A stretch of DNA of 64,000 nucleotides from an uncultured Actinomycetota bacterium (GTDB lineage: Bacteria > Actinomycetota > Actinomycetes > DATJPE01). The position numbers and the translations under genes are program-made. The stretch spans positions 1,496,672 to 1,560,671 of the forward strand of contig CAVTPM010000015.1 of NCBI GenBank assembly GCA_963736655.1, read 5' to 3'. Below the pieces are notes generated by a model. It saw only the letters and a program-made list of their open reading frames with translations. It ran no database searches and was not told where the DNA came from. Shown in pieces: positions 1 to 64,000 of the stretch; the first letter of the stretch is position 1; every line of letters starts with the position of its first letter.

Positions 1-564
1 GCCCGCGAAGCGCTCCACGGCGACTGGGTCATCAGCAGCCACCTCGACTGACTCGGCCAAGAGCGACAGGGCCGCGACCGGGGTCTTCAACTCGTGACTG
101 ACGTTCGCCAGGAAGTCGCGGCGAACGTCGTCGACGCGTTGCGCCTCGCTCGAGTCGTCGATGAGAACGAGGACCCGCCCCTCGCCCAGCCGAGCAACCC
201 TGAGGGTGAGCTCCACGGGACGGCCCCGGCCGCGAGCTTGTCGGACCCGCAGAGTCCGCGGTCGGCCGTCCTTCCGGACCGCGCCGACGGCCCTGGACAC
301 CTCGGCGTGTCTCAGCTCGCCGTCCCGCACCACCCCGAGAGCGACTGCGCTCGGGGCCACTCGCACCAAGTCGTCGTGACGGTCCAGCACCAACGTCGCC
401 GAGCGAAGGACGGCAAGCACCTGCTCCATGCCCTCCGGGAGGGCTCCTGCGCCGGCGCTCTCCTCCGACCGCCCGTGGCGTGGCCCCACGCGAAGAGCCA
501 CGACTGCCACGCCAACGCTGACGAGGACCGCTCCCGCGAGCAGCGCGGCTCCGGTCGCATCCAC
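1..564 (-). CDS. senX3: Sensor histidine kinase SenX3/PhoR (N-terminal part; runs off the window)
   Basis: Not in the ORF track. Manual translation gives an N-terminal TM, then RRDFLANVSHELKTPVAALSLLAE (HisKA H-box). Divergent from phoU; TACTCT -10 lies 6 nt before GTG 564. Confidence 0.88.
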   Translation of the reverse strand, partial: MDATGAALLAGAVLVSVGVAVVALRVGPRHGRSEESAGAGALPEGMEQVLAVLRSATLVLDRHDDLVRVAPSAVALGVVRDGELRHAEVSRAVGAVRKDGRPRTLRVRQARGRGRPVELTLRVARLGEGRVLVLIDDSSEAQRVDDVRRDFLANVSHELKTPVAALSLLAESVEVAADDPVAVERFAG

Positions 565-614
565 CTGCACAGAGTAGGCGCCTGGCGGGGCCTTGCGGGA
601 CCCGGATGTGGACC

Positions 615-669
615 GTTCGCCTCAGGGTCACGCGATGTTGACCCGCAGTCGACGGACTGTTGACCGTGG
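615..669 (+). promoter_or_regulatory. PHO-box array (five 11-bp direct-repeat units) between senX3 and phoU
   Basis: GTTCGCC 615, GGTCACG 626, GTTGACC 637, GTCGACG 648, GTTGACC 659, all at exact 11-nt spacing; resembles the actinobacterial GTTCACC-N4 PhoP/RegX3 unit. Confidence 0.75.
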
Positions 670-743
670 GCCCGCCGATCTTGCGCACTTTCATGGCTAG
701 CCTGTCCTCACCCTTCTCGACCCCCATGTTCAGGAGCACGTCA

Positions 744-1400
744 ATGCGTGAGAGCTATCACGACTCCCTCGACGCGGTCACCGACCAGCTGGTCGTGATG
801 ACGCGCACTGTCGCCTCCATGATCGAGCGCGCCTCGGCTGCGCTCCTGGAGTGCGACCTCGCCAAGGCTGAGTCCGTGATCGCCCTCGACGAGGAGGTCG
901 ACGCCTTCGAGGCCGAGCTCGAGCTGCGCTGCACGGACCTGCTCGCCCTCCAGCAGCCGGTCGCCACCGACCTCCGACTGGTCACGGGCGCGCTGAGGAT
1001 GTCCGCGACCATCGAGCGGATGGGCGACCTCGCCCGGCACATCGCCAAGATCGCGCGGATGCGCTACCCGGACTCAGCAGTCCCCGACTCCCTACGGCCG
1101 ATCTTCGTCGACATGGCCAAGCAGGTCTCGGCGATGGGGCAGCGGGTCGGCGACGTCATCGCCGACAAGGACCTCAGCCTGGCCTACGAGATCGAGCGCC
1201 TCGACGACGGCGTCGACGACCTGCACCGCCAGCTGCTCCAGAGCCTGCTCAGCGGCTGGGACGGCACCGTCGAGGAAGCCGTCGACGTGACCTTGATGGC
1301 CAGGTTCTACGAGCGCTACGCCGACCACGCCGTCAGCCTGGCCCGCCGCATCGTCTACACGACCACGGGAACCCGCTACAACGAGCTCGAGAAGGGCTGA
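744..1400 (+). CDS. phoU: Phosphate signalling/transport regulator PhoU
   Basis: MRESYHDSL..., LQQPVATDLR, ERMGDLARHIA, RFYERYADHAV; AGGAG RBS at 732. Confidence 0.95.
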   Translation: MRESYHDSLDAVTDQLVVMTRTVASMIERASAALLECDLAKAESVIALDEEVDAFEAELELRCTDLLALQQPVATDLRLVTGALRMSATIERMGDLARHIAKIARMRYPDSAVPDSLRPIFVDMAKQVSAMGQRVGDVIADKDLSLAYEIERLDDGVDDLHRQLLQSLLSGWDGTVEEAVDVTLMARFYERYADHAVSLARRIVYTTTGTRYNELEKG

Positions 1401-1406
1401 CCCCGG

Positions 1407-2162
1407 TCAGCGACCCTGGTTCGCCACGGCCTTGATGGCGTCGGCGGCGGCTGCCGGGTCGAGATACTCCCCGCCCGGCACCGTGGGTCGCAGGTCGCCG
1501 TCGAGACGATAGACGAGCGGGATCCCGGTCGGGATGTTGAGGCCGGCGATGGCCTCGTCGGAGATGCCGTCGAGGTGCTTGACCAGGCCCCGCAGCGAGT
1601 TCCCGTGCGCGGTGACCAGCACCGTGTGACCCAGCAGGAGGTCCGGCACGACGCCGTCGTACCAGTACGGCAGCATCCGCTCGACGACGTCGGCCAGGCA
1701 CTCGGTGGCCGGCCGCAGCTCCGGGGCGAGGCCGGCGTAGCGTGCATCACCGGTCTGGGCGAACTCGTCGTCTGGGTCGATCGGCGGCGGCGGGGTGTCG
1801 TAGGACCGACGCCACAGCATGAACTGCTCTTCGCCGTAGGCCTCCAGCGTCGCCTTCTTGTCCTTGCCCTGCAGGGCGCCGTAGTGCCGCTCGTTGAGCC
1901 GCCACGAGCGGCGCACCGGGATCCACTGCCGGTCACAGGTGTCCAGGGCTTCCTGGGCCGTCCGGATCGCCCGCCGCATGACCGACGTGTGGAGCACGTC
2001 AGGGAGCACCCCCGCGGCCGCGAGCAGCTCGCCTCCGCGGCGAGCCTCGGCAAGGCCCTGGTCGGTGAGGTCGACGTCGACCCATCCGGTGAAGAGGTTC
2101 AGGGCGTTCCAGACGCTCTGACCGTGCCGTAGGAGGACGAGGGTGTACGGGCTGTCGGCCAT
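1407..2162 (-). CDS. gpmA: 2,3-BPG-dependent phosphoglycerate mutase
   Basis: [38 protein letters not shown]. Confidence 0.96.
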
Positions 2163-2171
2163 GAGGCGACC

Positions 2172-2721
2172 CTATCGAGGGGCGTGACGACCGCCGTCCG
2201 CCCCCTCGTCGCCGGCGGGGGAGCCGGACGGTCGGGCGGGGTCGGCGAAGCGGGCGAAGGCCGCGAGGTTGGCCAGGCTCTCGCCTCGCTTGAGCCGCCA
2301 CTCCCACTCCCGGCGGATCGAGGAGGCGAACCCCAGCTCGAGGAGCCGGTCGAACTCGTCGTCGGCGTAGGTCAGCACGCAGCCGAGCAGGCGGTCGACC
2401 TCGTCGCCGCTGACTGCCTCCAGCGGGACCCTCCCGACGAGGTAGACGTCGCCGAGGTGGTCGATCGGAGAAGTGGACTCCGTACAGCCGGGCGTTGCGC
2501 TCCAACAGGTGACGGTAGAAATCGGCGTGGTTCTCGTCGGGTCGGCGGACCACGAACGCCTCCACCAGCAGGCTGTGGTCCCCGACCACGAGCCAGGCGG
2601 CTGTCTGCAGCTTGTGCTGACCGGGGAGCGAGACCAGGAACGCGCCTTCTCGCACGTGCTCGTAGGTGATCTCACGCTCGTCCAGGGCGGCTCGGATCAC
2701 GTCGTCGAGCCGGACGGTCAT
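2172..2721 (-). CDS. YbjN-domain protein (frameshift near 2467)
   Basis: LPGQHKLQT...[18 protein letters not shown] continues in another frame as [11 protein letters not shown]...[16 protein letters not shown]; usual position between mshA and gpmA. Confidence 0.85.
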
Positions 2722-4010
2722 GACGAGGCCCGCACGGGCAGCGCGTGGTGCGTGGCCAACGCCTCCGCGTAGACCTGACGCATACCGTCGGCCGTCGCGT
2801 CCCAACCGAAGCCCGCGGCATGCGCCACCGCGCCCAGGCTCAACGTCGCCCGGCGGGACGGGTCGGCGAGGAGCGCCCCGAGAGCCTGAGCCCAGGCGCT
2901 GGGATCGTGCCCGGGCACGAGCACTCCGCTCCGACCGTCCGCGACCGCCGTGGTCAGGCCGCCGACCGCTGTGGCGACGACCGGGGTGCCGCAGGCCTGC
3001 GCCTCCACCGCCACCAGCCCGAAGGACTCGCTGTACGAGGGGACGACGACCAGGTCCGCCGCGCGGTAGTAGTCCGGGAGCATCCCCTGGCCGACCGGAG
3101 GATGGAAACGCACGACGTCGCGGATCCCGAGTGACCGGGCCAGCACGTCGAGGCTCTCGGGGTGTGCGAGACCGGATCCGCTCGGCCCGCCGACGATGGC
3201 CACCACGAGCCGCTCCCTCAGCTGGGGAGCATCGGACAGGAGCTGAGCTGCCGCCCGGACGAGCAGGTCGGGAGCCTTCAAGGGCTGGATACGACCGACG
3301 AACATGAGCACGACCGCGTCGACGGGGAGCCCGACGTGGCGACGGGCCCCTTCCTTCGACCCCGGGGTGAACCGTTCGAGATCCACTCCCGGGCTGACCA
3401 CCCGGACGCGGTCCGGCGCGGCGGAGTAGAGAGCCACGAGCTGGGCAGCCTCGTCGTCGGTGTTGGCGACCAACCGATCGGCGGCTTCCACCACCTGGGC
3501 CTCGCCGAGGCTGCGCATCGCCGGCTCCGGGGCGTCGCCCTCTGCCAGGGCGGAGTTCTTCACCTTCGCCATCGTGTGCATCGAGTGCACCAGAGGGACA
3601 TCCCACCGTTCTTTCGCCAGCCACCCCACCTGTCCTGACAGCCAGTAGTGGCTGTGCACGAGGTCGTACCAGCCGGGTTCGCGCTGAGCCTCGGCTCGCA
3701 GCACGCCACTGGTCACGGCGCAGAGCTGGCTCGGGAGGTCTTCCTTGGCGAGACCCTCGTAGGGCCCGGCGGCGACATGGCGGACGAGAACGCCTGGGGC
3801 CAGCTCGACCGTGGTCGGGAGGTCACTGCTGGTGGACCGGGTGAAGACCTCGACCTCGGTGCCCGCAGCCGCTAGCCGCCGCGCCACCTCGACGACGTAC
3901 ACGTTCATCCCGCCCGCATCGCCGGTGCCGGGCTGGTCCAGCGGAGACGTGTGGACGCTGAGCATCGCAACCCGCCGGGGGGTCTCCCGCACCACGCGAA
4001 CTCCGCTCAC
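2718..4010 (-). CDS. mshA: D-inositol-3-phosphate glycosyltransferase (mycothiol synthesis)
   Basis: [51 protein letters not shown]. Confidence 0.96.
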
Positions 4011-4176
4011 GTGCTCGATCCTCTCCGATCGGGGCCGCTCACCGCATCCCGGTCGGGACACCAGCCGCTCGCCGGGCCCACCGACGGGACGGTCCGAGAA
4101 CACCGGACGGAGCCGGTCCGATTCCCCGAGCGCGAGGGGCAGCGTCCGGCGCCGAACGGCCCGGTCGTGCCGTCGA

Positions 4177-4701
4177 CTAGCGAGGACGCCGCGCGAGCAC
4201 CTCAGCGAACACTTCGAGCGCCGCAGGGGTGAACAGGACGAACCTGGCCTCGCGGACCGTCGTCGGGGTGTTCTCCAGCGTCCCGATGCCGACCCGCGCC
4301 ACGTCGTCCAGCGGCCAGCGATAGGCACCCGCGGAGATCGCCGGAAAGGCGACCGACTCGGCTCCGATCGTGTCGGCGACCTGGAGACACTCGCGGAAGG
4401 CCGACGCCAGCAGGTGCGTGCGGTCCTGCTCGACGGAGAAGACCGGCCCGACCGTGTGGATCACCCAGCGCGCTCGGAGGTTGCCTGCCGTGGTCGCCAC
4501 CGCCTGGCCGACTGGAAGGCCCTTCGCCAGCCGCCCGGCCCGAAGCGCCCGGCAGGCCTCGAGGATCTCAGGACCTCCCCGGCGATGGATCGCTCCGTCG
4601 ACGCCCCCTCCCCCCATCAGCGAGGAGTTGGCCGCGTTCACGACGGCGTCGACGTCAGCGTCAGCGATGTCGCCCCGCTCGACGGTGATGCGCAGGCCCA
4701 C
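4177..4701 (-). CDS. Macro-domain O-acetyl-ADP-ribose deacetylase (YmdB-like)
   Basis: GDI...[39 protein letters not shown]. Confidence 0.92.
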
Positions 4702-4720
4702 GGCGGCTAGCCTGCCGCAC

Positions 4721-5280
4721 GTGGTGACGAACGGAGAACTCGGAGCGGGGTCCTTGCGCACCGGGCGCCTCGCGCTTCGGCGTTGGCAGCCCACCGACGT
4801 CAAGGAGCATTTCGACATCTACAGCCGTTGGGAGGTCGCCCGCTGGTTGGGCGCCGAACCGCGGGCGCTGACCTCGCGCGAACAGTCCGTCGCCGCGATC
4901 GAGCGGTGGGCCGGCCGCCACCGCTCTCCCTTTGGGTCTCTGGGCGGTGGTACCGGACGCGGTCGGTCACCCGGTCGGGAGCGTGCTCCTGGTCCCGCTG
5001 CAGGACAGCGACGGCAACCCGGCCGACGAGGTCGAGGTCGGGTGGCACCTGCACCCGGACCACTGGGGTCGGGGCTACGCCACCGAGGGCTCCAGGGTCC
5101 TGCTCGAGGCGGCCTGGACCGTCGGCCTCGGGGAGGTCTGGGCCGTGGTCCGTCCGGGGAACGAGCGGTCAGTCGGCCGTGACCGCGAGGCTGGGGATGG
5201 TGCCTCAGGGCCTCACCGAGCGTTGGTACGGCGTGCCGTTGGAGTCGTTCCGGGCGACGGCCCCTCACCACGGGCCGTAG
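4721..5280 (+). CDS. RimJ/RimL-type GNAT acetyltransferase (frameshifts near 4935 and 5170)
   Basis: LRTGRLALRRW / EVEVGWHLHPDHWGRGYATE...VRPGNERS / RLGM, spread over three frames. Confidence 0.82.
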
Positions 5281-5594
5281 GGCCCCATGTGCTGGCCGTC
5301 GTTGCGCCCACCGCCCCCGATCGATCGCAGGGCGGGCCGGACGTCGAGGAGGTACACCGACGCGGCGACGACCCCGACCAGACCGAGGCCGAACAGGCCG
5401 AGCGGACCGAACCACAAGGTGACGAGGCTGCCCAGGCCGATCAGCACCAGCCAGAACTGCTTGGTCTGCTTGTCCGCGGCGACGAAGGCCCGTGTCGGGC
5501 GGATCGCGGCGTCGACGAAGGCGAAGAGCTCGAGCACGAACAGCGCGAAGCCCAGCAGCTGCATGAGCCCGAAGTACGCGCCGAGGATGTTCAC
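5265..5594 (-). CDS. DUF2516 family membrane protein
   Basis: AFVAADKQTKQFW, VYLLDVRPAL, GPYGPW tail. Confidence 0.85.
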   Translation of the reverse strand: MNILGAYFGLMQLLGFALFVLELFAFVDAAIRPTRAFVAADKQTKQFWLVLIGLGSLVTLWFGPLGLFGLGLVGVVAASVYLLDVRPALRSIGGGGRNDGQHMGPYGPW

Positions 5595-5630
5595 AGCAGC
5601 GAGCCTAAGGGCGCGCTGCCGCCGCAGCCC

Positions 5631-6602
5631 TCAGGGGGACGGGCTGTCGATCGGGAAGAGGGTGCGGACCGCTCGAACCTGACCGACACGGAGCCCCCCG
5701 CCGAGCAGTGGCCACTCCGCCTGTTGAGCCACGACAGGAGCGTCGACGCCGAGAGCCGCGAGCGCCGCAGCCATGACCGGGGGGCGTGCGCGCTGACCGC
5801 CGTCGTCGATCTTGAGCGCAACGGAGCGACCGTCGGCGAGGGCGACCGCGTAGACCGCCTCGGCGCCGTCCTTGGCCACGAGCCCGGGCACGCCCCGGAT
5901 GAGGTCCGTGACGTCACGGTCGGTGCCGCCGAGCCACTCGGGGAAGGCCCGGACGGCCTCGTACGTGCGGCGCTCCGCGGTGCCCTCGCCTCCGAGTGCC
6001 CAGGCTCGGAACGAACGAGCGAGCCCGGTGAGGCTCAGTCCGAAGACCGGAGCACCGCACCCGTCGACGCCGGTGACGGTGACGGGCTCGCCCGCCAGGT
6101 CGGCCACCGTGTCCCTGAGCAGCCGCTGCAGCGGGTGCGCCGGGTCGCGGTAGGTGAGCAGGTCCCAGCCGTTGACGACGCACGTCGCCAGCATCGCCGC
6201 GTGCTTGCCCGAGCAGTTCATGGCGAGCGGTTCCGGTGCGCGACCGGACCGGATCCACGCGGCGCGGGGGATGTCGGCGTACGGGAGGTCGGGAGGGGTC
6301 TGCAGGGCGTCGACGTCGAGACCGACGCCCGCAAGGATCTGTCGCACGCCGTCGAGATGGAAGTCCTCGCCGCTGTGCGAGGCCGACGACAGCGCGAGGA
6401 GCGCTCCGTCCAGCTCGAGACCGGCCCGCAGCATCCCGATGGTCTGAAGCGGTTTGTTGGACGAGCGCGGGTAGATCGGCTCCTCGGGTCGGCCGACCGA
6501 GAAGAGGACGTCACCGTCGGCCGCCAGCGCCACCACGGAGCCGCGGTGTGCACCCTCGACGAAGCCGGACCGGACGACCTCAGCGACGACCGGCAGATCC
6601 AT
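5631..6602 (-). CDS. Asparaginase II family protein (Rhizobium AnsA-type)
   Basis: RSGFVEGAH, YPRSSNKPLQ, SHSGE, NCSGKHAAM, DGCGAP, AKDGAE. Confidence 0.9.
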   Translation of the reverse strand: MDLPVVAEVVRSGFVEGAHRGSVVALAADGDVLFSVGRPEEPIYPRSSNKPLQTIGMLRAGLELDGALLALSSASHSGEDFHLDGVRQILAGVGLDVDALQTPPDLPYADIPRAAWIRSGRAPEPLAMNCSGKHAAMLATCVVNGWDLLTYRDPAHPLQRLLRDTVADLAGEPVTVTGVDGCGAPVFGLSLTGLARSFRAWALGGEGTAERRTYEAVRAFPEWLGGTDRDVTDLIRGVPGLVAKDGAEAVYAVALADGRSVALKIDDGGQRARPPVMAAALAALGVDAPVVAQQAEWPLLGGGLRVGQVRAVRTLFPIDSPSP

Positions 6603-7150
6603 CAGCTGCCGGGGCTGAGCAGGGTCGACACGTCCGCCTCGCCGTCGCGGTAACGGCGGGTGATCTCCGCCGTCAGGGCGTCCATCACCGTCTGCACCCG
6701 ACGGCGCAGGCCGCTGACCATGCGCTCGTGCTCGGCGAGGGAGTCGAGGGAGGCCTGCAGCTCGGCGTCAGAGCGGGCGGCCACATCCGAGATGCCCACG
6801 TCGGAGACGATCTGCTCGACCTTGCGCCGGTGATCGTCCACCCGTGAGGGCTCCACGGTGAGGAAGCGGCCGGACCCATGGTCCGAGCGAGGTCCGTCGG
6901 CCAGGACCTGAGCCAGCAGGTCGATGAGCGGTGCACTGCCTTCCTCACCCCTGCGGGCCTGCTCGGCACGCACGAGGTCCATCCGTCCCTGGAGCAGGCG
7001 ACGCACGTACGACAGGTCCGCCTCCTCCTGCTCGGCGTCATGACGCAGGGCACGCACCTCGTCGAGCGATCGCTCACCCAGCCCGTCGAGGAAGTCCTCG
7101 GCGAGCACGCGGTCGATACGGCGTCGGCCGTTGGCCATCGGCTGGGTCAT
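6602..7150 (-). CDS. rsiG: RsiG/AmfC: c-di-GMP-binding anti-sigma factor of WhiG-type sigma28
   Basis: Two complete E-X3-S-X2-R-X3-Q-X3-D motifs (EADLSYVRRLLQGRMD; ERMVSGLRRRVQTVMD) and EITRRYRDGEA tail. The ORF track fuses it to the upstream gene because of a frameshift. Confidence 0.88.
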   Translation of the reverse strand: MTQPMANGRRRIDRVLAEDFLDGLGERSLDEVRALRHDAEQEEADLSYVRRLLQGRMDLVRAEQARRGEEGSAPLIDLLAQVLADGPRSDHGSGRFLTVEPSRVDDHRRKVEQIVSDVGISDVAARSDAELQASLDSLAEHERMVSGLRRRVQTVMDALTAEITRRYRDGEADVSTLLSPGS

Positions 7151-7993
7151 GCGGCCACCCCCGTGCGGTCCTTGGTGCGGAGCAGTTCGTGAGCCTGAGC
7201 AGTCGTCATCGGTGGTCGCTGCGCGAGCGTGGCGAGCTCGGCAGCGCGCTCGACCAGCTGGGCGTTGTCGCGGACCGGCTCGCCCCTGCGGAACGTCAGG
7301 GTGTCTTCCATGCCGACCCGCAGGTGACCCCCCGCTGAGAGCGCTGCCAGCGCCACGGGCAACGTCGAACGGCCCACGCCGGTAGCGGACCAGCTGGCCC
7401 CCGTGGGGGAGCGCCTGCACCGCCGCCACGAGCGCCTCGGCTGTGCCAGGCATGCCTCCCGGCACCCCCATCACCAGGTCGCAGTGGACGTGCCCGCCGT
7501 ACGGCAGCCCTTCTTGGTCGAGCAGCCGGTTGAGCGCGTGGACCTGCCCCAGGTCGAAGAGCTCGAACTCCGGCACCACCTCGCGGGCCTGGGTGAGCTG
7601 GTAGAGCTCCACCATGAACGGCCACGGGTTGAGGAAGACGTCCTCCCCGAAGTTGACCGTGCCGCAGGTCAACGAGCACGAGTCCGGCTCGGCGTCGAGC
7701 ACCGCCAGACGCGCGGCAAGAGGGTCATGGACGCTGCCCCCGGTCGAGAGCTGCACCACCAGCGAGGTGGCCTCGCGCAGGGCCGCCACCGTGTCGCTCA
7801 ACCGTGCCACGTCGAGCGTGGGCCGGGCGTCGGCGTCGCGGATGTGGACGTGGATGAGAGCGGCCCCCGCGGCCTCACAGGCGACACCGGTCGCGACCAG
7901 CTCCTCGAGCGTGACCGGCAGTGCCGGCGCATCGCTCTTCGCGGTCTCGGCGCCGGTCGGGGCGACCGTGATCAGCGTGTGCGTCGACGACAT
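7147..7993 (-). CDS. Beta-keto acid cleavage enzyme (BKACE/DUF849; frameshift near 7400)
   Basis: ITVAPTGAE, HVHIRD, QLSTGG, GTVNFG, PEFELFDLG; C-terminus GGHLRVGMED in a second frame. Confidence 0.9.
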
Positions 7994-8049
7994 GCGGTCA
8001 TGGTGTCACGTTCACCCGGATGGGGGTAAAGGCACACCGGCATCTGTCG

Positions 8050-8078
8050 CTCAACGTCCACGCGCAACCTGCCGATGG
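8050..8078 (+). promoter_or_regulatory. Putative sigma28 (WhiG/FliA)-type promoter
   Basis: TCAA(8051-8054)-N16-GCCGATGG(8071-8078), equivalent to CTCA-N17-GCCGAT, about 60 nt upstream of the DUF4388 start. Confidence 0.6.
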
Positions 8079-8139
8079 ACACGTACAAGCAGTGCGGCTG
8101 GACGTACGGCTGAGACGAGCGCGGGGAGGGAGCACGAGC

Positions 8140-10819
8140 ATGCTCGACGGAGACCTCCTCACCAACCAGGTGGAGCAGGTACTCCTTGACCTCGGCGCAC
8201 AGCAGGCGACCGGCTGCCTGACCGTGCTCGACGCCGCGGCCGAGGAGGCCGAGGTCTATCTGAAGGAAGGCCTCGTCTACTCGGTCTTCGTCCCGGGTCG
8301 TCGCCCGCTGCTCGGCTTCCGGCTGGTCTCGTCCGGCGACCTCGCGCCCGAGGCCCTGGCCGAGGCTCTCGAAGCTCAGCGCACCGAGCTGCAGGGCTGG
8401 CGGCTGGGAGAGCTGCTCGTGAACCTGGGGTACGTCGACCGCGACGTCGTCGAGTCCTTCGTCTCCGAACAGCTCGTCGACATGCTCGGTGACCTGCTCG
8501 GCTGGCAGGTCGACACCTGGCGCTTCCGCAAGAACAAGAAGGCGCGTCAGGACGTCGCTCCGCCGATCGAAGTCCCCGTGGTCCTCAACCAGGTCCGTGA
8601 CCGTCGGGCCCGCTGGGAACGGCTGGCCCACGAGATCGGCGGCCCCGAAGCCGTACCGACCCTGTCGACGCAGGAGGCCACCAACGACGACATCGTCCTC
8701 GGTTCCGGCGAGTGGGCCATGCTGTGCAAGATCGACGGCGACCGCAGCATCGCCGACCTGGCGATCGACTGCGGATTCACCGTGTTCGAGGCGGCCGAGA
8801 TCGTCGCCACTCTCGTGTCGGCCGGACTGGTCGACGTCGAGAACGACCTCGAGCACGACCCCTTGGTGGACGTGGCAGACCACCAGGTCTCTGCTGGCTC
8901 CGGCTGGGACGACCTCCCCGAGCCGACGCCGGAGGAGCTGGCCGCTTCGGTCGCCCAGGTCACCGCGGCGCTGGCCGGCATGTACGGCGAGACGCCCTCG
9001 GCGCAAGACACGGTCCCCGCACCCGCCGATGCCCCCGCTCCCCCTGATGCGGCGGCTCCCGCCGGATGGCAGGACCATCTGGCGTGGGTCGAGGGCCAGC
9101 GCCGGCAGGCCGAGGGCGAGGCGATGGCCGCCCGGGTCGAGGCCGAGCAGCTGGCCGAGCAGGCGCGGATCGAGCGTGAGCAGAAGGCCGCCGAGCGGGA
9201 ACGTCGCCGCCTCGAAGCCGAAGAGGTGGCGCGGGCCGTCGAGGAGGCCCGGCAGGCCGAGCTCGCCCGGATCACCGAGGAACGCTCCAAGGAGCAGTCC
9301 AAGAAGGAGCGCAAGGAGCGCAAGGCCGTCGAGGCGGCCGCATGGGACGAGCACGCCGCGTGGCTGGTGGCCCAGCGGTCGGCCGTCGAGGATCAGGCGT
9401 GGCAGGACCACCGCGCCTGGCTCGCCGAGCAGCGCGCCGCCGCCGAAGGACCCGCCTACGAGGAGCACGCCGCGCGACTCCGCGCGGAGCGCGCCGCGGT
9501 CGAGGACGAGGCGTGGGCGGCGCACGACGCCTGGGTGGCGGACGAGCGCGCCCGCGCCGAGGAGAACGCCTGGCGGGAGCAGGCACGAGCGGGTCGCGGC
9601 CGAGAGGGCTGCGGCCGAGGAGCCGGCCTGGGCCGACCATGCCGCCTGGCTGCTCGCCGAGCGCGCCTCGGTGGAGGAGCAGGCCTGGGAGGACCACGTC
9701 ACCTGGGTGGCCGACCGGCTTGCCGAAGAGGCGCACGCCGCCGAGGAGGCCCGCCTCGCCGAGGAGGCTGAGGAAGCCCGCCTCGCCGAAGAAGCCCGCC
9801 TCGCCGAAGAAGCCGAGCCCGCCTCGCTGAGGAAGCCGGGCGAGCCGCCTCGCCGAAGAAGCCCGCCTCGCCGAAGAAGCGAAGCCCGCCTCGCTGAAGA
9901 AGCCCGCCTCGCCGAAGAGGCCGGAGGAAGCCCGCCTCGCCGAAGAAGCCCGCCTCGCTGAGGAAGCCCGCCTCGCCGAAGAAGCCCGCCTCGCCGAGGA
10001 AGCCCGCCTCGCCGAGGAGGCCCGCCTCGCTGAGGAAGCCCGCCTCGCGAGGAGGCCGAAGAAGCCCGCCTCGCCGAAGAAGCCCGCCTCGCCGAGGAGG
10101 CCCGCCTCGCCGAAGAAGCCCGCCTCGCAGAAGAAGCCGAACTCGCCCGCCTCGCTGAGGAAGCCCGCCTCGCCGAAGAAGCCCGCCTCGCTGAGGAAGC
10201 CCGCCTCGCCGAAGAAGCCCGCCTCGCTGAGGAGGCCGAACTCGCCCGCCTCGCCGAAGAAGCCGAACTGGCCGAAGAGGCTCGCCTGGCCGAGATCGCT
10301 GAGGAGGAGGCCAGCCTCGACGAGGCCTCGGAGCGCGCGGAGGAAGCCGCCGAGGCTGAGCGACTCGCCGAGATCGCGGCCGAGGTCGCCGCTCTCTCTG
10401 ACCTGGCACCCGGCCGACCCCACGAGTCCGAAGAGGCGGCAGTCGACGTCCGCTCGCTCGAACCCGCCGATGCCCCGTCGACCACCGAGATGATCATGCC
10501 GCTCGTGGCAGCCGACGAGACGACGGCCGCCTCATGGGAGTCCTACGGGCCGTCACCGTCGGCCGTGCTGGCGGCACTCGCCAAGGAGGCTCCGGCCGCT
10601 CAACCCGCCGAAGACGTACCCGACGAGGAACCGGTTCTCACCATGGCAATGCCGGTCATCGACCGCTCGATGACGGACACGGCGTCCCTGCTGCGTGAGC
10701 TGTCGGGGCTGTTCCACGCTGACGACCCAGCTCCGACGAAGCCCACGACGCCGAGCCCGCGGCCCGCACCCGCGCCGGCGCCGCCGAAGAAGAAGAAGGG
10801 CTTGTTCGGCCGAGGCTGA
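8140..10819 (+). CDS. DUF4388 (PatA-N-like) domain protein with long repetitive helical region and KKKKGLFG C-terminus (several frameshifts)
   Basis: GDL...[15 protein letters not shown]...VYLKEGLVY...[12 protein letters not shown]...[18 protein letters not shown]...LVSAGLV; GGGAG RBS; reading continues through repeats to [11 protein letters not shown]...[12 protein letters not shown]. Confidence 0.78.
9343..9740 (+). repeat. About 7 tandem 19-aa (57-bp) W-x-x-H-x-x-W repeats in the DUF4388 gene
   Basis: [19 protein letters not shown] / [19 protein letters not shown] / [19 protein letters not shown] / [19 protein letters not shown] / (frameshifted unit) / [19 protein letters not shown] / [15 protein letters not shown]. 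Confidence 0.85.
9742..10295 (+). repeat. 18-bp tandem repeat (GAAGAAGCCCGCCTCGCC-like) encoding EEARLA
   Basis: More than 20 imperfect copies visible, with indels that break the frame. Confidence 0.92.
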
Positions 10820-10839
10820 TCGCCTGGGACGATCGTCGG

Positions 10840-11299
10840 ATGCGCGTGGTCGTCCAGGTCGCGAGCGAGGCGTCCGTGGTCGTCGACGGTGACGTGGTCG
10901 GTGTGCTCCACGAACCAGGACTGGTCGTGCTTGTCGGCGTCACCCACACCGACACCCCTGACTGCGCCGTCCGCCTCGCCGCGAAGGTCCACGCCCTCCG
11001 GATCCTGGCCGGCGAGCGTTCCGCCGCCGACCTCGGCGCACCGATCCTCGTGGTCAGTCAGTTCACGCTGTACGCCGACACAAGCAAGGGGCGGCGACCC
11101 TCTTGGTCAGCGGCCGCACCGGGCGCCGTCGCCGAACCCCTCGTGGCGGCCTTCGTCCAGGCCCTGCGGGATCGCGGAGCGAGTCGTGGCAACAGGCGAG
11201 TTCGGCGCCCACATGCAGGTCAACCTGGTGAATGACGGGCCGGTGACGCTCGTCCTCGACGAGCCGTCCCTCGCTCCCGGGCCTAGATTTCAGGGATGA
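10840..11299 (+). CDS. dtd: D-aminoacyl-tRNA deacylase (frameshift near 11180)
   Basis: [18 protein letters not shown], then [19 protein letters not shown] in the next frame. Confidence 0.93.
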
Positions 11300-12078
11300 C
11301 CACCTCCGCGAGCACCACCCCTGATGCGATCCGGTTCCGCAACCTGCGCCGCTACAACGTGATCATGGGCGGCATTCATGCGCTGCAGGCCGTCGCCGTC
11401 CTCGCTCTGGCCACGGCCTTCCTCCTGCCCGTGACCGGAACGTTCCTGGCCGGGCCTCCCGGGACGGCGCCCGAGCCCGCGGTGACCTTGTTCTCGATCA
11501 ACGTCGCGTGGGGGGTCGCCCTGTTCCTCTTCTTGTCGGCGGGGGCCCATGGGATCATCGCCTCCGGCCCGTACTTCCCGCGCTACCGAGCGGGTCTGCT
11601 CGAGCACCGCAACACCGCTCGGTGGGTCGAGTACGCGCTGAGCTCGTCCATCATGATCGTCCTGATCGCCGAGCTGACCGGCATCACCGACGTGGCCGCA
11701 CTCGTCGCGTTGTTCGGCGTGAACGTGTCGATGATCTTGTTCGGGCTGGTGCAGGAGAAGTACCAGACACCCGGAGACGGCGGGATGCTGCCGTTCTGGC
11801 TCGGCTGCATCGCCGGGGTCGTCCCGTGGATCGCGATCGGCATCTATCTCGTGACGCCGGGCAGTTCCTCCACGGCCCCGGGGTTCGTCTTCGCGATCTT
11901 CTTCTCGCTGTTCGTGTTCTTCAACTGCTTCGCCGTCAACCAGTGGCTGCAGTACAAGCAGGTCGGCAAGTGGCGCGACTACCTGTACGGGGAGACGGTC
12001 TACGTCACCCTGAGCCTGGTGGCGAAGTCGCTGCTCGCCTGGCAGGTCTTCGCCGGCACCCTCGCGCCGACCGGCTGA
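11296..12078 (+). CDS. Heliorhodopsin (HeR)
   Basis: 7 hydrophobic segments; LRRYN...IHALQ, AHG, NTARWVEYALSSSIM, MILFG, YLYGETVYVTLSLVAKSLLAWQ (retinal-binding Lys in SLVAK); TAGATT -10 lies 6 nt before the ATG. Confidence 0.95.
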   Translation: MTTSASTTPDAIRFRNLRRYNVIMGGIHALQAVAVLALATAFLLPVTGTFLAGPPGTAPEPAVTLFSINVAWGVALFLFLSAGAHGIIASGPYFPRYRAGLLEHRNTARWVEYALSSSIMIVLIAELTGITDVAALVALFGVNVSMILFGLVQEKYQTPGDGGMLPFWLGCIAGVVPWIAIGIYLVTPGSSSTAPGFVFAIFFSLFVFFNCFAVNQWLQYKQVGKWRDYLYGETVYVTLSLVAKSLLAWQVFAGTLAPTG

Positions 12079-12099
12079 GCCCCCCGCCCTCCTGACGGG

Positions 12100-13116
12100 T
12101 CAGGGGACGACGACGACCTCTTGCGCGGCTGCGGTGCCGTCGACCGTGAGGGTCTCCGCCACCGGCACGTTGCGTTTCACCAGCGCCAGCGCGACCGGCC
12201 CAAGCTCGTGATGGCGGGCGGCCGTGGTCACGAAGCCGACGGAGCGGTCGGCCAGCCGTACGTCGTCGCCGTGGCCGGGCAGGGCGAGCTCGGACCCGTC
12301 GAGGTGCAGCATCACCAGCCGCCGCGGGGGGCGCCCCAGGTTGTGCACCCGGGCGACGGTCTCCTGTCCGCGGTAGCAGCCCTTCTGCAGGTGGACCGCG
12401 GTCCGCAGCCAGTCCACCTCGTGCGGGATCGTGCGATGGTCGGTCTCGAATCCCAGCCGCGGCCGCCACGCTTCGAGGCGCAGCGCCTCGAAGGCCCACA
12501 GACCGGTCGGATCGGACGTCTCCGCCATGAGGGTCGGGACCGATCCGCGCGGGACCAGAACCTCGCGCACCCGCCACAGGCCCGCGGCCGGGTGAGGGAC
12601 CGAGGGATCGGCATAGCTCACGGAACCCGTGGCCAGCGTGGGCCAGGGATCGACCCAGGTCACGCTGTCGGATCCGGCGACCGATTCGGTCGTCTGCGAC
12701 GGCTCGGCCATGACCGACCAGGTGTCGGAGACGTCGGTGACCTCCACGCGGAGCAGGAAGCGCATCCGGTCCAGCCATCCGACGAGCGCCTCCACGGTGC
12801 CGGGCTCCACGGTGATCCACGTGGTCACCCCGTCGTCGACGACGTGCAGCGCGTGCTCGATGTGGCCGTTCGGGGTCAGGACCAGGGTCTCGGTGGCCAG
12901 GCCCGACGGCAGAGACTCCAGCGCCTGAGTCGTCAAGGAGTGCAGCCACGACAGCCGGTCGGGGCCGTCGACCCGGACGACTCCGCGGTGGCCGAGGTCG
13001 GCGAGCCCACGGCCCGCCAGCCACGCGCGCTGCTCCGCTACGGGGTCCCCGTAGTGCCAGACCTGACCGGCGTCAGGGCCGGCCTCGACCGCTACCGCCG
13101 TACGTCCGGCGTTCAC
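12100..13116 (-). CDS. ygfZ: YgfZ/GcvT-like folate-binding protein
   Basis: HYGDPVAEQR, GPDRLSWLHSL, HLQKGCYRGQETVARV; GTGA overlap with the nur stop. Confidence 0.92.
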   Translation of the reverse strand: MNAGRTAVAVEAGPDAGQVWHYGDPVAEQRAWLAGRGLADLGHRGVVRVDGPDRLSWLHSLTTQALESLPSGLATETLVLTPNGHIEHALHVVDDGVTTWITVEPGTVEALVGWLDRMRFLLRVEVTDVSDTWSVMAEPSQTTESVAGSDSVTWVDPWPTLATGSVSYADPSVPHPAAGLWRVREVLVPRGSVPTLMAETSDPTGLWAFEALRLEAWRPRLGFETDHRTIPHEVDWLRTAVHLQKGCYRGQETVARVHNLGRPPRRLVMLHLDGSELALPGHGDDVRLADRSVGFVTTAARHHELGPVALALVKRNVPVAETLTVDGTAAAQEVVVVP

Positions 13117-13556
13117 GCGTTCGGATCGGCGCAGGAGGCGCACGTGCCGTAGATCGCGAAGTGCTGCATGTCGGTGGAGAACGCATGGGCGGCACGAAGG
13201 CTTCCCACGAAGTCGTCCGCCAGCTCGAGATCGGCCTCCGTGACCGAGCCGCAGGTGTGGCAGACCAGGTGAAGGTGCGCCGCGTGGTCAGCGGGGTGCC
13301 AGGTCGGCGAACCGGAGCCGAGGTGCGCATGCCGGACGAGGCCGAGCTCCTCGAGCAGCTCGAGGGTGCGGTAGACGGTCGAGATGTTCACACCGTCGGC
13401 GACCGATCGCACCTGGGTCAGCACCTCGTCGGGGGTGGCGTGCCCGAGGTCGTGCACCGCGTCGAGCACCAGCTGCCGCTGAGGCGTCATGCGGAAGCCT
13501 CGTCCCCGCAGCTGGGCGCGCAGGTCGGCCGCGCTGACCTGCGCCTCGTCGGTCAA
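13113..13556 (-). CDS. nur: Fur-family regulator, Nur-like (nickel-responsive)
   Basis: RMTPQRQLVL...HATPD...NISTVYRTLELLEELGLV-HAHLG...HLHLVC..C...TDMQHFAIYGTC..C; synteny with nitrobindin and ygfZ. Confidence 0.82.
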   Translation of the reverse strand: MTDEAQVSAADLRAQLRGRGFRMTPQRQLVLDAVHDLGHATPDEVLTQVRSVADGVNISTVYRTLELLEELGLVRHAHLGSGSPTWHPADHAAHLHLVCHTCGSVTEADLELADDFVGSLRAAHAFSTDMQHFAIYGTCASCADPNA

Positions 13557-14044
13557 CCGACCCGCTTCAACCGGGCCGACACGTGCGGCTGGATGGTCTG
13601 GCCGACCGCGGCCATGTCGAACGCCCACGCGAGGTCGCCCTCGACCAGGCCGTAGAGCCGGTGACCTGCGGTGTACTCCTTCGAGGTGGCCGTGCGCGCG
13701 ACGACGTCGGTACGCAGCTCGATCCGCGGCCCCTCGACGGTGCCGATCCAGATCTCGGTGAAACCAGTCGGGTGGGACAGGGTCACCTCGAGCGCGCCTT
13801 CGGGCTGAGGACGCCAGAACCCGGACTCGGTGGCCAGCGGGCGTACGAACGCGCCCTCGTCGTCCAGGAGCCACGTGCGGCTGGAGTACGTCAGGAACGG
13901 CCGCGCATCGTGCTCGAAGACGACCTCCTGACCGAACCGGAACTCCTCGACCGACGGGTAGCCACCGACCCCCGCGCCTGCCCACGAACCGATGAGCCAG
14001 GCAAGGGGTACGAGCGGGGTGGGAAGGTCCGTCGAGAGCTCCAT
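13553..14044 (-). CDS. Nitrobindin/FABP-like (DUF1794) protein
   Basis: LAWLIGSWAGAG, ESGFWR, HPTG, RLYGLVEGDL, QPHVSARL. Confidence 0.9.
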   Translation of the reverse strand: MELSTDLPTPLVPLAWLIGSWAGAGVGGYPSVEEFRFGQEVVFEHDARPFLTYSSRTWLLDDEGAFVRPLATESGFWRPQPEGALEVTLSHPTGFTEIWIGTVEGPRIELRTDVVARTATSKEYTAGHRLYGLVEGDLAWAFDMAAVGQTIQPHVSARLKRVG

Positions 14045-14051
14045 CGCGGGA

Positions 14052-14153
14052 TCAGCCCTCGCCCTTGGCGAGCTGGAAGACCACGTAGCCGGCGTAGCCG
14101 CTGATGGCGAGAGCGACGCTCACGAGCACGCCGGTGAAAACGATCGCAAGCAT
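14052..14153 (-). CDS. 33-aa single-TM small protein (not in ORF track)
   Basis: MLAIVFTGVLVSVALAISGYAGYVVFQLAKGEG*; TAGAGT -10 lies 6 nt before the ATG; stop lies 7 nt before the nitrobindin start. Confidence 0.7.
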   Translation of the reverse strand: MLAIVFTGVLVSVALAISGYAGYVVFQLAKGEG

Positions 14154-14175
14154 GGATCCACTCTAGCCTTGGGGG

Positions 14176-14539
14176 ATGTCCCGGACCCTGGTCGTGAAGG
14201 TGACGTGCGGCGCGGACGACCCGGAGCGCTGCGCACAAGCGTTCACCGTGGCTGCCACCGCGCTCGCCTCGGGATGTGAGGTGTCCTTGTGGCTCACCGG
14301 CGAGGCCTCGTGGTTCGCCCTGCCTGGCCGCGCATCGGCCTTCAAGTTGGAGGGATCAGCACCTCTCGACGCCCTGCTCGACGCAGCCCTCGCCGGCGGG
14401 TCGGGTGACCCTGTGCACCCAGTGCGCCGGCCGACGCGGCATCACCGCCGAGACCGCCCTGCCAGGGGTGCGGATCGCCGGGGCCGCCACCTTCGTCGAA
14501 GAGGTGACAGCCGACGGCGTGCAAGCCCTCGTCTACTGA
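14176..14539 (+). CDS. DsrE-family protein (frameshift near 14400)
   Basis: LVVKVTCGADDPERCAQAFTVA...WLTGE, then VTLCTQCAGRR...AGAATFVEE...QALVY. Confidence 0.85.
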
Positions 14540-14610
14540 CGCGCCAGCCGAGGCCCCCACCACCGCCGCGACTCCGCCACCGTTCAGTGGGGGGCGATGG
14601 GCGGTGGAGG

Positions 14611-14910
14611 TCAGAGCGGAAGGGTGACCTCGACCTCAGCGACCGATCCCTGCGCGGCGACGACCTGGCGGTCCACCGAGGCACCCGGGGCCAGCGTGCG
14701 CAGGGTCCAGGGGCCGGGCGCAGCGAAGAAGCGGAACTGCCCGGTGGCCGACGTCGGCACCTCGGCCGTGAACTCCCCTGACGGGTCGAGCAGCCGCACG
14801 TAGGCGCCGCCGACCGGCTGGTCGCCCCGGGTCACGATGCCCTGGATGACCGCTTCCTTGGTCACGTCGATGCCCTCGACCGAGGGACCGCCCGCCGTCG
14901 CGCCGCACAT
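14611..14910 (-). CDS. DUF1416 (SseC-like) protein
   Basis: MCGA..., GAYVRLLDPSGEFTAEV, GQFRFFAAPGPW; directly downstream of the rhodanese. Confidence 0.88.
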   Translation of the reverse strand: MCGATAGGPSVEGIDVTKEAVIQGIVTRGDQPVGGAYVRLLDPSGEFTAEVPTSATGQFRFFAAPGPWTLRTLAPGASVDRQVVAAQGSVAEVEVTLPL

Positions 14911-15773
14911 CAGGCAGCACCGCCCTGAGGCGATCCCGGCTCGTCCCCGAGCTGCACGGGGACGCCCACCAGCGAGCCGTACTCGGTCCACGAGCCGTCG
15001 TAGTTCCGCACGTTGGCGATGCCGAGGATCTCGTGCAGCGCGAACCAGGTGTGGGCCGAGCGCTCGCCGATGCGGCAGTACGCGATGGTGTCCTGGGTCA
15101 GGTCGACGCCCTTGGCCTCGTAGAGAGCCTTCAGGTCCTCGTCGGACTTGAACGTGCCGTCGTCGTTGGCCGCCTGGCTCCAGGGGATGTTCTTGGCCGT
15201 GGGGATGTGGCCGCCGCGCTGCGACTGCTCCTGAGGCAGGTGCGCCGGGGCCAGCAGGCGGCCGGCGTACTCGTCCGGGCTGCGCACGTCGACCAGGCCC
15301 TCGGAGCCGATGGCCGCCAGCACGTCGTCGCGGAACGCGCGGATCGAGAGGTCCTGGTCCTTGGCCGTGTAGGTCGTCGTCGGCCGCTCCGGGACCTCGG
15401 CGACGAGCTCGCGGGAGTCGAGCTCCCACTTCTTGCGTCCGCCGTCGAGCAGCTGGACCGAGTCGTGCCCGTACAGCTTGAAGTACCAGTAGGCGTAGGA
15501 CGCGAACCAGTTGTTGTTGCCGCCGTAGAGGACGACGGTGTCGTCGTTGCTGATGCCCTTGCGGGAGAGCAGCGCCTCGAACTGGGCCTTGTTGACGAAG
15601 TCGCGGCGCACCTGGTCCTGGAGGTCGGCCTTCCAGTCGATGCGCACGGCCCCGCGGATGTGGTTCTTCTCGTAGGCGGCGGTGTCCTCGTCGACCTCGA
15701 CGAGGACGACCGAGGGATCGTCGAGATGGGCCTCGACCCAGTCGGCGTCGACGAGTACGTCGGATCGGCTCAT
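14910..15773 (-). CDS. cysA: Thiosulfate sulfurtransferase (double rhodanese, CysA2/3-like)
   Basis: VEVDED, YGGNNNWFA, DVRSPDEY, YCRIGERS, NYDGSWTEYG. Confidence 0.93.
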   Translation of the reverse strand: MSRSDVLVDADWVEAHLDDPSVVLVEVDEDTAAYEKNHIRGAVRIDWKADLQDQVRRDFVNKAQFEALLSRKGISNDDTVVLYGGNNNWFASYAYWYFKLYGHDSVQLLDGGRKKWELDSRELVAEVPERPTTTYTAKDQDLSIRAFRDDVLAAIGSEGLVDVRSPDEYAGRLLAPAHLPQEQSQRGGHIPTAKNIPWSQAANDDGTFKSDEDLKALYEAKGVDLTQDTIAYCRIGERSAHTWFALHEILGIANVRNYDGSWTEYGSLVGVPVQLGDEPGSPQGGAA

Positions 15774-15816
15774 TGCGGGTGGTCCTTCCGGTGGGGAACG
15801 GTGCGGGGAGGTGGGA

Positions 15817-16255
15817 TCAGGAGGCGGCGGCGCGAGCGGGAGCCACTCGACGGACGAGCAGGTAGACCTCGCAGCCCAGGCAGAACCCGAACGCGGCATT
15901 GAGGAAGGCGGCGCCCAGCGCCAGCGCCACCGCGGCGGTGCCCAGCACGGGTGGCGCCGGCAACGAAGGCGAGGAGTCCGGTCAAGGCGAATCCCAGCCC
16001 CACCGCCTGGGCGAAGCGCGGCGGCCGGGCGTCCTCGAGCTCCACCGGCGGCGACAGCCTCGGCCGGATGAAGCGCTTGAACGCGAGCCCGTACGGACTG
16101 GCCTGCGGCCCCCGGACGGCGCCGATCGCGAAGACGACCGCCTGCCCGGCAAGGAGGAGGAGGCCGAGCGTGCTGCCGGCGAGCAGCAGCGCGGCGGCCA
16201 GGACCACGGTGGTGACGGCTGCCGCGAAGCGCGGGCCGCGGGGATCGACGTACAT
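15817..16255 (-). CDS. DUF4395 membrane protein (frameshift near 15950)
   Basis: VDPRGPRF, EDARPPRFAQAVG, then AFLNAAFGFCLGCEVY in the next frame. Confidence 0.87.
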
Positions 16256-16334
16256 GGGGGCTCCTGACGAGTGCGACAAGGGACGCAGTCAGGGCGGCGC
16301 AGGGCGGCTCGTGGAGCCTGCGGGCGCTACCCGG

Positions 16335-16415
16335 TCAGGGCAGTCGACACAGGCAGGTGGACACGCGGCACAGGTCGACCGCGCGCCGCTTGGTGAGGGT
16401 CACCTGCCGTCGCAT
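16335..16415 (-). CDS. Cys-rich leader peptide (Ms5788A-like attenuator)
   Basis: MRRQVTLTKRRAVDLCRVSTCLCRLP* upstream of DUF4395-cysA-DUF1416. Confidence 0.8.
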   Translation of the reverse strand: MRRQVTLTKRRAVDLCRVSTCLCRLP

Positions 16416-16531
16416 GCCTTCGAGGGTAGGGACGGAGGTGCGCGAAGTCACGGACCGTCCGTATGTCAAGACGACCGTCCCAGAGTTCGGTACCGAACGA
16501 GAGCGTCGTCCAGGTCGTGCCTGGCGACGGC

Positions 16532-16981
16532 TCACGGCACGGCCTCCCCGATCGCCGCGACCACGTCGGCGGCCCGTGGTTGCCCGACGGCGCGCCGGAC
16601 CACGGCTCCCGAGCCGTCGAGCACGAAGACCGTCGGGGTCCTGCGAACGTCGAGACGCCGCACGAGATCGAGATGGCTCTCGGCATCGATCTCGACGTGG
16701 GACACGCCGTCCACCTGCCCGGCGACGTCGGCCAGGATGCGTCGCGTGGCACGGCACGGTTGGCAGAAGGCCGTGGAGAACTGGACGAGCGTCGCCCGGG
16801 AGCCCAGCTCGGCGCCGAGCTCGGTCGAGGTCAGTCGCTCACGGCCGTCGGCATCCCCGTGCCCGGGAACGCCGCGGGTCGGGTCGACCCCTCGGATGCG
16901 TCCGTCCTGTCGCCGGCGCCACAGGCCGAACGCGCTCGCGGCGAGCAACACCGCGACGACGACCACGAGCTGCGACAGCAT
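16532..16981 (-). CDS. Membrane-anchored thioredoxin (TlpA/ThiX-like)
   Basis: N-terminal TM; LVQFSTAFCQPC; TPT cis-Pro motif. Confidence 0.88.
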   Translation of the reverse strand: MLSQLVVVVAVLLAASAFGLWRRRQDGRIRGVDPTRGVPGHGDADGRERLTSTELGAELGSRATLVQFSTAFCQPCRATRRILADVAGQVDGVSHVEIDAESHLDLVRRLDVRRTPTVFVLDGSGAVVRRAVGQPRAADVVAAIGEAVP

Positions 16982-17044
16982 GGTGGGAAGAAGGTCCCAC
17001 AGCTCCTGGGCATTCCCCCAGGCCGGCCCGGGAAGACCCCTCAG

Positions 17045-17794
17045 TCACCCCAGCACGACGCGGACGGCGACGAGCACCGCAGGGCCTGCCACGGCCAGGG
17101 GAAGGGCGCCGACGGTGGCGGGGGCCCTGCGTGCAGACCGCCCAGCGACCCGTCTGACCTGGGCACCGCTGGTCGCGGCGAGCGCGGCGGCGGCCGCGAT
17201 CGCCCCGCCGGCGTACGGATCCAGTCGCTCGGGACCCATCCACCCGAGGAGCGCGCCCAGCCCGGCGCCGACCAGGACGGCGACCGAGACCGACCAGGTG
17301 GAGGTTCCTGCCGCCGCCACGAGCAGCGTGGCGGCGAGTGCTCCTGCGACTCCCGTGGCCACGACCCAAGGCCCGAGTGAACCGCGGCCGACCACCTGCC
17401 AGCACGGGGCAAGGACCTCGACGACGACGAGCGCCGTCGTGGCGCTCATACCGGCGAGGCGCTCCAGCCCTTCCGCGCCGCTGACGAGCTGCTGGATGAA
17501 GGCCCCGAAGACCCCGGCGGTGGCCACGACGGCCAACCAGCCCACCCGGTGGCTGGGTCCCCCGGCCATCGCCACGGTCCCCGCGATGCCGGTCGCCAGG
17601 CCCACGAGAGAGCCTGCGCGCGCCCCGGGTGCCCGCAGCAGGTCGTGCCAGGCAGAGGCGACCGCGAGCTGCACGAGGACGACCGCTGCCGCCAAGGGAA
17701 CCGGGCCGCCGACAGCACCGGCCACGAGCAGCACGGACCCGATTCCTGTGAGCCCGGCCGCGCCCCCGGGCAGCGACCGCCGGGTGTCAGCCAC
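17045..17794 (-). CDS. Hypothetical multi-pass membrane protein
   Basis: Hydrophobic Ala/Val/Gly-rich ORF overlapping the moaD stop. Confidence 0.65.
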   Translation of the reverse strand: MADTRRSLPGGAAGLTGIGSVLLVAGAVGGPVPLAAAVVLVQLAVASAWHDLLRAPGARAGSLVGLATGIAGTVAMAGGPSHRVGWLAVVATAGVFGAFIQQLVSGAEGLERLAGMSATTALVVVEVLAPCWQVVGRGSLGPWVVATGVAGALAATLLVAAAGTSTWSVSVAVLVGAGLGALLGWMGPERLDPYAGGAIAAAAALAATSGAQVRRVAGRSARRAPATVGALPLAVAGPAVLVAVRVVLG

Positions 17795-18053
17795 CGGCGA
17801 AGGGAGGGAGCACCTCGACGGTCATTCCAGCGACCAGCGGGACCTCGGCCGGGTCCCGATGACCGACGGCGACGCCGTCGACCAGGAGCGACGCCGACGC
17901 GAGCACGCGCGCGAACCGCGCATCGTGTCTGGCACGCACCGCCGCGAGGACCGTGTCGAGACTCCCCTCGGCAGTCGGGAGCCCGACCGCCTCCTCGGAG
18001 ATCCCGGCGGCGCTACGGGCCGCTGCCCAGTAGCGCACGACGACCGCGCTCAT
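17787..18053 (-). CDS. MoaD/ThiS family sulfur carrier
   Basis: VRYWAAARSAAG...VEVLPPFAGG C-terminal diglycine. Confidence 0.9.
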   Translation of the reverse strand: MSAVVVRYWAAARSAAGISEEAVGLPTAEGSLDTVLAAVRARHDARFARVLASASLLVDGVAVGHRDPAEVPLVAGMTVEVLPPFAGG

Positions 18054-18844
18054 CACCGACCCGCCGGACCGGAGAGGCCGACCTGCGCCGAGACCCAGTC
18101 GGCGATCCGTCCCGTCAGGTCGTCGCTGATCGCGTTCTCGGCGTGCTCGAAGCCGTACTCCTCCCACAGCTCGACATGGTCCCCCGCGGCAGCGAGCTGC
18201 CGGGCGTGGTCGAGGGGGAAGTAGTGGTCGACGTCACCGTGCGCGACGAGCATCGGAACGGGGGCCAGGACCGCTGCGGCCACCCTGGGCTCCATGGGCA
18301 GCGGCTCCACCCAGGCCTTCTCCGTGACGCGGGTGCCCAGCAGTCGCCTGGCCGCGGCGCGCCCTGCCCTGCTGCTCACGAGCTGATGGAGGCGACGCAT
18401 CGGCGGGGTCCCCCGGTAGTTCCAGCGAGCCGGACCGCTCACCGAGACCACCGCGTCCACGCCTCCATGCAGTGCCGCGTGCCGGACGACTGCCGAAGCA
18501 CCCATCGAGAACCCCACGGTGGCCACCCGCTCGTAGCCGAGACGGCGCGCCCATCCCACGGCGGCCTCGACATCGAGGGTCTCCAGGTCTCCAAGAGTGG
18601 AGACGCCGCCGCTGGAGCCGTGCCCGCGCATCGAGACCGCCACCACACCCCCGGTGCGCACCAGCACGTCGCCGACCCGACGCAGCGCCTCGCTGTCGTG
18701 CGCTCCCGTGAACCCGTGAAGCACGACGAAGGCCAACCCTCGCGCACCGTCGTCGGCCGGGCGGTGCTCGGCGCTCAGACTCACCCCGTCAGCGGCGAGC
18801 AGGGTCGCCCGCTCAACGTGCTGGTCTGGGGAGTCGGCGGGCAC
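18053..18844 (-). CDS. Alpha/beta hydrolase
   Basis: HGFTG, RGHGSS, GFSMG nucleophile elbow, HGDVD, FEHAE. Confidence 0.88.
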
Positions 18845-18938
18845 GTCGGGTATCCTCCCAGTGGGGACCCGGGCGATGGCGCCTTCGGGTCCTCGCGCGT
18901 TTCGTGCTCGCCGCCGTGCCGTCGCCGAGAGGACCATC

Positions 18939-19703
18939 GTGGCCCGCCTGCTGCTCCTGACCAACGCCGTGGAACCGTCGACCGAGGTGCTGCCTGCCCT
19001 CGGCCTGCTGCTCCACCGGGTCCAGGTCGCACCGGCGGAGGTGGCTGCCCTGCTCGACGCTCCCCCTGCGGACGCCGTGCTCGTCGACGGCCGTCGCGAC
19101 CTCCCGCACATCCGGTCGTTGTGCCGACTTCTGCGCACGACCGGCGTGGACTGCCCCGTGCTCCTGGTCGTCACCGAGGGAGGTCTCGCCGCAGTCACGG
19201 CGGAGTGGGGCGTCGACGACGTCTTGCTCGACTCCTGCGGCCCTGCCGAGGTCGAGGCCCGGTTGCGCCTGGCTCAGGGCAGGCTCGCGGTCGAGGCCAC
19301 CGAGGGAGCGCCCGAGGAGATCCGCAACGGTGACGTCGCCATCGACGAGGCGAGCTACACCGCCAAGGTCAAGGGCCGGGTCCTCGACCTCACCTACAAG
19401 GAGTTCGAGCTCCTCAAGTTCCTGGCCCAGCATCCAGGCCGCGTGTTCACCCGGGCCCAGCTGCTGCAGGAGGTGTGGGGCTACGACTACTTCGGAGGCA
19501 CCCGAACCGTCGACGTGCACGTCCGACGGCTGCGGGCCAAGCTCGGCACCGAGCACGAGTCGGCCATCGGCACGGTCCGAAACGTGGGCTACCGGTTCGT
19601 CGCGCAGACCCCGCTGACCGAGCCGTCAGCCCCGGACGCCGACGTCCTGGCGCTGCCCGTCACGGCGGCTCGAGCAGGCGCCGGATCGGGCAGCACGCAC
19701 TAG
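18939..19703 (+). CDS. glnR: Nitrogen regulator GlnR (orphan OmpR family)
   Basis: [21 protein letters not shown]..., [43 protein letters not shown]. Confidence 0.9.
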
Positions 19704-19713
19704 TCTCGACCGC

Positions 19714-20712
19714 GTGGAGCCACGGGTCGAGATCGTCGGCCGGCTCGACGCCGGAGAGCTCGAGCGGGTCGCCAGGCTGGTCGAGTCGGCCACCGAGGAA
19801 GACGGTGCCCGCCCGCTGTCCGAGCACGTCACGCTCCACCTGAGGTACGGCGGCGACACCGCAGTCCGCCACGTCCTCGCCTACTCCGGCGACACGCTCG
19901 TCGGCTACGCCCACATCGACCCGACGGACGCCGTCGCAGGGAGCAGCGCGGAGCTGGTGGTCGACCCCGAGCACCGCCGACGAGGAGTCGGGCGCCGGCT
20001 GGTCGTCGAGGTGCTGGCCCTCTCCCCCGACGGGCGGCTCCGCCTGTGGGCCCACGGGGACAGCCCGGGCGCCGGGCTGCTGGCGGAGTCCTTCGGCATG
20101 ACCCGCACCCGCAGTCTCTGGCAGCTGCGCCGTTCGCTCTTCGCCCCACTCCCCCCAGCTCGCCTGCCGGACGGTGTCCACGTACGCACGTTCCTCCCCG
20201 GGCTGGACGACGAGGAGTGGGTCGCGCTCAACGCCCGAGCCTTCGCCGGCCACCCCGAGCAGGGGGCGTGGGACATCGGGGACCTCCACCGCCGGATGAG
20301 CGAGGCGTGGTTCGACCCCGAGGGCTTCTTCCTCGCCGAACGGGCCGGACCCGGGGGCCCGCGCCTGGTCGGCTTCCACTGGACCAAGGTGCACGGGGGG
20401 GAGGCGGACCACGGCCACCCCCACGAGCACGCCCATGCGGACGGCGGGCACGAGCATCCCCACGCGCTCCTCGCAGACGCCGCCAGCCACGGTCACGCCC
20501 CGATCGGCGAGGTCTACGTCGTCGGCGTGGACGCCGGCGAGCAGGGCCACGGGCTCGGCCGGGCACTCACGCTCGTCGGCCTCGCGCACCTGCGGGCCCT
20601 CGGGCTGCCGGACGTGATGCTGTACGTCGACGCGGACAACCTCGCCGCTCTCCGGCTCTACGAGGGCCTGGGTTTCGCCCGCTGGTCCCAAGACGTGATG
20701 TTCGGCACCTGA
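19714..20712 (+). CDS. mshD: Mycothiol synthase (tandem GNAT) with His-rich insert
   Basis: [43 protein letters not shown]. Confidence 0.95.
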
Positions 20713-20786
20713 GGGCTCGGTCTTCGCCCGCGTCACCGTTCGGCCATCGGGTCACCCGCTCGGGCGTTCGATGGGAGGATGTCCGG

Positions 20787-22952
20787 ATGAGCGAGGTCGA
20801 GCCGGTCGAGGTCCTGCCAGGGCACCCCGCCGTTCTGGCCGACGTGCCGGCCGCCGTCGGTGAGCCCGTGGATGAGCCGGCCGAGCTGCTCCCCCTCCCC
20901 GACGACCGCTTCTCCGATCGCGAGCTCTCCTGGCTGGCGTTCAACCAGCGAGTGCTGGAGCTGGCCGAGGACCCAGACCTGCCCTTGCTCGCCAGGACCC
21001 GGTTCCTCGCCATCTTCGCGAGCAACCTCGACGAGTTCTTCATGGTGCGCGTCGCGGGCCTCAAACGCCGGATGGCGACCGGAATCGCCGTACGAGCCGC
21101 GAGCGGGCTGATGCCGGGTGAGGTGCTCGACGGACTGTGGGAGCGCACTCGCGACCTGATGCTGCGCCAGGTGCGCTGCTTCCACGAGGAGATCCTCCCG
21201 GCCCTGTCGAAGGAGGGCATCGACCTGCTCCGGTGGGACGAGCTCGACGACGACGACCGCGCGAGGATGGCTGAGGTCTTCCAGGAGCGCATCTTCCCCG
21301 TGCTCACCCCGCTGGCCGTCGACCCGGCGCATCCCTTTCCGTACATCTCGGGGCTCTCGCTCAACCTCGCGGTCGTCGTGCGCAACCCGACCACCGGCGT
21401 CCAGCACTTCGCCCGTGTGAAGGTCCCGCAGCTGCTCGGGCGATTCGCGCAGGTGAGCCCCATGCGCTTCGTCCCCCTCGAGGACGTCATCGCCGCCCAC
21501 CTCGACGACCTGTTCCCCGGCATGGAGGTGCTCCAGAGCCACGGCTTCCGGGTCACCCGCAACGAGGACCTGGAGGTCGAGGAGGACGACGCGGAGAACC
21601 TGCTGATGGCCCTCGAGAAGGAGCTCATGCGGCGCAAGTTCGGGCCACCGGTGCGCCTCGAGGTCGAGAACACGATCGACCCGCGGGTGCTCGAGCTGCT
21701 CGTCCGCGAGCTCGGCATCGAGGAGCAGGAGGTCGTGGCCATCCCGGGACCGCTCGATCTCACGGGTCTGATGGCGGTCTCGTCGGTCGACCGGCCGGAG
21801 CTCGACTACCCGGCCTTCGTCCCGCGGCGTCATCCCGATCTCTCCGAGGTCGAGAGCGCCGACGAGGTGGACATCCTCGGCGCCCTGCGCCAGCGCGACG
21901 TTCTCCTCCACCACCCGTACGACTCGTTCTCGACGAGCGTCCAGGCCTTTCTCGAGCAGGCCGCCGCCGACCCCCACGTCCTCGCGATCAAGCAGACGCT
22001 CTATCGCACCAGCGGTGACTCACCGATCGTCGACGCCCTCATCGAGGCTGCCGAGGCCGGCAAGCAGGTGCTGGTCCTGGTCGAGATCAAGGCGAGGTTC
22101 GACGAGCAGGCCAACATCAAGCGGGCCCGCAAGCTCGAGCAGGCAGGCTGCCATGTCGTCTACGGGCTCGTGGGACTGAAGACGCACTGCAAGCTCTCCC
22201 TCGTCGTCCGCCAGGAGGGCGACCGCATCCGTCGCTACACCCACATCGGCACGGGGAACTACCACCCGCGCACCGCCCGGATGTACGAGGACCTCGGGCT
22301 GCTCACCGCCGACCCTGCCGTCGGCGAGGACGTGAGCAACCTCTTCAACGTGCTGTCCGGCTACTCGATGAACACGAACTACTCGCGCCTGCTCGTCGCG
22401 CCGCACTCGGTCCGCTCCGGCCTGGTCGAGCGGATCGACGCGGAGGTCGACCACCACCGGGCCGGTCGGCCGGCAGCGATCCGGATCAAGCTCAACTCCC
22501 TCGTCGACGAGGGCATCATCGATGCCTTGTACCGCGCGTCTGCGGCTGGAGTCCCCGTCGACGTCTGGGTCCGCGGGATCTGCGCCCTGCGCGCCGGGGT
22601 CCCGGGGCTGTCGGAGACCATCCGGGTCCGCAGCATCCTCGGTCGGTTCCTCGAGCACTCGCGGGTCTTCTCCTTCGCCAACGGGGGCGACCCGCAGGTG
22701 TGGATCGGCAGCGCCGACCTCATGCACCGCAACCTCGACCGGCGCGTGGAGGCGCTGGTCCGGCTCGACGACCACGAGCACGTCGCTGAGGTCGAGGACC
22801 TTCTCGACCTCGGGTTCGACGAGAGCACCGCGTCGTGGCACCTCGGCCCGGACGACACCTGGGAACGCCACGTCCGGGCGGCCGACGGCGCCCCCTTGCG
22901 CGACATCCAGAGCCACATGATCGCCACCAAGCAGCGTCGGCCGGGGGGTTGA
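20787..22952 (+). CDS. ppk1: Polyphosphate kinase 1
   Basis: [59 protein letters not shown]. Confidence 0.97.
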
Positions 22953-24526
22953 CCTCGGTGGCCGACTCGGGGGCGGTTGACGACCGGAGGCCGACCCGCT
23001 CGGTCGAGGTGGAACGCAAGTTCCGGGTCCACGGCCTGTTCCGCCTGCCCGAGATCTCGCTGGCCGACGGAGGCGGGCTCGGCGACGGGACGGTGACCGT
23101 CCTCACGGCGGCCTACCTCGACACCGACGACCTGCGGCTGGCTCGGTCGCGCGTGACCTTGCGCCGACGCGAAGGTGGCTCGGACGAGGGCTGGCACCTG
23201 AAGCTGCCCCTGCGCGCGGAGACCCGGGAGGAGCTCACGGTTCCGCTGGACCGGGGCACGACGGCCGTGCCGCCTCAGGAGCTGTCCGACCTGGTTCTCT
23301 CACTCACGCGTTCGGCCCCGCTCGAGAACGTGGCCACGCTCCGAACCGAGCGAACGACGTACCCGGTCCTCGACGCCTCGGGCGTGCTGCTGGCCTCGCT
23401 GACCGACGACTCGGTGTCGGTGCTCGACGGCCACCGCACCGTCGCACAGTTCCGTGAGATCGAGGTGGAGCTCGTCGGCGGCGACGACGCCGTGCTGGAC
23501 GAGGTCGGAGAGGTCCTCACCGGGGCGGGCGCGCTCCCCGGAGGGACCGTCTCGAAGGTGGGACGGGCCCTGGGCCCGCTGGCCACGGCCGACCCCGACG
23601 TACCCGAGCCCGGCGAGGTCACCCCCGGTGATCCCGCCCGGATGGCTGTCCAAGCACATCTCGCGCGCAACACCCGTGCGCTCCTGGCCCATGACGTAGG
23701 GGTTCGCCGCGACAAGCCCGACTCCGTGCACCAGATGCGCGTCGCTGCCCGTCGGCTCCGCAGCGGGCTGAAGGTGTTCGAGCCCCTGCTCGACCCGACG
23801 GTGACCCGACCGCTGCGAGCGGAGCTCGCCTGGCTGGCAGGGGTGCTCGGCGAGGTGCGGGACCGTGAGGTGCTCCGCGACCGGCTGCTTCGCGACCTCG
23901 ACAGGATCAGCACCGACCCCGCGATCGAGGTCGAGACGACCGCTGCGCGGCGGCTCGTGCGCTCGTCCATGACCACGGGCATGACCGGCGCGCGAGCCAC
24001 GGTCCTCGACGCACTCCGGTCGCAGCGCTATCTCGCACTGCTCGACGACCTCGTCAGCACGTGCGCCGACCCGCCCGTCGTCGCGGCCGCCGACCAGCCC
24101 TGTTCGGAGGCACTCCCGCCGCTGGTCCGCAGGTCCTGGCGCCGACTGGCCCGCGACGTCGAGGCACTGCGCGCCGACGGCCCGGACGCCGAGTGGCACG
24201 AGACAAGGATCGCGGCCAAGCGCGCGCGTTACGCCTGCGAGGCCGTGGAGCCGGTGTTCGGCAAACCGGCGAGACGGCTGGCCGCGCGCGTCGAGCTCGT
24301 CACCGAGCTGCTCGGCGAGCACCAGGACGCCGCGCTTGCCGCTGACACGGTGCGCAGTCTCGCGAGCCGCAAGCAGCTCGCCGGCTCCACGGGGTTCGCT
24401 CTCGGCATCCTGCACTCGCTCCAGCGCGAGGCCGTCGACGCCTCCCGCGACGAGCTCGTCCGCATCTGGCCCGAGGTCTCCCGTCGTCATTGGCGGGTCT
24501 GGCTACGCCCGCAGAGGGGCCGATGA
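22949..24526 (+). CDS. CYTH + CHAD domain protein (polyphosphate-associated)
   Basis: [28 protein letters not shown]; [33 protein letters not shown]. Confidence 0.9.
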
Positions 24527-25427
24527 GCAGCCAGCCGACGATCCGGGCCGCTGGCTGCTTGCTCTGGCGCCGCACCGAGGCAGGGACCGTCGAGGTAGCC
24601 CTGGTACATCGGCTGCGCTACGACGACTGGACCCTTCCCAAAGGCAAGCTCGAGGAGGGTGAAGCGTGGCCGACAGCGGCGGTGCGCGAGGTCGCGGAGG
24701 AGACCGGGTTCGACGTCGTCCTCGGACCTCCCCTCCCCACCCAGGCCTACGAGGTGGACGGTATGCCGAAAGAGGTGCACTACTGGTCAGCGGAAGTGAC
24801 CACCGGCGGCTTCGTCCCCAACCTCGAGGTTGACGCAGTCCGCTGGCTCACCCCCGGCGAGGCGCGAGCGACGCTCAGCTATGCCCATGATGCGGAGGTG
24901 CTCGCCGCCTTCGAGGACCTCACCGCCGCCCTCGACGGGTCCCCGCCGGACACCCTGGTCGTCCTGAGGCACGCGCGCGCGACGAAGCGGGCTGCGTGGG
25001 ACGGACACGACCGCGATCGCCCGCTCGACGACCGCGGCGCGGAGGACGCCACTCGCGCTGATACCCGTGCTGGCCGCATACGGAGTCACCGAGGTGCACT
25101 CGTCCGACACGACGCGCTGCCAGGACACGGTGGCGCCCTACGCGACCGCCACGAATCTCGACATCGTCGCCGAGCCAGCGGTGTCAGAGCACGGGCATCG
25201 CACCAAGCCCACGGCGGCCGCCCGTCGGATCCGCAAGCTCCTCCAGCTGGGGAGCCGGGCGCCTCGTGCTGTGCTCCCACCGGCCGGTGCTCCCTGCTTT
25301 GCTCAAGGCCGCGATCGGGTCCCGTGAGGCCAAGTCGGTGATCGGGGAAGGGCTCCCTCCTGGGGCCATGGTGGTCATCCACCACGTCCACGGCGAGGTA
25401 CTCGCCGTCGAGCGCCACGACCCCTGA
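24523..25427 (+). CDS. NUDIX + histidine-phosphatase protein, MutT1-like (frameshifts near 25060 and 25260)
   Basis: HRLRYDDWTLPKGK...AVREVAEETG; LRHARA, RPLD, SSDTTRC. Confidence 0.85.
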
Positions 25428-25450
25428 CCTGCTGATCGATCGGTGGACGA

Positions 25451-25494
25451 CGGCACCAAGTCATGACCGGGCGTTCACCTGGCGTGCACCGAGG
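25451..25494 (+). promoter_or_regulatory. PHO box upstream of pstS
   Basis: GTTCACC 25473 and GTGCACC 25484, plus weaker CGGCACC 25451 and CATGACC 25462, all 11 nt apart. Confidence 0.75.
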
Positions 25495-25591
25495 CCAACC
25501 GATCCGGACACCTCGGCCCTCTACGGTCCACCGACGTACGCACGTGACGCGGCCGGTCGGACCGGCCCGACAGAGAGGTCCAACCACAGTG

Positions 25592-26556
25592 ATGCGCACT
25601 TCCCTGCGCCGAGGAGCCCCCGTCGCGATGGCGCTGGCCGTCGCCCTCGGACTCGCGGCTTGCGGCGGCTCCAGCGCCGGTTCCAGCGGTGACGACGGGT
25701 CCGGCCTTTCCGGCGCGGTACGCGTCGACGGCTCGAGCACCGTCGCCCCCATGAGCACCGTTGCGGCCGAGCTCTTCCAGGAGGCGAACCCCGACGTCCA
25801 GGTGACGGTCGGCACGTCCGGGACCGGCGGCGGTTTCGAGAAGTTCTGCAACGGCGAGACCGACATCAACGACGCCTCCCGTGAGATCAAGGACGAAGAA
25901 GGTGCCGCCTGTGAGGCGAAGGGCATCACCTACACGGCGCTGGAGATCGCGCTCGACGCTCTCACGGTGGTCGTCAACAAGGAGAACACCTGGGCGACCT
26001 GCCTGACCACCGAGCAGCTCGGCAAGATCTGGGCGCCGGACTCCACGGTCGACAACTGGAACCAGGTCGACCCGTCCTTCCCCGACGAGAAGCTCACGCT
26101 CTTCGGTCCGGGCACCGACTCGGGAACCTTCGACTACTTCACCGACGCGATCAACGGTGAAGAAGGCGCCTCCCGCACGGACTACAGCCCGTCAGAGGAC
26201 GACAACGTCACCGTGCAGGGCGTCGAGGGCAGCAAGGGCGGCTGGGCTACTTCGGCTTCACCTACTACGAGGAGAACGCCGACAATCTCACTGCCGTCCA
26301 GATCGATGACGGAGCCGGCTGCGTGGCGCCCAGCGCCGCGGCCGCCCAGGACGGCACGTACACCCCGCTGTCTCGGCCGCTGTTCATCTACCCGAGCGGC
26401 ACGGCCATCAAGCAGGCTCAGGTGAACGCCTTCGTGCAGTACTACGTGGACAACAACGCTCAGATCGCCGAGGAGGGCCTGTTCATCCCCCTCAACGCCG
26501 ATCAGGTGGCCGAGCTCAAGTCCACCTGGAGCACCTTCCAGGCCGCGAACGGCTGA
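25592..26556 (+). CDS. pstS: Phosphate ABC transporter substrate-binding lipoprotein (frameshift near 26243)
   Basis: Lipobox LAAC, DGSSTV, SGTGGGF, DSGTFDYF, YTPLSRPLFIY. Confidence 0.93.
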
Positions 26557-26558
26557 CC

Positions 26559-27509
26559 TTGAGCACCACAGCGACGACCGAGACTGCCGCAGGAAATTCC
26601 CTGCGGCAGTCTCGGCGTCGCCCGTTCGAGGCGGTCATCAAGGTCGGGCTGATCGCGGCGGCCCTGGTGGCCGTCGTCACCACCGCCCTGATCTTCTTGT
26701 CGTTCCTCCAGCCCACCTGGGAGTTCTTCCAGCTCGTCTCGCCCAAGGAGTTCCTGACCGGGGTCGACTGGGCACCGACCTTCAAGCCCGCGTCCTACGG
26801 GGTTCTCCCGCTGGTCACGGCGACCCTGCTCATCTCGACGATCGCCCTGCTCGTGGCGATGCCGCTCGGGCTCGCGTCGGCCCTCTATCTCAGCGAGTAC
26901 GCCTACGGGCGCGTCCGCAAGACCGTCAAGCCGGTCCTGGAGATCCTCGCCGGGATCCCCACCGTGGTCTTCGGGTTCTTCGCCCTCTCGTTCATCACTC
27001 CCGCCCTGCGCTGGCTGCTCTCGCCCCTCTTCGACGGCGAGCTGCCTGAGGTCTTCAACGCGCTGTCGGCCGGGATCGTCATGGGCATCATGATCGTCCC
27101 GACGATCGCCTCGCTCTCCGAGGACGCGATGGCAGCGGTGCCGAACGCCCTGCGTAGCGGGGCCTACGCCTTGGGGAGCACGAAGCGGCAGGTGAGCACC
27201 AAGGTCGTCATCCCCGCCGCTCTGAGCGGCATCGTCGCCGCGTTCGTGCTCGGGATCTCCCGTGCCGTCGGCGAAACCATGATCGTCGCTCTCGCCGCCG
27301 GGAACCGCCCCAATCTGTCGTGGAACCCGCTCGAGGGGATGCAGACCATGACCGGCTTCATCGCGCAGATCGCGGGAGGCGACGCCTCCACCGGCTCGAT
27401 CGCCTACGACACGATCTTCGCCGTCGGCCTGCTCCTGTTCCTCGCGACCCTGGCCATGAACATCGTCTCCATCCGCTTGGTCCGCCGCTACCGCGAGGTG
27501 TACGAGTGA
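26559..27509 (+). CDS. pstC: Phosphate ABC permease
   Basis: LEILAGIPTVVFG, SRAVGETM. Confidence 0.95.
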   Translation: MSTTATTETAAGNSLRQSRRRPFEAVIKVGLIAAALVAVVTTALIFLSFLQPTWEFFQLVSPKEFLTGVDWAPTFKPASYGVLPLVTATLLISTIALLVAMPLGLASALYLSEYAYGRVRKTVKPVLEILAGIPTVVFGFFALSFITPALRWLLSPLFDGELPEVFNALSAGIVMGIMIVPTIASLSEDAMAAVPNALRSGAYALGSTKRQVSTKVVIPAALSGIVAAFVLGISRAVGETMIVALAAGNRPNLSWNPLEGMQTMTGFIAQIAGGDASTGSIAYDTIFAVGLLLFLATLAMNIVSIRLVRRYREVYE

Positions 27510-28408
27510 GCACCACGACGCAGAGCCGACCGGCACCGATGCGCGACGTGAGCCTCAAGGGCCGGGGTGAGCCGTTCGGCGACAAGGTCTTCCGCGCGCT
27601 GCTTCTGGCATCCCTCGTCGTGTCGATGGTCTTCCTCATCGCCTTGTTGACGTTCCTCATCGTCAAGGGCTGGACCCGCCTCGACTCGCGGATCTGGACC
27701 AACATGCCGACGCTGCGGCGGCCAGAGCTCGCCGGTGCGCAGTCCGCGATCACGGGCACGATCTGGGTGATCACGACGGCCGCGCTCATCACCATCCCCA
27801 CCGGGATCTCGGCCGCGATCTACCTGGAGGAGTACGCAGACACGACCAAGCGCATCAACCGGATCATCGAGGTCAGCATCCAGAACCTCGCTGCGGTCCC
27901 CTCGATCGTGTTCGGCATCCTCGGGCTGGCGTTCATCGTCCGCTATCTGGGACTCGGCTTCTCCGTGATCTCGGCCGCCCTCACGCTGAGCCTGCTCATC
28001 CTGCCGACCGTCATCATCGCCACGCGTGAGGCGCTACGCGCAGTGCCACAGTCGATCCGCTTCGGCTCTCTAGCGCTCGGAGCCACCCAGTGGCAGACGA
28101 TCTGGCGCCAGGTCCTACCAGCGGCCATCCCCGGGATCGCGACGGGTCAGATCCTCGCCCTCTCCCGGGCCATCGGGGAGGCGGCACCCTTACTCCTCCT
28201 CGGCGCCGTAACCTACGTGAACTTCAACCCGACCGGCCTGGACTCCTCCTACACCGTCCTGCCGATCCAGATCTACAACTGGATCGGTCAGCCCAAGGAG
28301 GAATTCCAGCAGCTGGCCGCGGCAACGATCGTCTTCCTGCTCGTCCTGCTGCTGGCGATGAACTCCGTGGCGATCTTCATCCGGAATCGCTACCAGAAGC
28401 GTCTTTGA
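27506..28408 (+). CDS. pstA: Phosphate ABC permease
   Basis: AIYLEEY, NLAAVPSIVFG, SRAIGEAAP. Confidence 0.95.
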   Translation: MSTTTQSRPAPMRDVSLKGRGEPFGDKVFRALLLASLVVSMVFLIALLTFLIVKGWTRLDSRIWTNMPTLRRPELAGAQSAITGTIWVITTAALITIPTGISAAIYLEEYADTTKRINRIIEVSIQNLAAVPSIVFGILGLAFIVRYLGLGFSVISAALTLSLLILPTVIIATREALRAVPQSIRFGSLALGATQWQTIWRQVLPAAIPGIATGQILALSRAIGEAAPLLLLGAVTYVNFNPTGLDSSYTVLPIQIYNWIGQPKEEFQQLAAATIVFLLVLLLAMNSVAIFIRNRYQKRL

Positions 28409-28426
28409 GCGAGGAAACGCGTCATC

Positions 28427-29350
28427 ATGAGTGAGAGCACCGCGACCCGACGACCCGACCAGGCTGGAGCCATGACCGAGACGCCCGCCACGCCGCCGAG
28501 TGACGCCCAGACGCCGCTCGGTGCGCCGCGCCCGGAGCTCACGGACGAGCACGCGGAGCGACTTGCGCACTACCAGCCCGTCATCGAGGTGCGCGACCTG
28601 CACGTGTTCTACGGCACGTTCGACGCCGTGCGTGACGTCAACGTCTCCTTCGGAGCGAACCAGATCAGCGCGCTGATCGGCCCCTCGGGCTGCGGCAAGA
28701 GCACCGTCCTGCGCTGCTTCAACCGCACGAACGACCTCGTGGCCGGTGCGCGGGTCCAGGGCACGATCACCTACCACGGCCAGGACCTCTACGGGCCTGA
28801 GGTCGACCCCATCGAGGTGCGGCGCCGGGTCGGGATGGTCTTCCAGAAGCCCAACCCCTTCCCCAAGTCGATCTACGACAACATCGCGTACGGCCCCCGG
28901 GTCAACAAGATGAAGGTCGACAGCATGGACGACCTCGTCCAGGAGGCGCTCGAGGGCGCCGCGCTGTGGGACGAGGTGAAGGACCAGCTCGGCAAGAGCG
29001 CGCTCGCACTCTCCGGCGGTCAGCAGCAACGGCTGTGCATCGCCCGCTGCATCGCGGTGCGGCCGGACGTGATCCTCATGGACGAGCCGTGCGCCTCGCT
29101 CGACCCCCTGGCCACGGCCAAGATCGAGGACCTCATGCAGCAGCTGGCGACGGACTACACGATCATCATCGTCACCCACAACATGCAGCAGGCAGCCCGC
29201 GTGTCGGACCGCACCTCGTTCTTCACGGCCGAGCTCGACGACCAGGGTGTCCGCTACGGGCGCCTCATCGAGAGCGACCTCACGAGCCGGATCTTCACCA
29301 ACCCCAGCGACCAGCGCACCGAGGACTACATCTCCGGCCGCTTCGGCTGA
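28427..29350 (+). CDS. pstB: Phosphate ABC ATPase
   Basis: [35 protein letters not shown]. Confidence 0.97.
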
Positions 29351-29498
29351 GCCACAGCGCGGATCAGCCGCTGTCGTTGACCGGTCAGACCTCGAGGTCG
29401 TCGTTCGTCGTGGTCAGGGCCAGGTCGTACGATGCCCCCGTGCCGACCAGGTCCAGGCCCACCGAGAGCGACCGCGGCTGCCCAGCAGAGGGGCCAGC

Positions 29499-30680
29499 AT
29501 GGCGGACGTGACCATCGTCGAGGTGGCCGCTCGAGACGGTCTGCAGAACGACCCCGCCGAGCTGACGACGTCGCAGAAGGTCGAGCTGGTCGGACGGGTC
29601 GCCGCTGCCGGCGTCACCCGCGCGGAGGTTGCCAGCTTCGTCAACCCGCAGCGGGTCCCGCGGATGGCAGACGCGGAGGCCGTCGTCGCGGGCCTGGTCG
29701 CGGCCGGTACCGGGTCGCGGCTCGCCATGATCGGGCTGGTGCTCAACGCCCGAGGGTTCCACCGCGCGGCCGCGACGGCGGTGGACGAGGTGAACCTCGT
29801 GGTGATGGCGAGCGACACGTTCAGCCGGCGCAACCAGGGCCTGTCCACCGACGAAGCCGTCCGCACCGTCGAAGAGGTGGCACCGCTCGCTCGCGCCGCC
29901 GGGCTCACCACCACGGTCACGCTGTCGGCGTCGTTCGGCTGCCCCTACGAGGGGGAGGTCCCGCTCCCACGGGTCGTCGACCTCTCAGCGCGGCTGGCTG
30001 CCACCGGGGTCGACGAGCTGGCCATCGCCGACACGATCGGCGTCGCGGTGCCGACCGACGTACGCGCTCGGATCGCCGCCGTCCGCGAGGTCTCCGGAGA
30101 CGTACGACTCCGGGCCCACTTCCACAACACGCGCAACACCGGGTACGCCAACGCCCTGGCGGCCTTCGAGTCGGGGGTGACCGTCCTCGATGCGAGTCTC
30201 GGAGGCATCGGCGGGTGCCCGTTCGCCCCTCGCGCGACGGGCAACATCGCGACCGAGGACCTCGTCTACCTGCTCGAACGTTCCGGGATCAGCACGGGTC
30301 TCGACCTCGACGGGCTCATCGCTGCCTCCGACTGGCTCGGGGATCAGCTCGGTCGCCCGACCCCCGCCCTGGTGAGCGGGCGTCGCGAGGTTGACGCCGC
30401 CCACTTCAACGTCACGCGCAACGCCGGGTCCGCCAACGCGCTGGCGGCCTTCGAGGCGGGGGTGACCGTCCTCGACGCGAGTCTCGGAGGCATCGGCGGG
30501 TGCCCGTTCGCCCCTCGCGCGACGGGCAACGTCGCGACCGAGGACCTCGTCTACCTGCTCGACGTTCCGGGATCAGCACGGGTCGCGACCTCGACGGGCT
30601 CGTCGCCGCCTCCGGACTGGCTCGGGGATCAGCTCGGTCGCCCGACCCCCGCCCTGGTGAGCAAGGCCGGCGGCTTCCCG
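29499..30680 (+). CDS. Hydroxymethylglutaryl-CoA lyase family; C-terminal part duplicated, no clean stop
   Basis: EVAARDGLQN, SFGCPYEG, ADTIG, HFHNTR, GGCPFAPRATGN. Confidence 0.88.
30114..30662 (+). repeat. About 265-bp diverged direct duplication (30114-30377 and 30399-30662)
   Basis: HF...GGIGGCPFAPRATGN...QLGRPTPALVS encoded twice, with scattered substitutions and indels. Confidence 0.92.
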
Positions 30681-30684
30681 GGGG

Positions 30685-33357
30685 GGATCCAACGCGTACG
30701 TCGTCGCCGAAGGCCTCCAGCCGGGCTGCTTCGAGGGCGAGTACTCAGCCAACATCGCCGACGGCACACCGCTGTGGACTGCCCAGTGCCTGGGTGCTTC
30801 ACAGGCCACGGCCGTGATCGGCAACTTCGTCTACCGCGGCTCGCACATGCACGACTGCGGCAGGACTCCTGGCGGATTCGTGGGTCCGAGGTCCTCCGCC
30901 GACTTCGTCTGGTACCGCCTGGCCGCCCACTCGCTGAGCGACGGCACGTTTGCGCACTGGTCGCCCAACACCAACGGCGCCGGAACGGACCACGTCGGCC
31001 CGCACGCCATGGCAACCGACGGCACGCAGCTGTTCGTCGGCGGTGACTTCTCGACCGTCGGTGGAGCGGCACAGCAGGGCCTGACCCGCTTCGGCCCGAC
31101 GGGAGGCAACTCGACGCCGGGCACCCCGCTCGCCCCGACCGTCACCGCCAGCGCCGCGGGGACGGTCACCGTGGTCGCCCGCGGAGTCGCGGACAACAAC
31201 AACGGGATGCTCACCTACCGGCTGTTCCGCGACGGCGGTACGACGCCCGTCGCGTCCACCGTGGTCGAGTCGTGGCCGTGGAGCCTTCCCGAGATCCGCT
31301 TCGACGACGCCGGTCTCCCTGCCGGGTCCACGCACGCCTACCGCATCAGCGCCAGTGACGGCACCGCGACGAGCGCCCTGTCGGCCGTGTCGGCGTCCGT
31401 GACCGTCAGCGCCGCGAACCCGCCCGCCTACGCATCGCGGGTTCAGGCCGCGAACCCAGGGACGTACTGGCAGCTGGACGAGGCCAACGGTCCGGTCGTC
31501 GGCAGCTCCGTCTCCGGCGCCGAGGGCATCACCGTCGGTGGGGTCACCCGGAACCAGCCGGCTGCGATCGCGGGGGGTGCGGCAGTCACGCTCGACGGCA
31601 CTTCCGGATACCTCGCCGCTGCCACGCCGACGACGCACACCGACTCCTACACCCAGACGGCATTCTTCAAGACCACCACGCGCGTCGGCGGGGCGATCAT
31701 GGGCTATTCGTCCGACCAGACCGGCGCCGGACCCGCAACGGGCAGCGACCGTGTCGTCTTCATGGAGAACGACGGCAAGCTCGCCTTCGTGCAGCGGGTC
31801 GTGCCAGTCGGCCGTGGAGCGTCCTTCGCCTTCGTGCGCTCGGCGACCACTTTCCGCGACGGTCGGTGGCACCAGGTCACGGCCACCTACGGCGCCGGGG
31901 TCATGAACCTGTACGTCGACGGCGCCCTGCAGGGGACCACCGCGGTCGTCGGCGCTGCCCTGCCCGCTCCGGGCTACCTGCGGGCCGGCTACACGGACCT
32001 GTCGAGCTTCTACCTCGTGTTCGGCCGGAACTACTCGAACATCCCGGCACCCACCAGCTCCTTCTTCTCAGGTGACCTGGACGAGGTGGCCGACTTCCCG
32101 AGCGAGCTCTCGCCGTCCCAGGTCGCAGCACTGTGGACCTCGGGGGCCGCCGGCCTGCTGGGCGCCGCACCCGCGGACACCCTGGCGCCGTCGACGCCCG
32201 GGAACCTGGCCGCCTCCAAGACGGCCACCTCGGTGACGCTGACCTGGTCCGCCTCCACCGACAACGTCGCAGTCACCGGGTACCAGGTACGGCGTGACGG
32301 CACCCTGATCACAACCACGGCGCCCGGAGTCCTCACCTACACCGACAACGGCCGCACCCCGAACACGCCCTACGCCTACACAGTGACCGCGATCGATGCC
32401 GTCCCCAACGCCTCGACCCCGGCCGCTCTGAACGTCACCACGGACCCAGCGCCGGTCGACACCGAAGCGCCGTCGACGCCCGGGAACCTGGCCGCCTCCA
32501 AGACGGCCACCTCGGTGACGCTGACCTGGACCGCCTCCACCGACAACGTCGCAGTCACCGGGTACCAGGTACGGCGTGACGGCACCCTGATCACCACCAC
32601 AGCGCCCGGAGTCCTCACCTACACCGACAACGGCCGCACCCCGAACACGCCCTACGCCTACACCGTGACCGCGATCGATGCTGCCCCCAACGCCTCGACC
32701 CCGGCCGTTGTGAACGTGACCACGGATCCGGTCAGCAGTGCGTTGTTCACAGACGCGTGGACCGGCGCCAACGGTGCTGCCTGGTCGCCGTCGTGGACGA
32801 CCACGGTCAATGCCGGGACGGTCGACACCCAGAACAGCGCTGGCCGACTGGCCTTCAACGACACCGCCAGCGCTTGGGCCCGTGCCCAGCTGACAGGTAG
32901 CACCGCCGTCGCCGACGCTGATCTCGTCTTCTCCTACCAGTGGTCGAGCGGACAGCCCCGAGCCTATTTCAGCGCCTTCCTGCGCGGCACCGGCGGCTGG
33001 CAGAACAGCTACCGCCCCCTCAACGGCTACGGCGTTCAGATCCAGTCCGACTCCGCCGCGGTCCTGGTCCAGAAGAACGTCAACGGCACGGTGAGCACGG
33101 TCAGCTCGCTGACCGGTGCCCAGCAGGTCGGCACGGGCAAGCAGTGGGTCAGGTTCCGCATCGTCGGGCAGACCCTCTACGTGCGCACCTGGACGGACGG
33201 AACTCCCGAACCCGCTTCGTGGACCTACACCACCACCGACACGAGCCTGGCGCCCGCCGGACAGGTCTTCCTCTCGATCAACCGCTCGGGATCGAACGTG
33301 GGCAGCAAGGAGATCCGGCTCGACGACCTCGCTCTTTCCGCGGCAACCGGCCCCTGA
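30685..33357 (+). CDS. Large extracellular protein fragment: propeller-like end, FN3, LamG-like, 2x FN3, C-terminal beta-sandwich; 5'-truncated
   Basis: Frame open from 30661 with no signal peptide; LFVGGDFSTVGG, YWQLDE, DGRWHQV...LYVDG, LTWSASTDNVAVTGYQVRRDG twice. Confidence 0.8.
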   Translation, partial: GSNAYVVAEGLQPGCFEGEYSANIADGTPLWTAQCLGASQATAVIGNFVYRGSHMHDCGRTPGGFVGPRSSADFVWYRLAAHSLSDGTFAHWSPNTNGAGTDHVGPHAMATDGTQLFVGGDFSTVGGAAQQGLTRFGPTGGNSTPGTPLAPTVTASAAGTVTVVARGVADNNNGMLTYRLFRDGGTTPVASTVVESWPWSLPEIRFDDAGLPAGSTHAYRISASDGTATSALSAVSASVTVSAANPPAYASRVQAANPGTYWQLDEANGPVVGSSVSGAEGITVGGVTRNQPAAIAGGAAVTLDGTSGYLAAATPTTHTDSYTQTAFFKTTTRVGGAIMGYSSDQTGAGPATGSDRVVFMENDGKLAFVQRVVPVGRGASFAFVRSATTFRDGRWHQVTATYGAGVMNLYVDGALQGTTAVVGAALPAPGYLRAGYTDLSSFYLVFGRNYSNIPAPTSSFFSGDLDEVADFPSELSPSQVAALWTSGAAGLLGAAPADTLAPSTPGNLAASKTATSVTLTWSASTDNVAVTGYQVRRDGTLITTTAPGVLTYTDNGRTPNTPYAYTVTAIDAVPNASTPAALNVTTDPAPVDTEAPSTPGNLAASKTATSVTLTWTASTDNVAVTGYQVRRDGTLITTTAPGVLTYTDNGRTPNTPYAYTVTAIDAAPNASTPAVVNVTTDPVSSALFTDAWTGANGAAWSPSWTTTVNAGTVDTQNSAGRLAFNDTASAWARAQLTGSTAVADADLVFSYQWSSGQPRAYFSAFLRGTGGWQNSYRPLNGYGVQIQSDSAAVLVQKNVNGTVSTVSSLTGAQQVGTGKQWVRFRIVGQTLYVRTWTDGTPEPASWTYTTTDTSLAPAGQVFLSINRSGSNVGSKEIRLDDLALSAATGP
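32176..32730 (+). repeat. Near-identical 282-bp tandem FN3 duplication
   Basis: Units begin at 32176 and 32458. Confidence 0.92.
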
Positions 33358-33385
33358 GTCTGCCAACGAGGGAGCGAGCCCCGTC

Positions 33386-33799
33386 GTGCGCGTGCTTCGG
33401 GTGTCGTTCGTCGCAACGCGCACTCAGGACTTCGGGGCGACCGAGGCGCTGTTCCGTGACGTGCTGGGCATGAAGGCCGCGTTCACCAGCCCGGGTTGGG
33501 CAGGCTTCACGCTGCCCTCCGGACCGCGCGACCTCGTCGAGGTCCTCGGCCCCGAGATGACCGACGAGAGGGTGGCCCCCGCCGCCTTCGACCGTGGCGT
33601 GCTCGTCGCGTTCGCCGTCGACGACATCGTCGGTGCCCGAGACGAGCTCGCCGCAGCGGATGTCGAGCTCATCGGGAACATCGTCTGGGCGAAAGACCTG
33701 ACCGGTGACGCCGACGACCATCCCTGGGGCTGGTTCTTCTTCAGAGCTCCCGACGGCAACGTGTACGTCCTTCAGCAGGACGGTCTCGTGGACTCATGA
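33386..33799 (+). CDS. VOC/glyoxalase family protein
   Basis: LFRDVLGM, AFAVDDI, FFFRAPDGNVYVL. Confidence 0.85.
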   Translation: MRVLRVSFVATRTQDFGATEALFRDVLGMKAAFTSPGWAGFTLPSGPRDLVEVLGPEMTDERVAPAAFDRGVLVAFAVDDIVGARDELAAADVELIGNIVWAKDLTGDADDHPWGWFFFRAPDGNVYVLQQDGLVDS

Positions 33800-34428
33800 G
33801 TCGTGGGCACTCGCACTGCCAACTCAGCGGGGGTCGGCGCCACGACGCGGAGGAAGTCCGACCCATGGGCTCGTCGACGACGCCCAACTCTCGAGGAGCA
33901 GAGCGAACATCTCTGGTTCGGTCGAGCAGAGCTGGTCGAGCAGCCAGGCAGGTGGAGGCTCACGCTCGTCGACGAACGCCTCCTGGAAGAACGAGACGCA
34001 ACCCGCGGCCACGCACCTCCTGGGCCATGGCAAGGGCCTCGTCCCCCTCGGCTGGGCCAGGTTGGCCAACCGCCCCGAGGCCGACCAGCGATGTCACCCG
34101 CTCAGGGTGGGCGGCAGCTAGCACGTAACCGATCGTGGCTCCGGCTGAGTACCCGACGAACGCCACCTTCTCGACGCCGGTCGCGTCAAGGACGGCGAGC
34201 ACATCGCTGACGTACTCCTCCAACCGGTGCTCGGCGAGCCCCATGGGCCGATCGCTGCGCCCATGGCCCCGGTGGTCGAGCACCAGGTGCCGGCGCCCCG
34301 CCAACGCCTCCCGGTAGCCGGCGTAAGCCCACATGCGTCCGTCGCCGCATCCGCCGGTGTGGAAGAGCACAGGGGACCCGCACCCTCATCGACGAGGTGG
34401 AGGCGAACACGTTCCGTTCGCCGAACAC
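33800..34428 (-). CDS. Alpha/beta hydrolase (several frameshifts; C-terminus apparently missing)
   Basis: VRLHLVDEG..PVLFH, LDHRGHGRSD, VGYSAG, HPERV. Confidence 0.7.
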
Positions 34429-36078
34429 GGTCAGCTCTCGCACCTGGTCGACGGGTGACGTCAACGGATCGAGCCTGGCTGGGTCGGCGACGGGCAGGAG
34501 ATCGACCTGCGGCATCCGGATCAGACGCGCCACGAGCTCACGACCTCCATCCGTACCTGCCACGCCACGCGTCCGAACGAAACCGGGCGGTGGAGGCCGC
34601 AGCACGGCTGGGAGGGCCGGCGGCCAGTCTGGCGCGAGCACGACCGGCCGTGCCCAGCGGGGCAGGTCGGGAGTCGCTGGGTGCAGCCGCGCGTTCCGAA
34701 CGATCCGGTCCACCCGCTCCCCCAGTGCCCCCTCAGCGGCTGTCGGCAGCCAGAGGGTGGGAATCGCAAGGACGACGGCAAGGACCCCCAACGAGGCAAG
34801 GGTGAAGCGGGGCTCAGCCCACTCCCCGAGTACCGCCAACCACACCAGTCCGAGGACCAGACCACCCACCACGGCGAGCGTGCTGAGGGCAGCGACCGCG
34901 GGTCGATCGGCTGGCTCGACAGCAGACAGCGCGGTGGCGTCGAGGACGACGACCGCCAAAGCGGCACCCGTGGTCACCACGGCTGTGCCCACCAAGGCCG
35001 CCGCCGCCTGGTGCGTCCAGCTCGTGGCCACCAGTCCGACGACCGACACGACGAGCAGCACCGGTACGGCGGCCGCGAGGTGCCGTGGTCCCCGACGTCC
35101 ACGAGCTTCGAGCCCTCGGGCTGCCAGGACCATGGCGAGGGAGGCGGCCGCCCAGGCGATCGCGAGCCCTGCGTACGTCTCGACGGCGGAGGTGCCGCTG
35201 GTTCGGACGAGGCTGACGATGGCCGTCACGGGGGCGAGCCCTGCCACTCCGACCGCCAGATAGCCGACCAGGGCCACGGCCACCGCGGGCTGCCCGGCAA
35301 CACGGTTCAGCGACCGGAGGGGCTGGTCGGGCGCCTCGACCGGGGCTGCATCCTCCCCGACCAGGCCGACCAGCCTCCGACGCTCCACACCCCCGACCCC
35401 AGGATCGTCGACGAAGGCGGACACCAGGCCGAGGACCGCAGCGACGGCCCCCGCGGCCGCGAGCGCACTCCGCCATCCCCACTCCGGCCCGCCCACGACG
35501 GCTGCCGCCAGGCCGGCCGCAGCCGCGCCGCCGAGGACACCCGAACCACGCCAACGGGCCAACGCACGCACGCGCACCTCCGGCGGGGACACATCGACGA
35601 CGAGAGGGCGCTGGGTGACCGCTCCGACTCCGAGGAGTGCGGCGCGGAGCACGAGGAGTGCTGCTGCCGCTGTGAGCACCTCGAGCTGAGCGACGACCAC
35701 GACGACGAGCCCCGCGTTCGTGGCGACCCACACCGCGGCGGTGAGTCGACGACCCGATCGGGCGAGTCGCAGGGAGATCAGGGCGGCCGCTACCGCGGCG
35801 ACGCCACCGGCGAGCAACCAGGTCGTGAGCCACCCCGACGACGCACCCAGGTCCGGGGCGACCCACGACACGAGCAGCCAGAGCAGCACGCTGGGAAGCG
35901 CATCGGCGAACGCGAGGCCGACCAGACCGGAAACGCGTGCGCGACCTTGGGCTCCGGCTGCCGTCCCGTATCCCCTGGTCCGCTGGCTGCCGGTGACGCC
36001 GAGGGCGACACGGACACCTCGTGCGAGGCCGGTCGGCTCAGGCGGGGGACCGAGGCGTCGGTGCTGGTCGGCAGGCAT
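34429..36078 (-). CDS. MFS-like membrane protein (3' end uncertain; in frame with the hydrolase start)
   Basis: About 12 hydrophobic segments, WGWRSAL, DPGVGG; Pro-rich tail. Confidence 0.6.
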
Positions 36079-36215
36079 GACACCGAGCAGTCTCGACCCC
36101 TGTCAGGGCGACCGCCCAACGAACCCGCGAGGCGATCATGGTCCGTGACGAGACCGTGACTCCAGCCACCCGTGGAGTCACCCGGAAGGGTGACCCGCTC
36201 AGGCACCATGAACTC

Positions 36216-36440
36216 ATGAGCACCGAGATCGGCACTCCACTTCAGCTGATCGTCGGCGGCTGGGTTCTCGCCAACCTGCTGCTCGCCGCGATGCTGCACG
36301 GCCGGGCGCTCGTCGCGCTGCATGACCCCTTGACCGACGAAGCCGGCGCGGCCCCTGCGGCGGAATACGGCGTGGAGTCGTGTCGCGAAGTGCTCGACGT
36401 TTTCGCAGATCGGGTCGCGGGGCCCGTCAGTTCGGTCTAG
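36216..36440 (+). CDS. Small hypothetical protein with an N-terminal TM
   Basis: MSTEIGTPLQLIVGGWVLANLLLAAML... Confidence 0.4.
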   Translation: MSTEIGTPLQLIVGGWVLANLLLAAMLHGRALVALHDPLTDEAGAAPAAEYGVESCREVLDVFADRVAGPVSSV

Positions 36441-36449
36441 CGTTCAGCC

Positions 36450-36671
36450 ATGGCAGGCTTCCCCGATCCGGCCGTCGCTGGCGTGTCCTTCGACCACCGG
36501 GTTCCCCCTCAGGCTGAACCCCACGTCGTCGCCGCGCACACCACCCAGATCGTCGAGCAGGACCAGTTCTCGGTGGCGACCTGCTCGTGCGGGTGGAAGT
36601 CCTACGCCCGCAGGTCACGACCCCGCGCACGACAAGAGGGCGTCGAGCACCAGCAGCTCCACGGAGTCTGA
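36450..36671 (+). CDS. Small hypothetical protein with H...CxCGW...H putative Zn site
   Basis: AHTTQIVE...ATCSCGWKSYARRSR...VEH. Confidence 0.6.
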   Translation: MAGFPDPAVAGVSFDHRVPPQAEPHVVAAHTTQIVEQDQFSVATCSCGWKSYARRSRPRARQEGVEHQQLHGV

Positions 36672-36690
36672 GCGGGCCGGCTCACCAGGC

Positions 36691-37518
36691 TCAGACCGGC
36701 GCGGCCTCGGATGCATTCCCCAGCCGGGCGACCAGGCGGGCCTGGTTGCGCCGACCCACCCAGGCGATGACCGGGTGGAGAGCGAGGGCGAAGTCAGGGA
36801 CCGCCCCGATAAGGCGTACCTCCGCCCCACGCCAGCGCGGCACGGAGACGACCCGGCGCGGTCGGCGCAACGTCGAGAGCGCCCGAACGACGACCTCCTC
36901 CGGAGTGACGAGGCGCAAACCGCTGAACGTCAGGACCACCGCCGGGTCGGCGACGACGTCACGGATCATCGGGGTGAGCATCCCGTCGGGGCAGACCACG
37001 GTGAACCGGACCCTCCGCTCCCCCTGAGCGCGAAGCTCGGCCTCGAGTCCGAGGGTGAAGGACAGCACACCAGCCTTGGTGGCCGCGTAGACCGACTCAC
37101 CCGGCACTGGGGTCCATGAAGCCAGCGACCCGACGTTGATGACCTGCCCCCCCGCGTGCTGACGCATCACGGCCACGGCGGCGCGGGTCCCGCGGATCAC
37201 CCCCAGCAAGTTCACCTCGACGACCCGGTCGACGACCTCGTCCGACTGCGTGGCGGCGTCTCCTGAACCGAGCACGGCCGCGTTGTTCACCCAGAGCGAG
37301 GGCCGCAGCTCCTGAGCGAGCGAGCGAAGGGCGGCTCCGTCGCGGACGTCGACCCTCCGGTCGGCACCGTCCAGATCGACTCCCACCACGTGCCACCCGA
37401 GTCCGCGGAGCTGTCGAACGAACTCAGCGCCCAGCCCGGCACCTGCCCCGGTGACCACGGCCGTCCCTTTGACGGTGACTCCGACCGGCTCCTCGGAGCC
37501 GCCCGCCGCTGCCGTCAC
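36691..37518 (-). CDS. SDR oxidoreductase
   Basis: TGAGAGLG, VNNA, YAATK. Confidence 0.9.
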   Translation of the reverse strand: MTAAAGGSEEPVGVTVKGTAVVTGAGAGLGAEFVRQLRGLGWHVVGVDLDGADRRVDVRDGAALRSLAQELRPSLWVNNAAVLGSGDAATQSDEVVDRVVEVNLLGVIRGTRAAVAVMRQHAGGQVINVGSLASWTPVPGESVYAATKAGVLSFTLGLEAELRAQGERRVRFTVVCPDGMLTPMIRDVVADPAVVLTFSGLRLVTPEEVVVRALSTLRRPRRVVSVPRWRGAEVRLIGAVPDFALALHPVIAWVGRRNQARLVARLGNASEAAPV

Positions 37519-37835
37519 GCCGGCTCACAGCTGACGTGCGTGCTCGCCCAGGGCAACGCCTCGAGCCGCCCCTCGGGGATGGGCCGACCGCACCGGTCGC
37601 AGGTGCCGTAGCTGCCGTCCCGTCGCTTGGCCTGCGCCCGCAGCACCTCGAGCCTCAGCTGCAGGAACCGGTCGTGCGTGGCCACCTGGGTGAGCCGCTC
37701 GACGGCGATCGACGTCCCGTCACCCACACGCTTGCCGAACGAGATGTCGCCCGCCTGCTCCGGTGGTGCCGTGAGCGCGGCGATCTCGTCGTCGAGCTCG
37801 GCGAGCTTGCCGGCCAGCACCGCATCGACGTCCAT
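37515..37835 (-). CDS. TraR/DksA-family zinc-finger protein
   Basis: GSYGTCDRCGRPIPEGRLEALPWASTHVSC. Confidence 0.88.
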   Translation of the reverse strand: MDVDAVLAGKLAELDDEIAALTAPPEQAGDISFGKRVGDGTSIAVERLTQVATHDRFLQLRLEVLRAQAKRRDGSYGTCDRCGRPIPEGRLEALPWASTHVSCEPA

Positions 37836-37893
37836 CGCCCCAGCCTGCCTCATCGCATGGTCCTGCGAGGTACATCGCGGAACGGCAGACCGC

Positions 37894-39414
37894 TCACCCG
37901 AGAGTGAAGGACGGGTCGTGCGGCAGCTCGAGGGTGTCCATCTGCGCCTTCTGCAGCCGACCGCTGACGTCCCAGTTCATCGCCTGCCAGCGCGTGAACT
38001 GGTCCAGCACCCAGATGCCCGACTGCCGCGAACCGTTGCCCGAGCGGCCGTTCCCGCCGAAGGGGAGGTGCGCCTCGGCACCTGAGGTCGAGTTGTTGAC
38101 CGACACCATCCCGGCTCCGACCCGGGCCCGGAAGTCGAAGGCCTGCTTGGCGTCGCGGGTGTAGATGGCGGCCGACAGGCCGTATCCGTGCCCGCTCGCC
38201 AGCTCCACGGCTTCGTCGAAGCTGTCGAAGACACCGAGCCCTACCAGGGGACCGAACGTCTCCTGGTCGTAGAGCGCGTCGCCTGCCCGGACGCCCTCCA
38301 CGACCGTCGGGTGCGCGTAGACACCACGGTCCGGGTCTCCGACGAACCCAGCGCGCGGGTTCCCGGACGTGATGCGACCGACGCCCGTCGAACCGTGCAC
38401 GGACTGGTGGGCGGCGACCAGCTCGAGATTGCGTTCGTGGTTGGCGAGGTAGCGCTCCGAGAGCATCGGGCCGTACAGCACCGCCTCGTGGGGGTCACCG
38501 ACCACGGCAGCCTCGACCGCCGCGACGAAGGCGTCCCGGAAGGTGACGTAGACCTCCCGGTGCACCCAGGCGGTGCCGAGGCTCGTGCACCGCTGCCCCG
38601 CGGTGCCGAAGCCGGAGAACAGCGCGCCCTCGACGGCGAGCGCGAGGTCGGCGTCCGGCATGACGACCAAAGGGTTCTTGCCTCCGAGCTCGAGGCAGGG
38701 GCTCTGGAGATGGCGGCCGCAGAGCTCGCCGATCGCGCGACCCACAGCCGTCGAGCCCGTGAACCCGACCTTGTGCACCAGTCCCTCGTCGAGCGCTCCC
38801 TCGAGGCCGGCGTAGGTGGTGGGGCCGTCGGCGATGACGAGCTCGAGGACTCCCTCGGGCACGCCGGCGTTCCGGAAGAGGGCCAGCAGCGCCTGCGCGA
38901 CACCGGCCGAGGTCTCCGCCGGCTTCCAGACGACCGCGTTGCCGCAGAGCAGCGCCGGGACGAGGTACCAGGACGGCACCGCTACCGGGAAGTTCGCCGC
39001 GGTGATGACCATCGAGACGCCGACCGGGACGCGGAAGGTGAACAGCTGCTTGTCGGCCATCTCGCTCGGGACCGTCTGCCCGTAGAGCCGTCGCCCCTCC
39101 CCGAGGAAGAAGTCGCAGGTGTCGACGACCTCCTGCACCTCACCGAGCGCCTCGGCGTACGGCTTGCCGACCTCACGCGTCACCAGGGCGGCGAGAGACT
39201 CCTTGTTGGCCTCGACCAGCCTGCCGACCTGCGCGACGACCCGGCCACGCACCGGGGCAGGGACGTCCGCCCAGGCCCGCTGGGCGAGCGAGGCACGGCG
39301 GCAGGCCGCCACGACGGCGGTGCTGTCGGCGAGCTGGATCTCGGCCACGATCTCGTCGAGATCGGCCGGGTTCCGCGTCTGGAACAGCGGGCCCGCACCA
39401 GGGGGCTGCGTCAT
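37894..39414 (-). CDS. Aldehyde dehydrogenase
   Basis: ANFP, FTGS, LELGGKN, GQRCT, ETFGP, PFGG. Confidence 0.95.
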   Translation of the reverse strand: MTQPPGAGPLFQTRNPADLDEIVAEIQLADSTAVVAACRRASLAQRAWADVPAPVRGRVVAQVGRLVEANKESLAALVTREVGKPYAEALGEVQEVVDTCDFFLGEGRRLYGQTVPSEMADKQLFTFRVPVGVSMVITAANFPVAVPSWYLVPALLCGNAVVWKPAETSAGVAQALLALFRNAGVPEGVLELVIADGPTTYAGLEGALDEGLVHKVGFTGSTAVGRAIGELCGRHLQSPCLELGGKNPLVVMPDADLALAVEGALFSGFGTAGQRCTSLGTAWVHREVYVTFRDAFVAAVEAAVVGDPHEAVLYGPMLSERYLANHERNLELVAAHQSVHGSTGVGRITSGNPRAGFVGDPDRGVYAHPTVVEGVRAGDALYDQETFGPLVGLGVFDSFDEAVELASGHGYGLSAAIYTRDAKQAFDFRARVGAGMVSVNNSTSGAEAHLPFGGNGRSGNGSRQSGIWVLDQFTRWQAMNWDVSGRLQKAQMDTLELPHDPSFTLG

Positions 39415-39560
39415 GTCGCCCACCCTTCCACGCACCCCACCCCGGTTGTTGATCACGGACGAATCGGCCCTGCCGGCGACGTCAGAGACCCATTTCGTCC
39501 TTGATCAACGGGAGTCCAGAGGTCCGGACGAATCACAGCGCAGAACCGACTTGCCCCACA

Positions 39561-39578
39561 TGGAACGTTTGTGTTCCA
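39561..39578. promoter_or_regulatory. Palindromic operator TGGAAC-N6-GTTCCA upstream of the TetR gene
   Basis: Perfect 6-bp inverted repeat 9 nt before the TetR ATG. Confidence 0.65.
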
Positions 39579-39587
39579 CTAGGACAC

Positions 39588-40155
39588 ATGACGTCCACCG
39601 ACCCGACGCGTCGCCGCCTGCTCGACGCGGCAGCCACGCTGTTGTGCAAGGACAGCGGCGCCTCGCTGGCCGAGGTGGCGCGCGGCGGCCGGCGTGGGCC
39701 GGACGACGCTGCACCGGTACTTCCCCTCGCGCCACGACCTGCTGTACGCCCTCGCCGAGGACGCCCTCGAGCGGGTCGAGGCCGCCGTCACCGCCGCGCG
39801 TCCCGACGCCGACGAGCCGATCGACATCGTTCTCACGCGGGTCGCCACCGCCGTGCTCCCGCTGGCCGACGAGATCCGCTTCCTCGACGTCGGCGCAGCG
39901 GTCTGGGATCTCCCCGAGATGGTGGAGCGGTGGTACGACCTCAGCCGCCCGGTGGACGACCTGGTCCGGCGAGCCAAGGCCAAGGGTGAGCTGCGCCTCG
40001 ACCTGCCCACCGCGTGGGTCGTCGACCTCTTCGTAGCCACGATCTGGGCCGCGTCCAGCGGAATCTCCGACGGTCGCATCGCGCGTCGCGACGCCATCGA
40101 GCTGGTCATCGACACGGTCCTGCACGGCATCGTTGCCCCGGGCGGTGCGGCGTGA
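39588..40155 (+). CDS. TetR-family regulator (frameshift near 39685)
   Basis: LLDAAATLL...ASLAEVA / GVGRTTLHRYFPSR. Confidence 0.88.
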
Positions 40156-41414
40156 CCACCCGGACGTCCGGCCGGCGCTGGGGGCCGTTCCTCGCCCTCG
40201 AGGTTGCCACCCTGCTCTCGGCCACCGGCAACGGCATCGCCATGATCGCCCTGCCCTGGCTGGTGCTCGAGCTCACGGGCAAGGCGTCCGACGCCGGCCT
40301 CGTGGCGGCAGCGAGCGCCCTGCCGCTCGTGGCGACGGCCCTGATCGCCGGCACCGTGGTCGACCGCGTCGGGCGACGGCGCGCGTCGGTCGTGTCCGAC
40401 GGTCTCAGTGCGCTGAGCGTCGCCGCCATCCCCGTCGTCGGCGCCTTCGGTGACCTCACGCTGACCTGGCTCATGGTGCTCGGCGCCCTCGGTGCCGTGT
40501 TCGACCCGGCGGGCGCGACCGCCCGCGAGACGATGCTCCCGGCCGTGGCCCGGCTGGCCCACCTGCGCACGGAGCGGGCCAACGGGATCCACGAGGCGGT
40601 GTTCGGCACCGCGTTCCTCGTCGCTCCCGGCGTCGGGGGGCTCCTGATCGCTCTCGTCGGCGCCGAGGCGACCCTCTGGGCGACGGCCGTCGCCTTCGTG
40701 GCGGCCGGCGCGATGATGGTCTTCGTCCGCGTCCCCGGTGGTTCGTCCCCCGCACAGCCGGAGAACCGTGCCAGCTTCTGGGCGCAGACCGCCGAGGGCC
40801 TCCGCTTCGTGTGGAACGCCCACGCGCTGCGTGCCCTCGCCGTCGTGTACCTCGTCGTCGTGGCCCTCTGGCTGCCCATCGAGGGAGTCGTGCTCCCCGT
40901 GCTCTTCCAGTCGGTGGGCGACCCGAAGGCTCTCGGGCTGCTCCTCACCGCGATGAGTGGCGGCATGATCGTGGGCTCGCTGGGCTACGGCCTGGTCGGC
41001 CACCGGGTGCACCGCCGCACGACGGTCCTCGTCGCCCTCGTCGGGACTGCGCTCCCCCTCATCGGCATGGCCCTGCTGCCTCCGCTGCCGTGGATGATCG
41101 CCCTCGGGTTCCTGAGCGGACTGCTCTTCGGTCCGGTCAACCCGCTGGTCAACGTCGTCATGCAGGAGCGGACCGCGGAGGAGATGCGCGGCCGCGTGCT
41201 CGGGGTCTTCACCTCCTCGGCGTACGCCGCCGGACCGCTCGGCCTGCTCCTCGTCGGTCCGCTGGTGGACCGCTTCGGCGTGCAGGGCACCTTCCTCGTG
41301 CTGGCCGTCGCCATGACGGTCGTGAGCGTCGCTGCGATCGGGTTGCGTGGCCTGCGCGACCTCGACCGCTCGACCAGGATGCGAGCTCCCGAAAGGGTCC
41401 CCTCCACGTTCTGA
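40152..41414 (+). CDS. MFS efflux transporter (Tap/DHA3-like)
   Basis: ALPWLVLELTG, VDRVGRR, FDPAG, GPVNP, QERT..MRGRV. Confidence 0.9.
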   Translation: MTTRTSGRRWGPFLALEVATLLSATGNGIAMIALPWLVLELTGKASDAGLVAAASALPLVATALIAGTVVDRVGRRRASVVSDGLSALSVAAIPVVGAFGDLTLTWLMVLGALGAVFDPAGATARETMLPAVARLAHLRTERANGIHEAVFGTAFLVAPGVGGLLIALVGAEATLWATAVAFVAAGAMMVFVRVPGGSSPAQPENRASFWAQTAEGLRFVWNAHALRALAVVYLVVVALWLPIEGVVLPVLFQSVGDPKALGLLLTAMSGGMIVGSLGYGLVGHRVHRRTTVLVALVGTALPLIGMALLPPLPWMIALGFLSGLLFGPVNPLVNVVMQERTAEEMRGRVLGVFTSSAYAAGPLGLLLVGPLVDRFGVQGTFLVLAVAMTVVSVAAIGLRGLRDLDRSTRMRAPERVPSTF

Positions 41415-41440
41415 TCAGGGACACGGGCCAAGATGGGCCC

Positions 41441-43086
41441 GTGCCCGACGCTCCCGATGAGACTGCCGCTGCTCGGATCCTCGACCTGTTCGGCGCGGCC
41501 GGGGTGCGCACCGCCTTCGGCCTCCCTGGCGTGCACAACCTCTCGTTCTGGCGGGCATCCCCCACCGCAGCGCGGCCGCGGATCCTCTCGGTGCGGCACG
41601 AGCAGACCACGGTCTACGCCGCAGACGGGCTGGCCCGCGCCACCGGTGGGCTCGGGGTCGCGCTGACGACGACCGGCCCGGGTGCGGCCAACGCCGTCGC
41701 GGCCTTCGGCGAGGCCGCCGTGAGCCACTCCCCCGTGGTGCTCGTGGCGAGTGAGGCACCGCTGCGGGTCCGCCGCCCCGGGGTCGGCCGCGGAGCCCTG
41801 CACGAGATGCCCGACCAGTCCGCGCTCTTCACCCCGCTGGCCAAGGCCGTCCTCAGCGCGACCGACGCCGACGAGGCCGTCGCGATGGCCGCCGACGCCC
41901 TCCTGCTGGCACGTACGGCGCCGGCCGGGCCGGTCTACCTCGGCGTGCCCTCCGACGTGCTCGGAGACGCTGCGGAGCCGGGGCCCCGGGTGCGTGAGCC
42001 GGTACGCACGGCGCCGGACCTCCGCGCCGTGGAGGCGGCTGCCGCGCTTCTCGCAAGCATCCGCAAGGTGGTGATCTGGGCCGGGGGCGGCTGCGTCGCC
42101 TCGGGGGCCGAGCAGGCGGTCACCGACCTCGCCTGGCGGCTGGGGGCGCCGGTCATCACGACCTACGCCGCACGCGGGCTGCTCGGGGTCGACCATCCGT
42201 TGCTCGTCGACGCTCCGCCCCACGAGCCTTCGGTGTCCGCGCTGATCGCGGATGCAGACCTGCTCCTGGTCGTGGGCAGCCAGCTCGACGGGATGGCCAC
42301 CCGCAACTGGTCGATGCCCCGACCGCCGCTGCTGATGCGGGTGGATGTCGACGAGCGCACCGCGTACCAGGGCTGGCCGCCGGACGCCGTCGTCGTCGGG
42401 GACGCGGCGCTGGTCTGCGACGCCCTCGCCACGCGGGTCGCCCCACGCGAGCCCTGGGCCGACCAGGTGTTCCGCGTGCGGCACGCGTTGCACGCGCAGC
42501 TCGCTGGCCGACCCACGCACGACCGAAGCAGCCGCGATGCTCGACAGCGTGGACCAGGGCTGGCCGGCCGGTGGCGACGTGCGTCTGCGACATGGCCGTG
42601 GCCGGCTACTGGGTCGGTGGGTATGCGGCCATGCCGAGGAGCCGGCGCCTGCAGTACCCGGTCGGTTGGGGGACGCTCGGCTACGCACTGCCCGCCGCCG
42701 TCGGTGCCGCCGCCGGGTCAGGACGCCCGGTGCTCGCCGTCGCCGGGGACGGCGGGGTCCCGTTCGCGCTCGGCGAGCTCGCGACCCTGGCCCAGGAGAA
42801 CCTGCCCGTGACCGTCCTGGTCGTCGACGACGGCGGCTACGGGATGCTGCGTTACGACCAGCAGGTGGCGGGAGACCCAGAACGCGGGGTCGACCTGCAC
42901 GGGCCGGACTGGATCAGCCTCGCGGGCGCTTTCGGCATCGCGGCACACACGCTGGACTCGGTGGGAGCGCCCCTCGCCGCCGCGCTCGCGGAAGCGGCGG
43001 CCGGACCAGGCCCGACGCTGCTGCACGTGCGGGCGATGCTGCATCCCCCGCGCACGACGTCCGCCCGCTGGGGCGAGTCGGGGTGA
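41441..43086 (+). CDS. ThDP-dependent enzyme, acetolactate-synthase-like (frameshifts near 42510 and 42580)
   Basis: FGLPGVHN, VRHE, TTGPGAAN, GDGG...DDGGYG. Confidence 0.87.
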
Positions 43087-43811
43087 CGGCGCCCAGCGCG
43101 GTGCCCGGACCGCTCGCCCTCGTCGGTTCCGGGGAGTACCTGCCGGTCATGCAGGAGGTCGAGGCGATGCTCCTGCGCGGCCGCCCGCCCAGGTACGTGC
43201 AGCTGGCGACGGCGGCGGCACCCGAGGGAGACCCGAGCCTGGCCCGCTGGCACGCTCTCGGGCTGGCCCAGGCCGAACGCCTCGGTGTCGAGCAGGTCGT
43301 CGTCGACGTACGGTCCCGGGCTGACGCGGACGACGCGACCCTGGCCGGCCTGATCGACGGAGCGGGCTTGGTCTATCTCTCGGGCGGGTCGCCGCAGTTC
43401 CTCGCCGAGATCCTGCGCGAGACGGCGGTGTGGTCGGCGATCGCGGCGGCCTGGCGGGACGGTGCTGCGCTGGCCGGCTGCAGTGCGGGCGCCATGGCGA
43501 TGACCGGCTGGGTACCGGCGATGCGCGATCTCGGGCGCCACCCCGATCCTGGACTCGGTCTGCTGCCTCACCTGCGCGTGATCCCGCACTTCGACCGGAT
43601 GCTCGGCTGGGTGCCCGACATCGTCACCCGGGCGCTGCTTCGTGCACCCGCTGGGGTGACCGTGCTCGGCATCGACGAGGACACCGCTCTCGTCGGGGGG
43701 CCGGAGGAGTGGGTGGTGCGAGGTCGCCAGTCGGTCTGGGTGATCGGCGACGGTCCGCGCACCGAGCACACCTCGGGCGACACCCTCGTCACTCCCGCGG
43801 CGACGTCCTGA
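43083..43811 (+). CDS. Peptidase S51 / cyanophycinase-like protein
   Basis: LVGSGE, YLSGG, GCSAGA, IPHFD, GIDEDTA. Confidence 0.85.
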   Translation: MTAPSAVPGPLALVGSGEYLPVMQEVEAMLLRGRPPRYVQLATAAAPEGDPSLARWHALGLAQAERLGVEQVVVDVRSRADADDATLAGLIDGAGLVYLSGGSPQFLAEILRETAVWSAIAAAWRDGAALAGCSAGAMAMTGWVPAMRDLGRHPDPGLGLLPHLRVIPHFDRMLGWVPDIVTRALLRAPAGVTVLGIDEDTALVGGPEEWVVRGRQSVWVIGDGPRTEHTSGDTLVTPAATS

Positions 43812-44988
43812 CGGGAGTCGGGTCGAAGCTGTTGGCCAGGCCTGCCACGACGAGCGCCACGGGCACGAGCAGGAAGAACCCGAGGCGGAGCGAGCTGAAC
43901 TCGGCCACCACCCCGACCAGCGGGGCACCGAGCACGAACCCGACGTAGTTGGCGACGTTCACCCGCGCGACGGCCGTGCCCGAACCGAGCGGGTCATGGG
44001 CGTCAGCGGCGACGAAGGCGAAGGGCAGCGCTGCGCACAGCCCTAGTCCGACGACGGCGAAGCCGAGCAGCGCAACCGTCGCCGAGGGCGCCAGGGACAC
44101 GACCACCAGCCCGACCGCCGCCACGAGGCCGCCGGCGCGGACCAGCCGCACGGGGCCACGTCGGCCCACGGCGCGGTCGGAGAACAGCCGACCCACGAGC
44201 ATGGCGAGGGCGTACGCCGCGTACGCCAGCGCCGCGACGCTCTCCGAGGAGCCGAGGCCGTCGTTGAGGTACACCGCAGACCAGTTCGAGACGCTCGACT
44301 CGATGACGTAGACGCAGGTGATGACGGCGCCCAGCACGGCGATGGGGCGCCACGGGATCCGCGCGTCGAGCACGTCCACGGCGTCGGTGTCAGCGGCGTT
44401 GCGGGGCAGCAGCCAGCGCCCGGCGACGAGCTGGAAGGGGATGAGCAGCACCGCGAGGATGGCGAAGAACCCCAAGAGCGAGAGGTCGGTGGCCGCGGCG
44501 ACGGAAGCCGCGGCTGCACCCGCGATCCCTGCCAGGCTCCACACCGCGAAGAACGACGCCATCACGCTGCGCCCGTACTCGGTCTGCACCGCGACACCCT
44601 GCATGTTCATGGTCGCGTCGACGGCCCCGAGTCCGAAGCCCACCAGGATCAGCGACGCGACCAGCTCGATCATCGAGCTCGAGAGGCCGACGAGCACGAG
44701 GGCGAGGGGGACGACCGGCCCCAGGACCCGGAGCACCGGACGGCTCCCGCGGCGCGCCGCCATGCTGCCGGCGACCACGCTGCCGACTCCGGCGACGATC
44801 GGCACCACGGCGAGCAGCCCGGCGAGGGTTCCCTCGCTGAGGTCGAACCTGTCCTGCAGCGCGGGGATCCTCGTGACCAGGGCCGCGGTGCACACACCCT
44901 GCCCGGCGAAGGCGACCGCGACCGCTCGCCGGGCCCGCGTGGTGGCGTCGGCGACCTGCGTGGCTCCGGACGGGTGCGACGACGCCAT
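43789..44988 (-). CDS. MFS transporter
   Basis: About 12 TMs; RIPALQ, DATMN, WSAVYL, GRLFSD. Confidence 0.88.
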   Translation of the reverse strand: MASSHPSGATQVADATTRARRAVAVAFAGQGVCTAALVTRIPALQDRFDLSEGTLAGLLAVVPIVAGVGSVVAGSMAARRGSRPVLRVLGPVVPLALVLVGLSSSMIELVASLILVGFGLGAVDATMNMQGVAVQTEYGRSVMASFFAVWSLAGIAGAAAASVAAATDLSLLGFFAILAVLLIPFQLVAGRWLLPRNAADTDAVDVLDARIPWRPIAVLGAVITCVYVIESSVSNWSAVYLNDGLGSSESVAALAYAAYALAMLVGRLFSDRAVGRRGPVRLVRAGGLVAAVGLVVVSLAPSATVALLGFAVVGLGLCAALPFAFVAADAHDPLGSGTAVARVNVANYVGFVLGAPLVGVVAEFSSLRLGFFLLVPVALVVAGLANSFDPTPVRTSPRE

Positions 44989-45025
44989 GGGCGTCACCTT
45001 CCCACCCGGCCGCCTCGGTCGGCGG

Positions 45026-47716
45026 CTAAAGCGAGGACAGCGTGGCTCGACCGGCCTCCAGTCGGGCGATCGGCACCCGGAAGGGCGAGCAGGACACGTA
45101 GTCCAGCCCCGCCTTGTGGAAGAAGTGGATGGACTCGGGGTCGCCGCCGTGCTCGCCGCACACACCCACGTGCAGGTCGGGTCGAGTTCGTCGCCCCTCT
45201 TCCACCGCCATCCGGACGAGCCGGCCGACTCCGTCGACGTCGAGGCTCTCGAACGGCGACACGGTGAAGACACCGTTGTCGAGGTAGAGCGCGAAGAACG
45301 CCGCCTCCACGTCGTCGCGGGAGAAGCCCCACGTGGTCTGCGTCAGGTCGTTGGTGCCGAAGGAGAAGAACTCCGCAACCTCGGCGATGCGGAATGCGGT
45401 CAGCGCCGCACGCGGCAGCTCGATCATCGTCCCCACCGGGATGTGCAGGGTGACGCCCTCGCGTTCGGCGATCTCGGAGACGATCCCGTCGGTCTCGTCA
45501 CGGATGAGGTGGAGCTCCATCACGGAGCCGACCAGCGGGACCATGATCTCGACCTTCGGGTGCCCGCCTGCCTTGATCCGGGCCACGGTCGCCTCGGCGA
45601 TGGCACGCACCTGCAACGCGTAGAGCCCGGGGACGACCAGACCGAGGCGCACCCCGCGGAGACCGAGCATGGGGTTCGACTCGTGCAGGCGTTCGACCTC
45701 GGCGAGCAGGCGGACGTCCGCCGGGTCCGGGTTCCCACGCTCCTCGGCGAGCGCCACGCGGACCATCAGCTCGGCACGGTCGGGGAGGAACTCATGAAGC
45801 GGCGGGTCGAGCAGTCGGATGGTGGTGGGCAGGCCGTCCATCACCTCGAGGAGCTCCGCGAAGTCCTCGCGCTGCAAGGGGAGCAGCGCGGCCAGTGCAG
45901 CATCTCGATCGGGACCGATCCCGGCCACGATCATCCGCTCGATGAGCACGCGGCGGTCGCCGAGGAACATGTGCTCGGTGCGGCACAGGCCGATCCCCTG
46001 CGCGCCGAGGTCGCGCGCACGTGTGGCGTCCTCCGCGGTGTCGGCGTTGGCACGCACCCCCAGCCGGCGTACGGAGTCGGCGTGGGCGAGCAGCCGGTCG
46101 ACGGCGCGGACCAGCTCGGCCGTCTCGGGGTGCGCGTCGGCGATCGCGGCGTCGAGACCGTGCTCGAGATAGCGCACGACCGGCGACGGGACCACAGGCA
46201 CCTCCCCCAGGAAGACCTCACCGGTCGACCCGTCGATGCTGATCTGATCCCCCTCCCGCACCACCACGCCGTTGGCCGTCGCGGTCTTGTTCGCGACGTC
46301 GACGTCGAGCTCCTCAGCGCCGCAGACACAGGTCTTGCCCATGCCCCGAGCCACCACCGCGGCGTGGGAGGTCTTGCCCCCGCGACTGGTGAGGATGCCA
46401 GCCGAGGCGATCATGCCGCCGAGGTCATCAGGATTCGTCTCGCGACGCACCAGGATGACGGAGTCGCCGCGCTCCGCCCACGCGATCGCGGTGTGCGGGT
46501 CGAAGACCACCCTGCCCACCGCCGCGCCCGGAGAGGCTGACATGCCTTGCGTGAGAAGGGCGCGGTCGTTCGAGACGTCGAAGTGGGGGAACATCAGCTG
46601 CGCCAGCTGCGCACCCGTGACACGTTGGAGCGCCTCGTCGAGGGTGATCAGGTGTTCGTCCACGAGCTGGGTGGCGATCCGGAAGGCAGCGCCGGCAGTG
46701 CGCTTGCCGACGCGCGTCTGGAGCATCCACAACTTGCCGCGTTCCACGGTGAACTCGATGTCGCAGAGGTCGCGGTAGTGGGTCTCCAGCCGGCGCATCA
46801 CGGCGACCAGCTCCTCGTGCGACGTCGGGTCGATGGCCGCGAAGTCATCCAGGGTCAGGGTGTTGCGGATGCCCGAGACGACGTCCTCGCCCTGCGCGTT
46901 CGGAAGGTAGTCGCCGTAGACGCCGGGGCGACCCGTGGCCGGGTCCCGCGTGAAGCAGACCCCGGTGCCCGACGTGGGCCCGAGGTTGCCGAACACCATG
47001 GTGCACACGTTGACCGCGGTGCCCAGGTCGTGCGGGATCCGCTCGCGGCGCCGGTAGACCCGCGCACGGTCGGTGTTCCACGAGTCGAAGACCGCTCGCA
47101 CGGCCAGGTCGAGCTGCTCGCGGGGGTCTTGGGGGAACTCCCGCCCGGTGTGGTCGCGCACCACCTGCTTGAAGGTCTCGACGAGGGTCTCGAGGTCATC
47201 GGCGTCGAGCTCGACGTCGCTGGTCACCCCCTTCGCTGCCTTGGCGGCGTCCAGGGCTGACGCGAAGTGCTCACCGTCGAGGTCCAAGACGGTCTTGCCG
47301 AACATCTGCACCAGACGCCGATAGGAGTCCCAGGCGAACCGCGGGTCGCCGGACACCTTGACCAGCCCGTGGACCGACACGTCGTTGAGCCCGACGTTGA
47401 GGACGGTCTCCATCATTCCGGGCATGGAGAACTTGCCGCCAGACCGCACACTCACGAGCAGCGGATCGATGGGGGCGCCGAGCCGTCGCCCGACCGCGTC
47501 CTCCAGCTGGCGCAACGCCGCGGTGACCTGGACCCGCAGCTCGGGGGGCTCTTCGCCCCGCTCGAGGTAGAGCCGGCAGGCCTCCGTCGTCACCGTGAAC
47601 CCAGGGGGCACGGGAAGACCCAACCTGGTCATCTCGGCGAGGTTGGCCCCTTTGCCTCCCAGCAGGTCCTTCTGGTCCTTGCCACCTTCGGTGAAGTCGT
47701 AGACGAAGCGGGGCAC
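45026..47716 (-). CDS. ppdK: Pyruvate, phosphate dikinase
   Basis: LGGKGANLAEM, SMPGMM, GGKTSHAAVVARG, GLCRTEHMF, FGTNDLTQ, CGEHGG. Confidence 0.97.
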   Translation of the reverse strand: MPRFVYDFTEGGKDQKDLLGGKGANLAEMTRLGLPVPPGFTVTTEACRLYLERGEEPPELRVQVTAALRQLEDAVGRRLGAPIDPLLVSVRSGGKFSMPGMMETVLNVGLNDVSVHGLVKVSGDPRFAWDSYRRLVQMFGKTVLDLDGEHFASALDAAKAAKGVTSDVELDADDLETLVETFKQVVRDHTGREFPQDPREQLDLAVRAVFDSWNTDRARVYRRRERIPHDLGTAVNVCTMVFGNLGPTSGTGVCFTRDPATGRPGVYGDYLPNAQGEDVVSGIRNTLTLDDFAAIDPTSHEELVAVMRRLETHYRDLCDIEFTVERGKLWMLQTRVGKRTAGAAFRIATQLVDEHLITLDEALQRVTGAQLAQLMFPHFDVSNDRALLTQGMSASPGAAVGRVVFDPHTAIAWAERGDSVILVRRETNPDDLGGMIASAGILTSRGGKTSHAAVVARGMGKTCVCGAEELDVDVANKTATANGVVVREGDQISIDGSTGEVFLGEVPVVPSPVVRYLEHGLDAAIADAHPETAELVRAVDRLLAHADSVRRLGVRANADTAEDATRARDLGAQGIGLCRTEHMFLGDRRVLIERMIVAGIGPDRDAALAALLPLQREDFAELLEVMDGLPTTIRLLDPPLHEFLPDRAELMVRVALAEERGNPDPADVRLLAEVERLHESNPMLGLRGVRLGLVVPGLYALQVRAIAEATVARIKAGGHPKVEIMVPLVGSVMELHLIRDETDGIVSEIAEREGVTLHIPVGTMIELPRAALTAFRIAEVAEFFSFGTNDLTQTTWGFSRDDVEAAFFALYLDNGVFTVSPFESLDVDGVGRLVRMAVEEGRRTRPDLHVGVCGEHGGDPESIHFFHKAGLDYVSCSPFRVPIARLEAGRATLSSL

Positions 47717-47874
47717 CGCACAAGCTCCTTTCGGGCGTCGACCTTGCAGATGCAGCTCCTGCTGCGGTCGGTACTGCCCACGCTAGACCTCGGTCCGTGT
47801 CGGCCGCGGGCCGATCCCCAGTTCGGCGAGACCGGCCGTCTTTCGGGCGGAGCGCCGTCCCCTAGCCTCGGTGC

Positions 47875-49179
47875 GTGGCCATCCCCGCACCCGCGACGGC
47901 CCGCGCGAGCCTGGTGCTCTGGACCCGGATCGGGTGGACCTCGTTCGGCGGCCCTGCTGGTCAGATCTCGCTGATGCACCGGGCCGTGGTCGAGGAGCGC
48001 GGGTGGGTCAGCGAGGAGCGCTTCCTGCACGCGTTGTCGTTCTGCACGCTGCTCCCCGGTCCGGAGGCCCAGCAGCTGGCGACGTACCTCGGTTGGGTCA
48101 CCCGCGGGGTGCGCGGTGGCGTGGTGGCCGGGGCGCTCTTCGTCGTGCCTGGTGTCCTCGTCATGTGGCTGCTGTCGGTGGCCTACGTCACCTACGGCGA
48201 CGTCGAGGTCATCGCCGCCATGCTGGCCGGGGTCCAGGCCGCGGTGATCCCGATCATCGTGGACGCGGTCCTGAAGGTGGGCCGCCGGGCGTTGCACAGC
48301 TGGATCGCCGTGTCCCTCGCAGCGGCATCCTTCGTGGCCGTCACGTTCCTCGCGATCCCCTACCCCTTCGTGGTGCTTGCTGCACTCGCCGTCGGCGCCT
48401 TGCTGCTGCGCACCCCGGTCGACTCGCTCGACGGGAGCGTGCCCGAGCTCGGCGTGACCCGTGATCAGCGTCGAAGGGCGCTGCTGGCAGGCATCGGTGC
48501 GGCCGTGCTCTGGCTGGCACCGGTCGTCGTCCTCATCGGAACCCTCGGGCGCGACCACGTCCTCACGCAGGAAGCGGTGTTCTTCTCCAAGACCGCGCTC
48601 ATCACCTTCGGGGGCGCCTACGCCGTGCTCGGGTACGTGGCCCAGCAGGCCGTGACCACGTACGGCTGGGTCACGCCCGATGACATGGTGACGGGCCTCG
48701 GGCTCGCGGAGACCACCCCTGGGCCACTCATCCTGGTGGTGCAGTTCGTCGGCTTCCTCGGTGCCTACAACGCGCCCGGATCCCTGCCGCCGCTGGCCGC
48801 CGGAACCCTCGGTGCCGCGGTGACCGTGTGGGTGACCTTCCTGCCGTGCTTCATGTTCATCTTCCTTGGAGCGCCGTACGTCGAACGGCTCAGGCACCAA
48901 CCGAGGTTGGCCGCCGCCCTGCGCGGCGTCACGGCGGCCGTGGTTGGGGTGATCGCCTCGCTGGCTCTCGTGTTCACCCTGCAGGTGGCCTTCGGCACCG
49001 TGACCACCGTGAGCGTGGGCCGGCTGCGCATTCCGGAGCCAGACTGGTCCACCGTCGCGTGGGGGCAGCTGGGGATCGCCGCGGTGGCTGCCGTCGCGGT
49101 GTTCCGGCTGCGGTGGGGCGTGCTGCGCACCATCGGAGCGGCCGCACTGCTCGGGCTGCTCGGCTCGCTCGTCGGCTGA
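47875..49179 (+). CDS. chrA: Chromate efflux transporter (long-chain CHR)
   Basis: SFGGPAGQI, LLPGPEAQQLA, TFGGAYAV, ETTPGP. Confidence 0.93.
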   Translation: MAIPAPATARASLVLWTRIGWTSFGGPAGQISLMHRAVVEERGWVSEERFLHALSFCTLLPGPEAQQLATYLGWVTRGVRGGVVAGALFVVPGVLVMWLLSVAYVTYGDVEVIAAMLAGVQAAVIPIIVDAVLKVGRRALHSWIAVSLAAASFVAVTFLAIPYPFVVLAALAVGALLLRTPVDSLDGSVPELGVTRDQRRRALLAGIGAAVLWLAPVVVLIGTLGRDHVLTQEAVFFSKTALITFGGAYAVLGYVAQQAVTTYGWVTPDDMVTGLGLAETTPGPLILVVQFVGFLGAYNAPGSLPPLAAGTLGAAVTVWVTFLPCFMFIFLGAPYVERLRHQPRLAAALRGVTAAVVGVIASLALVFTLQVAFGTVTTVSVGRLRIPEPDWSTVAWGQLGIAAVAAVAVFRLRWGVLRTIGAAALLGLLGSLVG

Positions 49180-49207
49180 TGCCGCGCGAACGTGGGACGA
49201 TGGAGGA

Positions 49208-49495
49208 GTGGGAGCCGTGCTCGCGATGACGTTGCCAGGACTGGTGATCCTGCTCGTGATCGCTGCTCTCGTCGAGCGGCTGGCCCGCGGCCTCGGCTCC
49301 GGTAGGCGCGACCACCCGACCGCCTCAGCAGCGTTCGACGTCCTCGGCGCAGCCTTCGACCCGGGTGCCCGGCACCGGATCGAGGAGGAGCACCGCCTGG
49401 AGCTCGAACGCGACGACGTCGTGGACGGCGCACCTCCGCGCAGTCGGATCGACCTCAGCGCCGGAACCGCACACCTCATGCTTCCGCGCCACTGA
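49208..49495 (+). CDS. Small membrane-anchored protein (DUF6191-like)
   Basis: MTLPGLVILL...DGAPPRSRIDLSAG. Confidence 0.7.
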   Translation: MGAVLAMTLPGLVILLVIAALVERLARGLGSGRRDHPTASAAFDVLGAAFDPGARHRIEEEHRLELERDDVVDGAPPRSRIDLSAGTAHLMLPRH

Positions 49496-49536
49496 CCAGG
49501 TCGACAGAGGACGTGTAGGCGGCCGCGGCCGGCCGG

Positions 49537-50453
49537 CTAGGCCTGGGACTCTCCAGGAAGTCCAGCTGTCTTGCGCAGCTCTGCCAGAGAAGCGTCGAGG
49601 GCGCGCTGTGCCTCCGCGAGCCGTTGGTCGAGCTGGGCGCGTTCGGTGACGTCGGGCGGCGGCGAGGCGGCGACCCGGAGGTCGACCGCTTGCCGGCTCG
49701 CGACGAGCCCGGACAGCCCAGAGACGGCGGCGTCGACCGAGGCCTTCGCCGACGGGCTCGGGGCAGTGTCGGCCAGGACCCGGAGCTGACCGCCGATGGC
49801 GCTCTCGCGCGCCGACACCTCGGCCCAGCCCTCGGGAGTGCGGACGCCACCACGCGACACCTCACCAGCAAGTCCGTCCACGTCGGCGACAGCCTGGCCG
49901 ACACGGTCTCGCCAGGAGGCGGCCGCGACGGACCCCTTGCGCCACTTCGTGGTCGCCAGCACGAAGAACGCGACGATGGCCGTGCCCAACAAGATCACGA
50001 ACCACGGTGGGTCGGACTCGTCGGTGCTCGATCCAGCGGGCGAGGTGGACGGGCTCGCCGAAGCTGCAGGGGACGACGTCGGGGTCGGCGTGGGGGTCGG
50101 CGTGGGGGTGGCGTGGGGGTCGGCGTGGGGGTCGGCGTGGGGGTCGGCGTGGGGGTCGGCGTGGGGGTCGGCGTGGGGGTCGGGGTCTCCACCGGGCTCT
50201 TGGTCGCCGACGGGGTCGGCGTCTCGCTGGCCGGCTCCTCGGTGGCGGTCTTCGTCGGAGTCGGCTTCTCCGACGACGAGGCGGACGGTGATGGCTCTGC
50301 GGTGCGTGAGGGCAGACCGGAAGGCAGCTCGGACGGGAGATTCGACGGCAGTGCGATCCCCCCGCTGCTGCTGCAGCCGCTCAGCGCGACGGTGGCGATC
50401 ACCCCGACCCCGAGGAGTGCTCCCCGCGTGCGCAACCTCGTCCGTGACGTCAT
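49537..50453 (-). CDS. Lipoprotein-like protein with Pro/Thr linker, internal TM and helical C-terminal domain (frameshift in repeat near 50110)
   Basis: Lipobox LSGC, (TP)n, PPWFVILLGTAIVAFFVL. Confidence 0.7.
50080..50186. repeat. 12-bp tandem repeat GGGGGTCGGCGT (encodes TPTP on the minus strand)
   Basis: About 8 copies; one lacks a base. Confidence 0.9.
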
Positions 50454-50580
50454 CGGTCCAGGCTAGTCGAGAGCCAGCGGGCAGCACGGTGCCACGCACA
50501 GTTGAGGGGGCCATCGGCTGAGGACCGCCGACGGGTGAAGGAGAGCCCAGCAGATGCACCCCGCTGAGCCGACCCGAGGA

Positions 50581-51087
50581 TCACCCGCCGGCGGACCCGC
50601 CCTCTGCGAGCAGCGCGTCGGCGATCTGCTCGGCCCACTCGGTGACGGCCGCCCAGTCCCTGAAGTCACCCTCGGGTGCGTGGACGACGCGCACCATGGT
50701 GCGCTCGCCGATTCCGAGGTCCTTCTTGTCCAGGCTTCCCGCAAAGACACGGTGCTCGCGAGCCCCGACGGCGGCGATCTCGGCCGACAGGTCCGGCGCC
50801 TCCGCCGGAGTGGGCGGGTCACCGAGCGGTCCGCTCGAGAACAGCCACACCGGCCTTTCGACGAGCTGGGCGGCGTGTTCACGCAGGAAGGTCCGCGCCG
50901 GTTCCAGCCAGCGGCCCATGTAGACGGCGCTGCCCACGATGACCGCGTCCGCACCCGCGAGATCCGTGGGACCGCCCGCCTCCCGGACGGGAGCGACGAT
51001 CCCCCGTGCCTCGAGGGTGCGGGCCACGGCCTCGCCCAGGCCGGTGGTGGCGCCGTGCTTCGACGCCACCACCACCGGTACCAACAT
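50581..51087 (-). CDS. Flavodoxin-domain protein (HemG-like)
   Basis: ASKHGAT, GSAVYMGRW, WLFSSGPLG, GDFRDW. Confidence 0.88.
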   Translation of the reverse strand: MLVPVVVASKHGATTGLGEAVARTLEARGIVAPVREAGGPTDLAGADAVIVGSAVYMGRWLEPARTFLREHAAQLVERPVWLFSSGPLGDPPTPAEAPDLSAEIAAVGAREHRVFAGSLDKKDLGIGERTMVRVVHAPEGDFRDWAAVTEWAEQIADALLAEGGSAGG

Positions 51088-51127
51088 GTCGACGCTCCTT
51101 AGGTTCTGCCGGAGGCCGTCCCCTGCC

Positions 51128-51589
51128 CTAGGCGACGACGGGCCGACGACCCGCGACGCCCAGACCCCAGCCGATGATGACGAAGACAACACCGAGGCCG
51201 AAGGCGAGGGCGGCGACGCCGAACGCGACGACGGACGTGAACAGCGAGGCGCGAAGGAACGACGCGGTCATCGCCGTCTGGCGCAACGGGTCCTCACGGT
51301 CGAGCTCGGCGTAGGTCTTGCCGCCGGTCGCCTCGAGGTAGTGCTTCTCGATCATCGAGGCTTCTTGATAGGCGGTCAGCGGGCCATCGACGGCGTCGCC
51401 GGCCCAGCGGGGGGAGTCCTCGGAGACGGTGATGCGCTCGTCGGCCAGGCTCGACTGGACGGTGGTCCACGTGATCGCCCCGGAGATCATCAAGATCACA
51501 CCGGCGACGATCGTGATGATGGAGGCGACACGGACCTTGGTGCTCACGGTCTCGGTTCGCGCGGCTGGTGCTTCAGCGGTCGTGGTCAT
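51128..51589 (-). CDS. Conserved actinobacterial two-TM membrane protein
   Basis: DGPLTAY...HYLEATGGKTYAEL...SFLRASLFTSVVAFG. Confidence 0.75.
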   Translation of the reverse strand: MTTTAEAPAARTETVSTKVRVASIITIVAGVILMISGAITWTTVQSSLADERITVSEDSPRWAGDAVDGPLTAYQEASMIEKHYLEATGGKTYAELDREDPLRQTAMTASFLRASLFTSVVAFGVAALAFGLGVVFVIIGWGLGVAGRRPVVA

Positions 51590-51698
51590 GAGATGAACCC
51601 CTCGGGTCGTGACGGTTCTCTGCAGCCCCTTAGTTGAGGCTGCAACCAATGTCCCGGTCCGCAGCAGCTCCGGCATCGGGCGTTCGCCCCCACTTGTG

Positions 51699-51714
51699 CG
51701 GGACCTAGGTCCCG
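51699..51714. promoter_or_regulatory. DosR/DevR-like palindrome CGGGACCTAGGTCCCG
   Basis: Perfect 16-bp palindrome with a GGGAC-N4-GTCCC core. Confidence 0.55.
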
Positions 51715-51875
51715 GCTGTGGACTCGCTGAGCGAGCACAGAGGCGGCTCCCCTCAGCGCGCAGCACCCAGAGTCGCAGACAGCAGGCGTGCCCGTCGGCT
51801 CTGCTCTTGAGTGCCTGGCGGGTGAGGAAGTGTTTCCACAGAGCGTGATTCGTTGGGGACAAGCCCTGCGTGAGC

Positions 51876-51897
51876 TGTCGGTGGCACAGGCTAGAAT
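51876..51897 (+). promoter_or_regulatory. RecA-NDp/PafBC-type DNA-damage promoter
   Basis: TGTCGGTG-N8-TAGAAT, 7 nt before ATG 51905 (leaderless). Confidence 0.65.
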
Positions 51898-51904
51898 CAG
51901 TTGT

Positions 51905-53277
51905 ATGTTCGATGTGATCGACTCCGCGGGTGAGGCCTGCAGGGATGCCGAGGCTGAGGTCGTGGCCCGGGTCCTGGCGGCTGAGTCCTGGTTGCGGGCG
52001 GCTGGCCCGGAGGGTCCTTGCGGGGTGGGGTCGGTCGAGGGCCGGTTGCGGGCGCAGGCCGCGGCCGGGGAGGCGTTGACCCGGCGGGCGCAGGCGAGGA
52101 GCCTGCGGGCGGTCGCGGGTCTGGCCGAGGAGCTGCGGGCGCAGGACCTGTCCCGGGCCGGGGTCGGTGGGTCCCGGGTGGGTGAGTTCGTCGCCGATCA
52201 GGTCGCGGTGACTGCTGGGGGTGTCCCGGCGCAGCGCGGAGGTCCGGATCGAGGACGCGGTCGCGTTGACGTCGCGCCTCCCGAGGACGTTGGCGGCCCT
52301 GGAGGTCGGGATCGTGTCGTTGCCGGTCGCGCGGGTGCTGGCCCGGGAGACCGAGCACACCGATCCGGCCACCGCCGGGGAGGTCGAGGCCCGGGTGCTC
52401 GACACCCTCGGGCGTGGGGTCATCGACGGAGCTCGGTCGGCTCGACGGTGGAGGAGGTGCTGTTCGTGGGTGGGTTGCACCCCGACCGGGTGGCCCAGGT
52501 CGCCCCACGGGCCACCGCGGGGGTCGTGCGGTCCCTCGCGCGGCGGGCGGTGGCCGACCTGGACGCCGACGCGGTGCGTGCCCAGGCCGAGCGGGCCAGG
52601 GCCGGGCGGGACGTGGAGCTGATGCCCGGGCGGCCCGGGATGGTCTGGGTCGGTGCGCAGGTCCCCGAGGCCACCGGGTGCGCGATCTACCACCGCCTCG
52701 ACACCCAAGCCCGCGCCCAGTCCCGGTCCGAGGACGAGACCCGGACCCTGGGCCAGCTCCGCGCGGACCTGTTCACCGACCTCCTCCTCGGGCAGCGACG
52801 GTGCCGGCGGCCGCGGGCCGGTCGTGAACGTGGCTGTCACGATCGACCGGACCGGGCAGGTGACCGTCGACCACCTCGGCCCGGTCACCCCCGCGGCGGT
52901 CACCGACCTGATCGCGCTGGCCGCCCGCACCGGGGGTCGGGTGACCACCCGTGAGGTCGTCGAACGTGGCCTGCCCGGGTGTCCATGACGGGCCGGGGCG
53001 TTACCGGCCGTCCCCGGCGCTGGTCGCCGCGGTGATCGCCCGCGACCTGACCTGCCGGTTCCCCGGCTGCACCGTCCCGGCGACCCGGTGCGACCTCGAC
53101 CACACCATCCCGCACCCGCACGGCCCGACCTGCCTGTGCAACCTCAGCGCCCTGTGCCGACACCACCACCGCCTCAAGACCCACGGCGGGTGGACCCTCA
53201 CCCACCACGGCAACGGCCACTTCACCTGGCGCGACCCCACCGGCACCACCCACGACACCTGGCCCGGAGGACCCTGA
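51905..53277 (+). mobile_element. DUF222/13E12-type HNH endonuclease gene (several frameshifts)
   Basis: MFD start; LPRTLAALEVG, DETRTLGQLRADLFTDL, YRPSPAL...RDLTCRFPGC...CDLDH...NLSALCRHHHRLKT. Confidence 0.85.
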
Positions 53278-53353
53278 CGCTGACTCCGAGGGAGATGCCG
53301 GACACTCCCCCAGCACACCCGTCGAGCGGTCCTTCCAGACGGCCCACGTGCCC

Positions 53354-53371
53354 TTGGGACCTTCGCCCCTA
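53354..53371. promoter_or_regulatory. Second DosR-like box TTGGGACCTTCGCCCCTA
   Basis: GGGAC-N4-GCCCC core upstream of the 53428 gene. Confidence 0.45.
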
Positions 53372-53427
53372 CCTGCGACGAGCGGTGTCCCTCGACCATG
53401 GAGGGCGGACCTGAGGAGGTACCACCC

Positions 53428-53871
53428 ATGCCCTCGTCCGCGACGCGGACTCCCGCCACCCGCCGACGCCGCACGGGGACCGCGGTCTTCGCAGCTCTGA
53501 TCGCGCTGTCAGCGTGGGGCGGCGCCCTGGGACTGCTCACCGGCTTCCTGAGCCTGACTCCCGAGATCGATGCCCGACTGCCTTTCGGCAGCCCCGCCTT
53601 CGGAGGCCTCGCCCTGGCGTTCGTGGTCGCGCTGCCGACCACCGTGCTGGCCTGGTTCGCCTGGCACGGTGACCCGCGGACCGACCTGGCCGCCCTGGTC
53701 TCGGGAACCCTGGTCATCGGATGGATCGTCGTGGAGCTCGCCTTCATCCGGGAGCTCAGCTTCTTCCATCCCACGTACGTCCTGATCGGAGCCGCCCTGA
53801 TCTGGATCGGGCGGGCCGGAGTGACTGATCTTCGTGACCTGGTCAGGCGGCGATCCGCGAGCCCGAGGTGA
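53428..53871 (+). CDS. Four-TM hypothetical membrane protein
   Basis: GAGGAGG RBS; SAWGGALGL, LPFGSP, GWIVVE. Confidence 0.75.
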   Translation: MPSSATRTPATRRRRTGTAVFAALIALSAWGGALGLLTGFLSLTPEIDARLPFGSPAFGGLALAFVVALPTTVLAWFAWHGDPRTDLAALVSGTLVIGWIVVELAFIRELSFFHPTYVLIGAALIWIGRAGVTDLRDLVRRRSASPR

Positions 53872-53912
53872 CTCGAAGGAGGCGGCCGGACGTCTCTGCT
53901 TGACGCCAACGA

Positions 53913-54665
53913 CTACGCCGAGCTGGGAAGCCGCAGCCCGGTCATGCCGCCGTCGACCGTGAGGACGGTGCCTGTCGTCGACCCGGAGAGTGGGCTCCCG
54001 AGGTAGGCGATCGCCTGCGCGACCTCGTCGGCGGAGACCAGACGCCCCAACGGTTGCCGCGCCTTGAGCGCCTCAGCGGCGGCCTCGGGATCGGCGGCGC
54101 CCTCGAGCAGCCGGCCCACCCAGGGAGTGTCCGCAGTCCCAGGTGCGACCGCGTTGACCCTGATCCCCTCTCGCACGTGGTCAGCGGCCATCGCCAGCGT
54201 CAGCGCGAGCACCGCCCCCTTGCTCGCGGAGTAGAGAGCCCGGCTGGGGACGCCGAGGACCGCGACCACGGACGAGGTGTTGACGATCGCGGCGCGCGCA
54301 GAACGTCGCAGGTGCGGCAGCGCGGCCCTCGACACCCGGGCCATCCCGAGAACGTTGACGTCGAGCACGCGACGCCACTCGTCGTCGTCGTTGGCCGCGA
54401 CGTCCCCCGCGGCCCCGATGCCGGCGTTGTTCACCAGGACGTCCAGGCCACCGAGCTCGGCCACGACAGCCGCCACCGCCGCGTCGACCCCGGCGGTGTC
54501 CGTGACGTCGCAGACCACCGAGCACGCGACGACCTCGGCGTCCCCGGGCGTGAGGTCGAGCACCGCAACCCGGGCGCCCCGGCTGGCGAGGACACGAGCC
54601 GTCGCTGCCCCGATGCCGCTCGCCCCCCCGGTCACCACCGCGACCAGCCCGTCGTAGTCGGTCAT
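53913..54665 (-). CDS. SDR dehydrogenase (2-keto-3-deoxy-sugar-acid dehydrogenase-like)
   Basis: TGGASGIG, NNAGIG, YSASKG, PGTADTPWV, RQPLGRL. Confidence 0.88.
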   Translation of the reverse strand: MTDYDGLVAVVTGGASGIGAATARVLASRGARVAVLDLTPGDAEVVACSVVCDVTDTAGVDAAVAAVVAELGGLDVLVNNAGIGAAGDVAANDDDEWRRVLDVNVLGMARVSRAALPHLRRSARAAIVNTSSVVAVLGVPSRALYSASKGAVLALTLAMAADHVREGIRVNAVAPGTADTPWVGRLLEGAADPEAAAEALKARQPLGRLVSADEVAQAIAYLGSPLSGSTTGTVLTVDGGMTGLRLPSSA

Positions 54666-54687
54666 CTGGAGCTCCTCCCGGCCGGCT

Positions 54688-55701
54688 TCAGCGGCGCGGA
54701 TCGATGTGGATCTTCGGACCTGGTCCTACCCCGGGCACCCGCCCACCGGCTAGCGCCAGGCCCACCTCGTCGAGCCCGAGCGTCGCGGAGACCAGGGGCC
54801 GCGGGTCGACCCGACCGTCGGCGTAGTGCTCGATGGTGCCGTCCAGGCCGGGTGAGGCGCTGAGGATGCCCACCACGGTGACGTCCTTGAGGACGAGGTC
54901 ACGGGTGTCGACCGTGCTGGGTACCCCGGAGAGCCCGATGAGCACGACTCGGCCCCCGGGCTGCACGAGGGCGACGGCGAGCGACGGGATCTGCGGCGCG
55001 TAGGTGCAGTCGATGACGGCGTCGTACGGCAGGTCCGGCACCGCATCCGGCGCCCAGGCGTTCGCAAGACCCAGGCCGCGAGCGAACTCCAGGGAGTGCG
55101 CCGAACGTCCGACCAGGTGCACCTCCAGCCCGTCCGCGGCCGCGAACAGAGCCGCGAGGACCCCGATCGTGCCAGGCCCGTAGACGAGGACCCGTGATCC
55201 TGGGCCGAGACCGGTCGCCCAGACCGCGCGGAGGGCGTTCCCGCCCGGCTCGACCAGCGCGCCGGCGACCGCATCGACCGTGTCCGGCAGCCCGCGGAGT
55301 GCGCGGACGGGGACGAGCACCTGCTCGGCGAGCGCACCCGGCCAGCCGCCGCGGATGCCGATCTCGAACCGATCGACGCACACGTGCTGACGTCCGCTCA
55401 GGCACAGCCGGCAGCTCCCGCAGCCGAGCATCGTGTCGGCGGTGACCCGGCGACCCAGCCACGTGGTGTCGACGCCCTCCCCCACCGAGGCCACGGTCCC
55501 TGACCACTCGTGGCCGAGGCGCATCGGATAGCTCGCGTGTCCCTGATGGAGATAGGCCATCTCGCCCGTGAAGAACTCCACGTCGGTCCCGCACACACCG
55601 ACACGTTCGACGTCGACGACGACCTGCCCCGCGCCCGCGACGGGAGGAGCCACGTCGAGTACCTGACCCTCCCGCGGACCGGTGACGACGTACGCCCTCA
55701 C
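54688..55701 (-). CDS. Zn-dependent medium-chain dehydrogenase
   Basis: GVCGTD, GHEWSG, CGSCRLC...C, GPGTIG. Confidence 0.9.
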   Translation of the reverse strand: MRAYVVTGPREGQVLDVAPPVAGAGQVVVDVERVGVCGTDVEFFTGEMAYLHQGHASYPMRLGHEWSGTVASVGEGVDTTWLGRRVTADTMLGCGSCRLCLSGRQHVCVDRFEIGIRGGWPGALAEQVLVPVRALRGLPDTVDAVAGALVEPGGNALRAVWATGLGPGSRVLVYGPGTIGVLAALFAAADGLEVHLVGRSAHSLEFARGLGLANAWAPDAVPDLPYDAVIDCTYAPQIPSLAVALVQPGGRVVLIGLSGVPSTVDTRDLVLKDVTVVGILSASPGLDGTIEHYADGRVDPRPLVSATLGLDEVGLALAGGRVPGVGPGPKIHIDPRR

Positions 55702-55714
55702 CGAGGTCGGCCGA

Positions 55715-56576
55715 TCACGGTGCCGCCCTGACAACCTGACGCTGAGACCCCAGACCCTCGATGCCGAGCTCCATGACGTCGCCCGGCTCGAGGTAGACGG
55801 GAGGGCGCTGTCCCATGCCGACCCCCGGCGGGGTGCCCGTGTTGATGAGGTCTCCGGGCTCCAGCACCATGAACTGACTGAGGTAGTGGACGACGAACGT
55901 CGGCGAGAAGAGCATCGTCGCGGTCGATCCGTCCTGCCGCCGCACCCCGTTGACGTCGAGCCACATCGGGAGGGCCAGCACGTCGGCCACCTCGTCAGGC
56001 GTGACGAGGTACGGCCCGCAGGGGTTGAAGGTCTCCGCCGACTTGCCCTTCGACCACTGTCCGCCACGTTCGAGCTGGAAGGCGCGCTCGCTCACGTCGT
56101 TGACGACGACGTAGCCCGCGATGGCTGCGGCGGCCGCTGTCTCGTCCTCCAGGTAGCGGCATCGGGTCCCGATCACCACGCCCAGCTCGACCTCCCAGTC
56201 GGTCTTCACCGACCCACGCGGGATGAGCACGTCGTCCCGAGGACCGATCAACGTGTTCGGGGACTTGGTGAAGACGATCGGCTCCTCGGGCGCTGCCTGC
56301 CCGGTCTCAGCGGCGTGGTCGCTGTAGTTGAGACCGATGCAGAGGATCTGGTGGGGTCGCGCGATCGGCGCACCGATGCGGAGGCCGTCGAGCGGACGGG
56401 CTGACCCCGAAGCCAGCCTCTCGTCCACCTGGTCCTGGAGCTGCGCCACGCCCCCTCTCCCGAAGAACGCCTCGTCGAAGTCGCCGACCTACGTCGGAGA
56501 CGTCGACGTACGAGGCGTCGCCGACCAGGACGGCGGGCTTCTCCTGGCCGGCCGGACCGACGCGCATCAGCTTCAT
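55715..56576 (-). CDS. Fumarylacetoacetate-hydrolase family protein (frameshift near 56490)
   Basis: CIGLNY, DWEVELG, NDVSER, TGTPPGVG. Confidence 0.9.
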
Positions 56577-57505
56577 GAGAGCTCCGTGGGCGGGGTGGGG
56601 GCAGTGGTGTCCCGGACGGTCCCGGCGCGGCCGGCCCAACGACGGGTGGGGAGGCCCTCGGCGTCGACGGCAGCGATGAACAGCCGCCCGGACAGGGGGT
56701 AGAGCGAACGATCGTGCTCGCTGAGCTCGTCGCGCGCGGTGGTCACGAGCAGTCGGTCGCGAGCGGGGCCGACCAGGCAGACGCTGGTCACGTGCGGTGC
56801 CGGGACGCGGACGGCACCGACCTGCTCACCGGTGGGGGCGTAGCAGCGCACCTGCCCGCTCCCCCAGACCGCGATCCAGAGCCGACCCGCCGTGTCGACG
56901 CAGAGCCCGTCCGGAAGACCACCGGGGAACCCGTCGATCAATGCCTTCCAGGGTCCGACGACCCCGCTGGCCGCGTCGTAGGTCGCCGAGGAGACGACAC
57001 CCGGTTTGCTGTCCACGTGGTAGACGACGTCGCCGGCCGGTGACCAACCCAGACCGTTCGACAGGTTGAGCCCCCGCCGCAGGACCGTGGTCTCCCCCGA
57101 GTGCTCGACCCGGAACAGCTCCGCCGCCGCCTGGCGACCGTCCGTGGGGAGGCTCCCGACCACGAACCGCCCAGCCGGGTCACAGGAGCCGTCGTTGAGG
57201 CGTAGCGGAGTCGTCGGGTCGAGCAAGGAGGCGGCGATCGAACGCTCGCCGCTGCGCGGCACCACCAGCAGATCGTGGCGGGTTGCCACCAGCAACCCAC
57301 CGTCGACCGTGGGGACCGCGGCTCCCACCGTCGAGGGGAACGAGTGCACCTTCGTCAAGACGATCCCGGCGTCCCCGAGCTGGCCCTGGAAGACCTTGCC
57401 GGCCACGATGTCGATCCATGACACGGTGTCGGTCGCGTCGTCCCAGACCGGACCTTCCGCCAACTGGTACGTGACGTCGCCGTACAGCTCGGCATCGACG
57501 ATCAT
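56573..57505 (-). CDS. SMP-30/gluconolactonase family lactonase
   Basis: LAEGPVWD, RLNDG, SNGLGWS, PDGLCVD. Confidence 0.92.
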   Translation of the reverse strand: MIVDAELYGDVTYQLAEGPVWDDATDTVSWIDIVAGKVFQGQLGDAGIVLTKVHSFPSTVGAAVPTVDGGLLVATRHDLLVVPRSGERSIAASLLDPTTPLRLNDGSCDPAGRFVVGSLPTDGRQAAAELFRVEHSGETTVLRRGLNLSNGLGWSPAGDVVYHVDSKPGVVSSATYDAASGVVGPWKALIDGFPGGLPDGLCVDTAGRLWIAVWGSGQVRCYAPTGEQVGAVRVPAPHVTSVCLVGPARDRLLVTTARDELSEHDRSLYPLSGRLFIAAVDAEGLPTRRWAGRAGTVRDTTAPTPPTELS

Positions 57506-57553
57506 CGGCGCCCCGACGGCTCGTTACGCTGCGCCCTGTCCGGCAAGACCACC

Positions 57554-59315
57554 ATGTCTCGGAGCGTAGACCGCAGCACCGCGGCCGGAAGAGAGGTCCT
57601 CGTGCCACGTCGTAGCCAGGAGTGGTACGCCGGGTCGGACCGCAACGCCTACATCCACCGGGCGTGGATGCGGCGCGGGCTCCCTGCACACGCCTTCGAC
57701 GGGCGGCCGCACCTCGCGATCGCCAACACCGCGTCCGACCTCACCCCCTGCAACGCCCACCTCGACGAGGTCTCCGCCAGCGTCAAGCAGGGCATTTGGG
57801 AGGCCGGGGGCGTCCCCCTGAACCTCCCGGTGGTCTCGCTCGGAGAGACCCAGGTCAGACCCACCGCGATGCTGTGGCGCAACCTCGCCGCGATGGCGAC
57901 CGAGGAGATGCTCCGGGCCAACCCGATCGATGGCGTGGTTCTGCTCGGAGGCTGCGACAAGACGATCCCGTCACTGCTCATGGCTGCGGCGTCCGTCGAC
58001 CTGCCGGCCGTGGTCGTGCCCGGCGGCCCGATGCTCACCGGGACGTTCCGTGGTTCACCACTCGGCTGCGGCACCGACGTGTGGCGGCTCAGCGAGGAGG
58101 TGCGGGCCGGAACGCTGTCCGAGGACGACTTCCTGCGGTCCGAGTCCTCGATGATCCGCAGCCGCGGCCACTGCAACACGATGGGAACCGCGTCCACGAT
58201 GGCCTGCGTCGCCGAGGCCCTCGGCATGACGCTGCCGGGCATCGCCGGGACGCCCGCCCCCGACAGCCGACTCCTCGAGCAGGCTCACGCGACCGGCCGG
58301 CTCGCCGTGGAGCTCGTCGAGGCGGAGCGACGACCCAGCGCCGTGATGACGGCGGCCGCCTTCCGCAACGCGATCGTGGCGCTCGCGGCCGTCGGCGGGT
58401 CGACCAATGCTGTGGTGCACCTGCTGGCGATCGCTGGACGACTGGGGGTCGACGTCACCCTCGACGACTTCGATCGTTCAGGGGCGCGGCGTGCCCCTCC
58501 TCGTCGACCTGCAGCCTGCGGGTACCCACCTCATGGAGGACTTCCACCGGGCTGGCGGCCTGCTCGCGGTGCTCCGCGAGGTCCGGGATCTGCTCGACCC
58601 CACGGCGGTCACCGTCACCGGCCGCCCACTGGTCGACCATCTGCACGACGCGCAGATCTGGGACGAGACCGTGATCCGAACCCGCGCTCACCCGCTCCTG
58701 GCCGACGCCGGCATCGCCGTGCTTCGCGGCAACCTCGCCCCCGACGGTGCCGTCATCAAGACCGCCGCCGCCTCCGCCCACCTCCTGCAGCACCGAGGGC
58801 GGGCTGTCGTGTTCGACAGCGTCGAGGACCTCCACCACCGCATCGATGATCCGGACCTCGACGTCGACGCCGACAGCGTGCTGGTGCTCCGCGGGTGCGG
58901 ACCCAAGGGCTACCCGGGGATGCCCGAGGTCGCGAACCTGCCGCTGCCGAAGACGTTGCTGGCGCGAGGTGTTCGCGACGTCGTGCGGATCAGCGATGGA
59001 CGGATGAGCGGGACGGCGTACGGCACGGTCGTGCTGCACGTGTCGCCCGAGTCAGCGGCTGGCGGTCCGTTGGCCCGACTGCGAGACGGAGACCCGGTCG
59101 TGCTCGACGTGCCGGGCCGACGCCTCGACGTCGACCTACCCGCCCGAGTGTGGGCGGACCGCGAGCCTTCCCCGAGGGCCGCGGACGCCTACGCGGCACC
59201 GACCCGCGGCTGGGCCAGCCTCTACGTCGACCACGTGCTGCAGGCCGACCGAGGGGCCGACCTCGACTTCCTGGTCGGTGGCAGCGGCGACAGGGTCAGC
59301 CGCGAGTCGCACTGA
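57554..59315 (+). CDS. IlvD/Edd sugar-acid dehydratase, L-arabinonate-dehydratase-like (frameshift near 58485)
   Basis: PCNAH, GCDKT, GHCNTMGTASTM, GGSTN, GYPGMPE, SDGRMSGT, RESH C-terminus. Confidence 0.9.
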
Positions 59316-59322
59316 GCAACGC

Positions 59323-59772
59323 TCAGGCCCGGGCCTCCGCGGCGCGCAGCCGACCGGCCAGCACCTTCAGCATGGTCATGGCGACGGGCGGGTTCTGCTC
59401 GAGGATCGGGGCGAAGGCCCACGCGCTCAAGGCGAAGGCCGACAAGCCGCTCGGTCCGGCGATCACCGTCGCCGAGCGAGGTTCGCCATCGATGAGCGAC
59501 GTCTCACCGAAGTACTGTCCGGCCTCGAGGGTCACCCGATGGACGCCGTGGACCTGGACGTCGGCCTTCCCCTCTGTGATGAGGTAGAAGCAGACACCCT
59601 CGGGCGAGAAGGGTGCCCAGCCGCTCACGCTCGACCCCTCCTCGGTGACGTGGGCGCCTGGGGCGAAGGACGTCATCCGGCCCTCGGAGGCGATGTGCCG
59701 GAGCACCTTGTCGGACAGGCCTGCGAACAAGTCGACGGCGGCCAGCTGCTGCACGAGTGCGTCATCGCTCAT
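59323..59772 (-). CDS. Stand-alone cyclic-nucleotide-binding domain protein
   Basis: LFAGLS, GQYFGETSLIDGEPRSATV. Confidence 0.88.
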   Translation of the reverse strand: MSDDALVQQLAAVDLFAGLSDKVLRHIASEGRMTSFAPGAHVTEEGSSVSGWAPFSPEGVCFYLITEGKADVQVHGVHRVTLEAGQYFGETSLIDGEPRSATVIAGPSGLSAFALSAWAFAPILEQNPPVAMTMLKVLAGRLRAAEARA

Positions 59773-59865
59773 GGCGGTCAGGCTAGAGGACCGGGGACCC
59801 GCCGCGTGACCAGTTGCGCGCACCCGCGCGGGTCCGCGGCAAAGCGTCCGAGCCGAGCTCGAGTG

Positions 59866-61292
59866 TCAGACCCCCGGCTCGGCGCTGACCCGGCCGTCCT
59901 GCACCGCGCGTTCGAGCAGGGCATGGTCGGCTGCGTTCCGGTCGGCGTAGGCGGCAGAGAAGGAAGAGATCGCTCGATCGAAGGTGTCATCGGCGCCCAG
60001 GTAGGCGGCGATCGCCATCCGGTCGCCGGACCGGGCGTGCGCCCGCGCCAGCGTCCACCCGCAGAGCTGGGCGTAGCGCCGCATCCGGCTCGGGGGCATG
60101 GACTCCACCAGGGGGGACACCTTGCCGTCCCAGAGCTGTCGCACGTAGAAGTCCCGGGTCTGCCCGTCGAGGCCGACGATCCGGTCCCATCCCAAGAAGA
60201 TGTCGCTGGTCGCCTGCATGAGGCGCTGACCCTCGACCACACGCTGACCGTGCTGGCTGTACGCGCTACGCCCGCGGTAGGGCTCGAGGACTGAGGGCTG
60301 CGCCTCCTTGGCCTGGAGGATGAGGGGCTCCCCATCCGGCCCCATGAGCAGCAGGACCCACGCCCGCGTCCCGACACTGCCGACGCCGACCACCTTGCGC
60401 GCGATGTCCGTGAGGCTGAACTGCCCGAGCAGGCGCCGCCGATCCTCTGCGAGCGTGCGTCGGTAGCTGCTCTGCAGCCTCCGGAACGCCTCGGTCAGCG
60501 TGTCGGAGCCGACGAGCTCGTCGAGCGGCACGATCAGCGGGGGGGTCGAGATGAACCGTCGACGTCCGTCGACGACCCGCGTCAGCTTGTCGAACGCTGC
60601 CAGGCTGTCTCGAGACTTCGCCTTGACCACTCGGCGATCGATCGCCGCCGCCTCGGAGCTCGTCACTTCGTCGCGCAGCCGGGCCAGGGTGGTCTCGATG
60701 TCGAGCCGGGCGTACCAGACGTCGATGATCGACGCGCCGGCGAAGCCGGCCATCGACAGCCGGTAGGAACTCGCACAGGTCCGCACGATCTTGCGTCGCT
60801 CTTTGCCCGTGAAGCCTCGGTCGCGCGCCGCGATCTCGAAGCTGGACGCGAGCCGCTTCACATCCCACTCCCACGGACCGGGAAGCGTCTCGTCGAAGTC
60901 GTTGACGTCGAACACGAGCCGCCGGTCGGGGGCCGCGAACACGCCGAAGTTGGCCAGGTGGGCGTCACCGCAGGCCTGCACCTGGATCCCGGTATCGGGC
61001 GTGGACGCCAGGTCCGCCGCCATGACGGCTGCGGCACCTCGGAAGAACGCGAACGGTGAGGCAAGCATCCGGCCATGCCGGATGGGCACGAGTCTCGGGC
61101 ACCCGGGTGGCTGCCTGGTCGAGGAGGATCCGCACGGGATCGGTGCGGTCGGCAATCTCGGGAAGCTTCCGCGTGCGCCTCCAGGGGCACCGCGGTGCGC
61201 GCGTCGACACCGCGCTGCTCCCGCTCCGCACGGGACAGCTCGGTCGGCTTGGGCAGGCGGCTGACCGTCGCACGCGTGGCTCTCGGGCTCAT
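59866..61292 (-). CDS. DUF2252 family protein (frameshifts near 61100 and 61165)
   Basis: RHGRMLASPFAFFRG, CGDAHLANFG, NDFDE, KVVGVGSVG, LARAHARSGD. Confidence 0.9.
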
Positions 61293-61323
61293 CTGCTTGT
61301 TCTAGCAGGACTACGTTGCTGGT

Positions 61324-61752
61324 ATGAGTGGTCTGGACTTCTGGCTCGGCGAGTGGGATGCGACGTGGGAAGGCGGCGGCGGGACCAACGTGGTGACTCG
61401 AGAGCTCGGTGGAGCGGTCGTCGTCGAGCGCTTCCAGGCGGGGCCGCCGGAGACGTTCACCGGGATGAGCGTCAGCGTTCCGGACCCGAACCCGCCCGGC
61501 TGGCGGCAGACCTGGGTGGACTCGAACGGCAGCTACTGGGCGTTCGTCGGAGGTCCGCGGGACGACGGCTCCTTCGTCTTCGGAACACCTGAACGCGTGG
61601 ACGCCGACCTGCACTTCAAGCGCATGGTGTTCCATTCGATCACCGAGCATTCGTTCCGTTGGCGATGGGAGTCCTCCGCCGACGGCGCCCGATGGCACGA
61701 GAAGTGGGCCATCTCCTATCGGCGCCGCGATCCAGGGAGAGGTGCAGAATGA
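61324..61752 (+). CDS. Hypothetical beta-barrel protein (DUF1579-like)
   Basis: [26 protein letters not shown]; overlaps the tdh start. Confidence 0.75.
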
Positions 61753-62786
61753 AGGCGCTGGTCAAGGCCGAGCCCGCCCCGGGACTCTGGTTACGCGACG
61801 TGCCCGAGCCGGTCGCCTCGGCGGGGGAGGTGCTCATCCGGGTCCTGCGCACGGGGATCTGCGGCACCGACCTGCACGTCCGCGCGTGGGACGCCTGGGC
61901 GCAGAGCGCGGTCAAGCCTCCCGTGGTCCTCGGCCACGAGATCGCCGGCCGGGTCGAGGCCCTCGGGCGGGGCGTCGACACGGTCGACGTGGGCGATCTC
62001 GTGAGCGTGGAGGGGCACATCGTCTGCGGACGGTGCCGGTGGTGCCTCGGCGGCGAACGACAGCTCTGCCCCTACACCGTGAGCGTCGGCATCGACCGCG
62101 ACGGCGGCTTCGCCGAGCTCATCGCCGTACCCGCGACCAACGTCTGGCGACACAGCCAGCCGATCACTCCCGAGGTCGCAGCGATCTTCGACCCGTTCGG
62201 CAACGCGGTGCACTCGGCGCTGAGCTTTCCGGTGCTGGGCGAGGACGTCCTGATCACAGGTGCTGGACCGATCGGCATCATGGCTGCCTCGGTCGTACGT
62301 CATGCCGGCGCGCGCAACATCGTGATCACGGACCTCAGCCCGCAGCGTCTCGCGCTGGCCACCTCCATGGGCGCGGTCACCCGGGCCGTCGACGTCTCCA
62401 CCACGAGCCTCGATGAGGTGACTGCCGAGCTCGGCATGGTCGAGGGCTTCGACATCGGCCTGGAGATGTCCGGTGCCCCGTCCGCCCTTCACTCGATGAT
62501 CAAGTCCATGGCCCACGGAGGCGAGATCGCGTTGCTCGGTCTGCCGTCCGGCGAGATCGCTTTCGACTGGGACCAGGTCATCCATTCGATGCTCACCATC
62601 AAGGGGATCTTCGGACGCAAGATGTTCGAGACCTGGTACGCCATGTCCGTGCTGGTGGGTGCAGGCCTGGACATCACTCCGGTGATCACGCACCGCTTCC
62701 CGTACACCGATTTCGAGGAGGCCTTCGACGTGGCAGCCAGCGGGCACTGCGGGAAGGTGATCCTCGACTGGGAGGGAGCGTCATGA
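61749..62786 (+). CDS. tdh: L-threonine 3-dehydrogenase
   Basis: [33 protein letters not shown]. Confidence 0.95.
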
Positions 62787-63985
62787 CCCACGCGACGGCA
62801 CTGGAGGGTTTGCGCGGCGAGCTGGTTCAGCGCCTCGACCAGATGCGGGCGACCGGGGTCTACAAGCCCGAGCGGGTCATGACGTCCCCCCAGGGCACGC
62901 ACGTGGTCGACACCACCGGCCGCGATGTCCTCAACCTGTGCGCCAACAACTACCTCGGGCTCGCCGACGACCCGCGGGTCGTGGCGGCCGCCGAGCAGGC
63001 AGTGCGCGAGTGGGGCTACGGCATGGCGTCGGTGCGGTTCATCTGCGGCACGCAGACCATCCACCGCAGACTCGAGGAACAGCTCGCCAGCTTCCTCGGG
63101 ACCGAGGACGCCGTGCTCTTCGGCTCGTGCTTCGACGCCAACGGAGGGGTGTTCGAGGCGCTGCTCGACGAGCGGGACGCGGTGATCTCCGACGCCTTGA
63201 ACCACGCCTCCATCATCGATGGCATACGGCTGTGCAAGGCACGCCGGCTGCGCTATGCCAACCGTGACATGGCCGAGCTGGAGGCCCGGCTGGTCGAGTC
63301 GGCCGACGCCCGCTACCGCCTCGTCGTGACCGACGGGGTCTTCTCGATGGACGGCTACCTCGCACCCCTGGATCAGATCTGCTCCCTCGCCGAGCGCTAC
63401 GACGCCCTGGTCATGGTCGACGACTCGCACGCCGTCGGGTTCGTCGGCCCGCACGGCCGAGGCACCCCCGAGCTCTTCGGCGTCACCGACCGGGTCGACA
63501 TCATCACCGGCACGATGGGCAAGGCGCTGGGCGGCGCCTCCGGCGGCTACGTCGCCGCGCGGCGGGAGGTCGTCGAGCTCCTCAAGCAGCGGGCTCGCCC
63601 TTACCTCTTCTCCAACTCGGTCGCCCCACCCATCGTGGCCGCATCGCTCACGGTGCTCGAGATCTTGCAGTCGTCGGGAGACCTGCGCGAGCGGGTCCAC
63701 GCAGCGGCCGCGCGTTTCCGGACCGGCATGACCGCAGCCGGCTTCGACCTCCTGCCCGGAGAGCACCCGATCGTCCCGGTGATGTTCGGGGACGCCGTGG
63801 TCGCCGGTCGGGTGGCCGACGAGCTGTTCGCCCGAGGTGTCTACGCCGTGGCCTTCTCCTTCCCCGTGGTCCCCCAAGGGCAGGCGAGGATCAGGGTCCA
63901 GCTCTCTGCCGGACACACCGACGACGACGTCGACCGGGCCGTCGCCGCCTTCGTCGAGGCCCGGACCGCAGCGGGCGTGGGCTGA
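62783..63985 (+). CDS. kbl: 2-amino-3-ketobutyrate CoA ligase
   Basis: [41 protein letters not shown]. Confidence 0.96.
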
Positions 63986-64000
63986 CCGACCTGCGGCTCG

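Follow-up and report, generated by a model that had tools for sequence, protein, structure and literature searches.

The gene that lies back-to-back with the rsiG operon in this genome, encoding a PATAN (DUF4388) domain followed by a predicted helical rod, is probably a conserved, previously undescribed output of the RsiG/WhiG switch, because its promoter fits WhiG in about 100 related loci in which it stands beside rsiG. We consider it likely, on the evidence of sequence comparison, that the locus pairs a regulator of the WhiG/RsiG/c-di-GMP switch with one of its targets; in our best explanation of the data the rod protein may further act with the pilus/polarity machinery. The window is a stretch of 64,000 nt (forward-strand positions 1,496,672 to 1,560,671 of contig CAVTPM010000015.1, assembly GCA_963736655.1) from an uncultured Actinomycetota bacterium (GTDB Actinomycetes; DATJPE01) with a genome of 3.51 Mb and a completeness of 81.7%; coordinates count from the start of the window. 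The comparisons used 99 distinct orthologous loci (promoter and synteny), 41 sampled genomes of the class (distribution), 51 RsiG orthologues, 64 orthologous PATAN heads and 33 loci that reach the end of the PATAN gene. The elements named in the earlier note were all located where it had placed them, and its remark that no description of an rsiG–DUF4388 linkage was known agrees with our literature searches, which returned no description of a WhiG-driven PATAN rod gene beside rsiG.

The rsiG operon is encoded on the minus strand and consists of a BKACE (beta-keto acid cleavage enzyme, DUF849) gene (7147–8001), the first operon gene in this lineage, rsiG (6602–7150) and, as the last gene, L-asparaginase II (5631–6602; PF06089, 349.2 bits). 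The gene ends overlap as had been claimed, with ATGA at 7147–7150 serving as BKACE stop and rsiG start and TGATG at 6600–6604 as rsiG stop and asparaginase II start. RsiG (182 aa), the twin-motif c-di-GMP-dependent anti-sigma factor of WhiG, matches Pfam PF22802 with 117.2 bits (cut-off 27) and retains both expected motifs, E43-x3-S47-x2-R50-x3-Q54-x3-D58 and E142-x3-S146-x2-R149-x3-Q153-x3-D157, with full or at least 90% conservation of each of the ten motif residues in the alignment of 51 orthologues. In Streptomyces and Rubrobacter, c-di-GMP-loaded RsiG holds the sigma-28-type WhiG, which is freed as c-di-GMP falls (PMC7005675, PMC8325347). The FliA/WhiG sigma factor that the note had proposed to look for is present (TIGR02479, 259.2 bits; cut-off 189.6) and is encoded by a single gene at G000:C15:673299–673922, which adjoins an xerC-like recombinase gene and lies outside any flagellar cluster; GGDEF/EAL genes also occur in the genome. 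BKACE matches PF05853 with 199.8 bits over profile positions 2–200 of 274. The gap between the operon and the DUF4388 gene was correctly given as 146 nt (7994–8139) on the frames as read; its true length is probably about 138 nt, because the BKACE start is best placed at the ATG at 8001. From this ATG to the second ATG there are 8 nt here and 9 nt, in frame, in all five same-genus loci, and the start region differs from that of the relatives by 1 nt near 7994–7998.

The motif reported in this gap, TCAA (8051–8054)-N16-GCCGATGG (8071–8078), is confirmed on the plus strand, pointing at the DUF4388 gene. The predicted WhiG (sigma-28 type) promoter comprises the −35 element GCTCAAC (8049–8055) and, 16 nt after TCAA, the −10 element TGCCGATGG (8070–8078; core GCCGA at 8071–8075), and the TCAA-N16 motif (8051–8078) ends 62 nt before the ATG at 8140. 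Transcription would be expected to start at 8084–8088 on the plus strand, judging from the −10 position, and a Shine–Dalgarno sequence, GGGGAGGGAG (8123–8132), ends 8 nt before the ATG, with GGAGG-type sites also found ahead of the start codon in orthologues. The published WhiG2 consensus is T(A/C)AA-N16-GCCGA, with a 200-nt upstream rule (Denis et al. 2026, PMC13595943), and N16 is the WhiG-type spacing (Gallagher 2020, PMC7005675). The exact consensus recurs within 200 nt upstream of the PATAN rod gene in 89 of the 99 loci, against an expectation of 0.07 of 99 in resampled sequence and none of 99 on the opposite strand; nine of the other ten loci deviate at a single base or by a single spacer position, and two −35 bases differ in the tenth (L025). 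The 96 aligned orthologous sites give a −35 consensus of GGCTCAAC, which fits the published T(A/C)AA, and a −10 consensus of TGCCGA(T/A/G)G. Apart from this site the leaders, of about 38–114 nt, cannot be aligned and hold no conserved block. Three paralogue loci lack the site directly upstream. Synteny recurs as well: rsiG is divergent from the PATAN rod gene in 98 of the 99 loci, the sole exception ending too early, and is directly adjacent to it in 74, with BKACE between them in 25. The PATAN rod orthologue was found in 26 of the 41 sampled genomes, one of them of 1.4 Mb, and RsiG in 35, including all 26 carriers; a PATAN-rod match was not found in G034, the only genome of about 8.5 Mb with RsiG. 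We think it likely that the WhiG-type promoter is real and in use.

The PATAN rod gene (8140–10819, plus strand; ~890 codons) was traced from three-frame translations, a frame path and intact orthologues, and the C-terminus that the family conserves ends at 10819. The DUF4388 assignment holds, with PF14332 matching residues 4–138 at 33.6 bits (cut-off 25) and all 64 orthologous heads. The head (residues 1–245; 8140–8874) contains a PATAN β core, a helical insertion and a winged helix in an AlphaFold2 model with a mean pLDDT of 91.7 and a pTM of 0.85. The MshEN-like insertion (residues 55–113; 8302–8478) has two 24-residue motifs of the form LG..LV..G.L/V....L...L..Q; it superposes on MshE with c-di-GMP (5HTL) with an r.m.s.d. 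of 1.3–1.4 Å over 57–60 residues at 33–35% identity, and the profile E-values are 2.1e-12 for PilF and 3.1e-5 for MshE. NF053729 matches 62 of the 64 heads, its score lies at the cut-off of 38 (37.3 to 38.9, with 38.9 bits for the present head alone), and the residue directly before LG in the first motif is Arg in two of 64 heads and Gln, Leu or Ala in most. Because the first-motif Arg is missing and the NCBIfam score lies at the cut-off, the insertion stays a candidate c-di-GMP site, and we give binding by the PATAN head about an even chance. The winged helix (residues ~160–237; 8617–8850) resembles, by VIA-align, the winged-helix parts of GATOR1 and Rv2067c (Z 8.8) and the regulators Lrp, AsnC and MarR (Z 6–6.7), with weak matches to MarR_2 in ten and HTH_20 in seven of the 64 heads. 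An acidic Ala/Glu/Arg/Leu-rich repeat (9055–10402), made of AW..H units and then EEARLA hexads, is predicted to form the helical rod; a single-sequence model of orthologue L048 has helices at 424–548 and 562–739 (pLDDT ~75–86). Towards the end lie a conserved 14-residue peptide (10673–10714), with (T/A)DTA(A/S)LLRELS in each of the 33 loci extending to the end of the gene, and a basic-hydrophobic tail of ten residues (10787–10816), a candidate for membrane targeting; K/R-rich sequence with G(L/F)F(G/S)(R/F/L/G) falls at most two residues from the stop in 32 of 33 tails. This tail may resemble that of MinD.

Compared with MshEN domains (MshE, 5HTL; PilF GSPII-B, 8PDK), the insertion shares the two tandem 24-residue motifs (superposition 1.3–1.7 Å, 33–35% identity) and its second motif is canonical (RLG..LV..G.V....V...V..Q), but the first lacks the arginine before LG, and the insertion sits within a PATAN domain whereas MshEN occupies the N-terminus of a secretion ATPase. 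The motifs are separated by a 7-residue spacer, as against what we presume to be five residues in MshE. The cyanobacterial PATAN-REC regulators (PatA, PixG, PixE and LsiR) share PATAN (PF14332), a link to type IV pili and, like the rod head, a two-unit helical insertion similar to a pilus-ATPase N-terminus (bioRxiv 10.1101/2021.06.11.447907); PATAN domains of cyanobacterial regulators bind PilB1 and PilC. The rod protein differs in that it lacks a receiver domain and has instead a winged helix, a rod several hundred residues long and a basic tail, and its gene would be controlled by a sigma/anti-sigma pair rather than the protein by phosphorylation.

The same class of motif occurs in the type IV pilus cluster of this genome, where four sites precede an MglB-like gene, pilB, pilA and a minor pilin gene. 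Among 14 relatives, a site lies 36–98 nt before the MglB-like gene in 13, before pilB in eight (six with the full core) and between pilB and pilT in nine. A matrix built from 29 pilus-cluster sites only gives the present PATAN rod promoter 20.3 bits, and with it the regions upstream of the PATAN rod gene exceed the 99th percentile of controls in 98 of 99 cases, although its core columns are not independent, since the training sites were picked by a regular expression of broadly the same form. A shorter paralogue of the head is encoded in this cluster upstream of pilB, between Roadblock/LC7 (MglB-like) and small GTPase (MglA-like) genes, and the nearest head paralogue is found in the pilus cluster in many relatives. 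This flanking is similar to that of PATAN genes beside MglA/MglB polarity modules; the rsiG-linked copy differs in that it is encoded elsewhere in the genome as a distinct and much longer protein, and the stretch examined showed neither a GTPase nor a Roadblock gene next to it. A PilB match (E ≤ 1e-60) was found in 33 of the 41 genomes, including all 26 rod-gene carriers. The pilus link is based on co-regulation, the paralogue and joint occurrence in related genomes, which are not independent.

That the rod protein acts with type IV pili is a tentative proposal, to which we assign somewhat less than an even chance. We regard as rather unlikely the competing view that it is a WhiG target unrelated to pili, whether as a scaffold in development, division or the envelope or as a winged-helix DNA-binding regulator. 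The resemblance of its winged helix to Lrp, AsnC and MarR would suit the latter, but winged helices mediate contacts between proteins too, as they do in GATOR1, the top-scoring match. Candidate WhiG sites precede SLT transglycosylase, YkuD L,D-transpeptidase and coiled-coil protein genes too, WhiG controls sporulation regulators in Streptomyces (PMC7005675), and six of the 32 genomes having both RsiG and a PilB match yielded no rod protein with the query used; against this stand the PilB match in every rod-gene carrier, the paralogue in the pilus cluster and the binding of cyanobacterial PATAN domains to pilus motor parts.

The earlier note had overlooked that both the BKACE and the DUF4388 genes are broken in frame in this assembly. 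BKACE has one or two frame changes; it shifts frame at C/G homopolymers (7398–7409), its C-terminal part continuing in another frame that ends in the ATGA shared with rsiG. The PATAN gene changes frame about six times between 9585 and 10049; complete orthologues are single frames of 835–964 aa. Such breaks could mark real pseudogenes in a module that is decaying in this organism. We find this improbable; they are most likely assembly indels, because whiG, an essential-looking partner, is also split over two frames and completeness is only 81.7%. A 99%-alike contig from an independent metatranscriptome lacks exactly one base at 7405 in BKACE; the public RNA contigs found all lie outside the promoter. 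The rod-gene breaks are confined to the tandem repeat, where each stretch is EEARLA-type sequence in some frame, the same-genus records L037 and L040 also enter an off-frame reading of this region, and the head, promoter and tail are intact.

A similarly small probability attaches to the conserved block being read by another sigma factor, or by a DNA-binding protein with a sigma-28-like site. The start site and WhiG dependence are inferred from sequence, the −10 element ends in the G-rich GATGG and not in GATAA, and the gap contains another conserved element, GTGTCAC, which suggests that other factors may act there. This element is part of the conserved GGTGTCAC (8002–8009), which lies immediately next to the operon's start codon (CGTGACACC-ATG on the minus strand), as orthologue comparison indicates; GTG(T/A)CA occurs upstream in 64 of the 99 loci, mostly straight after CAT, with the 7-mers CATCGTG in 47 and CATGGTG in 39, and the 11-mer at the operon start shows no enrichment across the genome, with 10 copies against 12.6 expected. 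WhiG is nevertheless favoured by the two-block pattern of a promoter, since both half-sites, the 16-nt spacing and the strand persist in 96 of 99 loci when the second −35 base may be T or C and the base ahead of CCGA is left free, whereas the sequence of the spacer is unconstrained. Of the remaining three loci, two deviate by a single spacer position and the third reads GTCGA. The published consensus is also matched without mismatch in 89, rsiG always adjoins, and the same block precedes pilus genes, which in Rubrobacter are WhiG targets with mapped starts (Schumacher 2021, PMC8325347). A chance match in a GC-rich gap is refuted by the conservation across 99 loci (89–96 retained, 0.07 expected), although a single site is weak evidence alone, since exact T[AC]AA-N16-GCCGA occurs 87 times in the genome (both strands; CTCAA-N15-TGCCGA only three times).

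The locus resembles the RsiG-(c-di-GMP)2-WhiG switch of Streptomyces venezuelae (Gallagher 2020, PMC7005675) and Rubrobacter radiotolerans (Schumacher 2021, PMC8325347) in its twin-motif RsiG, its lone WhiG-type sigma factor outside a flagellar cluster and its promoter type (TAAA/TCAA-type −35, N16, GCCGA −10), and shares with Rubrobacter pilus genes preceded by such promoters. The known Streptomyces targets are whiH, whiI and vnz15005 (PMC7005675), and neither paper, in its text, names PATAN/DUF4388 among the targets or refers to any gene transcribed divergently from rsiG. The regulons predicted for WhiG1/WhiG2 in Actinomycetota (Denis et al. 2026, mSystems, PMC13595943) use the same consensus and 200-nt rule, and the classes of target that dominate them, namely c-di-GMP enzymes, type IV pili and regulators, recur here; GGDEF/EAL enzymes, the commonest class there, follow three of the 11 upstream exact sites in this genome, as scanned with crude, GC3-based gene calls. 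DUF4388/PATAN is absent from the main text and three csv supplements of that study, whose table lists accession numbers only. Its search required genera with at least two genomes, and in its tables Sporichthya is absent, Acidothermus has a single genome and cultured Frankia have no WhiG or RsiG.

In the mechanism that we propose, a fall in c-di-GMP would release WhiG from RsiG, and free WhiG would direct RNA polymerase to GCTCAAC-N15-TGCCGATGG (8049–8078), with a transcription start expected near 8085, and expression of the PATAN rod gene (ATG at 8140) would depend on WhiG, RsiG and c-di-GMP. The MshEN-like insertion in the head may itself bind c-di-GMP, the acidic helical part would act as a long spacer, and the conserved peptide and basic tail may hold the protein at the membrane. 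Within this clade, promoters of the same type also stand ahead of the type IV pilus genes, the MglB-like/PATAN-paralogue/MglA-like operon and several GGDEF/EAL genes. The earlier guess that the product is a polarity, pilus or differentiation scaffold thereby gains indirect support, because the head paralogue adjoins MglB-like and MglA-like genes in a pilus cluster with the same promoter type; and since this promoter type is shared, the rod protein would most likely serve the pilus and polarity machinery as a co-regulated accessory component or regulator.

The rsiG gene of the window is the middle member of a three-gene operon on the reverse strand, flanked by a BKACE gene (encoding a DUF849 β-keto acid cleavage enzyme; PF05853, 199.8 bits) and an asparaginase II gene (PF06089, 349.2 bits). 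Neighboring genes overlap at their ends, with the BKACE stop and rsiG start sharing ATGA at 7147–7150 and the rsiG stop and asparaginase start sharing TGATG at 6600–6604. RsiG matches PF22802 in two stretches with 117.2 bits (cut-off 27) and contains two E-x3-S-x2-R-x3-Q-x3-D motifs, one per helix (E43..D58 and E142..D157); across 51 orthologues, conservation of the ten motif residues is complete or no lower than 90%. The window is GC-rich actinobacterial DNA, and the source genome (70.7% G+C, 3.51 Mb, 17 contigs, 81.7% complete) also encodes a FliA/WhiG-type sigma factor at G000:C15:673299-673922 (G000, source genome; C15 and C2, its contigs), which matches TIGR02479 with 259.2 bits (cut-off 189.6); the next matches to this model (119 and 114 bits) fall below the cut-off. 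The whiG gene adjoins an xerC-like recombinase gene and flagellar genes are absent from its surroundings. Based on the model match, the presence of both motifs and the WhiG partner in the same genome, RsiG belongs to the twin-motif family and is predicted to be a c-di-GMP-dependent WhiG binder. In other organisms, RsiG with c-di-GMP is established to sequester WhiG, as described in the available text of Gallagher 2020 (PMC7005675) and Schumacher 2021 (PMC8325347). An RsiG-like paralogue (G000:C2:114846-115550, reverse strand, 235-residue frame) retains one intact motif and a degenerate second motif, and a second PF22802 match is found in most of the RsiG-bearing relatives.

The large DUF4388 gene (hereafter the PATAN rod gene; 8140–10819, forward strand) diverges from this operon and is preceded by a WhiG-type promoter sequence consisting of TCAA at 8051–8054, a 16-nucleotide spacer and GCCGATGG at 8071–8078, which ends 62 nucleotides before the ATG at 8140. 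A Shine–Dalgarno sequence is located at 8123–8132. The −35 element, spacer, −10 element and distance to the start codon all agree with the published WhiG2 promoter query, T(A/C)AA-N16-GCCGA with a central CGA within 200 nucleotides of a start codon, as stated in the portion of Denis et al. 2026 (PMC13595943) at hand, and the available part of Gallagher 2020 (PMC7005675) gives a spacing of N16 for WhiG promoters versus N15 for flagellar sigma factors. The twin motifs of RsiG, the divergent DUF4388 gene and TCAA-N16-GCCGATGG, all described in the earlier note, are thus borne out by family matches and by the sequence itself, and the sigma28 factor that its reading called for is present in the genome.

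To place this site in context, the head of the rod protein (260 residues as query) was searched against 41 related genomes, which yielded orthologues in 26, one further weak match and paralogues near an E value of 1e-25, and a scan of species-representative genomes contributed the best 80 of 90 relatives. Of the 109 loci with a head match, 99 distinct ones were left once paralogue loci and identical upstream regions had been removed. The only block that can be aligned across the 99 upstream regions is GGCTCAAC-N15-TGCCGA(T/A/G)G. The exact consensus T(A/C)AA-N16-GCCGA occurs within 200 nucleotides of the PATAN rod start at 89 of the 99 loci, and the same spacing between −35 and −10 is kept at 96. 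The ten loci lacking the exact consensus have a TTAA or TTAG −35 element (seven), a spacer that is off by one (two) or GTCGA (one). A chance match is ruled out as an explanation, as the expectation from first-order Markov resampling of these regions is 0.07 exact sites per 99 and the opposite strand contains none (0/99). The sigma28 motif claimed for this gap therefore recurs at orthologous loci, and the PATAN rod gene is probably transcribed by WhiG.

The linkage to rsiG is equally well conserved, with rsiG upstream of and divergent from the PATAN rod gene at 98 of the 99 loci; the exception (L024) ends within BKACE, and RsiG is encoded just beyond it in the same genome. The two genes are directly adjacent in 74 loci and BKACE is interposed in 25. 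Among the 41 genomes, the rod orthologue is found in 26, RsiG in 35, a PilB match (E ≤ 1e-60) in 33, and RsiG together with a PilB match in 32. These counts include five genomes that are flagged as unpublished, namely the carriers G029 and G037 (the sources of loci L031 and L023, respectively) and the non-carriers G012, G020 and G035. All 26 carriers of the rod protein fall within the 32 genomes that have RsiG as well as a PilB match, and the remaining nine genomes all lack it, a nesting that is only suggestive since the sampled genomes are related. One carrier (G015) has a genome of only ∼1.4 Mb, and G034 (∼8.5 Mb), which has RsiG, gave no match to the rod protein. The best 120 homologues are all metagenome-derived and are named DUF4388 or hypothetical, or twice, from one source, 'FtsK/SpoIIIE-like'. 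The synteny and the recurring promoter provide comparative support for the proposal in the earlier note that the DUF4388 gene is an output of the anti-sigma switch encoded beside it.

At the other end of the gap, a GTG(T/A)CA element (8002–8009 in the window) directly adjoins the start codon of whichever gene, BKACE or rsiG, leads the rsiG operon, and occurs in the upstream regions of 64 of the 99 loci. The string GTGACAC(C/G)ATG is not enriched genome-wide, and the element is specific to the locus. The rsiG-operon transcript may be leaderless, since its start codon is not preceded by a Shine–Dalgarno sequence. No sigma-70-type promoter or intrinsic terminator was found in 5400–11300, and an Rfam search of 5500–11000 (E ≤ 1) returned no riboswitch and only two sub-threshold snoRNA-like matches that lie inside repeats. 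Three public metatranscriptome runs contain 5–6% of the words searched; within 6600–9200, their contigs cover parts of 6948–7556, as well as 8788–8809 and 9086–9118, with none over 7557–8774, and contigs of this kind cannot reveal transcript starts.

Several genes of the source assembly are not intact reading frames. The BKACE frame changes at homopolymers at 7398–7409, a break that is contradicted by an independent 151-nucleotide RNA-library contig (99% alike) with one base fewer than the assembly at 7405. The ATG at 8001, by the GTGTCAC element, lies 8 nucleotides from the BKACE ATG at 7993; this distance is 9 nucleotides, in frame, in all five loci of the same genus. The PATAN rod gene is read in frame 1 to ∼9585, passes through approximately six frame changes until 10049 and continues in frame 2 to its end at 10819, with all of the changes inside a tandem repeat. 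The whiG gene is also split over two frames (G000:C15:673299-674100). Complete PATAN rod orthologues are single frames of 835–964 residues. We read the breaks in BKACE, the PATAN rod gene and whiG as probable assembly indels rather than gene decay, and the source assembly seems to carry many such errors. The BKACE–rsiG–asparaginase operon with overlapping ends and the divergent DUF4388 gene of the earlier note are confirmed, with the addition of frame breaks in two of these genes, BKACE and the PATAN rod gene.

The head of the rod protein (residues 1–245) was modeled from a 64-sequence alignment with a mean pLDDT of 91.7 and a pTM of 0.85. It contains a PATAN domain (PF14332, DUF4388; 33.6–36.1 bits against a cut-off of 25) that is matched by all 64 orthologous heads, and the nearest ESM Atlas clusters to the rod protein are PatA_N only. 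In the model, the β core of the PATAN domain is interrupted between strands 45–50 and 124–131 by an insertion made of two repeated helical units (helices 58–64, 70–82, 89–95 and 101–120). This insertion (residues 55–113) matches NF053729, 'c-di-GMP motif, MshE-related', in 62 of the 64 heads (E ≤ 0.01); the window protein itself scores 38.9 bits as the head alone and 37.3 bits in its 543-residue frame, on either side of the cut-off of 38. The insertion superposes on c-di-GMP-bound MshE (PDB 5HTL) with an r.m.s.d. of 1.3–1.4 Å for 57–60 residues (33–35% identity) and on the GSPII-B domain of PilF (PDB 8PDK) with an r.m.s.d. of 1.7 Å for 58 residues. The head profile likewise finds PilF (2.1e-12), MshE (3.1e-5) and PilB (1.6e-4) among solved structures. 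A Foldseek search of the PDB with the whole head gave nothing at E ≤ 0.001; it is the MshEN part alone that stands out. The contact residues of MshEN were compared using a list that reportedly derives from Wang et al. in 2016. The second 24-residue MshEN motif is complete and canonical, with Arg88 in 57 and Gln111 in 60 of the 64 heads. The first motif keeps Leu58, Gly59, Leu62, Gly66, Leu68, Leu73, Leu77 and Gln80, and position 57 is arginine in just two of 64. The insertion thus shares the fold and the motif-model match of MshEN and differs from it in lacking the arginine before Leu-Gly in the first motif; two arginines close to this motif (Arg55 and Arg61) are conserved. The remainder of the head forms a winged helix (residues ∼160–237) with a Z score of 8.8 to the best chains and of 6–6.7 to Lrp, AsnC and MarR types. 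Prediction of a complex between the PATAN head and RsiG (alignments A1 and A2) scored 0.01 against a mark of 0.32, which gives no support for an interaction and is uninformative either way.

The head is followed by an acidic linker and a long repeat region. A single-sequence model of the orthologue from locus L048 contains helices at 424–548 and 562–739 (pLDDT ∼75–86), with a disordered linker and tail. As the leucines of the EEARLA hexad are distributed over three helix faces, this region is likely to form one stiff helix or rod and not a classical coiled coil. The peptide (T/A)DTA(A/S)LLRELS is present near the C-terminus at each of the 33 loci that extend to the end of the gene. It is followed by a proline-rich stretch and, at 32 of these 33 loci, by a basic, K/R-rich G(L/F)F(G/S)(R/F/L/G) terminus. 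This tail may resemble the membrane anchor of MinD. In PatA-type response regulators a REC domain follows the PATAN domain; the window protein has no REC match and is therefore not a member of this group, and its intact orthologues bear the linker, rod and tail in place of REC. The gene after the PATAN rod gene (10840–11235, forward strand) reads like a D-aminoacyl-tRNA deacylase (dtd), a name based on its translation alone.

The source genome contains 87 exact T[AC]AA-N16-GCCGA motifs, counting both strands, and 11 of these sites lie in gaps within 200 nucleotides of a start according to crude GC3-based gene calls. Three of the 11 precede genes for GGDEF or GGDEF-EAL proteins (G000:C15:844060-845124, C15:1850484-1852481 and C2:453118-454974), which are candidate WhiG-controlled c-di-GMP enzymes that would feed back on the switch. 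Other upstream sites precede genes encoding an SLT transglycosylase, a camelysin-like M73 peptidase, a CBM protein and a coiled-coil protein. A scan of the genome with a matrix built from the orthologous promoters ranks the PATAN rod site at 34.8 bits and the next at 20.4 bits, but is circular and provides leads only. Within the window, a weak sigma-28-like site at 38071–38102 (reverse strand) falls within an aldehyde dehydrogenase gene and probably arose by chance; it is 218 nucleotides upstream of a DksA/TraR-type zinc-finger frame (37515–37853).

A type IV pilus cluster at G000:C15:226000-239400 (L136) was missed by the crude gene calls because its genes are also frame-broken, and was read by hand. 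It comprises, in order, a Roadblock/LC7 (MglB-like) gene, an unnamed gene, a PATAN paralogue, a small gene, an MglA/CvnD-like GTPase gene, pilB, pilT and pilC, two pilins and minor pilins. The PATAN paralogue has an MshEN-like insertion and a winged helix as in the rod head, and pilB encodes its own MshEN-type N-terminus. The cluster has four sigma-28-type sites, one each upstream of the Roadblock gene, pilB, pilA and a minor pilin gene. The layout and sites recur in 14 relatives (L137–L150), of which 13 have a site 36–98 nucleotides upstream of the Roadblock gene, eight have one upstream of pilB (six with the full core) and nine have one between pilB and pilT. A matrix derived from 29 pilus-cluster sites scores the PATAN rod site of the window at 20.3 bits. 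With this matrix, 98 of the 99 regions upstream of PATAN rod genes exceed the 99th percentile of resampled controls and 85 exceed the highest control score. Only its flanking columns carry independent weight, as the training sites were chosen by a regular expression that has the same overall form. In Rubrobacter, pilus genes with mapped starts are targets of WhiG according to the sections available of Schumacher 2021 (PMC8325347), and pilus genes are among the predicted WhiG targets in several families in those of Denis et al. 2026 (PMC13595943).

The structure of the WhiG/RsiG/c-di-GMP switch is well understood, and its outputs beyond Streptomyces and Rubrobacter are mostly predicted. PATAN or DUF4388 as a WhiG target, or as a gene paired with rsiG, is absent from the accessible texts of Denis 2026, Schumacher 2021 and Gallagher 2020, and likewise from those of the PATAN preprint, the ComFB paper and the RmdB paper. 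Table S4 of Denis et al. 2026, as far as available, lists accession numbers only, and an unnamed cluster there could hold relatives. Full-text searches (DUF4388; PATAN with MshEN; PATAN or DUF4388 with WhiG or RsiG) retrieved no such description, in agreement with the earlier note, which knew of none. We thus appear to be dealing with a known switch that has a conserved output, a description of which was not found in the literature searched.

In the mechanism that we propose, a drop in c-di-GMP would free WhiG, which would transcribe the rod gene from 8049–8078 together with the pilus cluster, its MglB-like/PATAN/MglA-like operon and several c-di-GMP enzymes. More speculatively, the MshEN-like site of the rod protein may bind c-di-GMP, its tail may place the protein at the membrane, and its target may be the pilus motor or a polarity module. 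There would be a parallel in cyanobacteria, whose PATAN domains bind PilB1 and PilC according to the part of the preprint available (bioRxiv 10.1101/2021.06.11.447907). Of these elements, the conserved sequences, the synteny, the folds and the family matches were observed, and transcription by WhiG, ligand binding, membrane anchoring and the partners are inferred from them. Taken to its full extent, the model is a two-layer circuit, which we put forward tentatively and consider rather unlikely to hold in every part: the rod protein would be a second-tier c-di-GMP receptor, made only after c-di-GMP falls and RsiG releases WhiG and tethered to the membrane by its basic tail, with a PATAN/MshEN head on a rod tens of nanometers long that engages PilB, PilC or the MglA-like GTPase, such that local c-di-GMP re-gates pilus activity or polarity.

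Being tied to rsiG in approximately 100 genomes from many families, including one very small genome, the PATAN rod gene is the leading candidate in these lineages for an ancestral or core output. If the two-layer circuit holds, the fixed place of the rod protein beside rsiG in actinobacterial genomes of 1.4–5.2 Mb would make it the core conserved output of WhiG2–RsiG outside Streptomyces. The locus also provides a testable link from two types of c-di-GMP receptor, RsiG and the MshEN-like site, to the type IV pilus and polarity machinery, and gives context to a large unstudied family that is named only 'DUF4388 domain-containing' or 'hypothetical' in databases.
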